From: Macrostomum lignano
Taxonomy: Eukaryota
Direction of reading: 5' to 3'
Assembly (NCBI GenBank): GCA_002269645.1
Contig: NIVC01002529.1
Coordinates: 62,001-126,000 of the forward strand
Length of the DNA stretch: 64,000 bases
This document shows, one piece after another, positions 1-64,000 of the stretch. The translations under genes were made by a program, and so were the position numbers. A model generated the notes under the pieces. That model made no database searches, was not told where the DNA came from, and worked only from the letters and a program-made list of their open reading frames with translations. Positions within the stretch are counted from its first letter, which is position 1; each line of letters opens with the position of its first letter.

Positions 1-329
1 TTGATGCCAGGACTTATTACTATACTCAACAACATTAAAAAGTTGCCACCTGTGAGAGTGCGCAGTAGATTCCAGCTCAGTATTGACTTTTGAGTGACGC
101 AACTTGCGCCACGCGACGCAGAGTTGGGCTGGGTGAGGAGGATTGGGAAGAGCGGAGGGTAAAGATTGGATGGATTGAAGCTGCCGCCCGGTTCTCATTG
201 TTTTTTCAAGCATGTTTTAATATCAAAATGGTTGACCAAGTGATAGACACTGGTCGAAAGACACTGCTCACTGGGGCAAAGGGTGGCGACTGTTCAATGT
301 TGCTGAGTATAATTACCTGTTTCTGCTCA

Positions 330-560
330 ACTGCACCATTGCAAATATTAGCTAACCTTAAACATCCATTTCTGACACATGGAGCTGGCACCAGACAGAT
401 GCTAAACGACTACCTGATCTGCCAACCATGAGTGATCCCATTGGGACGGACAGTTTGATATCAAATGTCAGCTGCTCGGGAAGTTAGTCAGCTGGAAATG
501 ATAAACATGTTTTAGATGACAACTCAAGGACGACTTAAGTATAACTACCTGCAGCTTTAT
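330..560 (-). repeat. Intron segment homologous (inverted, diverged) to 10515-10762
   Basis: Shared blocks after reverse complementing, e.g. TTAGCTAATATTTGCAAT, GAGCAGCTGACATT, TTAAGTCG.CCTTGAGTT. Confidence 0.75.
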
Positions 561-1098
561 AATTGACTCATTGTTTGTTTTGCCAACGTTTCAATCTGAA
601 TCAGCTGAATCAATCGTTTCTTGAACCGATACTCGTAAAGCAATTTGATAACAAAGCCTTTATGGCATTCGCATAGTTATATTTTCCAGAAATTTACAAG
701 CTACAAGATACTCTCTAGGATGTACTTTTGCAGAAATTCTATCTGCCAACAGGAGCCCCAGCAAGGCATACACTGCCCTATTTTGGTTATGAGCGCATTG
801 AAGAACTCACAAGAGGACTGATATGGTTTAGCTCAACTTAATAGAAGCATTATCCGACTAGCTAAAATTTCTGTCTGTTGATTTCAATGGTTAGCTGAGC
901 TGTCAGGAGCAGAAGTACAGAGCATTCAAGAGCAAGATATTGTATTTTCTTTCTTCATAGCTGTTCTTCAGCTTGCTCTTAACCTTGGCTGAGAATACGA
1001 GGTATTTCCTATTTGGTGAAAAATTGCCCCCCTGATAAGAGGCTGAGCAGCCCAGTTCAGAATGGAGACAAATGAGCTTTATTTAGTCAAAGCTAAAT

Positions 1099-1385
1099 GG
1101 GCAGATCAGCTCAGTGGTAAACGCATTTGACACGGTCTTTGGTTCGATTCCGTGCTCAAACACATTCACATTGCCTTGGGCTTGTGTGCTTGTGTGTGTG
1201 GTCAAGGTCAAGAAAGTCAGGGCTGCTGTACACCCTGTGTGAGCGTGTGTTTGAGTGCTCAGGAGTCAGCGGAATGTACAGAATTGCCGTCAGCTCTGGT
1301 TGTGGGACCGATGCCGCCGAAGTCGTAGCGCCAGGGATGCCCCACAGCCCCTCCTACAAATATGATTATGATTTTATTATTATCT
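1099..1385 (+). mobile_element. tRNA-derived SINE family B
   Basis: GGGCAGATCAGCTCAGTGG (A box) and GGTTCGATTCC (B box). Body (AGAAAGTCAG.GCTGCT.TACACCCTGTGTGAGCGTGTGT...GCCCACAGCCC) shared with 19520-19790. AT-rich tail. Confidence 0.65.
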
Positions 1386-1575
1386 AGAAATTACACATCG
1401 TCGCAGAGACAAACTTCACAAGCTTGAAAGTTACCAAAATTTTTTGTTTTTCGACGATGTCAAGTTTTGAGCTTATGAACTTTCGAGCTTGTGAAACGCC
1501 CTCACCCAGGTAGTACTCTATGAAGAGGCACGGCGCCTCAGCAGATGAACTGCGCCTCTGCCTTGGAAAGCCTTG

Positions 1576-1897
1576 CAACCACAGCACTGAGATCAGTGAG
1601 ACAACTGCAACCAGAGCACTGAGATCAGTGAGACAACTGCAACCAGAGCACTGAGATCAGTGAGACAACTGCAACCAGAGCACTGAGATCAGTGAGACAA
1701 CTGCAACCAGAGCACTGAGATCAGTGAGACAACTGCAACCAGAGCACTGAGATCAGTGAGACAACTGCAACCAGAGCACTGAGATCAGTGAGACAACTGC
1801 AACCAGAGCACTGAGATCAGTGAGACAACTGCAACCAGAGCACTGAGATCAGTGAGACAACTGCAACCAGAGCACTGAGATCAGTGAGACAACTGCA
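1576..1897 (+). repeat. 32-bp minisatellite, about 10 copies, internal palindrome CACTGA-GA-TCAGTG
   Basis: Unit CAACCAGAGCACTGAGATCAGTGAGACAACTG in direct tandem, no spacers. Confidence 0.95.
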
Positions 1898-1983
1898 GCA
1901 ATCCTATTAAAATCAATCGCTTCTCAACTAGCAGCAGCAATTAGTAAAGCTACTAGTTAGTTTTCTCATTTGTTCACACTCAC

Positions 1984-2424
1984 GTTGGCCTGCTCCCAGG
2001 TGAAGCTGGTCTTCTCCAGCTTGAACTTCGTGCCGAACAAGTCGAAGCCGAAGCCCGAGCCGCACAGAGCGCCCGGCTGCGCCGCGCCGGCCACGTTGCG
2101 GACGAAGACGTCGGCCGTCCGATTCGGACACGGCATCACCGACCGGACGCGCCGGCTGAACGCGCCAAAGTTGAATCGGCGACAGCGAGCCGGAGCAGTC
2201 AGGATGGCGAAGGCCATGCAGCTGGGCAACTTGGCGCACGCGAACGAGCAGGACTTCGGATCGCCTTTGCCTGACAGGTCGGGCATCGCAAAGCGAGGAT
2301 CGATGCAATCGAGCACCTGCGTGCTCACGCGGGTGAAGGTCGCCTTCTCCGAGCAGCCGGTCGATAAGTCGGCGGCAGCCCGGGAGATGCAGAGAAGCAG
2401 CTGGGCGAGAAGAGCGGCGCGCAT
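1984..2424 (-). CDS. Exon of secreted PAN/apple + C-type lectin protein, paralog A (second exon not found in window)
   Basis: ATG at 2424 gives MRAALLAQLLLCISRAAADLSTGC (signal-peptide-like), a Cys-spaced PAN-like region (CSFACAKLPSC...C) and the start of a CTLD (FTWEQAN), ending at a GTGAGT donor (1983). 441 nt, open frame. Homologous to 9937-10376. Confidence 0.75.
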
Positions 2425-2803
2425 GCTGGAGTGGCAGGCTGGAGCAGCGGCAGAGGCTTGGGCGGCAACCGGAGGCTGGCGAGGACCGGCGCATTTAAGC
2501 TGAAAACGCGGAATAGGAGGGGGAGAGAAGGGAGGGTAGGGCAGCGGAGAGTAAACTAGATTGGCTGCCCTCAGTTGAGCAACAAGCAGAGCAGTGCCAG
2601 CAGCCATTTCAACAAGTGGTTGCTATGGGTAACAAAAAACAAATTGCTGCGTCTGGTATCCCTCCCCGCGCCGGCTTGTCTCTAGCTATACATTTACAAT
2701 ATCTAACTGCCCATCTCAGCACCTCTGTTAATTGGCGTGCACTTAGAATAGCCCAGTGAGACTTCTTTCTCTTTAAACGGTTTTTGGTTTGACATATTGA
2801 GAT

Positions 2804-3112
2804 AGATAGTGACATACCATAGATAGTGACATACCATGGATAGTGACATACCATAGATAGTGACATACCATAGATAGTGACATACCATAGATAGTGACAT
2901 ACCATAGATAGTGACATACCATAGATAGTGACATACCATAGATAGTGACATACCATAGATAGTGACATACCATGGATAGTGACATAGACAATGACATACC
3001 CTGGATAGTGACATACTACAGATGGTGACATACTATATAGATAGTGACATACTACAGATGGTGACATACTATAGAAAGTGACATACCATAGCTGATAGGG
3101 ACATAAATACTG
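2804..3112 (+). repeat. 17-bp minisatellite
   Basis: Unit GATAGTGACATACCATA. Confidence 0.9.
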
Positions 3113-4006
3113 ACATACGAGATAGATAGATAGATAGTAGATAGCGAGAAAGAGCGAGCGAAGCGAGCTCTTTCGAGCTTGCTTGCCGCAGCCAATCAAG
3201 CTGAATGCACGCACACAAGATCACCGGAAACGATTAAGGTAGCTGGAAAGCCAATGGGCGCGGTAAGCGCTTTTATCCAGAGGAACTACCTGCTGGAACC
3301 AGCCATGCCGAACGAAAATCAGTCTACTCAAGTAGTGCAAAAGAGTAGCATGAGAACTTGGAGTAGCCACAGTACATCACTTTCAATAACTTTTACACAT
3401 CAAATCTAGTGAAGTGGAATCAATTACTTTTACTGTATTTAACTTCAATGTCGTTAACTTAAAAAAGTTCAATAATTTGGTTACTGTATGCAGGTCTAGT
3501 AAATGATTTTACATTCCAGAGTATCGCTCAAAGTCGCCTTGACTGCATACATAATTCATGCCTAATTAACGACGCCTGCGAAGCCAGCCACTCAAGCGGT
3601 GCGCCTTCATTCAGTGTCTGGGAGAGGAGACGATGAAGTCGTTGAGAGAGCCTGGAAGATTGCCTCTCCTGGGTGGGACCTACAGGTAAGAAATATTGCC
3701 CGTTGGCTGCTGACTAACGCTCCTTTCATTCGTTGATTTTTATAAAAAACCTACACACATCAATCCAACCGTGACTATTGATTTAGTTCACAGATACGAG
3801 AGAGCAATGTTATACTGTAAAAGCTGAATAGATTACCTGATCATGAAATAATTTACTCAGGCGCGTCGCCACGGGGGGGGACAGGGGGACATGCCCCCCT
3901 CCCAGTAAATGCTATGGGGGGACATGCCAATGCTTTGTCCCCCCACCCCACCTTATGACCCGTTGTGGTAATCAATCATGTTTCTTCAGGGCGCCAAAAA
4001 TATAGC

Positions 4007-5212
4007 GCCTTCGGCGCAAAATGAGTGCCTGCGGCGCCAAAAGGAATGCCTGAGGTGCCAAAATGAGTGCCTGCGGCGCCAAAATGAATGCCTGCGGCGC
4101 TAAAGGAATGCCTGAGGCGCCAAAATGAGTGCCTGCGGCGCCAAAAGGAATGCCTGAGGCGCCAAAATGAGTGCCTGCGGCGCCAAAATGAATGCCTGCG
4201 GCGCTAAAAGGAATGCCTGCGGCGCCAAAATGAATGCCTGCGGCGCCAAAATAAGTGCCTGCGGCGCCAAAAGGAATGCCTGAGGCGCCAAAATGAGTGC
4301 CTGCGGCGCCAAAATGAATGCCTGCGGCGCTAAAGGAATGCCTGAGGCGCCAAAATGAGTGCCTGCGGCGCCAAAAGGAATGCCTGAGGCGCAAATTGAG
4401 TGCCTGCGGCGTCAAAATGAATGCCTGCGGCGCCAAAATGAATGCCTGCGGCGCTAAAAGGAATGCCTGCGGCGCCAAAATGAATGCCTGCGGCGCCAAA
4501 ATAAGTGCCTGCGGCGCCAAAAGGAATGCCTGAGGCGCCAAAATGAGTGCCTGCGGCGCCAAAATGAATGCCTGCGGCGCTAAAGGAATGCCTGAGGCGC
4601 CAAAATGAGTGCCTGCGGCGCCAAAAGGAATGCCTGAGGCGCAAATTGAGTGCCTGCGGCGTCAAAATGAATGCCTGCGGCGCCAAAATAAGTGCCTGCG
4701 GCGCCAAAAGGAATGCCTGAGGCGCCAAAATGAGTGCCTGCGGCGCCAAAATGAATGCCTGCGGCGCTAAAGGAATGCCTGAGGCGCCAAAATGAGTGCC
4801 TGCGGCTCCAAAAGGAATGCCTGAGGCGCAAATTGAGTGCCTGCGGCGTCAAAATGAATGCCTGCGGCGCCAAAATGAATGCCTGCGGCGCTAAAAGGAA
4901 TGCCTGCGGCGCCAAAATGAATGCCTGCGGCGCCAAAATAAGTGCCTGCGGCGCCAAAAGGAATGCCTGAGGCGCCAAAATGAGTGCCTGCGGCGCCAAA
5001 ATGAATGCCTGCGGCGCTAAAGGAATGCCTGAGGCGCCAAAATGAGTGCCTGCGGCGCCAAAAGGAATGCATGAGGCGCAAATTGAGTGCCTGCGGCGTC
5101 AAAATGAATGCCTGCGGCGCCAAAATGAATGCCTGCGGCGCTAAAAGGAATGCCTGCGGCGCCAAAATGAATGCCTGCGGCGCCAAAATAAGTGCCTGCG
5201 GCGCCAAAATGA
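4007..5212 (+). repeat. About 21-bp satellite with higher-order structure
   Basis: Units GGCGCCAAAATGAGTGCCTGC / GGCGCCAAAAGGAATGCCTGA. Variant CAAATTG at 4392, 4642, 4829, 5079. Confidence 0.95.
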
Positions 5213-5724
5213 GCGCTGACAAACCGATTCTCAAAATAATGGACATGTAGGAATTTATTCATGTACATGTTGCGTTCTTTGCTTTGTTCCCCCACCATAA
5301 AATCCATGGCAACGCCTTTGAATTTACTCGTGACAATGCTGCGCTTTGCGAGAAGTATTCGAATAGAAATAAAAACCCTAGCACTAACTAGCACACTGAC
5401 TATTTTTGCGACATGTTTCGGCTCACGTTAGGCATTTTCCGGCTCATAAGTAATTAGAACCAGCAAACTAAGGAATGTGTCGATACATTTTAACCAAAAA
5501 GGGTCGATTTACGACGGTATATTGTACATTTAGAGAAACCAATCACACAGATCAAGAGGTTATAAATAGTGCGCGGCATATGAGAGGAGAGAAAGAAGAG
5601 ATGTAAGCACGAGTAGTGTGTGCCTATGACCTTTTAGTCGTGAGTCGGACGCTCTGACCACTAGGCTACAGCCCCTACAACCTATCCAATGCTATGCAAA
5701 CCTGTCTGACATCTGCAGCGCAAT

Positions 5725-6025
5725 ATGCGAAGCGGCCGGTTCCGCGCCAGTCCACTGCAGCTTGGCTTAGTCTGCCTCTACCTAGCGGGCGCCGCCGCCA
5801 CTGCCTCAGCGGCCGCCGTGGCCGCCGCCACCGCAGCCGCAGCCAGCTCCGTCACCCCTGCCGTCAAGGCGCCGGTTGTTCCGTCCCCGTCGCTCCCTGT
5901 CCGCAGCGGTGGCGACGGCGGCGGCGCGGACAAGCGATTCTTTCGCGTGATGAACTGCGCCGAACGATGCGAGAGCTTCAACATCAAGGTCTTCAAGGCC
6001 TATTGGGCGATTCACCATTCAAATA
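5725..6025 (+). pseudogene. Exon-1-only inverted duplicate of the 150-aa secreted precursor gene
   Basis: Near-identical to the reverse complement of 17682-17982, same GTAAGT donor at 6026. Homology stops at about 6798 and no exon-2 sequence (NFIQYLRD) is seen downstream on the + strand. Confidence 0.65.
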
Positions 6026-6115
6026 GTAAGTTATAGCTTGTATTGTCCTTTGTTCAGCATGTGTGAACTGTCTTTTTTTATGGTAGGCGTTGCTGAGACA
6101 ATGCCCTAAAAACAG

Positions 6116-6376
6116 GCTACTGGCATCAACCCTCAGTAGGTTACTAGCATCAACCCTCAGTAGGTTACTGGCATCAACCCTCAGTAGGTTACTAGCATCA
6201 ACCCTCAGTAGGTTACTAGCATCAACCCTCAGTAGGTTACTGGCATCAACCCTCAGTAGGTTACTGGCATCAACCCTCAGTAGGTTACTGGCATCAACCC
6301 TCAGTAGGTTACTGGCATCAACCCTCAGTAGGTTACTGGCATCAACCCTCAGTAGGTTACTGGCATCAATCCTCAC
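6116..6376 (+). repeat. 24-bp VNTR, about 10 copies
   Basis: Unit CTGGCATCAACCCTCAGTAGGTTA. Confidence 0.95.
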
Positions 6377-6547
6377 CGCAGTCAAAGTAAGCTGAGCTGA
6401 AGTTCACCCAATAACCACTAGCATAGCAGGAAAATGTGACATTTCAAATTGCATTAACAAGATGGGAAGTTTTCAGTTCCTGGCAGTCAATAGTCGACTT
6501 CTTACCTTCTGCCTTATCGATTGATTGTTTTTGACTGTTGAAAAAGC

Positions 6548-6798
6548 TGAGTTGTAGCCTAATAGTTAGAACAACCCACTCGGAACAATTTGTGTCCTTG
6601 AGCAAGACACTTAACTCTGCATTGCTTCAGCTCACCCAGCTGTAAAATGGGTGCCAGCATTAGCTGGGGTAATTGAGGGTGTGTGTGGCGACCCCCCAGT
6701 CCTTGGACTGAACAGCCGTACGCAGCCTTCAGATGCGCCGCGCAATAGCTGCGGCTGAGCTGTCGGTTGCACATCTGCCATTAGGGCAGGTGTAATCA
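6548..6798 (+). mobile_element. CORE-SINE family A, internally deleted head
   Basis: Same CORE and 3' body as 18032-18321, with the B-box region of the head missing. Confidence 0.75.
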
Positions 6799-7931
6799 GT
6801 AACGACTCAAATGACTGCAATGCAACGGAGAGGCGACTGTTGAGTCACGATTGTCACGTGAGTTGCAGAATTGTAAAAAGTTGTCCAAGAGGCATTGTGT
6901 TAGCGCTTAAGTTTCTACTTACGCAAGCAGACTAAATAGAGTTGTTATAAATGCGAACTGCGATTCTAATTCATAAAGTGATGCAACTCAACGATTCTAC
7001 AGCGACTCCAGCACGCCTCAGATGCGACTCTGCGGCCCCAGAGTCATTTTTGATTCACAGACAATAAAATACCAAGTATCCTTGGTTAGATTCCATTTGG
7101 CGAAAATTTGGCCGGGGGAGGCGTTCTCCCTCACGCCCCATGGACCAGCCCGCGAAGCATGGGCACTTGAATTGGAAGGATTTTTCAGAAATGAGCTGGA
7201 GGTTGGTAAGGAGTGTATATTGTGTAAGGTGTATAGAGTGTAAGGAAAATCGAGTGTAGTGCCCTTCCACATCCGTTGTGCATGTCCCAAGGCATAGTTT
7301 GTACATGTTTAATGATCAGAAAGTCGGAACCGCTGTACAACTAGTGTGAGCGTGTCCCTGCGTACGTACCCGTGCTTCGGGGTCAGTAGAATGGCTACGG
7401 TTCGACTGTCGCTTTGACTTGTTTCAGCGCTCAGAGCCCACTGCGAACTACGAGTAGCTAACAAACTAAGGTCAACAAGTGTCACTCCCATGTTTAGGCT
7501 TCTCCCATGCAAAGATAAGCTCATATCGGAACGAAAGTACAAAATTGAAACGACACAGGGCGCGCCTCAAGGCGTTGACGAAGCGCCTGGTTTGCGCCTG
7601 TTCTTTGTAGGTCGTCTGCAGTTTCAGCATCAACACCTCCTGTGCAAAAAAAATTGTCAACAAAAATTTCCTTGGATCGTCTCCAAGCTTTTAAACCTAA
7701 AAAACCAAGCTCTAGGTCGGTCAATAGGACTGTGTTTTGTCCAGACCCTCACGTCCTTCAGTCACTTCTCTGTTTATTAACTTCGCCAATTCTACTTTCT
7801 AATTGCTCGAACTGATAAGATTTGCTTCAAGCAACTCGAAGTGCAACTGCATTAGACTGATGGCAGCCATCTGCCATCGGCTGAATGCCCGCAGCCGCAG
7901 CTGTCTGTGGCCAGCACCAGCGGCACCCTGC

Positions 7932-9442
7932 CACTCACTCTGAGAAAACCCACTGTGGCTGCAGAGCAGCCATCAAAGAAACAGCACCCGTTTTTACACA
8001 GCCCATTACACCTTTTCACGTTCAATTTCGATCAAAGTCCAGTTCTAAAAAAACTAGCGGAAATTCAATTCAGACTGAGGATAATTTTGTCTATGGCTAA
8101 ACCTTACTTCGGTTAGAATGCTTTGAGTTGGGGTTAGACTGGGCCCAAGTCTAAATTGTCTGAATTGAATTTCCGCTAGTTTTTTAGAACTGGACTTTGA
8201 TCAAAATTGAACGTGAAAAGGTGTAGTGAATCTATGGCTGCTCTGCAGCCAGCAGATTTTCAGAGTGAATGCTGTGGCTTCTTGTGGGTACGCTCGTAGA
8301 TGCAGATGTCTATGGCTGCTCTGCAGCCAGCGGATTTTCAGAGTGAATGCTGTGGCTGCTTGTTGGTACGCTCGTAGATGCAGAGTCTATGGCTGCTCTG
8401 CAGCCAGCGGATTTTCAGAGTGAATGCTGTGGCTGCTTGTGGGTACGCTCGTAGATGCAGATGTCTATGGCTACTCTGCAGCCAGCGGATTTTCAGAGTG
8501 AATGCTGTGGCTGCTTGTGGGTACGCTCGTAGATGCAGATGTCTATGGCTGCTCTGCAGCCAGCGGATTTTCAGAGTGAATGCTGTGGCTGCTTGTGGGT
8601 ACGCTCGTAGATGCAGATGTCTATGGCTGCTCTGCAGCCAGCGGATTTTCAGAGTGAATGCTGTGGCTGCTTGTGGGTACGCTCGTAGATGCAGATGTCT
8701 ATGGCTGCTCTGCAGCCAGCGGATTTTCAGAGTGAATGCTGTGGCTGCTTGTGGGTACGCTCGTAGATGCAGATGTCTATGGCTGCTCTGCAGCCAGCGG
8801 ATTTTCAGAGTGAATGCTGTGGCTGCTTGTGGGTACGCTCGTAGATGCAGATGTCTATGGCTGCTCTGCAGCCAGCGGATTTTCAGAGTGAATGCTGTGG
8901 CTGCTTGTGGGTACGCTCGTAGATGCAGATGTCTATGGCTGCTCTGCAGCCAGCGGATTTTCAGAGTGAATGCTGTGGCTGCTTGTGGGTACGCTCGTAG
9001 ATGCAGATGTCTATGGCTGCTCTGTAGCCAGCGGATTTTCAGAGTGAATGCTGTGGCTGCTTGTGGGTACGCTCGTAGATGCAGATGTCTATGGCTGCTC
9101 TGCAGCCAGCGGATTTTCAGAGTGAATGCTGTGGCTGCTTGTGGGTACGCTCGTAGATGCAGATGTCTATGGCTGCTCTGCAGCCAGCGGATTTTCAGAG
9201 TGAATGCTGTGGCTGCTTGTGGGTACGCTCGTAGATGCAGATGTCTATGGCTGCTCTGCAGCCAGCGGATTTTCAGAGTGAATGCTGTGGCTGCTTGTGG
9301 GTACGCTCGTAGATGCAGATGTCTATGGCTGCTCTGCAGCCAGCGGATTTTCAGAGTGAATGCTGTGGCTGCTTGTGGGTACGCTCGTAGATGCAGATGT
9401 CTATGGCTGCTCTGCAGCCAACGGGTTTTCTCAGAGTGAGTG
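7932..9442. mobile_element. Foldback/inverted-repeat element with one arm expanded into a 78-bp satellite
   Basis: Inner arms 8004-8075 and 8158-8228 are near-perfect reverse complements. Outer left segment 7932-7973 is the reverse complement of the array's terminal segment ending at 9442. Confidence 0.55.
8232..9420 (+). repeat. 78-bp satellite, about 15 highly homogeneous copies
   Basis: Unit CTATGGCTGCTCTGCAGCCAGCGGATTTTCAGAGTGAATGCTGTGGCTGCTTGTGGGTACGCTCGTAGATGCAGATGT. Confidence 0.95.
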
Positions 9443-9936
9443 CACAGGCTTGAGGGGCAGAAGTGGTTTTAAAGCAGAGAGTATCGCTAATTTTACAGCT
9501 AATTGCAGTATAGTTTTACTATAATAAATGCACTTCTTTGAATACTTTCCCTGAATAACTCGCTCTCATCATAGTCACCGTCTCTACAACAGGATTTGAA
9601 GATTTGAAAATTAACCGCACTGATTCAGTGAAGTGTTTTAGCAGTACTCGAAGAGGGCCGAGGGTTACACGGGTTTCCCTCATGAGAAAAAAGAGTAAAA
9701 GACAATGGCGAGGCGACGGAGCTGATGCATCATACATTTTCTTTCCTTTCCATGGAAACAATTGTTCTTAAACTGCAAACCCTTCACGCTGCCTGACAGC
9801 CAATCCATCAACTGACTCCTGCCTTTCACTCCTCCTTCGTCTCTCCTTTTGAATTTTTCAGCTTAAATGCGCCGGTCCTCGCCAGCCTCCGGTTGCCGCC
9901 CAAGCCTCTGCCGCTGCCCCAGCCTGCCACTCCAGC

Positions 9937-11121
9937 ATGCGCGCCGCCCTTCTCGCCCAGCTGCTTCTCTGCATCTCCCGGGCTGCCGCCGACTTATCGA
10001 CCGGCTGCTCGGAGAAGGTGACCTTCACCGCGTGAGCACGCAGGTGCTCGACTGCATCGATCCTCGCTTTGCGATGCTCGACCTGTCAGGCGTCAGCGAT
10101 CCGAAGTCCTGCTCGTTCGCGTGCGCCAAGTTGCCCACCTGCATGGCCTTCGCCATCCTCACTGCTCCGGCTCGCTGTCGCAGATTCAACTTTGGCGCGT
10201 TCAGCCGGCGCGTCCGGTCGGTGACGCCGTGTCCGAATCGGACGGCCGACGTCTTCGTCCGCAACGTGGGCGGCGCGGTGCAGCCGGGCGCTCTGTGCGG
10301 CTCGGGCTTCGGCTTCGACTTGTTCGGCACGAAGTTCAAGCTGGAGAAGAGCAGCTTCACCTGGGAGCAGGCCAACGTGAGTGCTTTGTTTCTCAAGCTA
10401 CACACTGGATAGGCTGGCAGAGTGAAATATCATTATGTACTTTCATTAAAAGAGCGACTGTAACTTTAGGAGAAAATTCAATCATATCTCTAGACAAGGG
10501 TTAATGCCTTAACACTTGATTGTTAAAGTTGCAGGTAATTGTAATTAAGTCGCCCTTGAGTTATGTCAGCCCAAAAACATGATTGTTATTTCCTCCTGGC
10601 TAACTTCCGAGCAGCTGACATTCGATTTCAAACTGTATGTCTACAATGGTAGATCCGGTAGTGGTTCCGCATCTTGTTGGTGCCGGCTCTATGTTTCAGA
10701 AACAAGTGTTCAAGATTAGCTAATATTTGCAATAGTAAAGCTGAACTGTAGACTTGTAATTAGTAATAACTTTCCCATGCAGACCCATTGCGAGTCGCTC
10801 GGAGGCCTGTCCCGCCTGGCTGAGCTGGTGGACCGCCAGGACATGGACCACGCTGCCATCATGGGCGGCTATCCGTGGTCCGATCACGCCTGGCTGAACG
10901 CCTTCCAGCCGCCTGGCAGCGTGGAGCCGGACCAGGGCTGGCTGTGGCTGGGCTCCGGCCTGTCCGTGAACATGAGCAGCTCGCTGTGGGACTCGGACGA
11001 TCCCGACAACGACGTGAACCAGAATCGCATGGTGCTGGAGAAGTCAGGCGTTGTGTTCAACGACAAAGCCGAATCGGAGAATAACTACGCGCTCTGCCAG
11101 TGCGTCAGCCCGTTCGACTGA
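9937..11121 (+). pseudogene. PAN/apple + C-type lectin paralog B, two exons, frameshifted in exon 1
   Basis: Exon 9937-10376 (440 nt, versus 441 in paralog A; ttcaccgcgtg versus ttcacccgcgtg near 10027). Phase-0 intron 10377-10782. Exon 10783-11121 encodes THCESLGGLSRLAEL...W.W...WDSDDPDND...FND...LCQC*, a CTLD. Could be a pseudogene or a sequencing indel. Confidence 0.7.
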
Positions 11122-12609
11122 TCCAAGGTACGTCGAACGGTTTTATCAGAGGCCACCACAGACTGAAGGTAAACCGTGACCACCTCGGAACACTCTGAGC
11201 TCACGCTGAGCTGCAACTAAAACTGAACTAAAATTCTCTGTGACACGTCCATAAATAGCAAGAGCAATACAAGCTAATCATGACCACAGATACTAAAATA
11301 ACTAGATGGCCACTCAGGCACATATACTTAGTAAAACAGCTTTCTACTTTCAGTTCAGTAGCAAAGAAGAATACATAAGCTATTTTATGAAAATAAAGGC
11401 AGCTGAAATGACTTTGATAAGTTTAGAAGCCCAAGCTTGCAGGCGTAAACAACTTGCTAATTGGTTCCGCTATAATGTACATTAGCCAGTCCACTGAAAT
11501 GTACACGGCAATTTAAGGCTGGAATTCCGAGAAAGGCAATAAAAATTGGGGCGGTGCGGGTGGTAGTGTGGAAAGGCGCGGTTGGAGGGTTTAAGCTGTG
11601 GGGGTAGAGCCAATAAATGAGTTGGCTTTAAAAATATTGTACATTTTTAATACTTCTGTTTAACTTGCTAACTTGCTAACTTGTTTAGCTTGCGTGAAAG
11701 TAGCTTACACGCAAATGTGCTCTGAGTTTGCAATCCCATCTAGTTATTCTAGTATCTGTGATCATGACAAGATGTCATTGAAATGTGAAATACTTTTGTC
11801 TATGGTCGAAAAGTAGGTCCCGAGGTTTCGGAATTTTGGCTCTCTATGTGAGCTCGGTACACTTTGGTGTTGACATTTATTTTCTACTTAAACAAAGAAA
11901 CGTGCAACTCTCCCAAAAGACTGTCTATGGTTAGACTCCTGCCATGCCACTAAATCAAGTTCTATCTTTATTTATACTTGCTTATGCTCTCTTTATATCT
12001 CTTTCATTCTTGAAACTCAACATTTATCCGGCTAAAGCTAGAACTTCGAAAGTTTAATTTTTTCTAAGAAATCTCACGTACCCAAGAAGGAAGAAAGCTA
12101 TTCTGCTCTAATTTTTCGCTTGCCTGCATTCCGAACAATGCGCGTATTTTGCTTTGTTTATCCAGTCTTATCTGTTTTGTCTTGGCTTGAGTAATTGTCT
12201 TTTAACTTGTCTCTAACTTGCTTTGCAGCTCTTGTCGACACTTACATACTACTTCTGCTGCTAAACTCTCGGGTCTCCCGTGACTCTCGTGCCCGAAACT
12301 CTAATGCTCAAATACAACTGAAGCATCTTTTCTGCATAGAACTGTAGTGTTCTATTGTTAGCAATAGCAAGTAGACTCGCAAGTGCTTTTAGGCAACCGG
12401 GCTTTTTGTATCTCGACTCTTTTGTTGCCTTTCTCAAAGTTCTAGCATTCAGGAGCCTGCTTCCACTTAGAGGAAGGATTGGAGATCAGCTGATGGGTTA
12501 GTTTTGGTGCAAGGGAAGCCTCAAGTTTGCTGTCTCAAACAAGCGGTGGAAGCCACTCCCAGCCTGATGGGCGGAGGCTGAGCCACACTGTTTTGCAGTC
12601 TTCGCTCTA

Positions 12610-13578
12610 AGTCACTCACTCAAGCCAGTCAGTCACTCACTCAAGCCAGTCAGTCACTCACTCAAGCCAGTCACTCACTCACTCAAGCCAGTCACTCACT
12701 CACTCAAGCCAGTCAGTCACTCACTCACTCAAGCCAGTCAGTCACTCACTCACTCAAGCCAGTCAGTCACTCACTCACTCAAGCCAGTCAGTCACTCACT
12801 CAAGCCAGTCAGTCACTCACTCACTCAAGCCAGTCACTCACTCACTCAAGCCAGTCAGTCACTCACTCAAGCCAGTCAGTCACTCACTCACTCAAGCCAG
12901 TCACTCACTCACTCAAGCCAGTCAGTCACTCACTCACTCAAGCCAGTCAGTCACTCACTCAAGCCAGTCAGTCACTCACTCAAGCCAGTCAGTCACTCAC
13001 TCAAACCAGTCAGTCACTCACTCAAGCCAGTCAGTCACTCACTCAAGCCAGTCAGTCACTCACTCAAGCCAGTCAGTCACTCACTCAAACCAGTCACTCA
13101 CTCACTCAAGCCAGTCAGTCACTCACTCACTCAAGCCAGTCAGTCAGTCACTCACTCAAGCCAGTCACTCACTCACTCAAGCCAGTCAGTCACTCACTCA
13201 AGCCAGTCAGTCACTCACTCACTCAAGCCAGTCACTCACTCACTCAAGCCAGTCAGTCACTCACTCACTCAAGCCAGTCAGTCACTCACTCAAGCCAGTC
13301 AGTCACTCACTCAAGCCAGTCAGTCACTCACTCAAACCAGTCACTCACTCACTCAAGCCAGTCAGTCACTCACTCAAGCCAGTCAGTCACTCACTCACTC
13401 AAGCCAGTCAGTCACTCACTCAAGCCAGTCAGTCACTCACTCAAGCCAGTCAGTCACTCACTCAAACCAGTCACTCACTCACTCAAGCCAGTCAGTCACT
13501 CACTCAAGCCAGTCAGTCACTCACTCAAAAAGCCAGATAGTCAGTCAGTCAGTCAGTCAGTCAGTCACTCACAGTCAC
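12610..13578 (+). repeat. Modular minisatellite built from AGTC/ACTC tetramers plus AAGCC
   Basis: Variable 17-25-bp units such as AGTCAGTCACTCACTCAAGCC. Confidence 0.9.
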
Positions 13579-14089
13579 TTCACAACGTATGCGGATGGGT
13601 AAGAAGCGGTGGTCATGTGGAAGCTTTAGAACATTTACTAACACTTTTCTTCTACCATAAGTAGGTAGAAACGCGCACAAGTCAAACTATTTAACAGACA
13701 CAAATGCTACAAATTAGTATCGAATCTTGTCTTTCTAGTAGACTAAACTTGCCAAACTTGTAGTTTCTATTTTTGCGCTAATCATCAAAGAATTCTGGGT
13801 GGAAAAATAGATCGCCAGAAGGTTCGAAAGCAGTTGTAGCTGCTTTTTCTTTTTGCCTCTGCAGACTCCTAGTAGCAGCCTGAAGTCGAGTTTTAGGGCT
13901 CACGTAAATTCAAGTAAGGAGAGCATGAGGGAACTGTCAGCGGAAAAAGAGGTGTTAGCATTCGGCTTTAAAACTGCGAAACCGACAGAACTATACTCAA
14001 AAATTACTCTTCGACTGTAAAACCGAAATTCAAAATTGAGACTGATAGTTTTATGTACTTCGATAAATTCCCACCATAGTGTTTCTACA

Positions 14090-14972
14090 GGCGCTAAAGA
14101 CTCTCTTGGTGTGTCTAACGGCGCTTATTGGGGTGTCTAAAGATACTAATTGGTGTGTCTAACGGCGCTTATTGGTGTGTCTAAAGGTGCTAATTGGTGT
14201 GTCTAACGGCGCTTATTGGGGTGTCTAAAGGTGCTAATTGGTGTGTCTAACGGCGCTTATTGGGGTGTCTAAAGATACTAATTGGTGTGTCTAACGGCGC
14301 TTATTGGTGTGTCTAAAGGTGCTAATTGGTGTGTCTAACGGCGCTTATTGGTGTGTCTAAAGGTGCTAATTGGTGTGTCTAACGGCGCTTATTGGGGTGT
14401 CTAAAGGTACTAATTGGTGTGTCTAACGGCGCTTATTGGGGTGTCTAAAGATACTAATTGGTGTGTCTAACGGCGCTTATTGGTGTGTCTAAAGGTGCTA
14501 ATTGGTGTGTCTAACGGCGCTTATTGGTGTGTCTAAAGGTGCTAATTGGTGTGTCTAACGGCGCTTATTGGGGTGTCTAAAGGTACTAATTGGTGTGTCT
14601 AACGGCGCTTATTGGGGTGTCTAAAGATACTAATTGGTGTGTCTAACGGCGCTTATTGGGGTGTCTAAAGGTGCTAATTGGTGTGTCTAACGGCGCTTAT
14701 TGGGGTGTCTAAAGGTACTAATTGGTGTGTCTAACGGCGCTTATTGGGGTGTCTAAGGTGCTTATTGGTGTGTCTAAAGGCGCTTATTGGGGTGTCTAAA
14801 TGTGCTAATTGGTGTGTCTAAAGACTCTTATTAGGGTGTCTAAAGGTGCTTATTGGTGTGTCTAAAGGGGCTTATTGATGTGTCTAAAGGCGCTTATTGG
14901 GTGTCTAAAGGCGCCCTCTTGATGTGTCTAAAGGCGCGCTCTTGGTGTGTCTAAAGGCACCCTGGTGTCTAG
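14090..14972 (+). repeat. 22-bp satellite with alternating dimer (44 bp)
   Basis: GTGTCTAACGGCGCTTATTGGG alternates with GTGTCTAAAGGTGCTAATTGGT; degenerate at both edges. Confidence 0.9.
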
Positions 14973-15825
14973 AGTCGCTTCTATATATTCTGGCCTAATA
15001 GGATTATGTTTGCAAACACCGAGAACGTAGAAAAAAATCCTATTAATATTGTTGCAGAACACATTGGATCCATCTGTCCGGTCTGTACCAAGCTCTCTGA
15101 ACTGCCAAATTTAGCATATTCAGCAGCGAGCCATTAAAATTAGCCAGACTCTTTCTCGGGCCGGTCCAGTAGCGCCAATATTAACTGCTAGTGATTGCCA
15201 TTCAGCTGCATACCCGGCCTCAAATCTGCATCATTTCGCATGCAAATTGGCTCGCGACCACGGGGGAAATGCTATTGCAGAGCCGTCTGGAACCTCCGCT
15301 GTGCAGAGAGGCGCTCTGTTCTAATTTTAGAGGCTGTAGAAATGCTAAAAAAATTCTGAATCAATTTTTTCTCTCCCAACTCTCGATTTCCAGTGCATTC
15401 ATATTGCTATTAGCGGTGAATCGAATATTTAGCGCCTTGAAGACTGCAGCTGGTGATTTTTTTAGGTCTTTTCTCCGGCGCGCGCTGCCAGCTGCTGCCG
15501 GGTCTTCCAGTGCAGGAAGTGGCTAATTTCTGTTCCTGATGAACTCTGCCTGACTGATACAGTAATAAGCCGAATTTTCAATCTGTTTTTTTACTAGATT
15601 ACGAATCATTTTATCACAGGTAAAGGTCAACTGCCGCTAAACACTGCAGTCAGTTATTTTTGCGATGGCTCAGTATTTCCGGTTCTATGGTGGATATCAT
15701 GTATTTTCACTTGCTCAGAGTTGTTTGAGTTGACACGCAAAAGTTTTGAGTTCGAGTCGGAGAGCCTATAGGATTAATAAACTCATTAAAGTTCGGCTTG
15801 ATCTGTTTGAAAGGGAGAAGCCTCA

Positions 15826-17982
15826 TCATCCCATCAAGTAGTCCGTGCCGCAGGTGGCGTACCGGCAAATCTCGTAGTCGCGAACGGCCTTGTCCAGCAC
15901 GCGTTTGAAGGAGCCCAGCTCGTCCTTGTGCAGAGTTGACCAGACCACCAGGTCGCGTAGGTACTGGATGAAGTTCACTTGAAGTGGATTGAGGAAATAT
16001 GAATAAATAATTCAAGTGGTGTTCCATTCTTAGCACTAACAACTACAGCAACGAAGCTACTCTGTCAGAACTTAAAAAAGTATCACAGGGTGCGCATCTG
16101 GATTTGCGCGCGATTTGAGCAGGTAAAGTAGGGCCGCCGACAGAATCTGGGGAGCCGATATCAGGACATAAGCCAGCTGGCAGTCGACAAAGCGCCGGTA
16201 GGATGCCTGCAGCGTCAGTCAGCAGCAGCATCTCCTGCGTCAGCTGAAGGCAAAACGACTCGGCGCGGATGATATGGCCTGTTAGCTGGGGCCCCTAAAG
16301 GCGCAATAGGTCGCTTGGACGGGCCAAATTTAACTATAATAACTCTAACTATTAGCCCTCAAGCCTTCCAATAATTAATCATATGGAGTATTAAACATCC
16401 TGTATAATTTTGTGGAGACCGGAAACAAGCAAAAGTGCGAGTACTCTGTGTTTTCTAGACTGACTTTTAGCAGAGTACATTGCATCAGATGGGCTTTTAG
16501 CTCAGGACAGTTTCCAACAAACAGAAATAGTAATAAAAATTGATTACACCTGTCCCAATGGGCAGATGTGCAACCGACAGCTCAGCCGCAGCTATTGCGC
16601 TGCGCATCTGAAGGCAGCTGCGTACGGCTGCTCAGTCCAAGGACTGGGGGGTCGCCACACAGACCCTCAATTACCCCAGCTAATGCTGGCACCCATTTTA
16701 CAGCTGGGTGAGCTGAAGCAATGCAGAGTTAAGCGTCTTGCTCAAGGACACAAATTGTTCCGAGTGGGTTGTTCTAACTATTAGGCTACAACTCCTCAGC
16801 TTTTTCAACTGTCAAAAACAATCAATCGATAAGGCAGAAGGTGAGAAGTCGACTATTGACTGACAGGACCTGAAAACTTCCCATCTTGTTAATGCAATTT
16901 TGAAATGTCACATTTTCCTGCTATGCTAGTGGTTATTGGGTGAAGTTTCGCTCAGCTTACTTTGACTGCGGTGAGGATTGATGCTAGTAACCTACTGAGG
17001 GTTGATGCCAGTAACCTACTGAGGGTTGATGCCAGTAACCTACTGAGGGTTGATGCTAGTAACCTACTGAGGGTTGATGCCAGTAACCTACTGAGGGTTG
17101 ATGCCAGTAACCTACTGAGGGTTGATGCTAGTAACCTACTGAGGGTTGATGCCAGTAACCTACTGAGGGTTGATGCTAGTAACCTACTGAGGGTTGATGC
17201 TAGTAACCTACTGAGGGTTGATGCCAGTAACCTACTGAGGGTTGATGCCAGTAACCTACTGAGGGTTGATGCCAGTAACCTACTGAGGGTTGATGCCAGT
17301 AACCTACTGAGGGTTGATGCTAGTAACCTACTGAGGGTTGATGCCAGTAACCTACTGAGGGTTGATGCTAGTAACCTACTGAGGGTTGATGCCAGTAACC
17401 TACTGAGGGTTGATGCCAGTAACCTACTGAGGGTTGATGCTAGTAACCTACTGAGGGTTGATGCCAGTAACCTACTGAGGGTTGATGCTAGTAACCTACT
17501 GAGGGTTGATGCCAGTAACCTACTGAGGGTTGATGCTAGTAACCTACTGAGGGTTGATGCTAGTAACCTACTGAGGGTTGATGCCAGTAGCCTGTTTTTA
17601 GGGCATTGTCTCAGCGACGCCTACCATCAAAAAAGACAGTTCACACATGCTGAACAAAGGACAATACAAGCCATAACTTACTATTTGAATGGTGAATCGC
17701 CCAATAGGCCTTGAAGACCTTGATGTTGAAGCTCTCGCATCGTTCGGCGCAGTTCATCACGCGAAAGAATCGCTTGTCCGCGCCGCCGCCGTCGCCACCG
17801 CTGCGGACAGGGAGCGACGGGGATGGAACAACCGGCGCCTTGACGGCAGGGGTGACGGAGCTGGCTGCGGCTGCAGCGGCGGCGGCCACGGCGGCCGCTG
17901 AGGCAGTGGCGGCGGCGCCCGCTAGGTAGAGGCAGACTAAGCCAAGCTGCAGTGGACTGGCGCGGAACCGGCCGCTTCGCAT
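15826..17982 (-). CDS. Uncharacterised 150-aa secreted prepropeptide (neurohormone-like), two exons
   Basis: Exon 1 17682-17982 (100 codons + 1 nt, GTAAGT donor). Exon 2 15826-15977 (AG acceptor, 2 nt + 49 codons + TGA). The phases join to give ...HHSN-M-NFIQYLRD...CRYATCGTDYLMG*. GC-rich codon usage in both exons. Confidence 0.7.
16539..16795 (-). mobile_element. CORE-SINE family A, internally deleted head (intronic; source of the 6548 copy by duplication)
   Basis: Reverse complement is near-identical to 6548-6798, with the same head deletion. Confidence 0.75.
16973..17590 (-). repeat. 24-bp VNTR, about 25 copies (same unit as 6116-6376)
   Basis: Unit GATGC(C/T)AGTAACCTACTGAGGGTT on +. Confidence 0.95.
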
Positions 17983-18031
17983 ATTGCGCTGCAGATGTCA
18001 GACAGGTTTGCATAGCATTGGATAGGTTGTA

Positions 18032-18321
18032 GGGGCTGTAGCCTAGTGGTCAGAGCGTCCGACTCACGACTGACAGGTCGGGGGTTCGATTCTCGACCCA
18101 CTCGGAACAGTTTGTGTCCTTGAGCAAGACGCTTAACTCTGCATTGCTTCAGCTCACCCAGCTGTAAAATGGGTGCCAGCATTAGCTGGGGTAATTGAGG
18201 GTGTTCGTGGCGACCCCCCAGTCCTTGGACTGAGCAGCCGTACGCAGCCTTCAGATGCGCCGCGCAATAGCTGCGGCTGAGCTGTGAGTTGCACATGTCC
18301 ATTGGGACAGGTGTAATCAAT
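18032..18321 (+). mobile_element. Full-length tRNA-derived CORE-SINE (family A)
   Basis: tRNA-like head with A box (TAGCCTAGTGG) and B box (GGTTCGATTC), then GTGTCCTTGAGCAAGACGCTTAACTCTG...CTGTAAAATGGG, which matches the CORE domain of MIR-type SINEs. Two further copies in the window. Confidence 0.8.
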
Positions 18322-19519
18322 TTTTTCAATGGATAAGTCAGTTACACACTAACGAAAGCGTGAACATTTACCATTGCCTTTCACAGTTAAATTGCACTAA
18401 GCGCTTAGGTGTGAGGATTGGTACAAACCTGAACCCACCGGTCAGGAATGCAGATATTTGATAGGCACGTTTGATAGGCGAGTTAAAGCTAGAAATTTGC
18501 ACTCAACAGTTTGAGTCTGACAAAAGGCATTCTCACCTGATTCTAATTAGCTCTTCTCGGTTCCTCCTGGGTCCAAAAATGTCGAATTTCTCCTTCGATT
18601 TGCAAGCTTCCGCTCGGAGTCTGCTAGGCCTCTCTTATCCCGTCTCCTAGTAGCAGCAATGACAGCAGCAGGTCAGAACTCCCCATCTCTGGCTGAAGAA
18701 ATTGGCACGCATCGGCGCCGGCTGCAACCCCTCCCCCCAACCAGGTTGGCCAATGGACACAGGGCAGGCCGAGACCGGGCACTAGGGATGCAGTAGTTAG
18801 TAGACTGTCAGCGAATACGTGGGCGAGAGACGTAATCCCCATAATCCCCTTCGACTTGCGGAGCGCATGAACTGTACTGTAGGAGAAATTGTTTCGAAGA
18901 ATCGGAAAAACAAGCGCAAAGGCCGAGCGCGACGCCAAAATCGCTACTATCCTACAGACAAGGAATCGACAGAAGTATAAACGTGGGAAACAAAGAAAGA
19001 ATATTACAAGCGAGGGTGGAGCATACCTGCTGATGGGACGATGGTGGAATGTTCTGAACGAAACGTCATTTGATTTTTTGGGGGGGGACAACTGCAGTAG
19101 AGGAACTCTATACTCAATTTTCTTAGAAATAAGCTGGAGGCTCTACTTGTATATACAGAGCAGTCTACGGGGGAGGTGCACTGATGGGGAAGGGATGACA
19201 AAAGCGGCTGACCAATCAGAGGCCCGCTACAGAGCAGACGGGGGGTCAGCGCAAGGGCCGGGGCAGAGGGTCCGGCCACCCCCGAAGCCAGGGTGCAGAG
19301 GCATACACCCCAAAACCCTGGCCCAAAGCGCCGGCAGGGCAGGAAACGGAGGAGAGGGGCTAATCCATGGATTGAATAAAACCATCCTTGGGCCAAACCT
19401 CGCCCTTTAGAGGTCTAGGTGTGAAAGGGCCTCGGACTGCAGGACCACCGACACAGAACGGAAGGCTGTCTGTCTCTCCTTGCTACACTAAGCCAGTAGA
19501 GTTAGCAATACACAGAGTA

Positions 19520-19790
19520 GGGGGCAGAGCAGCTCAGCGGTGAACGCGTCTGACTCGTGCGCCACGACACAACTGCATGGTTCGATTCCAGTTCATTCGA
19601 CAGCGACTCACACCCATGAGGGCCAAACCCCAAGGCACAGAGAGTGTACATGCCTGGCGATTAGAAAGTCAGAGCTGCTTTACACCCTGTGTGAGCGTGT
19701 GTGTGAGTGCGTGCCTGCGTACAGCTTGTGTGTGCTCAGGAACCAGCGTAATAGGCAGTCAGGGTGCCCACAGCCCTCCTGTGAATTTTG
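19520..19790 (+). mobile_element. tRNA-derived SINE family B
   Basis: GGGGCAGAGCAGCTCAGCGGTGAACGC head, GGTTCGATTCC B box, body shared with the 1099 and 51327 copies. Confidence 0.65.
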
Positions 19791-19794
19791 ATCA

Positions 19795-20497
19795 CAGATA
19801 GCAAGCATCCCCCTGCAGATAGCAAGCATCCCCCAGATAGCAAGCATCCCCCTGCAGATAGCAAGCATCCCCCTGCAGATAGCAAGCATCCCCCAGATAG
19901 CAAGCATCCCCCAGATAGCAAGCATCCCCCAGATAGCAAGCATCCCCCTGCAGATAGCAAGCATCCCCCAGATAGCAAGCATCCCCCTGCAGATAGCAAG
20001 CATCCCCCAGATAGCAAGTATCCCCCAGATAGCAAGCATCCCCCAGATAGCAAGCATCCCCCTGCAGATAGCAAGCATCCCCCAGATAGCAAGCATCCCC
20101 CAGATAGCAAGCATCCCCCAGATAGCAAGCATCCCCCAGATAGCAAGCATCCCCCTGCAGATAGCAAGCATCCCCCAGATAGCAAGCATCCCCCAGATAG
20201 CAAGCATCCCCCTGCAGATAGCAAGCATCCCCCAGATAGCAAGCATCCTCCAGATAGCAAGCATCCCCCAGATAGCAAGCATCCCCCTGCAGATAGCAAG
20301 CATCCCCCAGATAGCAAGCATCCCCCAGATAGCAAGCATCCCCCAGATAGCAAGCATCCCCCAGATAGCAAGCATCCCCCTGCAGATAGCAAGCATCCCC
20401 CAGATAGCAAGCATCCTCCAGATAGCAAGCATCCCCCAGATAGCAAGCATCCCCCTGCAGATAGCAAGCATCCCCCAGATAGCAAGCATCCTCCAGA
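19795..20497 (+). repeat. 18/21-bp minisatellite abutting the SINE B 3' end
   Basis: AGATAGCAAGCATCCCCC with or without TGC. Confidence 0.95.
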
Positions 20498-20972
20498 TTA
20501 TTAACAATGAATGTACCAGTGGTCTGAGTTGGAGTTCCATTAGGAAGTCAGAGGATAGCAAAACTCCAAAATATGACCAAATGGTCCCGTCAACTTTTTA
20601 AACTTCCTGGTTTCAATTAAATCTTTAAAGCACAGCGCAGACTGGATTCAAACTCAGTCGAGCTTCAGACAGCCCATGGAAGCCACGGCTGACACTTCTG
20701 CTGCCCATTAATTGTCACGATCTCTAGGGAGCAAAGAATCAGTCGATGTAAGCGTTCGGGTTAATCACTCACTTTCGATCTTAATTTCGAAAAATATATA
20801 ATAGAAGACTAATCCTTGATTAATTATTTTAAGATTTCTAGAGCTCTGTTTTACTGACCAAGTCAAAATCGAATTGGGCATCAACTCTGAAACTTCCAAA
20901 TCGAGTTTACATACGACCCCTGAGAATGAGGCCGGATATTGAAAAAATGAATGTTTTTATGTTCCTTTCAAG

Positions 20973-21145
20973 TAGGGATTCCAAAATCCCGACATTTTAC
21001 AATCCCGGGATTGAATAGTCCCGAAATCCCGATGCTGTTGAAATCCCGGGATTAAAAATCCCGGGATTCGATTCCCAAAAAAATCCCGGGATTCAAATCC
21101 CGGATTTTTGGCCCCAATCCCGGGATCCCGGGATTGGAATCCCTA
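20973..21145. mobile_element. Non-autonomous hAT-type MITE (173 bp)
   Basis: Perfect 11-bp TIRs TAGGGATTCCA / TGGAATCCCTA, flanked by an exact 8-bp direct repeat CTTTCAAG (20965-20972 and 21146-21153). Interior is rich in AATCCCGGGATT palindromes. Confidence 0.85.
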
Positions 21146-21954
21146 CTTTCAAGCTCTGTTTTATACGAATAAAATCTAAATGGATCGACACTTGCGGCCA
21201 ACAGAACATATTAATATTGAATACACCAGAAAAAAAGACAACCTCAAAGTGTACTCAGCAAGCATTCTTCCCAAGAAGAAGCCACATCGAGCCTTAAGCG
21301 TCCAAATCGCTGTTGAGAACTGCTGGCAGAATTCGGCACAGTTCACTGGCTTATCACCGAGGCATAAAGCCAGTGGAGAGCCGGGAAGGTATGGCGAGAG
21401 GCGCAATAATGGCTAATCATTTCTAGGTAATAAGCACCTTCCCAACCCACCCTCAGCTCAGCTTCAGCACGTTTTTTGTCAGCTTAGGCCCAGGTGGCGA
21501 TATTTAGCTGGTAGCTATTTTTACCGCCAAGTCTTTCGTTTACCATTTCACACTTTCTCTCTCCATCACCGATATCCTCCCACGCAGCATGAGAACACTA
21601 GCTGCCAACCAGCCCGCAGCAGCACTTGAAGATGTCCAGCGAGCCCCAGGCTTCAACCACTCTGCAGTTCTCAGCAAGAAGGGAAAAGAGGAGGAGGTGC
21701 GCTGTTTAAACAATTTCGCTCGACAATTCCGCCTTGAAGCCGGCTTCAGTGCCCGCTCCTCTTGGCATTCAGTCTAATTTTAGCATTCAGCTCCGCCGCT
21801 TTGGCTCGATAAATTTATTAAAGAAACAGCGCAAAAGTACTTTTACATGTGAGGCTGGCAATGTTTAGCTGAATGCTGGGAGCAAAGCATTGGCAACTTG
21901 TCTATTGGATTGAAATCCTCAGTGCAATTTAGCCTTACGGTTTTGAATTTCTCT

Positions 21955-22505
21955 GCATAGTTGTAGATTCGACATCCTGGTTGTACATCTGACATTCTGA
22001 TTGTAGATTTGACATTCTAATTGCAGATTTGACATCTTGGCTGGTTGTAGATTTGCATCCTGGTTGCAGATTTGACATCCTGATTGTAAATTTTACATCA
22101 TGGTTGTATATTTTACATCCAAGTTGTACATTTGACATCCTGGTTAGATTTTACTTCCTGGTTGTAGATTTTAAATCCGAGTTGTAGATTTGGCATCCTG
22201 GTTGTAGCTTTGACATCCTGGTTGTAGATTTGACATCCTGGTTGTAGATTTGACATCCTGGTTGTAGATTTGACATCTTGGTTGTAGATTTTACTTGCTA
22301 ATTGTAGATTTTGCATCCGAGTTGTAGATTTAATATCCTGGTTGTAGATTTGACATCCTGGTTGTAAATTTAACATCCTGGTTGCAGATTTGACATCCGG
22401 GTTGTAGATTTGACATCCTGGCTGTGGATTTAACATCCGGATTGTAGATTTGAAATCTTGGTTGTACATCTGACCTTCTGGTTGAAGATTTGACATCCCA
22501 GATGC
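21955..22505 (+). repeat. Degenerate 20-bp minisatellite
   Basis: Consensus GTTGTAGATTTGACATCCTG. Confidence 0.85.
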
Positions 22506-22671
22506 AATTTCGGTATCCCATGGCATCCTGTTTATTTTTAATGGCACTATGATTAAGCTGCGAAACTGCTCTGCTTCGCCTACTCTTTGTCAGTAGGCAG
22601 CTAAGCGTGAGCATCGTTTTGCAGTTAAAAACCTGCATTAAATCAGTTCACTAGGGGCAAAAGGAAGCCAT

Positions 22672-22856
22672 GCTAGTGAGCACATTGTGAAGGTTGCAGA
22701 GGGGACAATTGAGGCTAGTGAGAACATTGGGTAGGTTGCAGAGGGGACAATTGAGGCTAGTGAGAACATTGGGTAGGTTGCAGAGGGGACAATGGAGGCT
22801 AGTGAGGACATTGGGTAGGTTGCAGAGGGGACAATGGAGGCTAGTGAGAACATTGG
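22672..22856 (+). repeat. 42-bp tandem repeat, about 4 copies
   Basis: GCTAGTGAGAACATTGGGTAGGTTGCAGAGGGGACAATTGAG. Confidence 0.9.
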
Positions 22857-23497
22857 GGCTTTAATAACGGCAACAACAGCTAAGCTGTCAGACTCTAGCC
22901 AGAATGGGAAGATCGCAACCAAGTCGCATAAGCAAATATAAAGCTAAATTTTAGAGCAGTTTTGGATTTTGGATAAAAATCGTTGATACACGCATTGCAA
23001 GCGGCGTCAATTAAAATTTCCTTTGATGGTTTTGCAACGCTAATGATGCCGCCTTATCGCTAGCCCCACCCCCCCCTACTCATGAACTGATTTGTCTCAA
23101 AGGTTGGTAAGCCTTGTTGTGGCAGAAATATTAATTTGAAAACTCTGCTTCCGGGCTGGACTGACTTTGGCCTCTCAGTTCAACTTGTATCGCTTATGAA
23201 AATCTCCGTGGGAACTCAAGAGCTCTCCAGATTTATATCAATATGACCGATACTCGCAAGTGTATTACAAGTACTTAAGTACAAGCTTAAGTCGTTCTTG
23301 GTTTTCTCAAGCTCTGAAGTCTCGCTATTTTGTGTCCCTGAAATAGGGGACTGATGTGCCAGAAGCTACTTCACTGTAGCTAAGACAAGGAAAGATTCAG
23401 CATTCAGCCTTGTGCATTTGCCAATACATGCCTGGCAGCACACCAGCACGACTTTTTATTTGAGAGGTTAGTTAAGTAACAGGTCCTCTGCCGGAGG

Positions 23498-23840
23498 GCA
23501 TGTGTCCTTTGTCGAATGGCATGTGTCGCTTGCCGAATCTCATGCATGCTTGCCGAATGGCATGTGCCCTTTGCCGAATCTCATGTGTCGCTTGCCGAAT
23601 CTCATGTATCGCTTGCCGAATCTCATGTATCTCTTGCCGAATCTCATGTATCTCTTGCCGAATGGCATGTGTCCCTTGCCGAATCTGAATCTCATGTGTC
23701 GCTTGCCAAATGGTATGTATCGCTTGCCAAATGGCGTGTGTCCCTTGCCGAATCTCATGTATGGCTTGCCGAATCTCATGTATCGCTTGCCGAATCTCAT
23801 GTATCGCTTGCCGAATGGCATGTGTCGCTTGCCGAACCGC
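23498..23840 (+). repeat. 21-bp minisatellite
   Basis: CTTGCCGAATCTCATGTATCG and variants. Confidence 0.9.
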
Positions 23841-24261
23841 ATTCGACTCCCTCTGTGGTCCAGCCACACCAGTTCAGCCATCTCCGCAGCCACTCTTGTT
23901 TGCATTTGTTGAGTCACCACAGATTTGACGGAGTTGTCACGGTCTAAAAGAAAAAAAATTGAATTTTTCCAATAGAAATGCCTTGAGTAAGCTGCGCTGT
24001 AGCAAAAATACGATGGCAATTACCCGCCAGAATGTCCTCCGCCTCGGAGCAACCAGCCATCAGAGCTGACAAGTACAGAAAGCACAGAAGCAGCGGCCTC
24101 ATTTCCGTGTGTAAGTTTTTTTATTTTTTGATTTCGAACGCCACTTGCCTAGTAAGTGTTTATTGAGCTTCCGGCTGGACATTGGGGGAATGGGTCTGTG
24201 AGGGGCCATTTATATGTGTGCCTGCCCGCTCTGGATTGGCCAGCAGCTGATTCTAAGGCAG

Positions 24262-24995
<734 letters not shown>

Positions 24996-25699
24996 CACTA
25001 AGACAGTTGTTGCATGCATTATTAGAAAAGGAAAGTTGCGCAATTATAGGTCATGCAGAGAAAGTATGTTTGAATGTAGAGTTGAATTTTATTTCCTATT
25101 TTATTTTGTTACTACTTAAAGTAGAGAATAATCTACTTGGAATGACAAAAATAGTCTGCAGTATTTCGCCCCTTATTTGCTCTCGCATTTTTTAGCTGCT
25201 ACCCGCAAAAAAGGAGATTGGAGAAGACCACAAGGCTACAAAATGGCTACTCGGGTCTGCTGTTTCTCTTTTTGAAAGACGCAACAGCTGCAGGATCGTG
25301 ACTTGAGCTATTTGTACCGATGATGATGATGGGGTTCGGAGTCTGGAGCATCAATCTGCAATTACCTGTTAGATTCTGATGGTAAAAATCCGCCAGAAGT
25401 TGTGTGTGACAGCGGCTGTCTAAGCCTGATTAGTTTACCTGAGACAATTTTAGGCTGACTGAGGCGTTTTATATTTATTAATTAGGTTATTATTGATATT
25501 TCGGGTGAATTGGCCTCATTACGCATAAACTGAAGCTAGTTTTAGTACGAGTATCCAGGGTCTGAGCCAGCTGTAACTGTAGGCGTCAGCTTTGCGGACT
25601 TTCTGAAACATTTGTACGGTCGTACAGCTTGGCTTTTTTATCGATTTTTTAAATGTAGTTTTTGTTGTCAGACACAGGTTAAAGGAAGTCAGAAACAAA

Positions 25700-26232
25700 T
25701 GGAGAGGGAAGAGTGAGAGAGGGATTGGGAGACGGAAGAAAGGAAGAAGGAGAGGTAGAGGGAGAAGGAGAGGCAGAGGCAGAGGGAGAGGAAGGGGGAG
25801 AAGGAGAGGCAGAGGCAGAGGGAGATGGAGAGGGAGAGGGAGAGGGAAAGGGAGAGGGACAGGAAGGAGAGGGAGAGGGAGAGGGAAGGGAGAGCTAGAG
25901 GGAGAGGGAGAGGTAGAGGGAGAGGGAGAGGGAGAGGGAGAGGGAGAGGTAGAGGCAGAGGCAGAGGGAGATGGAGAGGGAGAGGGAGAGGGAAAGGGAG
26001 AGGGACAGGAAGGAGAGGGAGAGGGAGAGGGAAGGGAGAGCTAGAGGGAGAGGGAGAGGTAGAGGGAGAGGGAGAGGTAGAGGGAGAGGGAGAGGTAGAG
26101 GCAGAGGCAGAGGGAGATGGAGAGGGAGAGGGAGAGGGAAAGGGAGAGGGACAGGAAGGAGAGGGAGAGGGAGAGGGAGAGGGAGAGGGAGAGGGAGAGG
26201 GAGAGGGAGAGGGAGAGGGAGAGGGAGAGGGA
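25700..26232 (+). repeat. Polypurine (GAGGGA)n tract with a 146-bp internal duplication
   Basis: Almost purely G/A on +; identical blocks begin at 25825 and 25971. Confidence 0.9.
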
Positions 26233-26832
26233 TAGCGAGTTCTAGCGAGAACAGGTGAGAGAGGGCGTGAGGGAAACGATGAGCGTGCAAGAGGGAGAGC
26301 GAGATAAACAGGTGAATCCTCCCTTCCGAACTAAGACAGAACAGAAACCTTTGGCTTGAGCTTAGAAAACCGGGTCATATCTTCCAGCCGCAGTCCATAT
26401 GAGGCTAATACAGTAAGGCATAGGCTTGCGTGAGCAGATAAGCACAGAGGGAGGGCAGTTTAGGGACGCAGTTGTCCCACAACAGGAGCACTATAACTAG
26501 AAGAGGGAGGAGCCCACACCGCCGAGGCAAAGGGGGATTATTGGAGAAACAGGGCAGAGGTGGGCGGCCCTGGGGAGGAGAAGGGGAGCCTCTTTTTGCT
26601 TTGTGGCCGAAGATGAAGGCTCTGCTCAGCTTCCGCAGCGTGGCAGGGATTCCCGATTGGCTTCATCTGGAGACGCGCGCCCCTCTCTCCGCTAGTGGAG
26701 GGGATGAGGCCAGGGGCTTACTCTGAGACAAAAACGGACTTGGCTCAGCATTCCGCAGTCCTTTGCCCTTTTCTCTCTCTCTCTCTCCCATCTTAGCTTG
26801 CCTTCTCCTCTCCCCTAGCTGAGGGGCGGACA

Positions 26833-29800
26833 ATGGACACAATCAGCAGCTGGCTGACCTGCTGCCCGGTGCTGCACATCGGCGGCGGCGGTGGCGACGA
26901 CGGCGGCATCGGCGGCTCCTCCGCCAAGGCCGATCAGGAAGATTTTGTACCACTGAAAAATGCCGAGAGCAAGCCGCCAGGTGAGATGCGGACTGCTGCT
27001 GAGATGGCGGTGGCTGTTTGAAATGTTGAGATTCTCTTTGATGGATTCAAAGATTCCCCGAGGCGAATATGAGATGGGGAAAACTAAGGGTGAGATTTTG
27101 GTGATGAGATTCTATTGATGAGATTTTAGGATGAGATTCTAGAGGCGTGGGAGATTCTAGAGATGATGAGACTCTAGGGGTAGTGAGCTGCTAGGATATT
27201 ATTCTAGTGTGAGATCCTAGAGTGAGATTCTAGTGTGACATTCTAGGGTTAAGATTCTGGGGGTGAGATTCAAGGGCAAGACTCTAGGGGTGGTGCGACT
27301 CTAGCGTGGGGAGATTCTAGGGGTGGTGAGACTCTAGGGGTGAGACTCTAGGGTGGTGAGACTCTAGGGGTGAGACTCTAGGGTGGTGAGACTCTAGGGG
27401 TGAGACTCTAGGGGTGAGACTCTAGGGTGGTGAGACTCTTGAGATGGTGAGACTCTTGGGTGGTGAAACTCCTGGGTGGTGAGACTCTAGGGTGGTGAGA
27501 CTCTAGGGGGTGAGACTTTCGGGGTAGTGAGACTATAGGGGGGTGAGACTCTAGGGTGAGACTCTAGGGTGAGACTCTAGGGTGGCGAGACTCTTGGTGG
27601 TGAGTTTTCACTGACTACACGACTGCAGACAAATCTTCTGACACTGGCAAGATGACTTCCATGCTTCGATTCACCCTAAGAAACTTTTAATTAACGATAT
27701 AATTTCAATTTGCAGAGTGCAGCTCGATTACAGTGATTAATAATGCCGGTAGCGAGACAAAAATCCGATGCACTGGATTTAAAATTTAATCAAACATAGT
27801 TTTTTTTGTCTCTAGGTGGGCGCTGCAGCCACTGGTTTGTTAAGTCCAGCTCGTCGAGTCTCGACATTTGGCATTGAGTATTCATCGAAAGGAGGTCAAT
27901 GAGTCAAACAGCAGCGCAAATCATCGCTTCGTTTCAGACGCAACCCCCACACCAGGCCGGTCGAAATCTGCAGCCGCGGCTGCCGGCTCCACTGTTGACG
28001 AGAACGGCCGGATGACTGATGGCGGGCGCGGCTGCGTCGGCAACTACGGAGCAACGTCGACAGCCGACCAGAGGGAGCCGCAGACCCGTGCGTGTTTGGC
28101 CTCTGATATTTGCAGTTTTTTAATTTTGCACTTTTAATAAGGACCAAGTGGCGCTATCTAGTGGCGCTATCTAGTGGCGCTATCTAGTGACGCTATCTAG
28201 TGGCGCTATCTAGTGGCGCTATCTAGTGGCGCTACCTGGGGCTCTCTAAAGGAACCATCTGTAGGGACTCCGTCACGAGTTATCCAACCCTCTCTCTGCC
28301 TCCGTCTTCCCCCAAACAGCTCCGGTCGTCAGAGCTCCAAAGTCAAACAACTCAACCGCCGCAACCCCGGCGGCTGCAACGCCGACGACAACCGTCCAGT
28401 CGGTGTCGGACAAGTTCGAGGACCGCGGCCTCGGCCAGCTGCACTTCGTGCTGCAGTTCATCCCGGGCAAGGCCACTCTGTACATCCGCATCATCAAGGG
28501 CGAATGCCTGGCCGCTCAGGACTCCAACGGGCTGTCCGACCCGTACGTGAAGGTGCACCTGCTGCCGGACACGGGCAAGCGGACCAAGCTGCGCACCCGG
28601 ACTTGCCAACGAACTCTGAATCCCATCTGGGATGAGGAATTCTGTTACAGCGGGGTCAGCCGAGGCGATATGGAAACTAAAATGCTGAGGTGAGGACAGG
28701 TTGAGAGCAGGGACTGACAGGTTGAGAGCAGGGACTGACAGGTTGAGAGCAGGGACTGACAGGTTGAGAGCAGGGACTGACAGGTTGAGAGCAGGGACTG
28801 ACAGGTTGAGAGCAGGGACTGACAGGTTGAGAGCAGGGACTGACAGATTGAGAGCAGGGACTGACAGATTGAGAGCAGGGACTGACAGGTTGAGAGCAGG
28901 GACTGACAGGTTGAGAACAGGTGCTGACAGGTTGAGAACAGGTGCTGACAGGTTGAGAGCATGGACTGATAGGTTGAGAGCATGGACTGATAGGCTGAGA
29001 GCATGGATTACGCTAAGGTCGAGGGCAGAGGCTTCGGGCTAATACTAAAGTCGAGTTAACCGGACAGCTAATCCGATATAATTTTGACAAACAAGACGTC
29101 AGTTTTCGAACTGCACGGCAGTAAATTCACTGCTTCCTGCTTCTAATCTTCTTTTTCAATACCCTGGGCATATTTTATTGCTGCATCAGAACACGTCTGT
29201 ACTGACACAAACCCCGAGTCACTAGCAAAACTGATAAGCTATGCTAATTTATTTCATTCGAATGAAACACACCTTCGGTCACCTGGATTCGAAACTTAAT
29301 TCAGGCTCTCAGTTCTCGACGAGGACACCATCGGATTCGACTGGATGGGCGAGATCCTGCTGCCTCTCGGCCACCTGCTGCACGGCCGCAAAGAGTACTA
29401 CGAAATCCCACTGCAGCCTAAGAACTTTGTGAGGCTTGGAGTGGGGGACTGACTCAAGCCCAATCCCGAGACTGACTCAAAGCCAATCATGAGACTGACT
29501 CAAACCCAATCATGAGACTGACTCAAGCCCAATCATGAGACTGACTCAAACCCAATCATGAGACTGACTCAAAGCCAATCATGAGACTGACTCAAGCCCA
29601 ATCATGAGACTGACTCAAGCCCAATCATGAGACTGACTCAAGCCCAATCATGAGACTGACTCAAGCCCAATCATGAGACTGACTCAAGCCCAATCATGAG
29701 ACTGACTCAAGCCCAATCATGAGACTGAATCAAGCCCAATCATGAGACTGACTCAAGCCCAATCATGAGACTGACTCAAGCCCAATCATGAGACTGACTC

Positions 29801-32800
29801 AAGCCCAATCATGAGACTGACTCAAGCCCAATCATGAGACTGACTCAAGCCCAATCATGAGACTGACTCAAGCCCAATCATGAGACTGAATCAAGCCCAA
29901 TCATGAGACTGACTCAAGCCCAATCATGAGACTGACTCAAGCCCAATCATGAGACTGACTCAAGCCCAATCATGAGACTGACTCAAGCCCAATCATGAGA
30001 CTGACTCAAGCCCAATCGTGAGACTGACTCAAGCCCAATCATGAGACTGAATCAAGCCCAATCATGAGACTGACTCAAACCCAATCGTGAGACTGACTCA
30101 AGCCCAATCATGAGACTGACTCAAGCCCAATCATGAGACTGATGAGACTGACTCAAGCCCAATCATGAGACTGAATCAAGCCCAATCATGAGACTGACTC
30201 AAGCCCAATCATGAGACTGACTCAAGCCCAATCATGAGACTGACTCAAGCCCAATCATGAGACTGACTCAAGCCCAATCATGAGACTGACTCAAGCCCAA
30301 TCGTGAGACTGACTCAAGCCCAATCATGAGACTGAATCAAGCCCAATCATGAGACTGACTCAAACCCAATCGTGAGACTGACTCAAGCCCAATCATGAGA
30401 CTGACTCAAGCCCAATCATGAGACTGATGAGACTGACTCAAGCCCAATCATGAGACTGATGAGACTGACTCAAGCCCAATCATGAGACTGATGAGACTGA
30501 CTCAAACCCAATCGTGAGACTGACTCAAGCCCAATCATGAGACTGATGAGACTGACTCAAGCCCAATCATGAGACTGACTCAAGCCCAATCATGAGACTG
30601 ACTCAAGCCCAATCATGAGACTGACTCAAGCCCAATCATGAGACTGACTCAAGCCCAATCATGAGACTGACTCAAGCCCAATCATGAGACTGACTCAAGC
30701 CCAATCGTGAGACTGACTCAAGCCCAATCATGAGACTGACTCAAGCCCAATCATGAGACTGACTCAAACCCAATCATGAGACTGACTCAAAGCCAATCAT
30801 GAGACTGACTCAAACCCAATCGTGAGACTGACTCAAACCCAATCGTGAGACTGACTCAAGCCCAATCATGAGACTGACTCAAACCCAATCGTGAGACTGA
30901 CTCAAGCCCAATCGTGAGACTCATGAGACTGACTCAAGCCCAATCATGAGACTGACTCAAGCCCAATCATCGGGGAACCATCACTGGCAGGAACTGGACC
31001 GCAGCCTGAAGCTGGAGCAAGAGGACCGCGGCAAGATCATGATCGGGCTGTGTTACGCGCCGGCGAAGAGCGAGCTGACGGTGCGGGTCATCCAGTGCGT
31101 GAACCTCATCGCCATGGACGCCAATGGCTACAGCGATCCGTTCGTTAAGCTGTGAGCTGCTCTTGCTGGGCGAGTCGCTGAGTTCGATCGATTTATTAAT
31201 ACTGACTTTACTGACCTAAAAAATTGCTTATAAAAACTTCGATCCCACAGAAACCTGAAGCCAGGCCAGGATAATTTCAAAAAGTACAAAACTGAAGTTA
31301 AGAAGCGAACTCTTAATCCTGAGTATAACGAGGTACGCTGTGGAATTATCCCTGGATTATCCAAACTGTACTATTTTAGTCTCTAAATATCATTCTTCAC
31401 AGATTTATATTGTATTATTCACTTATAATATTTTAGTATATTAGCTATGGGATTTTATACTGTATTGTCTATCCTACACTGAACTGTCTATCCTACACTG
31501 GATTGTCTATCCTACACAACTGTCTATCCTACACAACTGTCTATCCTACACTGGATTGTCTATCCTACACAACTGTCTATCCTACACAACTGTCTATCCT
31601 ACACAACTGTCTATCCTACACTGAACTGTCTATCCTACACAACTGTCTATCCTACACAACTGTCTATCCTACACAACTGTCTATCCTACACTGAACTGTC
31701 TATCCTACACAACTGTCTATCCTACACAACTGTCTATCCTACACAACTGTCTATCCTACACAACTGTCTATCCTACACAACTGTCTATCCTACACAACTG
31801 TCTATCCTACACTGAACTGTCTATCCTACACAACTGTCTATCCTACACTGAACTGTCTATCCTACACAACTGTCTATCCTACACTGAACTGTCTATCCTA
31901 CACAACTGTCTATCCTACACTGAACTGTCTATCCTACACTGAACTGTCTATCCTACACTGAACTGTCTATCCTACACAACTGTCTATCCTACACTGAACT
32001 GTCTATCCTACACTGAACTGTCTATCCTACACTGAACTGTCTATCCTACACTGGATTGTCTATCCTACACAACTGTCTATCCTACACAACTGTCTATCCT
32101 ACACTGGATTGTCTATCCTACACAACTGTCTATCCTACACAACTGTCTATCCTACACTGAACTGTCTATCCTACACTGAACTGTCTATCCTACACTGAAC
32201 TGTCTATCCTACACTGAACTGTCTATCCTACACTGAACTGTCTATCCTACACTGAACTGTCTATCCTACACTGAACTGTCTATCCTACACTGGATTGTCT
32301 ATCCTACACTGGATTGTCTATCCTACACTGTATTGTCTATCCTACACAGAATTATATTCTATTGTGTGTTCCATCCGCCCTCGTGCACTCTTACAGTTAT
32401 ATTTTAACAGTATTCATAGCTGCTGACTGATTACTCTAGCAACAGTCTACAAAATACTCTAGCAACAGTCTACAAAATACTCTACAAACATGACACTACG
32501 AGTAACAATCTCCAATAGCAGCCGCCAACCCCGCCCTCTCGCACAGGAGTTCCACTACATCCTGAGCCAGCAGGAACTGCAAGAGAAAACACTCGAAATC
32601 ACAGTGTGGGACAAGGACTTCGGCACTAAGAACGACTTTATGGGTGAGCGTGGGGCTCCCGGCTGCCTCCGAGACATCCGGCTTCGAGCCGGCGTTTTTT
32701 TATTCGATAACACTTCTTCTGCTCCTGGAAGCGGAAAAATCGTCTATTGCCAGCCAGGGACTGAGCGAGATGGATCAGGGGATGGGAGGGGAGTTCTTAG

Positions 32801-33527
32801 AGCAGAATTTCATCGCATGACCAAATCCAGCAGCTAGCAGCAGTCTCGCTTTGTTGCCAAGTCTGCGCGACGAGTATCAGATAACTGCTGCTTCTGCTCG
32901 GCAATTCTTCACCTTTCGCTTATCGAATTCCGTTTCTAGCCGTAGCTATCTAGCTTCTGACAGGTGCATAAAATAGAGTATAATAGAATAGAATAGAATA
33001 GAATAGAATAGAGTAGAATAGAATAGAATAGAATAGAATAGAATAGAGTAGAATAGAATAGAATAGAATAGAATAGAATAGAATAGAATAGAATAGAATA
33101 GAATAGAACAGAACAGAATAGAATAGAATAGAATAGAGTAGAATAGAATAGAATAGATAAGAATAGAATAGAATAGAATAGATTAGATTAGATTAGATTA
33201 GATAAGAATCGAATAGACACCCCTCCTAGCTGAGGAAGTTCAGTACTGCAATTTACCAAGAAATTCAAACCTACTTCAATAATTAAATTAAGAACATCAA
33301 AGCAAAGAGTTAAATGAACGGTGCTAAAGGCCTCAGTATCATCTTGCCTATATTGAAATTCAAAACCAGCAAGCAGTATTGAACCCTGCTTTTGTCACCC
33401 AGGCGCCCTGGTGATCGGCAATCGGTGCAGCGGAGATCGCTGGAGCCACTGGGAGGTGATGATGAAGCAGCCGTACCAGCGTCACGATCGGTGGCACTCT
33501 CTGTGCCCTGAGCTGCTATTGGACTGA
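26833..33527 (+). CDS. Doc2: Double C2-domain Ca2+ sensor, Doc2/rabphilin family (about 418 aa, 8 exons)
   Basis: Exons 26833-26980, 27938-28087, 28320-28689, 29305-29428, 30991-31151, 31251-31332, 32547-32643, 33403-33527. All introns GT-AG with compatible phases, 1257 nt in total. C2A: DSNGLSDPYVKVHLLP...RTLNPIWDEEF...DEDTIGFDWMG. C2B: MDANGYSDPFVKL...KRTLNPEYNEEF...WDKDFGTKNDFMG. Exons 1-2 are less certain than the C2 exons. Confidence 0.85.
27085..27605 (+). repeat. Degenerate GTGAGACTCTAGGG repeat in Doc2 intron 1
   Basis: Recurrent GAGA(C/T)TCTAG(G)n units of variable length. Confidence 0.8.
28147..28238 (+). repeat. 13-bp tandem repeat, about 7 copies, in Doc2 intron 2
   Basis: GTGGCGCTATCTA. 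Confidence 0.9.
28696..29005 (+). repeat. 21-bp minisatellite in Doc2 intron 3
   Basis: GACAGGTTGAGAGCAGGGACT starting a few nt after the donor. Confidence 0.95.
29446..30970 (+). repeat. 23-bp minisatellite filling Doc2 intron 4
   Basis: GAGACTGACTCAAGCCCAATCAT, over 60 copies. Confidence 0.95.
31462..32348 (+). repeat. 17/19-bp minisatellite in Doc2 intron 6
   Basis: CTGTCTATCCTACAC followed by AA, TGAA or TGGA. Confidence 0.95.
32986..33216 (+). repeat. (AATAG)n microsatellite in Doc2 intron 7
   Basis: Direct pentamer run. Confidence 0.95.
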
Positions 33528-33891
33528 CACTGGACTGGGCCAGGGAGTGCTAAAAGCGAGCCGTCGATTGGGTATCGGAGCTTTTCAGTTTGTCATGGTC
33601 TGGGACTCCCTCCTGATCGGACGCAGCTTTGACTCCTGTTATATCCTGTTGTGAGCACCCCCTTTGATCGCAGCCCATGCAAAACCGCTTAGAATCGTTG
33701 TTGTAAATTTGCACTCAATTGACTCAATTACTAAATAGAGGATAGGAATTTATTTTTGGCTTGATTATACTAATAATATATCGTTTATCAAGGAGAACTA
33801 GAGAGAGATTTAAAAATCTGAGCAGCAAATTCTTTATGCCCTTTGTAAGAAAAAGATTTCCGAATGTCAAAATAGTGGGCAACCACAGGGT

Positions 33892-34340
33892 GTGACTGAC
33901 CTCAGCCAATCAAATCTGTCGGTCTATTAGTATTGAAATATCGGCAACACTCCTTACTATCCCTCCACCCCAGCACGTGACTGACCTCAGCCAATCAAAT
34001 CTGTCGGTCTATTAGTATTGAAATATCGGCAACACTCCTTACTACCCCTCCACCCCATCATGTGACTGACCTCAGCCAATCAAATCTGTCGGTCTATTAG
34101 TATTGAAATATCGGCAACACTCCTTACTACCCCTCCACCCCATCATGTGACTGACCTCAGCCAATCAAATCTGTCGGTCTATTAGTATTGAAATATCAGA
34201 AACGCTCCTTACTACCCCTCCACCCCATCATGTGACTGACCTCAGCCAATCAAATCTGTCGGTCTATTAGTATTGAAATATCAGAAACGCTCCTTACTAC
34301 CCCTCCACCCCCCACGTGACTGATCTCAGCCAATCAAATT
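33892..34340 (+). repeat. 85-bp tandem repeat, about 5 copies, each with AGCCAATCA
   Basis: GTGACTGAC recurs at 33892, 33977, 34062 and onward. Confidence 0.9.
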
Positions 34341-34914
34341 ATTTGCTCCGTTAGTAATAAAATTACTTTATATTTTAGATTGCAGTTCTTGTCTGAGTGA
34401 TTCAGTCAGTTCAAACTAGCTCAGCCAGATAAAGCGCTATATGTATTGAATATAAATATTCGTTAAAATACTTCCATTGGACTCTATTTTTATGTCATGG
34501 GAACATGCCGCATTGGAGCATATAATTTTACTCAATATTTCCCACTTGCAACACTATGCTCATATTGTTGTATCATTGTATTACTAAGAGTCTCGTGAGT
34601 GGTCGGTTAGAGTAACATTGAAATTCATCAGCGACTCAAATCTATTTCACTCAGTAAAAGCCCCTCGAATTGCTGTAATCACAGTTTTTTCAGCAGGTAT
34701 CGTCAGCTTAACTTTCTGTTGTGAGTTGTGAGTTCTGTCATAATTAGTAAAAAAACAAATGACCATTCTGCATCACCGTATGAATAACAACAGCAGTCAG
34801 TTCGATGTTTCATTCAGTGTACTCGTAAAAATTTCTGCATTTTTTGTTTTTTTGTCTAAAATGAGAGTCAATTTCTAAACTGTAATTTCTAAGTTTGTTT
34901 TTGGCTCACCCTGT

Positions 34915-35345
34915 CAATAGCACTCCTTCTGTCACTCCGTCTGACTCAATAGCACTCCTTCTGTCACTCTTGTCTGACTCAATGGCACTCCTTCTGTCAC
35001 TCTTGTCTGACTCAATGGCACTCCTTCTGTCACTCTGTCTGACTCAATAGCACTCCTTCTGTCACTCTTGTCTGACTCAATAGCACTCCTTCTGTCACTC
35101 TTGTCTGACTCAATAGCACTCCTTCTGTCACTCTTGTCTGACTCAATGGCACTCCTTCTGTCACTCTTGTCTGACTCAATAGCACTCCTTCTGTCACTCT
35201 GTCTGACTCAATAGCACTCCTTCTGTCACTCTTGTCTGACTCAATGGCACTCCTTCTGTCACTCTTGTCTGACTCAATGGCACTCCTTCTGTCACTCTGT
35301 CTGACTCAATAGCACTCCTTCTGTCACTCTGTCTGACTCAATAGC
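34915..35345 (+). repeat. 32/33-bp minisatellite
   Basis: GACTCAATAGCACTCCTTCTGTCACTC(T)TGTCT. Confidence 0.9.
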
Positions 35346-35811
35346 TACTAGTACTTAATGTTCCAGATATTTATCACCATGTTGCTCATGCTCCAATACA
35401 GAAGACTAAGATACTCATATTTTCATGTCAGCGAGTCTTCAGACCCCTCAGATGGTGGCAAAAATTGCCAAGCCGAGCTTCTAAACCACTGGCTTTCAGG
35501 GGGGTTGAGTGCGGCCATCTCGCCCAACTGTTTGCTCAATGCGGAACTCGCCCTGACTGGTGGGGGCGGGGGGCAGATGGCGTCCAGTTTTCGTCTGGAA
35601 GAGAAAAGTCAAACTGATGAAGCGTTGCAGCTGGATGCAGACAGCGGAATACGGCCAGCGCCCAGCCTCTCAGAACCCCCACAACTACCCCACTTCCGTT
35701 CAATTCTATTCGATTTCCGAGAAACATCGGCGCTTAAAATGCTTGCAAACACTGTGTCCGAGTGAATTTTCTGCTCCTAGCATGGCCTGCCCAGTCTCTT
35801 GTGAGCACTGG

Positions 35812-36500
35812 TACTCGTAAACTCATGGGCTCACTCGTGAACTCACTCATAAACTCACTCATGGGCTCACTCGTGAACTCACTCATGAACTCACTTATTG
35901 AACTCACTCATGAACTCACTTATTGAACTCACTCATGAACTCACTTATTGAACTCACTCATGAACTCACACATAAACTCACTCATGAACTCACTCATAAA
36001 CTCACTCATGAACTCACTTATTGAACTCACTCATGAGCTCACTCATAAACTCACTCATGAACTCACTCATGAGCTCACTCATGAACTCACTCATGAACTC
36101 ACTCATGAACTCACTCATGAACTCACTCATGAACTCACTCATGAACTCACTCATGAACTCACTCATGAACTCACTCATGAACTCACTCATGAACTCACTC
36201 ATGAACTCACTCATAAACTCACTCATAAACTCACTCATGAACTCACTCATGAACTCACTCATGAACTCACTCATGAACTCACTTATTGAACTCACTCATG
36301 AACTCACTCATGAACTCACTCATAAACTCACTCATATACTCACTCATATACTCACTCATGAACTCACACATAAACTCACTCATGAGCTCACTCATGAACT
36401 CACACATAAACTCACTCATGAACTCACTCATAAACTCACTCATAAACTCACTCATGAACTCACTCATGAACTCACTCATGAACTCACTCATGAACTCACT
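35812..36500 (+). repeat. 12-bp minisatellite
   Basis: TCATGAACTCAC with occasional TTATTG insertions. Confidence 0.95.
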
Positions 36501-37142
36501 GATGACGCACAATTCAAACCGAAAATTTTTATTATTCCTGGTCACCTGTGTACTCATCACCTCACTCTCCAGCAATCTAACCATTTAGTTTCTGGCAGAA
36601 GTACTTTTATTGTTTCAACATGGCCTACTGGCATTCAGATTGTCTGAACGTTTCTGTTTTTTTTCAGCTCTCACACCGGCCGCGCCACACCGGCTCTGCG
36701 GGGGAGCCCATGGCAACAGCCAGCTAATTTGCCCTATTAACCAAACCAATGAAAGCCCTTGCAATCACTCTCAACCAGACCCATGTGGGTCGCGGTGGTA
36801 ATTGCAGTATTATGATGTCGCTGAAATGTGGGATCTAAGCTACCAGTATAGACTGTACAGCTAGGCAAACTGTGTGCTAAGCCAGCTGCTGGTGGTCGCA
36901 TCTTTAGCCGACAGTGAGAGCGTTGGAAGTGGGAAAAGAGATGCCTGCTTTGTTGGGAAACTCAACTAGAAAAAGTAGGCAAAAATGTGTTTCAAAAATT
37001 GAGTAGAAAAAATTTACGTGGATGCAATAAAAAAATTTCTGCATCGATGTGTTGAAATGCTGTAAGCCGTACTGTGAATTGTAACTGCATGAAATATTGT
37101 GGAATATCCACATCATAAATCAACTTTCAATTCCCTTTCTCA

Positions 37143-37475
37143 ACCCCAGATCCCTATCCCAGATCCCTATCCCAGATCCCTATCCCAGATCCCTATCCCA
37201 GATCCCTATCCCAGACCCCTATCCCAGATCCCTATCCCAGATCCCTATCCCAGATCCCTATCCCAGATCCCTATCCCAGATCCCTATCCCAGATCCCTAT
37301 CCCAGATCCCTATCCCAGATCCCTATCCCAGATCCCCATCCCAGATCTCCATCCCAGATCCCCATCCCAGATCCCCATCCCAGATCCCCATCCCAGATCC
37401 CTATCTCATATCCCCATCATAGATCCCCATCCCAGATCCCTATCCCAGATCCACATCCTAGATCCACATCCCAGA
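37143..37475 (+). repeat. 13-bp minisatellite
   Basis: CCAGATCCCTATC. Confidence 0.95.
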
Positions 37476-37908
37476 TCCCCGCCACGGTTGCAGCTTCAGC
37501 CTATCCCAGTCTATTAGAAATCGAACTCACCCTTGAGCATAGCAAGATTCGTGAGCGTGACAGATCAAAACGGCCGATTTCCTTTCAGCCTCGAGCCCGG
37601 CTAGCATAGAACATCGGGCAGTTACGGCGGCCTGCACGAGAGTCCCTGGCACCGGCTGCTGCTCATGTCAGTTGCTTCCGGACTTGAAGGTCCGACATTT
37701 TCGGCCTCGGGGGATATTTTTATATCGCCAGTTGATTGTGGGCCACGTCTCCAGAGTGATACCGATTTGCACTTTCCAGAGCATAAAAAAAGAAAGAGAC
37801 TGGCTCTGAAACTCGAAAAGTTCTGAGCCTGTGTGGCCTCTGCAGCAAGATTGAAGTGCCTTCAGGTACAAGGGACCATGGACTGGGTCAGTTATGCAGC
37901 TTAGCACT

Positions 37909-38862
<954 letters not shown>

Positions 38863-40154
38863 GTGAGATGAGAAGTGCATAAGCGTTGGAAGAGTGCCCA
38901 GCAAGAGCTGAAGAGAATGCATAGATAGAGCAGGGAAGGGCATCAGCTGGAGCCTGGGGGGGGGGGGACAAAAGCAGTGTGTTTTACAACCCATCATTTG
39001 TTTTCTCGCAGCCGATACCTAAAAGCAGAACGGAGTGAAGCGACGACAGAGAAGTATGATAAAAAGCCACAGATGGTTTTCGCTACGAAGAAGCAGTCAC
39101 AGGGGGAGTGAGACAGCTGAGATGGGGTCGATGGGGAAAGAGGGAAGATTATGTGGATAAGCCACTGATTATTTCCTGAGGGGAAGGTTGCACAAGCGCC
39201 ACTGTGTATTTTTGATACACACACTGGCACTGAAGCACCTTTGAACTGCTGGCGCCTTAGCAGAATTCACTGAGTCACCGCTCCCCCCATGAGAGTATTC
39301 ACGGCCTATACAGAAGCTCCAGCGACCCGTGAGGAAGCTGCATTAGTTTAAAATTTTGGTTCGGCAAGATAAAAAAGCCAGAACGCATTGAAAATAAACA
39401 GGTGAAAATTCATAATTGAATCGGAGAGAGAAAGAGAGAGAGAGCATATTTCAGTGAATTGTGAGTGGATGAGAGTTGAACCGATTGAACTCATTGAATG
39501 GATCAGGAATCCAGTACTTCACAGGCTGTATGCAATAATTTGTTCCCAGTGGAATAGTAAGCAGTATATTCTAATCATATCCGCCAAACCTGTCCGATCC
39601 TAGCTCGCATTTCATGAATACAGCTTATAAAGATTTCTTAGATAGTTGAGGTTAACAAAAAAGTATGCCTTAGGGCTGGACTATAAGAAGTTCAGGTAAG
39701 ACACGGTAGAGCATTAGCTCATTAAATATTAATTATCCCGTTGTTTCGTCTGCATAAGAAACGTTTCAGGGCGGCATGAGGTAAGCCAACAATCCAGCAT
39801 TAGCGTTCTAAAGTCCTTGGGCTCAGGCTGCAGGTGGAGACCAGTAATTATCATAATTTATTCAGCTCTTGAGACAGCTCGAGTCTGAGGCAATTAAAAG
39901 CGGCCGTCAGGTTCCCCTCCCCCCTGCTATTCAGAACTCCCCTCCTAGTTCTGTTTTTTTTTCAGGTGGGCTTTTAGTGTTGCAGCACTGGGACACGAGT
40001 TGGTGAGAAGTTTTGCTGCATAAGTACAGCTTGAGACAGACAGGCCGGCTTCAACTGGGAGGCTCTGTTTTACCTGGGCCTCTTCTGCTCCATGTGCAAT
40101 TATAGATACTAAAATGGGATACTTTCCATAAAATTACAATACAGCTCAGCATAT

Positions 40155-40948
40155 CAGCTTCAGTACTCAATACTCTTCAGTACTCAACTCACTTCAGTAC
40201 TCAACTCACTTCAGTACTCAACTCACTTCAGTAATAAACTCACTTCAGTACTCAACTCACTTCAGTAATAAATTCACTTCAGTACTCAACTCACTTCAGT
40301 ACTCAACTCACTTCAGTACTCAACTCACTTCAGTACTCAACTCTCTTCAGTACTCAACTTACTTCAGTACTCAACACTCTTCAGTACTCAACTCACTTCA
40401 GTAATCAACTCACTTCAGTACTCAACTCACTTCAGTACTCAACTCACTTCAGTACTCAACTCACTTCAGTGCTCAACTCACTTCAGTGCTCAACTCACTT
40501 CAGTACTCAACTCACTTCAGTAATCAACTCACTTCAGTACTCAACTCACTTCAGTACTCAACTCACTTCAGTACTCAACTCTCTTCAGTACTCAACTCTT
40601 CAGTACTCAACTCACTTCAGTGCTCAACTCACTTCAGTGCTCAACTCACTTCAGTACTCAACTCACTTCAGTGCTCAACTCACTTCAGTACTCAACTCAC
40701 TTCAGTGCTCAACTCACTTCAGTACTCAACTCACTTCAGTGCTCAACTCACTTCAGTACTCAACTCACTTCAGTACTCAACATTCTTCAGTACTCAACTC
40801 ACTTCAGTACTCAACTCACTTCAGTACTCAACTCACTTCAGTAATCAACTCACTTCAGTACTCAACTCTTCAGTACTCAACTCACTTCAGTACTCAACAT
40901 TCTTCAGTACTCAACTCACTTCAATACTCAACTGACTTCAGTACTCAA
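40155..40948 (+). repeat. 17-bp minisatellite
   Basis: CTTCAGTACTCAACTCA. Confidence 0.95.
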
Positions 40949-41377
40949 GGATTTTATCCGGAACAGTTTTGAGAGGGAATATTGCACACAAGCCTGTCTC
41001 AAAGCAAGTTCTGCGAGCCAGTGCGAAGTAAATTAACGACATGAGGCCAATGCCAGAACACGAGTTCCACCCCGATTGCTGGTCTGAGGGAGCCTGCATC
41101 TTCTCCATCATCTTTCACGCCCTCTCAAGCCTGTCTGGCTTATGCAGGCGCATGGCCAACCTTCAGCCAGCAACTCTTTTTCGAGAAAAAGTCGGACAGG
41201 GAAAAGTGTAGGGAGAGATGAGTGAATTGTGTTTCCTTGCGGTTTGCATTGGAACTTTTTTCATTCTTTGCGCGTGTGACGGAGAGTGCAATATAGGAAT
41301 ATATATTATAATTGAGCCCTCTCTGTCAATTCAACAGCAGTGCGGACACCTGCTGCAGCTGCGAGGGTTAAGTCGCT

Positions 41378-41782
41378 GGTGCAGGCGCCCCTGGTGCTGG
41401 CGCCCCTGGTGCTGGCGCCCCTGGTGCTGGCGCCCCTGTTGCTGGCGCCCCTGGTGCTGGCGCCCCTGGTGCTGGCGCCCCTGGTGCTAAAGCCCCTGGT
41501 GCTAAAGCCCCTGGTGCTGGCGCCCCTGGTGCTAAAGCCCTTGGTGCTAAAGCCCCTGGTGCTAAAGCCCCTGGTGCTAAAGCCCCTGGTGCTAAAGCCC
41601 CTGGTGCTAAAGCCCCTGGTGCTAAAGCCCTTGGTGCTAAAGCCCCTGGTGCTAAAGCCCTTGGTGCTAAAGCCCCTGGTGCTAAAGCCCCTGGTGCTAA
41701 AGCCCCTGGTGCTAAAGCCCCTGGTGCTAAAGCCCCTGGTGCTAAAGCCCCTGGTGCTAAAACCCCTGGTGCTAAAGCCCCT
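41378..41782 (+). repeat. 15-bp minisatellite
   Basis: GCCCCTGGTGCT(GGC/AAA); the variant switches along the array. Confidence 0.95.
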
Positions 41783-42661
41783 GTTTTCGATGCTATTTTA
41801 CTGCACTTTATTCTCCGCTTCTCTGTATGAAATCCCTCGTGTGCCAGCTGAGCACATCGTGAAAGACAAAGCGATCTTATTTTGCCTAGCTGCATAATTT
41901 CTCAACTGGACCGTGTCAGCGCGCGCTGAGCTCCTGAACTAACAGGGGGAGCCATAAAATACTATCATTATTCTACTGGCCACAAAATGCTACTATTAGT
42001 AATAAAAACAAACAGAGATTTAGGTATAAGAGAAATAAATATTCCTATTGCGCGGCGCCTGTGGCGACATCGTCCCACAACCAGCAGATATTGTACGCAA
42101 TCGCGCTCACACAGGGTGCACAGCTGCCCTTCACCGCGCACGGAATCGAACCAGGGATCGTGGCTCCACTTTTCTCTGGAGAAATATCTGGGCGCTCATA
42201 TTGAGAATTTGAGCATAGGACATTTAGCTTGTAAAAAAGGCGAAAGAAAAAATATACGCCAGACTCCGAGAGAGTACGCAGTACAGTGTAAACAATCTCT
42301 AGGTAAACGGCCGTATTGTGCCATTGCTCAAGCAGAGACGGGTTAGAGAGATGGAGCAGCACAGAGTCCAATGAGATTTCTTTAAGCCCATATTTGCTAT
42401 GCTTTACTTAACCCAACACACCATATTCAGCATGCTGAGAGTACAGATGAGTGGCGCAGGCTCTCGGGGGTATATGACACTGGCTCAATTGCTCTGAGCT
42501 CATCCACTAAGCCTGTTGCTACCGAGTTAGTTTCTATCCATCCAAACCAGCTGAATCTGCCTTCTCTGAGCATGGAGACTTGGGCGTAAGTTTAAAATTT
42601 ATATCTCTGCTATGAGTACTTTCATTAGAGAAATCTTTGGGGAAATGTGATGGAGACGTAC

Positions 42662-42958
42662 TAGTCATGCTAGAAGCAGGAGTGACCTAGACGGTGACCT
42701 ATAGTCATGCTGGATAGGAAACAGGAGGGACCTAGATGGTTACCTACAGTCATGCTGGATAGGAAACAGGAGTGACCTAGACGGTTACCTACAGTCATGC
42801 TGGATAGGAAACAGGAGGGACCTAGATGGTTACCTATAGTCATGCTGGATAGGAAACAGGAGGGACCTAGACGGTTACCTATAGTCATGCTGGATAGGAA
42901 ACAGGAGGGACCTAGACGGTGACCTGTAGTCATGCTGGATACGAAACAGGAGTGACCT
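42662..42958 (+). repeat. 45-bp tandem repeat, about 6.5 copies
   Basis: TAGTCATGCTGGATAGGAAACAGGAGGGACCTAGACGGTTACCTA. Confidence 0.9.
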
Positions 42959-43066
42959 TGACTGAGATCTGTGGAGTGAAAATTTCTGAGACTCATATCA
43001 GGCGTCTAAGTGCATAATTTGCAATAAGTACAATATTTACCATTATGAGTGCAATCAATCGCTCCC

Positions 43067-43912
43067 ATGTGTCAACTCCCAAACCCGCTGGCACCCAGCA
43101 TCGCGGTCATAGTGGTTGGCTCTGTGTTCGGCTTACCTCTGCTGTTCGTTCTGGTCATGGGGGTGATCGCATGTTGCATCGGCTGCGTCGAGTGCAAGAA
43201 GGCGTTCTGCGGCGGCGGGAAGCCTCAGAACAGGCGGCGAGGCGCCGTGGCGCCAACGGGTAAGCGGCCTAGAATATCTAGCCAATTATAGCGATAAGAG
43301 ACCGGTTTAGATAAGAAAACAGTCAGCCAAGCTACCCAATTTCTATTGGTCCTAATTACAGCCAATCAGCAATGAGAGAGTAATAGATAAGAGAGAAAAC
43401 AGTCAGCCAAGCTACCCAATTTCTATTGGTCCTAATTACAGCCAATCAGCGATGAGAGAGTAATAGATAAGAGAGAAAACAGTCAGCCAAGCTACCCAAT
43501 TTCTATTGGTCCTAATTACAGCCAATCAGCGATGAGAGAGTAATAGATAAGAGAGAAAACAGTCAGCCAAGCTACCCAATTTCTATTGGTCGGAATTGCA
43601 GCCAATCAGCAATGAGAGAATGGAAGAAAATGTATGCTGTATATTAAAGGTAACCAATAATATTCAGTTAGGCAAATCAATAGCCAATCAGAACGAAGAA
43701 TCGCAGTTTCCTCTGCAAAAATCATTCTAGGCCAGTTTGCTATGCAGCCGCCGAGCTACTCGGAGTCTAACCCGCAGCGCCAGCGCGGCCCCTACCCGCA
43801 GGCGCCTACCGCCGACTTCATGATGTCGAACACGGCGTATCCGCCGCCGCCGCCATACGAGCCTCCGACCTCCGGTCAAGGAGCAACGGCTACAGAGCAA
43901 CCGCGTTACTAA
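43067..43912 (+). CDS. Small single-pass membrane protein with Cys-rich juxtamembrane segment and PPxY motifs (Shisa-like/WBP1/VOPP1-type architecture); N-terminus uncertain
   Basis: Exon ending 43259 (GTAAG donor) encodes SIAVIVVGSVFGLPLLFVLVMGVIACCIGCVECKK. Exon 43731-43912 continues in phase with QPPSYSE...YPPPPPYEP...RY*. Confidence 0.65.
43308..43620 (+). repeat. 80-bp intronic tandem repeat, 4 copies, with CCAAT/ATTGG boxes
   Basis: AGTCAGCCAA recurs at 43321, 43401, 43481, 43561. Confidence 0.9.
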
Positions 43913-44271
43913 TGGGATGTTAAATAAAACTCGACTGCTCTCTTTAATCCAACAGATTTGTCTTGAAAACTATTTTTCACAGAATTTTTACAAGCATGGC
44001 AGTCATACCCGTTCCGCTGATCCCTGAGCATGCACACGGATTATTAATATTGTTAGCTTCTGAATGCTCAAAAGCGGATTTTTTAGAATCCGGTTACTTA
44101 CAGCAATCAATGCTTTCTGTACAAATTTCGGCAATCTTAAAACCGCCTGGCTACTTTTAGTAGTCAAGAATCTAAATTTATCGATAAATTGTATCAATAA
44201 GCTATATATTAATAATAGATGACACTATTGACTTCCAAATAGATCATTTCAGAATGAGAAGACACACTTGT

Positions 44272-45157
44272 GAATACACAAGTGTGACACAATGCTGTGA
44301 TACACAAGTGTGACACAATGCTGTGATACACAAGTGTGACACAATGCTGTGATACACAAGTGTGACACAATGCTGTGATACACAAGTGTGACACAATGCT
44401 GTGATACACAAGTGTGACATAATGCTGTGATACACAAGTGTGACACAACGCTGTGATACACAAGTGTGACACAATGCTGTGATACACAAGTGTGAAACAA
44501 TGCTGTGATACACAAGTGTGACACAATGCTGTGATACACAAGTGTGAAACAATGCTGTGATACACAAGTGTGACACAATGCTGTGATACACAAGTGTGAC
44601 ACAATGCTGTGATACACAAGTGTGACACAATGCTGTGATACACAAGTGTGACACAATGCTGTGATACACAAGTGTGAAACAATGCTGTGATACACAAGTG
44701 TGACACAATGCTGTGATACACAAGTGTGAAACAATGCTGTGATACACAAGTGTGACACAATGCTGTGATACACAAGTGTGACACAATGCTGTGATACACA
44801 AGTGTGACACAATGCTGTGATACACAAGTGTGACACAATGCTGTGATACACAAGTGTGACACAATGCTGTGATACACAAGTGTGACACAATGCTGTGATA
44901 CACAAGTGTGACACAATGCTGTGATACACAAGTGTGACACAATGCTGTGATACACAAGTGTGACATAATGCTGTGATACACAAGTGTGACACAACGCTGT
45001 GATACACAAGTGTGACACAATGCTGTGATACACAAGTGTGACACAATGCTGTGATACACAAGTGTGACACAATGCTGTGATACACAAGTGTGACACAATG
45101 CTGTGATACACAAGTGTGACACAATGCTGTGATACACAAGTGTGACACAACGCTGTG
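44272..45157 (+). repeat. 26-bp minisatellite, about 34 copies
   Basis: CACAAGTGTGACACAATGCTGTGATA. Confidence 0.95.
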
Positions 45158-46625
45158 GATGAGTTGAAATTGAACATATATTCAAAAAAATTTCCATCTG
45201 TTTTCCCAAAAGATTAGCATTTTGCATTAAAAATTTTGCACTCCTACTACTAGTAAGCGTGTGAAGATATTTTCATTCTCTTGGATCGGAAATGCCAGAC
45301 TGTAGCCAAATATTTCAATACTATAGAAGAGTATGGAGACTCCGACAGCACAAAAAAGTGTGTTCGAGCTTCGAGTCCAGAGGAAAAGCAAGGATGAGGC
45401 GCAATGAGGCGCGCCGGGAGCCTGGGATACTCCCGCATAGGATTCCCCGAGCTTTGGGGGGGGGGGGGCTTGCGGGTGTTAACTGGCCATCAATAACAGA
45501 GCGCTTTGCATAGCAAATGAGGGCCCCGGCCTGAGCTCCGGTCCTGGGGGGTTTTGTTGCCGGACCTCAAGTCGTCTGTTGGGTCTGCTCGGAGACGGAA
45601 GGAATCCCGGGAAGTCAGAGGTTTGGGGGCAGCAGCAGCAAAGGCATCGGCGAAGCATTTGCAATTTAAATTTACGACACATCTCTCCTCCCCTGAGCGG
45701 CGTCGGCCGCTGCGGCACACACAACACACGCTCGCGCGCAACACACCGATTTTGGCATTCGCGAAACTGTTGAACAGATTGCCGCGGGCTCTGTTTGACA
45801 AATGCCCAAGGTGGCCAAGCATCTCCCATGAGCTCAGGGCGCAGAATATTTCCCTCCTCTATTCTATCTCTCCGCGATCGCCGCTACCCCCCCCCCCCCA
45901 CGGGAGAGACTGGGGGTCACAGCGCTGGGGATTTGGGCTGAGCCGAGTTTTGTGCGACTGGGGAAATGGGATTTCTCGGGGATAAGATGGGATAGATTAC
46001 CAGGGGGGGGGGGGCAGTCGGGGTTAGACGTTGGGGATGGAGAAATTGAGAGAGGGGAAAAAAGCTGAACAGTCATGATGGGATAACAACGTCCAGGATT
46101 TATCCTCCTTCTCAGCGCGCTTGCTGGAATTTCTTCCGAATCCCCCTTTTTTCTGTCTGTCTGTCTGTCTGTCTATCTGTCTGTCTAAATACGAAAAAAT
46201 AAAGCAGCCAGCGGTGCCGGCTGTGCCCTCCATCCCCTATCTCAGATCCCCATGGCTCCGGCTCCCTTGGCCGGCGCTAAGAGTTTGCGGCGCCCCCCCC
46301 CCCAAGGCCTGATCGAAATTGGCACTTTGGTTCATTCTCCATGGGAGGCCCATACAGAATCTTCTAGCGTGTCTCCGCCCCAGCCGCCGCCTGACTTTTC
46401 ATCAGCTCCGCTCCTAACTCAATCACCTGCTGCCCCGTCGCGCCACTGCGGCCCCCCGCCCAGCTTCCTGATGCAATTATTTCCCGATAACACCCGGAGG
46501 GCGGCCGGCAATCTTCTAATTATCCGCAAATCTGTCTGAGCAGCGCTGGCAGGATTTCGACTCCCAATTTCTGGATCTTCTGCGGCGCCGCCCTCCACCC
46601 TCTTAACACCCTGGTGACTTGATTT

Positions 46626-46675
<50 letters not shown>

Positions 46676-47214
46676 TTTGGAGTGACTCCCCCCTCACGAG
46701 GCGGGAGATAAGCAAGGCTGGATGAGAAGTCGAAAGATGAATAATGAGAAGAAGATTGATAAAAATGGGGAGAGCCGAAGCGGCAGCAGCAGCGACAGTT
46801 TTTGCCTTGAATGAAATCTTCTGCTTTTGCGACGAGGTTAATTCCTTCTGCCGCCCAGTCCAGATTTCGGTTCACGCGCCCCTGGGGGGGGGGGGGTGAC
46901 GAGCCCAAAGGAAAATTGGTTGACGGCAAAAGCAAAAGCACTGAAAGAGAGGTGGCGACGAGAGAAAAGGTAGTGGCTGGGCGGGTGAGTCAAAGGCTTA
47001 GCGACCTGAGTCTACGCAACATTGAAAGCGGTGCTGCGAAGGGCCGATTTAAGGCGAAGCCTCTTCAAAGGGGAATCGGCTATCGGAAATGAGCGAGGAA
47101 AGTAGGGGCTTATTAAGGCATTAGCGGCCACTGATTCTCTGCCTTTTGTGTGCTCACAGGCAGCTCTGCAGATGGGAACAGGGTGGGATCTTTGAGATTC
47201 TCAGTAGATACAGT

Positions 47215-48495
47215 GCGATCCATGAGATTCCCAACGATTTATCAGATCCTCAACAATCCATGAGATTCTCAACACCATCCATGAGATTCTCAACACAATC
47301 CATGAGATTCTCAACACCATCCATGAGATCCTCAACAATCCATGAGATTCTCAACACAATCCATGAGATTCTCAATACCATCCATGAGATTCTCAACACC
47401 ATCCATGAGATCCTCAACACAATCCATGAGATTCTCAATACCATCCATGAGATACTTAACACCATCCATGAGATTCTCAACACAATCCATGAGATTCTCA
47501 ACACCATCCATAAGATTCCCAACACAATCCATGAGATTCTCAGCACAATCCATGAGATTCTCAGCACAATCCATGAGATTCTCAGCACAATCCATGAGAT
47601 TCTCAATACCATCCATGAGATACTTAACAATCCATGAGATTCTCAACACAATCCATGAGATTCTCAACACCATCCATGAGATTCTGAACACAATCCATGC
47701 GATTCTCAAAACAATCCATGAGATTCTCAACACCAATACACCATCCATGAGATTCTCAACACAATCCATGAGATTCTCAACACCATCCATGAGATTCTCA
47801 ACACAATCCATGAGATTCTCAACACCATCCATGAGATTCTCAACACAATCCATGAGATTCTCAATACCATCCATGAGATACTTAACACCATCCATGAGAT
47901 TCTCAACACAATCCATGAGATTCTCAACACCATCCATAAGATTCCCAACACAATCCATGAGATTCTCAGCACAATCCATGAGATTCTCAGCACAATCCAT
48001 GAGATTCTCAGCACAATCCATGAGATTCTCAATACCATCCATGAGATACTTAACAATCCATGAGATTCTCAACACAATCCATGAGATTCTCAACACCATC
48101 CATGAGATTCTGAACACAATCCATGAGAAATCCATGAGATTCTCAACACAATCCATGAGATTCTCAACACCATCCATGAGATTCTCAACACAATCCATGA
48201 GATCCTCAACACCATCCATGAGATTCTCAACACCATCCATGAGATACTTAACATCATTCGTGAGATTCTCAACAATCCATGAGATTCTCAACAATCCATG
48301 AGATTCTCAACAATCCATGAGATTCTCAACACCATCCATGAGATTCTCAACCATCCATGAGATTCTCAACACAATCCATGAGATTCTCAACACCGTCCAT
48401 GAGATTCTCAACACAATCCATGAGATTCTTAACACCATCCATGAGATTCTCAACACCATCCATGAGATTCTCAATACCATCCATGAGATTCTCAA
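47215..48495 (+). repeat. About 21-bp satellite with a 426-bp higher-order duplication
   Basis: ATCCATGAGATTCTCAACAC(A/C); rare variant ATAAGATTCCC at about 47511 and 47937. Confidence 0.9.
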
Positions 48496-49023
48496 ATATT
48501 ATAAGAGTCTCATGAGTATGATCCACAGATGACGGACTTCTCAAACGCCAAGCTAAACTTCATCATTGGCCCTAAACTGGTCTATTGAGTCTCTAAAGTG
48601 TCTTTATTCTCTTGATCATCCCCCAGTCTTTCAGTCCCTGATGAGGCCTTCCAGCCTCTGTTATCCACTGTTGCATCTGGCGATAAGACAGAGAGAAAGG
48701 GGCCAGGGTGTGGTGTGCTCAACTTCAGAAGAAACTGCCCAGCGGAAATCAGTGAGCCGAAGCAGCAACAGCAGCATTCCCATCCCCAGAACTGGACACT
48801 TAATTTCGAATTCCGAGATCCGCTCTGAGATACGCTGAGACCAACAGCCTCCACCCCCCCCCCTGGCTCGTCTAGGCATTGTGCAGCTCAACTCAGCGTT
48901 CTCTTGCCGTCAGTTCCTTTTTGCTGAGGAATCTGGGTGCAGGTTTAAACAACGCATAAAGCAGTTTCTTGTAAACTCAACTATAGCAATTGCGGCCGGA
49001 AAAAGTAGCATATGCGCTCGTAC

Positions 49024-49735
49024 CTAATCCCGAATCCTAACCTAATCCCGAATCCTAACCTAATCCCGAATCCTAACCTAATCCCAAATCCTAACTTAAT
49101 CCCACATCCTAACTTAATCCCACATCCTAACCTAATCCCAAATCCTAACTTAATCCCAAATCCTAACCTAATCCCAAATCCTAACTTAATCCCACATCCT
49201 AACTTAATCCCACATCCTAACCTAATCCCAAATCCTAACTTAATCCAAAATCCTAACCTAATCCCGAATCCTAACCTAATCCTAAATCCTAACCTAATCC
49301 CAAATCCTAACTTAATCCCACATCCTAACTTAATCCCACATCCTAACCTAATCCCAAATCCTAACTTAATCCCAAATCCTAACCTAATATCAAATGCTAA
49401 CCTAATCCTAACCTTAGGTATATACACCTATAGCTATTCTTTGTCTACGGCCAAATTTGGAGGTCCGTAGCCCTGCGGTCCAGGCTCGATTCCAAGTGCA
49501 AGTTAAGTACAAGTGATTAGGTTAGAATTTGCGATTAGGCTAGGATTTGGGATTAGGTTAGGATTTGAGATTAGATGAGGATTTAGGATTAGGCTAGGAT
49601 TTGGGATTAAGTTAGGATTTGGGATTAAGTTAGGATTTGCGATTATGTTCGGATTTGGCATTAGGTTAGGATTTGCGATTAGGTTAGGATTTGGGATTAG
49701 GTTAGGATTTGGGATTAAGTTACGTTTAGGGTTTA
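49024..49735. repeat. Inverted pair of 18-bp telomere-like arrays around a spacer of about 100 bp
   Basis: (CCTAACCTAATCCCAAAT)n at 49024-49415 and its reverse complement (ATTTGGGATTAGGTTAGG)n at 49515-49735. Confidence 0.85.
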
Positions 49736-50671
49736 GGCTTGGGTTGCAGTGTCGCAGAACCTTTAACGACTGTTTCTGCTTTTACATGCTTCCGACACTG
49801 CGAAATTTCTAGCATTCCAGATTCCAACACCGACTGCATTAAGCACTGGAGAAAGAAGATCTTCACAGATTTCAGGGCAGCCGCTTCTATAATCAAATCA
49901 TTTATACGCAATTTCGACCGCGACGGATCTTCAGCTTAAAGAGCTGTCCAAAATTTTCTCGAACTTAATCCGTTTCTCTCTCTCTCTCTGTCTCTCGTGA
50001 TTTCACGGGTCTTCTGCTAGTAGCAGCACAGCACAGAGGAGTGACGTCACAAACGGGACACACGACCGCTCTAATCCCAGAGGAGTAGGGGGAGGTATGT
50101 GGCAAGAGGGGTTGGGCGATTTATAGGGTGGGAGAGAAGGGCCACTCGCAAGTGCTCGCTGAGGCGTGCGAGCGGGTTGAAGGGCACCTCGGTTGGCTGG
50201 TCACTCTCCTCGTGCAGGACCTGACAGACGTGGACAGAGACACACAACACACCCACACTCAGCAGATCTTGGAGCATTTTTATCCTCAAATTCTTTTCTT
50301 CTAAGCCAAAGCAGGCAGGGCTTGTGCTCCGCTCGGCTGTGCACACCACCAGCTCCCCGGGGGCTGTCTGGGGAGTGGGAAGTCGAGTGCACCACTCGGT
50401 CCATCTGTGACCTTTCGAATATTCTGAATATCGGGTCACTGAGGCGAAAGGATTTGGGGTGCTGGGAGCTGGCAGACAATAGGCAGGGAGGGTGGGTTCG
50501 GGCGGTGGCAGCAGGTGCGATGATTAGGGTTTTCTAATAGCAGAAACTGTCTCTACCGATATGTTGCGTATGAATAAATATCTGCAGTTAATCTGTGGTG
50601 CCGAAATATGGTATGATTGAAGGGGAGGTCAATGAGGTCAGCTGCCTCACCAACATTAGTAATCAGAGAGC

Positions 50672-51062
50672 CTCAGTGCTCTCACTGAGACATCAGAGAG
50701 CCTCGGTGTTCTCACTGAGATATCAGAGAGCTTCGGTGTTCTCACTGAGACATCAGAGACGCTGTTCTCACTGAGACATTCTGAGACCCTCAGTGTTCTC
50801 ACTGAGACATCTGAGACCCTCAGTGTTCTCACTGAGACATCAGAGACGGTGTTCTCACTGAGACATCAGAGAGCCTCGGTGTTCTCACTGAGACATCAGA
50901 GAGCCTCGGTGTTCTCACTGAGACATCAGAGAGCCTCGGTGTTCTCACTGAGACATCATAGAGCCTCGGTGTTCTCACTGAGACATCAGAGACCCTCAAT
51001 GTTCTCACTGAGACATCAGAGACCTTCAGTGTTCTCACTGATATATCAGAGAGCCTCGGTGT
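50672..51062 (+). repeat. 30-bp satellite, array 1
   Basis: GTTCTCACTGAGACATCAGAGAGCCTCGGT, partly degenerate. Confidence 0.9.
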
Positions 51063-51326
51063 TTCTAGCGATATGTTGCGTATAAATAAATATCTGCAGT
51101 TAATCTGGGTATGATTGAAGGGGAGGTCAAGGGGGTCAGCTGCCCCACCCACATGAATCATGCGGGGTCATGTTCACCCTGGCGCAACGCCTTCGGCGAC
51201 ATCGCTGTACACTGACTTTCTCACTCTCTAACTTTCGTCAAACATGACATAAATGATTGAAATCGACTCAGGAATTGAGAGAGGAAAGGAGAGGTGGCTC
51301 TCACCTAGTGAGCTAGCACTCAATAA

Positions 51327-51445
51327 GCATGTACACCTTCTGTGCCCCAGGAGTTGGCCCTCATGGTCCTAAATCGCACTACGGAATCGAACCAGGGACC
51401 TTGGCGCGAGAGTCAAACGAGTTCACCGCTGAGCTGCGTTGCAGC
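51327..51445 (-). mobile_element. tRNA-derived SINE family B, 5' part
   Basis: Reverse complement reads GCAGCTCAGCGGTGAACTCG...GGTTCGATTCC...CCATGAGGGCCAA...GGCACAGA..GTGTACAT, matching the 19520 copy. Confidence 0.6.
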
Positions 51446-53063
51446 TGGGACTCTACAGGTGGCCACTTCAACTGCTGTCATAAAAATATAAGGCACCCTC
51501 TGTTCCGTCTCCTGTGATCCTCATTTTTTGTGGAATTATTATCCGCTCCTGTTTTATCCTTTCTTTTCTTTAATCTCCTCTATTTTCCGCTCGGTGGCGG
51601 ACTTCGGCGGAGCCCCCCCGATGCGACGATCCTTTCTTTCGCTTCTTTGTGTGTGTTTGTATTTTTTGGTATAGGTTTGCTGGAAATCATCTCTTTCGCA
51701 TCGCGCTGACTGGCTAGAGCTGGGGGGGTCTGCATGCAGAGCGGCGGCATCCCTCGGTGAGCAGAAACTGGGATTACACGCGCATTATGAGAGCAGTGCC
51801 GCGAGAAGCTCGAGGATTTAGACGGGGTGTGCTCGGGGCCCGAGTCCTCACTCCCAGCTCAGCTGAGCGGGGCCTCTCGCATCCCAGGGGAGAAGGACGG
51901 AGAAAGGATTATCCTGAGGTTGGGCGGCGGCTCGCTTGGTCGGGAAATCCCCCGGCGCAGAAGAATCCCAAATCCTCATCCCGACCCTTTGCCCAGAGTC
52001 CGGCCAGCTTTTGTCTAGTTTTTGTTTCGGACCGGCCTCATTATTTTTCTTCAAGGATTCTGCTGGAAAAATTCTGTATTTTTCCCCAGCCCTGATTTAC
52101 CTCCTCAGCTCTAAGTGTGGGGAGTCAATCAGCGCGAAAGCAGAAAAATCCGATGGCGCTGACGCGTTGGTTTTGCTTTTTTTCTTCTTTTAACTCCCCC
52201 AGCAAGCGATTATGAATTCAGAGAAGTTTTCCTGTAACTTTGGCGCAGTTTTCAACCAACTATAAGCGTCTTCACCTGGCGGACCCACTCGACTGCATCC
52301 TCTTCAAATCTGGAGAAGATTCTATGAAACTTTCATAAACAGCCGGCAGCCTCCTGAATAATAGGAGCTGAGCTTACAGGTGCAGGCGGGCACACTGATT
52401 TCAGCCCAGCAGCTAAGAAATCCCCGAGAGCTGAAGAAGCTTGGGAGCGGCGGCTTGTTGAGGCCAACTGCTTGCTTTTTTCTCTATAAGGTGCGACTGC
52501 ATTATTTTTGTTTCAAAGCTTGGCCTCTCTGTTCCGCTGCCGCGCTCTTCTTTCATTCTCTAGGGTTGGCCTCTTCAAAAATGGGGAATTAATTGAGAAA
52601 TAGCCTAAGCGAGAAAAGTTTGTACACGCGGCTCCATGGCACTGGCGACAGATCTGCATGGCTTCGGATTTCACTGCAGCTCTATGGGGACTGTGCCGCG
52701 GGAATCCAGCCTCGCTTTCGTCACGAATAGCCCCCCCCCCCCCTGTGTTTGCCCAGAGCGAGCTGAGAAGATCTCAGTGTGGGATTTGTCTTGCTTCTTA
52801 TAGCTCTGGAGAGAGAGAGAGAGAACCAGAACAGGATGGAGCCGAAACCACCAAGAGAACAGCAGCTCAGCTCCGCTCGGCTCAAAACTCTCGAGATCCT
52901 ATCGGCCAGAGTTGAGCGTCGGAATCTCCTTCGAGCTACAAACAGACTCAAATTCCCCCCTCCCTCTCTCACTATTCCTTATCACTTTTGCTGCTTCTGC
53001 TGCCGCTGCCAGCTTTCCCTTGGCTCTCATTGCTTTGAGCCACCAGACGGATGGCCGGGACAG

Positions 53064-53109
<46 letters not shown>

Positions 53110-54291
53110 TGTGTGTGTGTGTGTGTGTGTGCTGATCGAGCTGTCGGCACGCAAGATTCATTCATTCACCTCTTCTATACTTCCTTAGCAGCTGCAACGG
53201 TGCCAGACTGTGAGAAGGCGCCCAGCTGCCGATGAAGCATGCAGGGCAGGGGGGCTGGTAGGGAATGGGGGATGGCTCACTCTGGGATGAAGAGATGAGA
53301 GCGAGGAAAGGTGGCGAACAGAGTCTGCAGCAGCTGCAGTTGCCAGCCCAAACAGAAGCCACTGTCTTTAAACGCACTGCGCTGCGCCCGGTTATATAAA
53401 AATGTGAACGAAGCTTTTGCCTGGGAAAGTTTTTCTCCTGGCTCTGGTTTTTTTCTCGGAATTTAATCCGACCCCAGCTCAGGTGAGTAGCGAGCGCAGC
53501 GGGCGGTCTCAATAATTCAAAGCGTCAACACTGAGCAGTCGGGACCCAGGGCATGCAGAGTTTGGGAGACTCCTTGACCAAGGAGGTTGAGTGCAGAGTT
53601 CTATCCCTGGTTTCTGTCTGCCTCGGGCGCACCTGACGGGGATTGCATCCAATTTTCCTCACCTTCTTTACCTTTAAGTTTGGGGGGGGGGTTCAGAAGA
53701 GTCGCTGCCATGCGAAAATGCTAAAACTGAAACTGGGCTGACCCATTGCGCATTCTGCTAGAGTTTGTTCTCTCCTCAATACTCCATGCTAAACTGCCAG
53801 CCAAGAACAGCTGAAGAAGTCAAACTTTCGCTTCGAAGCCAAGCTCAAACATCCTGCTGCTCGCCGGTGATGGAGGGAGGCGGCCGCCAAACTCTTAGAG
53901 TTTGCAAACAATTGAGGGGTCGGTCGGTCGGCTGGGACGCGCGACGGGTGCCAGATTTTAGGGCTGGGGATTGGGGGGGTGGCGTTTGCATTCTGCCTGG
54001 TCTTCTAGGAGAGTCTGGAGTTCCGATATGGCCTCAGCTTCCTGCTTGCCTCATCTGCCTGGCACTTCTCCCTTCCTCTTTTGCCCTCTTCCTGCTGGAG
54101 AGGTCGCCTGAGCTTACACTTTGCGCGCGGTAAACAGAGGGACTGAGAGTGGAGCAGCATTTGAGCGTCTTTGTTTATTTAGCGGTAACTTTTTTAAAAA
54201 GCAAGCAGTCGATCTGTCAGCTGAATTTGGAATTTCTTTGGACCATGAGGCTCGACACCTGGTGTAGTCAGTCGTAATTTCTCAATATTTG

Positions 54292-54857
54292 TGCTCAGTG
54301 TTCTCGCTGAGACATCAGAGAGCCTCAGTGTTCTTACTGAGACATCAGAGAGCCTCGGTGTTCTCACTGAGACATCAGAGAGCCTCGGTGTTCTCACTGA
54401 GACATCAGAGAGCCTCGGTGTTCTCGCTGAGACATCAGAGAGCCTCAGTGTTCTCACTGAGACATCAGAGAGCCTCAGTGTTCTCACTGAGACATCAGAG
54501 AGCCTCGGTGTTCTCGCTGAGACATCAGAGAGCCTCAGTGTTCTTACTGAGACATCAGAGAGCCTCGGTGTTCTCGCTGAGACATCAGAGAGCCTCAGTG
54601 TTCTCACTGAGACATCAGAGAGCCTCGGTGTTCTCACTGAGACATCAGAGAGCCTCGGTGTTCTCGCTGAGACATCAGAGAGCCTCAGTGTTCTTACTGA
54701 GACATCAGAGAGCCTCGGTGTTCTCACTGAGACATCAGAGAGCCTCGGTGTTCTCGCTGAGACATCAGAGAGCCTCAGTGTTCTCGCTAAGACATCAGAG
54801 AGCCTCGGTGTTCTCGCTAAGACATCAGAGAGCCTCGGTGTTCTTACTGAGACATCA
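54292..54857 (+). repeat. 30-bp satellite, array 2 (same family as 50672)
   Basis: Same unit, about 19 homogeneous copies. Confidence 0.95.
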
Positions 54858-55432
54858 AAGAACGTCGCTAGTCCTAAAGCACCTGAACTCTTCCACAAAA
54901 TTCACGCATTCCAGCGGTTATTTAGCCAAAACAATTGAGCCAACTTCCATGACAAATGCAAAGATTTTTGTGTCACATGAGTGTGTCTGTGTTTGCAGTG
55001 CACGATTGAGGGTCTCACAAATTAAAAGTTCGGTTTTGCATTTATATATTTTTTATATTTATAGCAAGCGCGCTAGCGGCGCAACGTAGTAATATAAACT
55101 ATGTTATTGAATATATATGTTACTATTTGGATAGGCATATATGCTTCAAATGTGGGACAACTTTGAACAGGAGGACAAACCAACAAGCAAGCCGAAGGAA
55201 CTGAATTTTAAAAGAACAACAAAACTTTCCCAGTAAAGAGCTTTTGCAATTGCAGTTAAGTGTGATTTGACATCATTTTTTCATTGAAAAGAGAGAGAAA
55301 ACATGATGAGATTGCGCTGGGGTGTGGGAGGGTGCTCAAACACAAGCTTTTGTGCAACAATCATTTAGCGATAAGGATCAAAGAACTCGCGCAGACTGAG
55401 GTAGTGTGTACCCGCTGACCCCGCCAGGTCGT

Positions 55433-55625
55433 GCTGATTGGTCAGTGCTACCCTTGCACCAATGTGTCTCTAGGCCAGTGACTGGTCAGTGCTACCCCTG
55501 CACCAATGTGTCTCTAGGCCAGTGATTGGTCAGTGCTACCCTTGCACCAATGTGTCTCTAGGCCAGTGACTGGTCAGTGCTACCCCTGCACCAATGTGTC
55601 TCTAGGCCCGTGACTGGTCAGTGCC
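55433..55625 (+). repeat. 44-bp tandem repeat, about 4 copies
   Basis: GTGATTGGTCAGTGCTACCCTTGCACCAATGTGTCTCTAGGCCA. Confidence 0.9.
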
Positions 55626-56141
55626 CAGATATCATGAGTTAGTGTTTTTTTCAAACTAATCTTCAAGCCAATTACCAGTAAATGTGGCGACAAAATAATT
55701 ACTCATTGACAGGAGAAAAAGCCAATCTCATCAAGCAGACTGGAAAATTCTGGGAAAGGTCAACTCAGGTCCAACCAGACAGCAACAGTTCCAGCCATGT
55801 CGAGATTTGCACAGTGCCAAAGACGAAGCGTACAAATAAATCCAATGCTACTACTAAGTTTAAGTAGAAATTAGCGGATTTACTAATTCAATTCCCGATT
55901 GCCGCAAGCCCGCAGAGCAATGAAGATGTCAAACAGATGAATATTGCGTGGCAGGTGCTGTCTATAGGAGTTGGGAGGGACAGCATGCTCCGGTGCTTCT
56001 GCACTGCGAGTCTGCTAAATAGAATATCACGACAGTTCAGTAACAATCTAGGCAAAATTTTCCAAAGGATTCGCTCGGCAGCAAAGGCGGTGGTCCTGTC
56101 CGCAGAGGGCCTGTCTGTGAGAGGGTGCAGGGGGCCCCGGA

Positions 56142-59100
56142 TCACCAGGACTCGGTCGCTGCCGCCGATGATGTCGCCGCAACTGTCGCGACTGACGATG
56201 GCGGTGGCGGCGGCGGCGGCGGTGGCGGCGGCGGTGGTGGAGGCGCCGCGGGAGGCAGTCCGGAGCTGGGGCCAGCGCCCGAGGCCGGGTGGTCCATCGA
56301 AGGCGGCGGAGGCGGCGGCAGAGGCTGCAGATACGAATGCGGCGGCGGCGGCGGCGGCGGCGGCAGGCCAGGCGGAAAGTCGGGATGGCCAAAGAACTGC
56401 GGCCCGTCTGCGTGGGCGGAGGATTGGCGGATTTGTGCGTCAAAAAAAAGATGAAGAGGAGCCGCTCTAAGACAAAACTGCGGGCCCCTGGTACATGCGC
56501 TTCTTCATCCAGTCTGATGTTTTCTTTCAAAAGTGAGAAACAGCGCAAGCAGCAGGCGGCATTGGGCGGCCGTTTTGGCACCCCGGGTGTGGCGAGTTTG
56601 CATTCCAGAGCGCCGGAAACACTTCATACAGTATAGAGATCGCTTCTGGGAATCACTTCCCCGTCTTAGCGGGGCGTCCGGGCTGGCGGAATTAGGATCT
56701 GGGAGATTCCTTTTGGCGCGGACTGTCTCCGAGGGGGGAGGGGAATGGGCGATAAGCATCTGCCTACCTACCCAGGAATTGACAGGACGGGGGGGGGCTC
56801 GAGGCAAAGAAAAGGTTCGAAATCTCGTGCCCCAAAGTGTGGCCAAGGCGCTTCCCCTTTCGCCCGCTCCCCCACCCCCTGTTGCGCGCGTGTTGCAACA
56901 ACACAGAGAGGTGTCTGCTAGAGGGAGGCGGATTGCGGGCGTCGCAGAGAGCGCAGGTGACAGCGATTTGTCACCTCGGCCAGGCGGCCGGACAACTAAT
57001 ATTTGTCCTGCGCTGACACGGAAAGCAAAGGGACAGATTGTCCGGCGGGTGAGGGAGGGAGCTATAGCTTTGACAATGGTGAGACAGAAGATATATTGAG
57101 AGAGGGGGGGGGGGGGGCAGCGAGAGGCTGAGAAATTGTCGCCAACTGTCGCGGTTCGCTTGTCTCTCCTGGGGGGGGGAGTTCCTTAAGAAGCCCACTG
57201 TTGCAAAGTCTCTGTGGCGCGCGGTTTAGCCTCGACTGTAGTTCAGTTTTTCAGCTTCTAATCTCCTCCCATCATCAACTGTTGCTACGGACTCCGTTGG
57301 GCAGGGGTGGGGGGGGGAATTTCAGCTAGCGCGGACGAACCTGCGGCACGCGTCACCTCCTTCTCAGCAGGGGGAGGCCGTCAGCCCGCTGCTGACAAAG
57401 TTGCATCCCAAAGTAGAGAGACAGCCAACTAAATCCCCCCAGAAAACCGAAGGGCGTGTTGTATAGGGACACACGCGCTCGCTGCCGCCACTTGCCCATG
57501 GAAGCGGCCAAGCAGAAGGACTCCGATCTGGAGGGGTCGAGGCGATCGCCTCAAGCTCCTCTCGTCTGTCCCAGCCTCCCCCCTCCCACCCGGACTTGGG
57601 ACGAGCTTCTTTTCAAGTGAGAAAGACCGGCACCCCCGCCCGGCCAGCCAGCCAGCCATCGAATTGCCCAGGCAAGTTGCAGGCAGAGTCGGACAACTCT
57701 GTATGTGTGTGTTGTGTCTGTGTCTGGGCGAGTCTGTGTGTGTGCACCCAGGCTCCCGTCCCCCGAGACGGACTCCATCATCTGATGTAATCAAGCGGAA
57801 GGCCGACTGCCCCCAGCACCGCCGCGCTCTCTCACACACACACGCACACACACACAGCTCCATCGTGTCGCATGGAGCATTGTGTACAATCGAATTCCGC
57901 TTCGAATCCCTTATTATTCGAGTAGTCCTTGGCCACCCCCCCCCTCCTTACTTCTTATCGTGGTTGCTGCCGCAGGCTGAAATCCCGAACGGAGCTATTG
58001 ACACTGCCCGGCATTATACTTTCTCCGTGCCCTCTCCTCCCCCTTGGGGTCAGGTCTACGCGAGAACTGGGCAAAGCAGCTTTGCAGTGCGATAGACAAT
58101 AGCAACAGAATATTTCTAGAATAAAAGAAAGAATCAAGACCTCCTCCAAGGCAAATCTTTTAGCTTTATACACTTGTAGATAGGGCTTGACTCGACAGCC
58201 AGTCAGTCAGAGAGCAGGCAAGCTGCTGTTGGGGGGTGGAGTCGGGTAGACAAACCCTGAGCTAAAGCCAGGTGCCACTGACTATCTATAGGTCCCCGAG
58301 CTCCTGTCCCTCCTCCTCAATTGCGCCTATTCAAAGCCGACTTATGAGCTTTGCCGCTAAACCCTCACCACCCCACCCCAATAGTGATTGATTAGCAGTG
58401 TGTGGGCCAACACCTTGGCCGGGAGCAGTGGGATTGGCAAAAAATTTTAGGGAAATATGGGATTCAATTGCTTTGATAGAAATATAAATCACTAATAAAG
58501 TACAGATTAGAGCATCCAGAATATGCGTAGGTACTCACCGCCGTGCATGCCGGGCTCCATTGGGGGTCCTTGAACGCCTGGCGGCAACGGAAAATGCGGT
58601 TGAGCACCCGGATGGAAAAAGTGTTCGCCAGGGTGATAAACCGGCGAGTAGCCGTTGTAGAATTCAGCATTTTCTGCAAGGTTGCGTAGGCGATTATGTC
58701 TGTGGTAGCTATTGCCATGCTGTCTATGGTAGCTATTCCCATTCTGTCTATGGTAATTCCCATTCTGTCTATGGTAGCTATTCCCATTCTGTCTATGGTA
58801 GCTATTCTCATTCTGTCTATGGTAGCTATTACCATGCTGTCTATGGTAGCGATTCCCATGCTGTCTATGGTAGCTATTACCATGCTGTCTATGGTAGCTA
58901 TTCCCATGCTGTCTATGGTAGCTATTACCATGCTGTCTATGGTAGCTATTCCCATGCTCTCTATGGTAGCTATTCTCATTCTGTCTATGGTAGCTATTAC
59001 CATGCTGTCTATGGTAGCGATTCCCATGCTGTCTATGGTAGCTATTACCATGCTGTCTATGGTAGCTATTCCCATGCTGTCTATGGTAGCTATTACCATG

Positions 59101-61003
59101 CTGTCTATGGTAGCTATTCCCATGCTCTCTATGGTAGCTATTCTCATTCTGTCTATGGTAGCTATTACCATGCTGTCTATGGTAGCTATTCCCATCATGT
59201 CTATGGTAGCTATTCCCATGCTGTCTATGGTAGCTATTCCCATACTATCTAAGGTAGCTATTCTCACCCTATCCGACACTATTCCCGAACTAGCTCGAGC
59301 TCTTACCGAAGTAGCTGAAAGCCAGCAGTTCGCCGCTGTCGCCCATATCGTCAGGGCCCATGCCGGCTCGCAGCGCTCGCATTCGTCGGGGATTGCGAAA
59401 GAATCCGCGCCTGGCGCCCATGGCGCTTAACTGTTTCATGCGGCGCTCTTTGCTGCGCCGGTTTTGAAACCAAACCTGTGGCGAAAATACATGTAATAAA
59501 GTACAAAACTCAGTTGCGAATGTATAGAGCTATCACCCATACTAAATGGAGTGTGTGTGTGTGCGTGTGTGTGTTGGTGTGTGTGGTACAACACACACAC
59601 TGGGAGAGGTCACCAGCCCGTGTCAGATTTCGGAGCCCTCAAGTGGACCCTCCTCAACCATACTTAAGCGCGACTCGCCTAGATGGTAGCGGGTATTGGT
59701 CTCAGACCCTGCATGAGGACCCCCAAGGATTTAGGGAAGAGAGGAAGAGATAGGAAGAGAGTGAAAGCAGTCTTGAGCAGCTGGACTGGACAGGCGCTGT
59801 CGTCGGCACTCCCGTGTGACAGGCTGGGGGGTGCTGTTTGTCGAGGACTTGGCACACTCACCGCGGAGAGGCATGCAGGACAAGACAACGCGGATAGAGC
59901 GAGAGAGGAGAGGTGGAGAATAAATCTGACATCCTGCAGCCTCTCTCGTCTCCATCTTGCAGGGCTCAGCGTCCCTAGGAATTCCGGGGTAATTTCCGAG
60001 CTAAACGCTGCCGCCAGTCCCCCCCCCCCGTTTTTTCTTTGTTAAATTTAACCGGAACAAATTTTTTGAATGGAAAAGGAAATGGAAAATTTGGAATAAT
60101 AATAGTCGAATTGAAGGAAACCGCTCTTGACCCCCTGGACTTAGAAATTTCCCCTATAGTCCCGTTCCTGGTGCAGCTTCCAGCGTTGAAAAACCTGCAG
60201 TGGGGAGACTTTCCCCCCGGTTCCTTCCGCTCTTCTCTCTCTCTCTCTCTCTGCTCAGCGGGACCGCCTCTCGAGGCTGCCCGAGTTCAGCCCGAGGGGA
60301 GGTGCCGCATCAGCGACTCATCTATAAGCTCCTGCCGCTGTCGGTGGCTCCCACACCTCTGGCCGGCTTCTCAACCTCGCGACTCCCCTGGGAATCCCCT
60401 GGGAGACGAGAGAGAGCGGGGAGAGGAGCTACAGTTAGAGCCTTGATATCTTCGGCAAAACTTGAGTGCGCTGCTACTTCCTCGCCGGGCCTGTCTGAAG
60501 GTTCGTCACCTCCCGCCTCAGCAGATGCAAGCTCGTATACAATATAGATATTTGAGCACACAGCTGGCTAGACTCATTCCCTACCTGGATGACGCGCATG
60601 TTCAGCCCGGTCTCCTGGGCGAGCTGCTCCCGGATGTGTCGCGTCGGCTTTGGCGTAGCCGCGAAGGCCGCTTTGAGCGTCTCCAGCTGCTTGGCTTTGA
60701 TGGTCGTGCGCGGCCCCCGCCGCTTGCTGCCAGCCGCCTGCGGGCCGCCGCCTCCGCCGCCGCTGCCGCCGCCGCCACCGCCAGCGCCGCCGTTGCAGCC
60801 GCCGCTGCCGAGTTTTCCATCGCCGATGCCGTCGCCGGCGGAGCCCTGCGTGGATTCGTCGCCGGAGGCTGCCTCATCGTCGTCGCCAACGTCGTCGTCG
60901 TCCTCGCCGGACGCCTTCGGATCGACGAGATCGTCGAGGTTCAGGTCCAGCTCGCTCTCCTTGCTGCCGTAGTTGCCACCGAGGCCGCCGCCGCAGCCAC
61001 CAG

Positions 61004-61034
<31 letters not shown>

Positions 61035-61345
61035 GACTCCGCTCATGCCGACGAGGCCGAAGCCGCTGTTGGCTCCAGCGACTGCCGCGGCTGCGGAAGC
61101 GGCGGCGGCAGCTGCGGCGGCAGCGGCAGACGAGGAGGCCACCGCGCAGCCGTCCAGTCCATCGCAAGGCTCCGAGGAGTTGGGCGACGGCACGCCGACC
61201 GAGCTGGCCGAGTTATTGTTGTTGCTAAGCAGCTCCTCCTTTGGGCTGGTGGAGGCGGCGGCGGCGACTGCCATTGAGGACAGTGCGGGAGAGCCGCCGA
61301 CCACAGCGGGCAGACAGGCGGGATCGAATGCCGCCTCATCGGAGT
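56142..61345 (-). CDS. Lhx1/5: LIM-homeobox Lhx1/5 (Lim1/lin-11), 3' four-exon block plus homeodomain; 5' LIM exons outside window
   Basis: Exons 60585-61345, 59307-59475, 58539-58673, 56142-56407 join in phase. Homeodomain [48 protein letters not shown]|[33 protein letters not shown] matches Lhx1/5 rather than Lhx3/4. The protein ends ...AATESW*, like the terminal Trp of vertebrate Lhx1/5. Confidence 0.93.
58700..59270 (+). repeat. 24-bp minisatellite filling an Lhx1/5 intron
   Basis: CCATGCTGTCTATGGTAGCTATT(A/C), lying within intron 58674-59306. Confidence 0.95.
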
Positions 61346-61483
61346 CTGGCAGCGGAAGGAAATTGGGATTGAGGCTTGCAAAAATGAACGGGATTGTTTC
61401 AGTGCTGCTTGTTGCATTTCCTGCACCTTCGGAAAGAAAATCAGAGCAGCAATCTGGCTACAGGAAGAAGCCGCTTGCTCGGC

Positions 61484-61732
61484 CTCATTAGCTCATTAGC
61501 ATATTCATGAGAGAGATTTAACGGCTCCTGCCTTTTGCCGATACAGTTCGCCTTCTCTCTCCTCCCCCCCTGTTTTAAGGTCGATTTTTTGCTGTCACCG
61601 TAATGCGCCCGACCTCATTAGCATAATGCACGGGCCTCATTTGCCTGTTTTGAGTCGGGAAAATCTGCAACCAAGAATCGAAATTCCGCGCACCGCCTGT
61701 CAAAGGCGCTCGCATATGAAATTCAATAATGC
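61484..61732. promoter_or_regulatory. Candidate homeodomain/POU-site cluster in Lhx1/5 intron
   Basis: CTCATTAG at 61484, 61492 and 61614; CTCATTTG at 61636; also ATTAGCAT, ATATTCAT and GCATATGAAAT nearby. Confidence 0.4.
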
Positions 61733-63379
61733 AAGTTTTTTTTCACTCGCACTAACCCCGGGCCCTATAGAGCCAGCATAGCAACTAAAACTGCGGTGAT
61801 GCAATTGCGTTAGAAACCAGTCGGCTGCTTCAAACCTCTTGAATTATTATACAATCTGGAGAGCTATAATGCGGTAACAAACTTTACTCTGCGGCAGGCA
61901 TGCCAGCTATGGGAATCTGGCGGCTGCTCTCTGCAGGTGATGCGCGGGAGAGATAGGAGGCAAGGGACAAGAGAGATAAACAGAGAGAGAGAGGTAGAGA
62001 GAGAGAGAGAGAGTCTCCTGAAAACCCAGAGGCTCCCGCGGGCCACCCGGAACGGGAGCAGCAGCAGCCGCAGATTGAGAATCAAGCGGACACACACACG
62101 CACACGCACACACACACTAATCTCGCCAAGCCAGACCCCTCACCTCGATACCCTAAGCTATACTCGTACATGGGAAATCGATGCTCAAAGTGTGAGCTTC
62201 TGTCTGCGACTGGACCCTTCAATCTCTCCCTCTCTCTCCTCACTCTCTCTCTCTCGCGCGCGCTGCAGCTCAATCGTTATCGGACCGGGACCAGAGTTTC
62301 CCACCCCAGCTGGTTGGCCACGGCATGCGGTATATATTATCTTTAGCTAAGGGAAATTTCTGCCTTTTGGTTGGAAGCGCGCGTGTGCACGGTTGGACTG
62401 GCCCTGACTTGCTCGGCAACCCGGGCCCCGAGGCCCAGCAGCTGGTCCAGGCTGACTGCTCGCGCTTCAGTCGCCAATTATCGTTGTTGGTGCAACCTGC
62501 AATCTAAAACTATAGGGATGAAGGAGTAGAGAGGGAAAGGGGAAGAGGGCAACACAGATTTTCTTCTCGACTTGCTCCTGTCGGCGCGTTGCCAGAGCCT
62601 CTGTGTGCGCACACTTTCCCTATATTTATTGGGCGTCAAGATCTGTCATCGCAACACTTGACTTGACAACCGTCTGGAGGGAGATGCCGGATTGATATGG
62701 CGAAGTGACGTCAGCTGAAATATTTAGACGGCCAAGAAACCAATGGGTCCGAAGCTTAGCAAAACTAATTAGAATTAATCTGCAGGCAAGGCAAAAGCGC
62801 AGTGTGGCAGCCGAATCGACTTTACGGCTCGTACTATAAAGAAAAGCAGTATGCTACAATCTGCTTTTTTATGCCCCAAGCGAGAGGAGTGCTTGTTACT
62901 GTATAGTTTTCCGCCACCGCTGTGCGCCTTGCAATTTCCTTTTATTCACTGTTTTTCTTCTTCCTTCTTCTAGGAGCAGAGTTTTCTTCTTCAAAAAAAG
63001 TTAGAGAAGTCGCGCGACTCGCGGGCCTGAGACTCCAGTCATTTATGATCTCTCACGGGTTGGAATGAAAGCAGCTAAGGTAATTAATTCCATCACCTGC
63101 TGCTGGTCATAAATACATGAAAGTGAAAGCTGATACAGCCGCCCCGCCTCCTGTCGCACTCCCCTCTGCCTCTGCCTACTGTTAGAATCCAGAAACACAG
63201 CGGCAAAGGCGACACTAAATAAAACTGAGCGGCTCCTCCCATTTCAGTCGATCGCGTGGCACACAGCAAGTGGCGACTAAACTGGATTTTAAACTGGATG
63301 CTTGACTTTGGGAAAATTTTAGAAAAGGTCATTTTTAGGATATAGGACTGGTAGTTGGTAATGCTATTAGTCCCTAGAT

Positions 63380-63825
63380 AGGTCTGTTGAGTTGTCTCTC
63401 GGTACCTCTCCAGATCTTTCTGTAGATGCTTGGATTTCTATCTAGATATTTCTCTAGACATATCGCAAGTCCTTTATCTATATCTATAGATGTCTAACTA
63501 GATCTCTATATATTTACCTAGGTATCTAGATGTCTGTCTACCTATATGTCAAGATGTCTACCATATCTCTAGTTGCCTACCTACATCTCTAGATGCGTAC
63601 CTAGGTGTCTAGATGTACCTACACGGAATACCTCTAAATTTCTAGCCAGCTCTTTTAGAGGACTACCTATATATCTAGATGTGTACCTAGATCTCTGGAT
63701 ATCTACCTATATCTCTTTCTCTAGATTTCTACTCAGATCTTTTATATGATTTGTTATGAGTACCTATGTCTCTAAGTGTGTAGATATTTCACTAGATATC
63801 GCCCTAGAGTTCTTCTAGATCTCCA
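63380..63825. repeat. Degenerate TCTAGA/CTAGAT-rich low-complexity region
   Basis: Many imperfect ATCTAGAT(G/A)T(C/A)TACC motifs without a stable period. Confidence 0.5.
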
Positions 63826-64000
63826 AAACTTTATAAATCGACAACAAAAGTTACACTAGTTCGAAAAACGCCTCAAAGAGAAGGTTATGAGGAATTATCT
63901 GGGCTGCGAACAGTGGAGCAGACGGGCGGCACATCAGGCTTTCATGTCAGGCCGTCCCTTCTGCCTTCCCAATCCATCATGCCTCTATGAAACACAGGGA

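What the first reader, a model, noticed from the sequence alone, without database searches (positions are those of the whole stretch)
15826..17982. Unrecognised large amidated, disulfide-bonded neurohormone-like precursor hidden across two exons
Seen: splicing 17982-17682 to 15977-15826 (phase 1, GTAAGT/AG) gives a 150-aa protein. It has a hydrophobic N-terminus (LQLGLVCLYLAGAAATASA), an Ala/Gly/Pro-rich spacer, then DKR followed by FFRVMNCAERCESFNIKVFKAYWAIHHSNMNFIQYLRDLVVWSTLHKDELGSFKRVLDKAVRDYEICRYATCGTDYLMG*. The ORF track misses exon 2 in this frame. Established: KR is a prohormone-convertase site and a terminal Gly is the PAM amidation signal. Inference: a 78-aa amidated peptide with two Cys pairs (CAERC, CRYATC). 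A second KR could instead release a 23-aa amidated peptide with a six-residue Cys ring of somatostatin/urotensin/oxytocin geometry. By eye, the spacing C-ES...F..YL....L.....F..L......Y..C...G loosely recalls the vertebrate NPGL/NPGM (FAM237) ~80-aa amidated proteins; this resemblance is unverified.
Basis: partly seen in the sequence, partly recalled or inferred. Interest (0 to 1): 0.8.

Follow-up and report, generated by a model that had tools for sequence, protein, structure and literature searches.

The report
Flatworm orphan secreted prohormone-like gene
A real two-exon gene of the flatworm Macrostomum lignano, already in GenBank as a "hypothetical protein", encodes a secreted precursor that looks built to release a ~9 kDa, three-helix, probably amidated signalling protein, but it has no detectable kinship to vertebrate NPGL/NPGM and no functional data.

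Summary
Splicing 17982-17682 to 15977-15826 (minus strand, GTAAGT...AG, phase 1) gives the 150-aa protein as quoted.

It is not unrecognised as a gene. The protein is 100% identical to GenBank PAA57109.1/PAA82611.1 (BOX15_Mlig014117g2/g1, Macrostomum lignano, "hypothetical protein"), from an RNA-seq-derived annotation.

One paralogous family, Mlig020079, has the same intron position and phase. It also keeps:
- the KR site
- all four Cys
- the terminal Gly

The domain after KR is 56-59% identical between paralogs (dN/dS 0.31). The pre-pro region is only 32% identical.

AlphaFold predicts a confident three-helix bundle with a disordered C-terminal tail. Nothing in the PDB resembles it.

An exhaustive HMMER search of 1.8 billion representatives found no relative outside M. 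lignano.

The FAM237 (NPGL/NPGM) link fails every sequence test: BLASTP found nothing and hhalign gave probability 0.2%. Only the general architecture is analogous.

The second KR is not conserved, so the 23-aa peptide idea is weak.

Best reading: a lineage-restricted preprohormone-like gene yielding a ~78-aa disulfide-stapled, amidated helical protein. A signalling function is inferred, not shown.

An FMRFamide-like peptide precursor lies 5.5 kb upstream.

The parts
17682..17982 (-). Coding exon 1 (301 nt): start codon, signal peptide, Ala/Pro-rich pro-region, KR site, and the first 29 residues of the conserved domain.
   Evidence: Identical to the annotated CDS of BOX15_Mlig014117g2.
17896..17982 (-). 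Predicted signal peptide (about residues 1-29: MRSGRFRASP / LQLGLVCLYLAGAAA / TASA). The exact cleavage point is uncertain because of the poly-Ala run.
   Evidence: Heuristic only: Kyte-Doolittle maximum of 2.44 at residues 13-21, a basic n-region, and -3/-1 rule candidates. The paralog has an even clearer h-region, with a maximum of 3.38. No SignalP run was available.
17770..17775 (-). Lys70-Arg71 dibasic site (ADKR|FF), the proposed prohormone-convertase cleavage site.
   Evidence: Conserved as EKR|AN in the paralog, at the boundary between 32%-identical and 56%-identical sequence. There is no Arg at P4, so it is not a furin consensus. Cleavage itself is inferred.
15978..17681 (-). Intron (1704 nt, GTAAGT...AG, phase 1). 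It carries a 24-nt tandem repeat (16972-17593, 25.9 copies) and a copy of a short interspersed repeat (16535-16769).
   Evidence: Intron length varies among the homeologous copies (1367, 1645 and 1704 nt). The paralog's intron is 793 nt at the same codon position.
15826..15977 (-). Coding exon 2 (152 nt): the rest of the conserved domain, terminal Gly150 (15829-15831), and stop TGA (15826-15828) followed by a second TGA.
   Evidence: tblastn against the paralog's exon 2 gave E=1e-14. The same 152-nt length is found in the paralog.
5628..6798 (+). Inverted, truncated duplicate of the gene's 5' flank, exon 1 (5725-6025; intact ORF, A36T, donor site retained) and the first ~1.1 kb of the intron. 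No copy of exon 2 is present.
   Evidence: blastn at 96-98% identity. Translation and differences are. tblastn hit.

Best explanation
The locus is a real, transcribed two-exon gene of Macrostomum lignano, Mlig014117. It is one of three near-identical homeologous copies and belongs to a two-family paralog group found so far only in this species.

It encodes a 150-aa pre-pro-protein with four parts:
- a signal peptide
- a fast-evolving Ala/Pro-rich pro-region
- a conserved Lys-Arg site
- a conserved 79-residue C-terminal domain ending in Gly-stop

**Proposed mechanism (inferred).**
1. The protein enters the secretory pathway.
2. A PC1/3- or PC2-type convertase cleaves it after KR71.
3. The terminal Gly is converted to a C-terminal amide.

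The product would be a ~78-residue (~9.4 kDa) protein, folded as a three-helix bundle. Two disulfides would tie the N-terminal CxxxC segment to the CxxxxC at the end of the last helix, probably C1-C4 and C2-C3. A flexible amidated tail (...GTDYLM-NH2, or ...STDYLGP-NH2 in the paralog) would protrude.

Such a scaffold-plus-amidated-tail protein most plausibly acts as an extracellular signal, a neuro- or endocrine hormone acting on a receptor. Functionally it would be analogous to the CHH/ITP and NPGL/NPGM small-protein hormones without being homologous to them.

**Shown:** gene structure, identity to the annotated model, paralog conservation, purifying selection, and the predicted fold.

**Inferred:** signal-peptide cleavage, KR cleavage, amidation, disulfide pairing, and hormone function.
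For: **Gene model**
- The spliced ORF was verified.
- It is 100% identical to PAA57109.1/PAA82611.1 and to contig NIVC01002529.1.
- The GenBank annotation is transcript-derived (PMC5730564).

**Conservation**
- The paralog has the same intron codon and phase and the same exon 2 length.
- KR, four Cys and the terminal Gly are conserved. The mature region is 56% identical against 32% for the pre-pro region.
- dN/dS is 0.31 in the mature domain at dS about 1.2.

**Secretion and fold**
- Both paralogs have a signal-peptide-like N-terminus.
- The AlphaFold2 model has mean pLDDT 82.7 and pTM 0.69. Helices span 14-26, 32-50 and 53-72, with a short helix at 7-10, and the tail 75-79 is disordered.

**Context**
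- The amidation and convertase machinery must exist in this animal. The neighbouring gene 5.5 kb upstream is a classic multi-copy [Y/H]M[R/P]F-G-KR FMRFamide-like precursor with its own signal peptide.
Against: - No expression, peptidomic or functional data were found.
- No homolog exists outside M. lignano among 1.8 billion representatives, so nothing can be transferred from relatives.
- Pfam, PDB sequence search and Foldseek-PDB gave nothing.
- Signal-peptide, cleavage and amidation calls are rule-based only.
- The layout of signal peptide, pro-region, KR, mature domain and terminal Gly is shared by toxins, antimicrobial peptides and pheromones, so it does not single out a hormone.
- The AlphaFold model rests on a two-sequence alignment.
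- One homeologous copy (g3, L001) carries a transposon in exon 2, so some redundancy or decay is tolerated.
Confidence: 0.5

Rival explanations
1. The gene encodes a secreted, processed small protein that is not a neurohormone. It would be an exocrine product such as a seminal-fluid or prostate protein, a waterborne pheromone, or an antimicrobial or toxin-like gland peptide. Such products use the same pro-region, KR site and terminal-Gly processing signals.
For: - The family is lineage-restricted, with no relatives outside M. lignano. That is typical of reproductive and defence proteins, which evolve quickly in Macrostomum (theme of PMC7336406 and PMC5977470, listed).
- The processing layout is generic to the regulated secretory pathway (established knowledge).
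- Small disulfide-stapled helical bundles also occur among pheromones (own knowledge; not tested here).
Against: - The mature domain is under purifying selection (dN/dS 0.31) across an old duplication (dS>1), not fast-evolving.
- The gene is absent from the held text of the supplementary files of the seminal-fluid screen and of the positional, germline and ageing RNA-seq papers searched. This is weak evidence, because ID systems differ between papers.
- A conserved terminal Gly and a flexible tail fit receptor-ligand logic.
Confidence: 0.3
2. The protein is a highly divergent protostome ortholog of vertebrate FAM237A/B (NPGL/NPGM), that is, the missing ligand type for protostome GPR83-like receptors.
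For: **Architecture.** Both families have a ~80-88-aa three-helix mature protein, with a Cys early in the first helix region, a Cys near the end of the last helix, and an amidated C-terminal tail.

**Shared motif.** The best local profile match is the helix-B motif NF[IV]x[YF]LR against [DN]FM[IL][YF]L[KQ], at comparable spacing from the Cys residues.

**Receptor side.** GPR83-type receptors are bilaterian and present in lophotrochozoans, with no protostome ligand reported in the reviews read.
Against: - BLASTP found no alignment at E<=100.
- Alignment scores fall within the shuffled distribution, with z from -1 to +1.2.
- hhalign gave probability 0.2% and E 0.24-0.3 against FAM237B and against the FAM237A+B profile.
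- phmmer over 1.8 billion proteins returned no FAM237.
- The precursor layout differs: an N-terminal pro-region with KR and Gly-stop, against a mature peptide directly after the signal peptide followed by G-RR and a C-terminal propeptide.
- The functionally essential HG[LM]-NH2 tail is absent.
- There are four conserved Cys rather than two.
- The two models share no Foldseek hits.
Confidence: 0.05
3. The active product is the short C-terminal peptide released at the second KR (VLDKAVRDYEICRYATCGTDYLM-NH2, with a six-residue Cys ring). The rest of the domain would be a spacer.
For: KR125-126 lies at the loop-helix boundary before the last helix, so it could be accessible. Ring-plus-amide peptides are common (established knowledge).
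Against: - The site is K-P in the paralog, so it is not a conserved processing site.
- The N-terminal 55 residues of the domain are about as conserved (29/55 invariant) as the last 24 (15/24).
- The N-terminal CxxxC pair would be left without partners.
- AlphaFold folds the whole domain as one confident unit.
Confidence: 0.07
4. It is not a functional gene but a chance ORF or annotation artefact in repeat-rich DNA.
For: - The neighbourhood is full of tandem repeats and SINE-like elements in which all frames stay open.
- One copy is truncated and one is transposon-disrupted.
Against: - The exons are unique sequence.
- Intron position and phase, Cys, KR and Gly are conserved in a paralog at saturated synonymous divergence, with dN/dS 0.31.
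- The annotation is transcript-derived.
- The fold prediction is confident.
Confidence: 0.03

Closest known systems
FAM237A/FAM237B (neurosecretory proteins GL and GM; Pfam PF27929), vertebrate GPR83 agonists
   Same: - Secreted mature protein of about 80-88 residues, predicted as three helices.
- Cys near the start of the helical core and near the end of the last helix.
- C-terminal Gly amidation signal. FAM237A's amidated tail is essential for receptor binding.
- A short shared helix-B motif, NFxx[YF]L[RKQ].
   Different: - No significant sequence or profile similarity.
- FAM237 has no N-terminal pro-region, and has G-RR plus a C-terminal propeptide.
- FAM237 has one conserved disulfide, not four conserved Cys.
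- The HG[LM]-NH2 tail is absent here.
- FAM237 orthologs are described from fish to mammals.
Crustacean hyperglycaemic hormone / ion transport peptide family (CHH/ITP, Pfam PF01147)
   Same: The precursor logic is the same, from my own knowledge of type-I CHH precursors: signal peptide, then a poorly conserved precursor-related peptide, then KR, then a ~72-78-residue helical disulfide-bonded hormone, then a C-terminal Gly amidation signal.
   Different: - CHH/ITP has six invariant Cys (three disulfides) with a characteristic spacing. This protein has four in a different pattern.
- There was no Pfam hit even at E<=10.
- To my knowledge CHH/ITP is an ecdysozoan family; this was not tested.
Twin-CX3C / helical-hairpin and saposin-like disulfide staples
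   Same: A CxxxC on one helical segment and a Cx4C on another suggest two parallel staples between the N- and C-terminal segments. This is inference.
   Different: - Twin-CX3C proteins are mitochondrial and lack signal peptides.
- Saposin-like proteins have six Cys.
- Foldseek against the PDB, which holds many saposin folds, gave nothing below E=5.
Flatworm FMRFamide-like peptide precursors (the neighbouring gene in this window)
   Same: Signal peptide, KR processing and Gly amidation signals. Same strand, 5.5 kb apart.
   Different: The neighbour encodes many tandem copies of a 4-7-residue peptide. The finding's gene encodes one large folded domain. There is no sequence relationship.

Membership tests
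FAM237 (NPGL/NPGM) | Detectable sequence or profile homology to FAM237A/B | tested here: not met
   BLASTP found no alignment at E<=100. Shuffle z-scores ran from -0.99 to +1.21. hhalign gave probability 0.2% and E 0.24-0.3. No FAM237 appeared among the phmmer hits. The local Pfam copy lacks PF27929, so Pfam is uninformative here.
FAM237 (NPGL/NPGM) | Precursor layout: signal peptide directly followed by the mature protein, then Gly, a dibasic site and a C-terminal propeptide | tested here: not met
   The M. lignano precursor has an N-terminal pro-region ending in KR, and its Gly is the last residue before the stop. FAM237B shows ...HGM-G-RR followed by a propeptide.
FAM237 (NPGL/NPGM) | Three-helix mature protein of about 80-88 residues | tested here: met
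   AlphaFold2 helices are 14-26, 32-50 and 53-72 here. In FAM237B they are 18-35, 44-56 and 62-86. The two models could not be superposed directly with these tools.
FAM237 (NPGL/NPGM) | Single conserved disulfide (QCW...VDC) and a conserved HG[L/M]-NH2 tail needed for GPR83 binding | tested here: not met
   This protein has four conserved Cys (CxxxC...CxxxxC), with tails DYLM-G and YLGP-G. The requirement for H78/G79/L80 is described.
FAM237 (NPGL/NPGM) | Agonist of a GPR83-type receptor | not testable with these tools
   This needs a receptor assay. GPR83-type receptors are reported in lophotrochozoans.
CHH/ITP (PF01147) | Six invariant Cys and a match to the family profile | tested here: not met
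   Only four Cys occur in the mature domain. hmmscan against Pfam-A returned no family at E<=10.
CHH/ITP (PF01147) | Layout of signal peptide, precursor-related peptide, KR, ~72-aa hormone and Gly | tested here: met
   Read directly from the sequence. The CHH layout itself comes from my own knowledge.
Amidated peptide/protein prohormone (generic kind) | N-terminal signal peptide | tested here: met
   A basic n-region, a hydrophobic h-region and small -3/-1 residues occur in both paralogs. This is heuristic; no SignalP run was done.
Amidated peptide/protein prohormone (generic kind) | Conserved dibasic cleavage site flanking the conserved product, and a C-terminal Gly | tested here: met
   DKR and EKR align, and the terminal Gly is conserved. 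The conservation step is 32% to 56% identity.
Amidated peptide/protein prohormone (generic kind) | Expression in neurons or endocrine cells, and detection of the processed amidated product | not testable with these tools
   No expression tables mention Mlig014117 or Mlig020079. No peptidomics data were available.
Saposin-like proteins | Six-Cys pattern and saposin fold | tested here: not met
   The domain has four Cys. Foldseek against the PDB gave no hit below E=5, and Pfam gave none.

The most novel reading that the evidence does not exclude
The Mlig014117/Mlig020079 proteins are the flatworm representatives of an ancient bilaterian class of 'scaffolded' amidated protein hormones. In this class a three-helix, disulfide-stapled body presents a short amidated tail. 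On this reading the proteins are orthologous, or functionally equivalent, to vertebrate NPGL/NPGM, and they act on the still-orphan protostome GPR83-type receptors.
Probability: 0.05. Interest if true: 0.8.

Novelty: new member of a known kind. Interest (0 to 1): 0.35.

Why it matters
Flatworm peptide signalling is known almost entirely from short peptides such as FLPs and NPFs. Large folded amidated protein hormones of the CHH/ITP or NPGL/NPGM type have not, to my knowledge, been described in Platyhelminthes.

If the predicted processing is real, this would be a new, lineage-restricted family of that kind. M. lignano is the one flatworm where stable transgenesis and RNAi make a test easy.

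It would also give a concrete candidate to try on orphan spiralian peptide receptors, including GPR83-type receptors, whose protostome ligands are unknown.

If it turns out to be an exocrine product instead, it is one more taxon-restricted secreted protein and of modest interest.

Tried and rejected
**Searches for relatives and known families**
- Pfam-A scans of the precursor, the mature domain and the paralog returned nothing. The local Pfam copy also lacks PF27929, so it cannot test FAM237.
- The PDB sequence search gave only sub-threshold cytohesin noise at E>=0.057.
- Foldseek against the PDB gave a best E of 5.2 for the M. lignano model and 5.6 for FAM237B, with no shared hits.
- The word-seeded protein search with the full precursor found only the self-cluster, apparently swamped by the poly-Ala region.
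- The same search with the two-sequence alignment scored nothing at all, not even the self-hit.
- The exhaustive phmmer search gave only the M. lignano paralog plus repeat-protein artefacts P0003, P0005 and P0006.
- The metagenome contig scan gave 114 pattern matches, none confirmed.

**Literature**
- Searches for the gene IDs and for peptide words found nothing relevant.
- Supplement searches in four M. lignano expression papers found no occurrences.

**Readings considered and rejected**
- An alternative acceptor (…catccag|tac) gives a frame with no paralog conservation (ORF 15707-16042).
- The idea that the L001 copy has a genuine third exon was rejected. It is a ~1.1-kb element with terminal inverted repeats and an 8-bp target duplication, inserted into exon 2.
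- Upstream regions of the two paralogs show no conservation.
- ARAGORN finds no tRNA in the SINE-like repeats.
- The machine-read alignment tables in the FAM237 supplements were clearly corrupted. Only the construct sequences, cross-checked against both DNA strands, were used.
Full report
**What is in the sequence**

The window is eukaryotic and repeat-rich, with 37-60% GC in 2-kb steps. On the minus strand, 17982-17682 (301 nt) joined to 15977-15826 (152 nt) gives a 453-nt ORF. The donor is CAAATA|GTAAGT, the acceptor is CCACTTCAAG|TGAAC, the intron is phase 1, and the ORF ends in TGA-TGA. The ATG is the first in frame after an upstream stop.

**Whose gene it is**

- A protein search returned a 150-aa, 99%-identical [quoted passage not shown].
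- The same 90% cluster holds P0007, which is 100% identical to the window's protein. Its accessions are PAA57109.1 and PAA82611.1 (Mlig014117g2/g1) and UniProt A0A267E8G3.
- The window's gene region is base-for-base identical to contig NIVC01002529.1 (L003).
- The GenBank annotation of that assembly was produced from RNA-seq (StringTie/TACO), a de novo transcriptome and TransDecoder, not ab initio (PMC5730564). The splice junction therefore has indirect transcript support.

The gene is thus not hidden or unrecognised as a model. What is missing is any functional annotation. I found no paper mentioning the gene ID or its peptide words.

**Relatives and selection**

An exhaustive phmmer run of the mature region covered 1.84 billion representative proteins. 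It found one true relative, P0002 (59% identical), plus P0004, a mispredicted fragment of the same gene, and three tandem-repeat artefacts. P0002 is M. lignano Mlig020079, again in three homeologous copies.

- **Gene structure.** The Mlig020079 gene (L002) has the same structure: exon 1 of 304 nt, a phase-1 intron splitting the same codon (...A|TG AAC TTC), and exon 2 of exactly 152 nt.
- **Conserved features.** The alignment shows that the KR site, all four Cys of the C-terminal domain and the terminal Gly are conserved.
- **Identity by region.** Identity is 32% in the signal and pro-region and 56% after KR.
- **Selection.** Nei-Gojobori estimates give dS of about 1.2-1.8, which is saturated and indicates an old duplication. 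dN/dS is 0.31 in the mature domain and 0.53 in the poorly alignable pre-pro region.
- **Homeologous copies.** They differ from the window at one to four CDS positions, mostly synonymous. The single amino-acid change, G66S, lies in the pro-region.

This is a genuine protein-coding family under purifying selection. As far as public protein space shows, it is restricted to Macrostomum.

**Anatomy of the protein**

- Both paralogs start with a basic n-region followed by a hydrophobic h-region (Kyte-Doolittle maxima 2.44 and 3.38) and small residues suitable for signal peptidase. This is heuristic, as SignalP was unavailable.
- The KR (ADKR|FF and PEKR|AN) has no Arg at P4. It therefore looks like a PC1/3- or PC2-type site rather than a furin site (established knowledge).
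- The second KR of the window protein (SFKR|VL) is FKPL in the paralog. The paralog has its own unconserved RR. Internal dibasic sites are therefore not conserved.
- The terminal Gly is conserved although its neighbours are not (YL-MG* versus YLGPG*).
- AlphaFold2 on the two-sequence alignment gives a confident model with mean pLDDT 82.7 and pTM 0.69. It has a short helix at 7-10 carrying the CxxxC, helices at 14-26, 32-50 and 53-72, the Cx4C at the end of the last helix, and a disordered tail at 75-79.
Two Cys spaced i/i+4 on a helical segment normally pair with another segment rather than each other.
- The calculated product without Gly is 78 residues, 9.41 kDa, with pI 8.4.

**Testing the FAM237 (NPGL/NPGM) idea**

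I recovered mature human FAM237B (88 aa) and FAM237A (80 aa) from the expression-construct figures of two preprints, checking codons on both strands. I also collected 31 FAM237B proteins, carrying Pfam PF27929.

Sequence tests:
- BLASTP gave no alignment at E<=100.
- Semi-global and local BLOSUM62 scores lie inside the shuffled distribution, with z from -0.99 to +1.21.
- hhalign of the M. lignano pair against FAM237B, mature FAM237B, and a FAM237A+B profile gave probability 0.2% and E 0.24-0.3.
- The best local match is a 7-column stretch, NFIQYLR against DFMIYLK, in the middle helix. This is interesting to the eye but statistically empty.

Architecture:
- AlphaFold2 of FAM237B gives helices at 18-35, 44-56 and 62-86, with Cys in the first and last core helices.
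- The FAM237A paper describes three helices, one disulfide, and an extruded amidated HGL tail. Both the amide and the disulfide are essential for GPR83 binding.
- The topology and the body-plus-amidated-tail logic are therefore analogous.

Differences:
- FAM237 has no N-terminal pro-region.
- FAM237 carries G-RR plus a C-terminal propeptide.
- The Cys complements differ.
- The critical HG[LM] tail is absent here.

Verdict: it may work like FAM237, but membership is not supported. CHH/ITP shares the precursor layout (own knowledge) but not the six-Cys signature or the Pfam profile. Neither the PDB sequence search nor Foldseek found anything.

**Surroundings**

- **FLP neighbour.** About 5.5 kb upstream on the same strand (23540-24102) lies an annotated 160-aa gene. 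I read it as a textbook FMRFamide-like peptide precursor. Exon 1 encodes MRPLLLCFLYLSALMAGCS..., followed by a short GT-AG intron. Then come about 13 tandem [Y/H]M[R/P]F-G-[K][R/G/P] units on a 21-nt repeat. It is present with copy-number variation in all three homeologous loci, but not within 6 kb of the paralog. This shows the peptide-processing context exists in the animal. It says nothing direct about the finding.
- **Intron content.** The intron holds a 24-nt tandem array of 25.9 copies and one arm of an inverted pair of ~230-bp interspersed repeats. The other arm lies just upstream of the ATG.
- **Truncated duplicate.** An inverted, truncated duplicate of the 5' flank, exon 1 and part of the intron lies at 5628-6798.
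- **Disrupted g3 copy.** In the g3 homeolog (L001), a ~1.1-kb element with CAGTGTTGGGCA terminal inverted repeats and an 8-bp target duplication interrupts codon 139. The public annotation treats it as an intron.

**Conclusion and scores**

The gene is real (about 0.95). A secreted, KR-processed, amidated ~78-aa helical protein is the best-supported product. An extracellular signalling role (neuro- or endocrine hormone) is the most likely function, but it rests on architecture alone. Overall confidence is 0.5.

The main rival is an exocrine secreted protein using the same processing signals (0.3). The FAM237 orthology idea is given 0.05 and the 23-mer idea 0.07.

I rate it a new member of a known kind: an uncharacterised, lineage-restricted prohormone-like family. 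Interest is 0.35. It is worth a cheap in situ, peptidomics or RNAi test in a tractable model, but it is not surprising as it stands.

Noticed in passing
window 23540-24102 (minus strand); also L001 4089-4630 and L004 4612-5105: This annotated 160-aa gene is a multi-copy FMRFamide-like peptide precursor. Exon 1 (24102-24024) encodes the signal peptide MRPLLLCFLYLSALMAGCS. A GT-AG intron follows, and exon 2 (23943-23540) carries about 13 tandem YMRF-G-KR, HMPF-G-KR and YIPF-G-KR units on a 21-nt repeat. A TATAAA box lies upstream. Unit number differs among the three homeologous loci (160, 153 and 137 aa). Pfam gives no hit.
   Followed up: partly
window 5628-6798 (+), compared with 18079-16541 (-): An inverted, truncated duplicate (96-98% identity) covers the gene's 5' flank, exon 1 (5725-6025; intact ORF, A36T, donor GTAAGT kept) and the first part of the intron. 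It has fewer 24-nt repeats and no exon 2. It may be a dead fragment or an exon available for another transcript.
   Followed up: partly
L001 12061-13164 (homeolog g3, contig NIVC01000903.1): A ~1.1-kb element is inserted into exon 2 at codon 139. It has terminal inverted repeats CAGTGTTGGGCA...TGCCCAACACTG and an 8-bp target-site duplication GATTTGCC, which looks hAT-like. The GenBank model PAA75106.1 splices it out as an intron, which may be an artefact of mapping transcripts from the intact copies.
   Followed up: partly
window 18096-18325, 16535-16769 and 6574-6798: Three copies of a ~230-bp interspersed repeat (94-95% identical) occur here. Two of them form an inverted pair bracketing exon 1, one just upstream of the ATG and one in the intron. 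The repeat looks tRNA-derived by eye, but ARAGORN calls no tRNA.
   Followed up: partly
window 16972-17593 (intron) and many other sites (19795-20498, 21960-22498, 23509-23836, 24256-24466, 24685-24997, 8378-9439, 3972-5246): Dense minisatellite arrays with 16-24-nt periods keep long ORFs open in several frames. They generate spurious 'proteins', and the same kind of repeat proteins contaminated the HMMER hit list (P0003, P0005).
   Followed up: no
window 1966-2607 (-) and 9867-10412 (+), with 10777-11121 (+): Two near-identical, oppositely oriented copies of an ORF encode a Cys-containing domain with a faint PAN/Apple-like signal (PF14295, E=0.088, below threshold). Together with the exon-1 duplicate, they point to a larger inverted segmental duplication in the left part of the window.
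   Followed up: no
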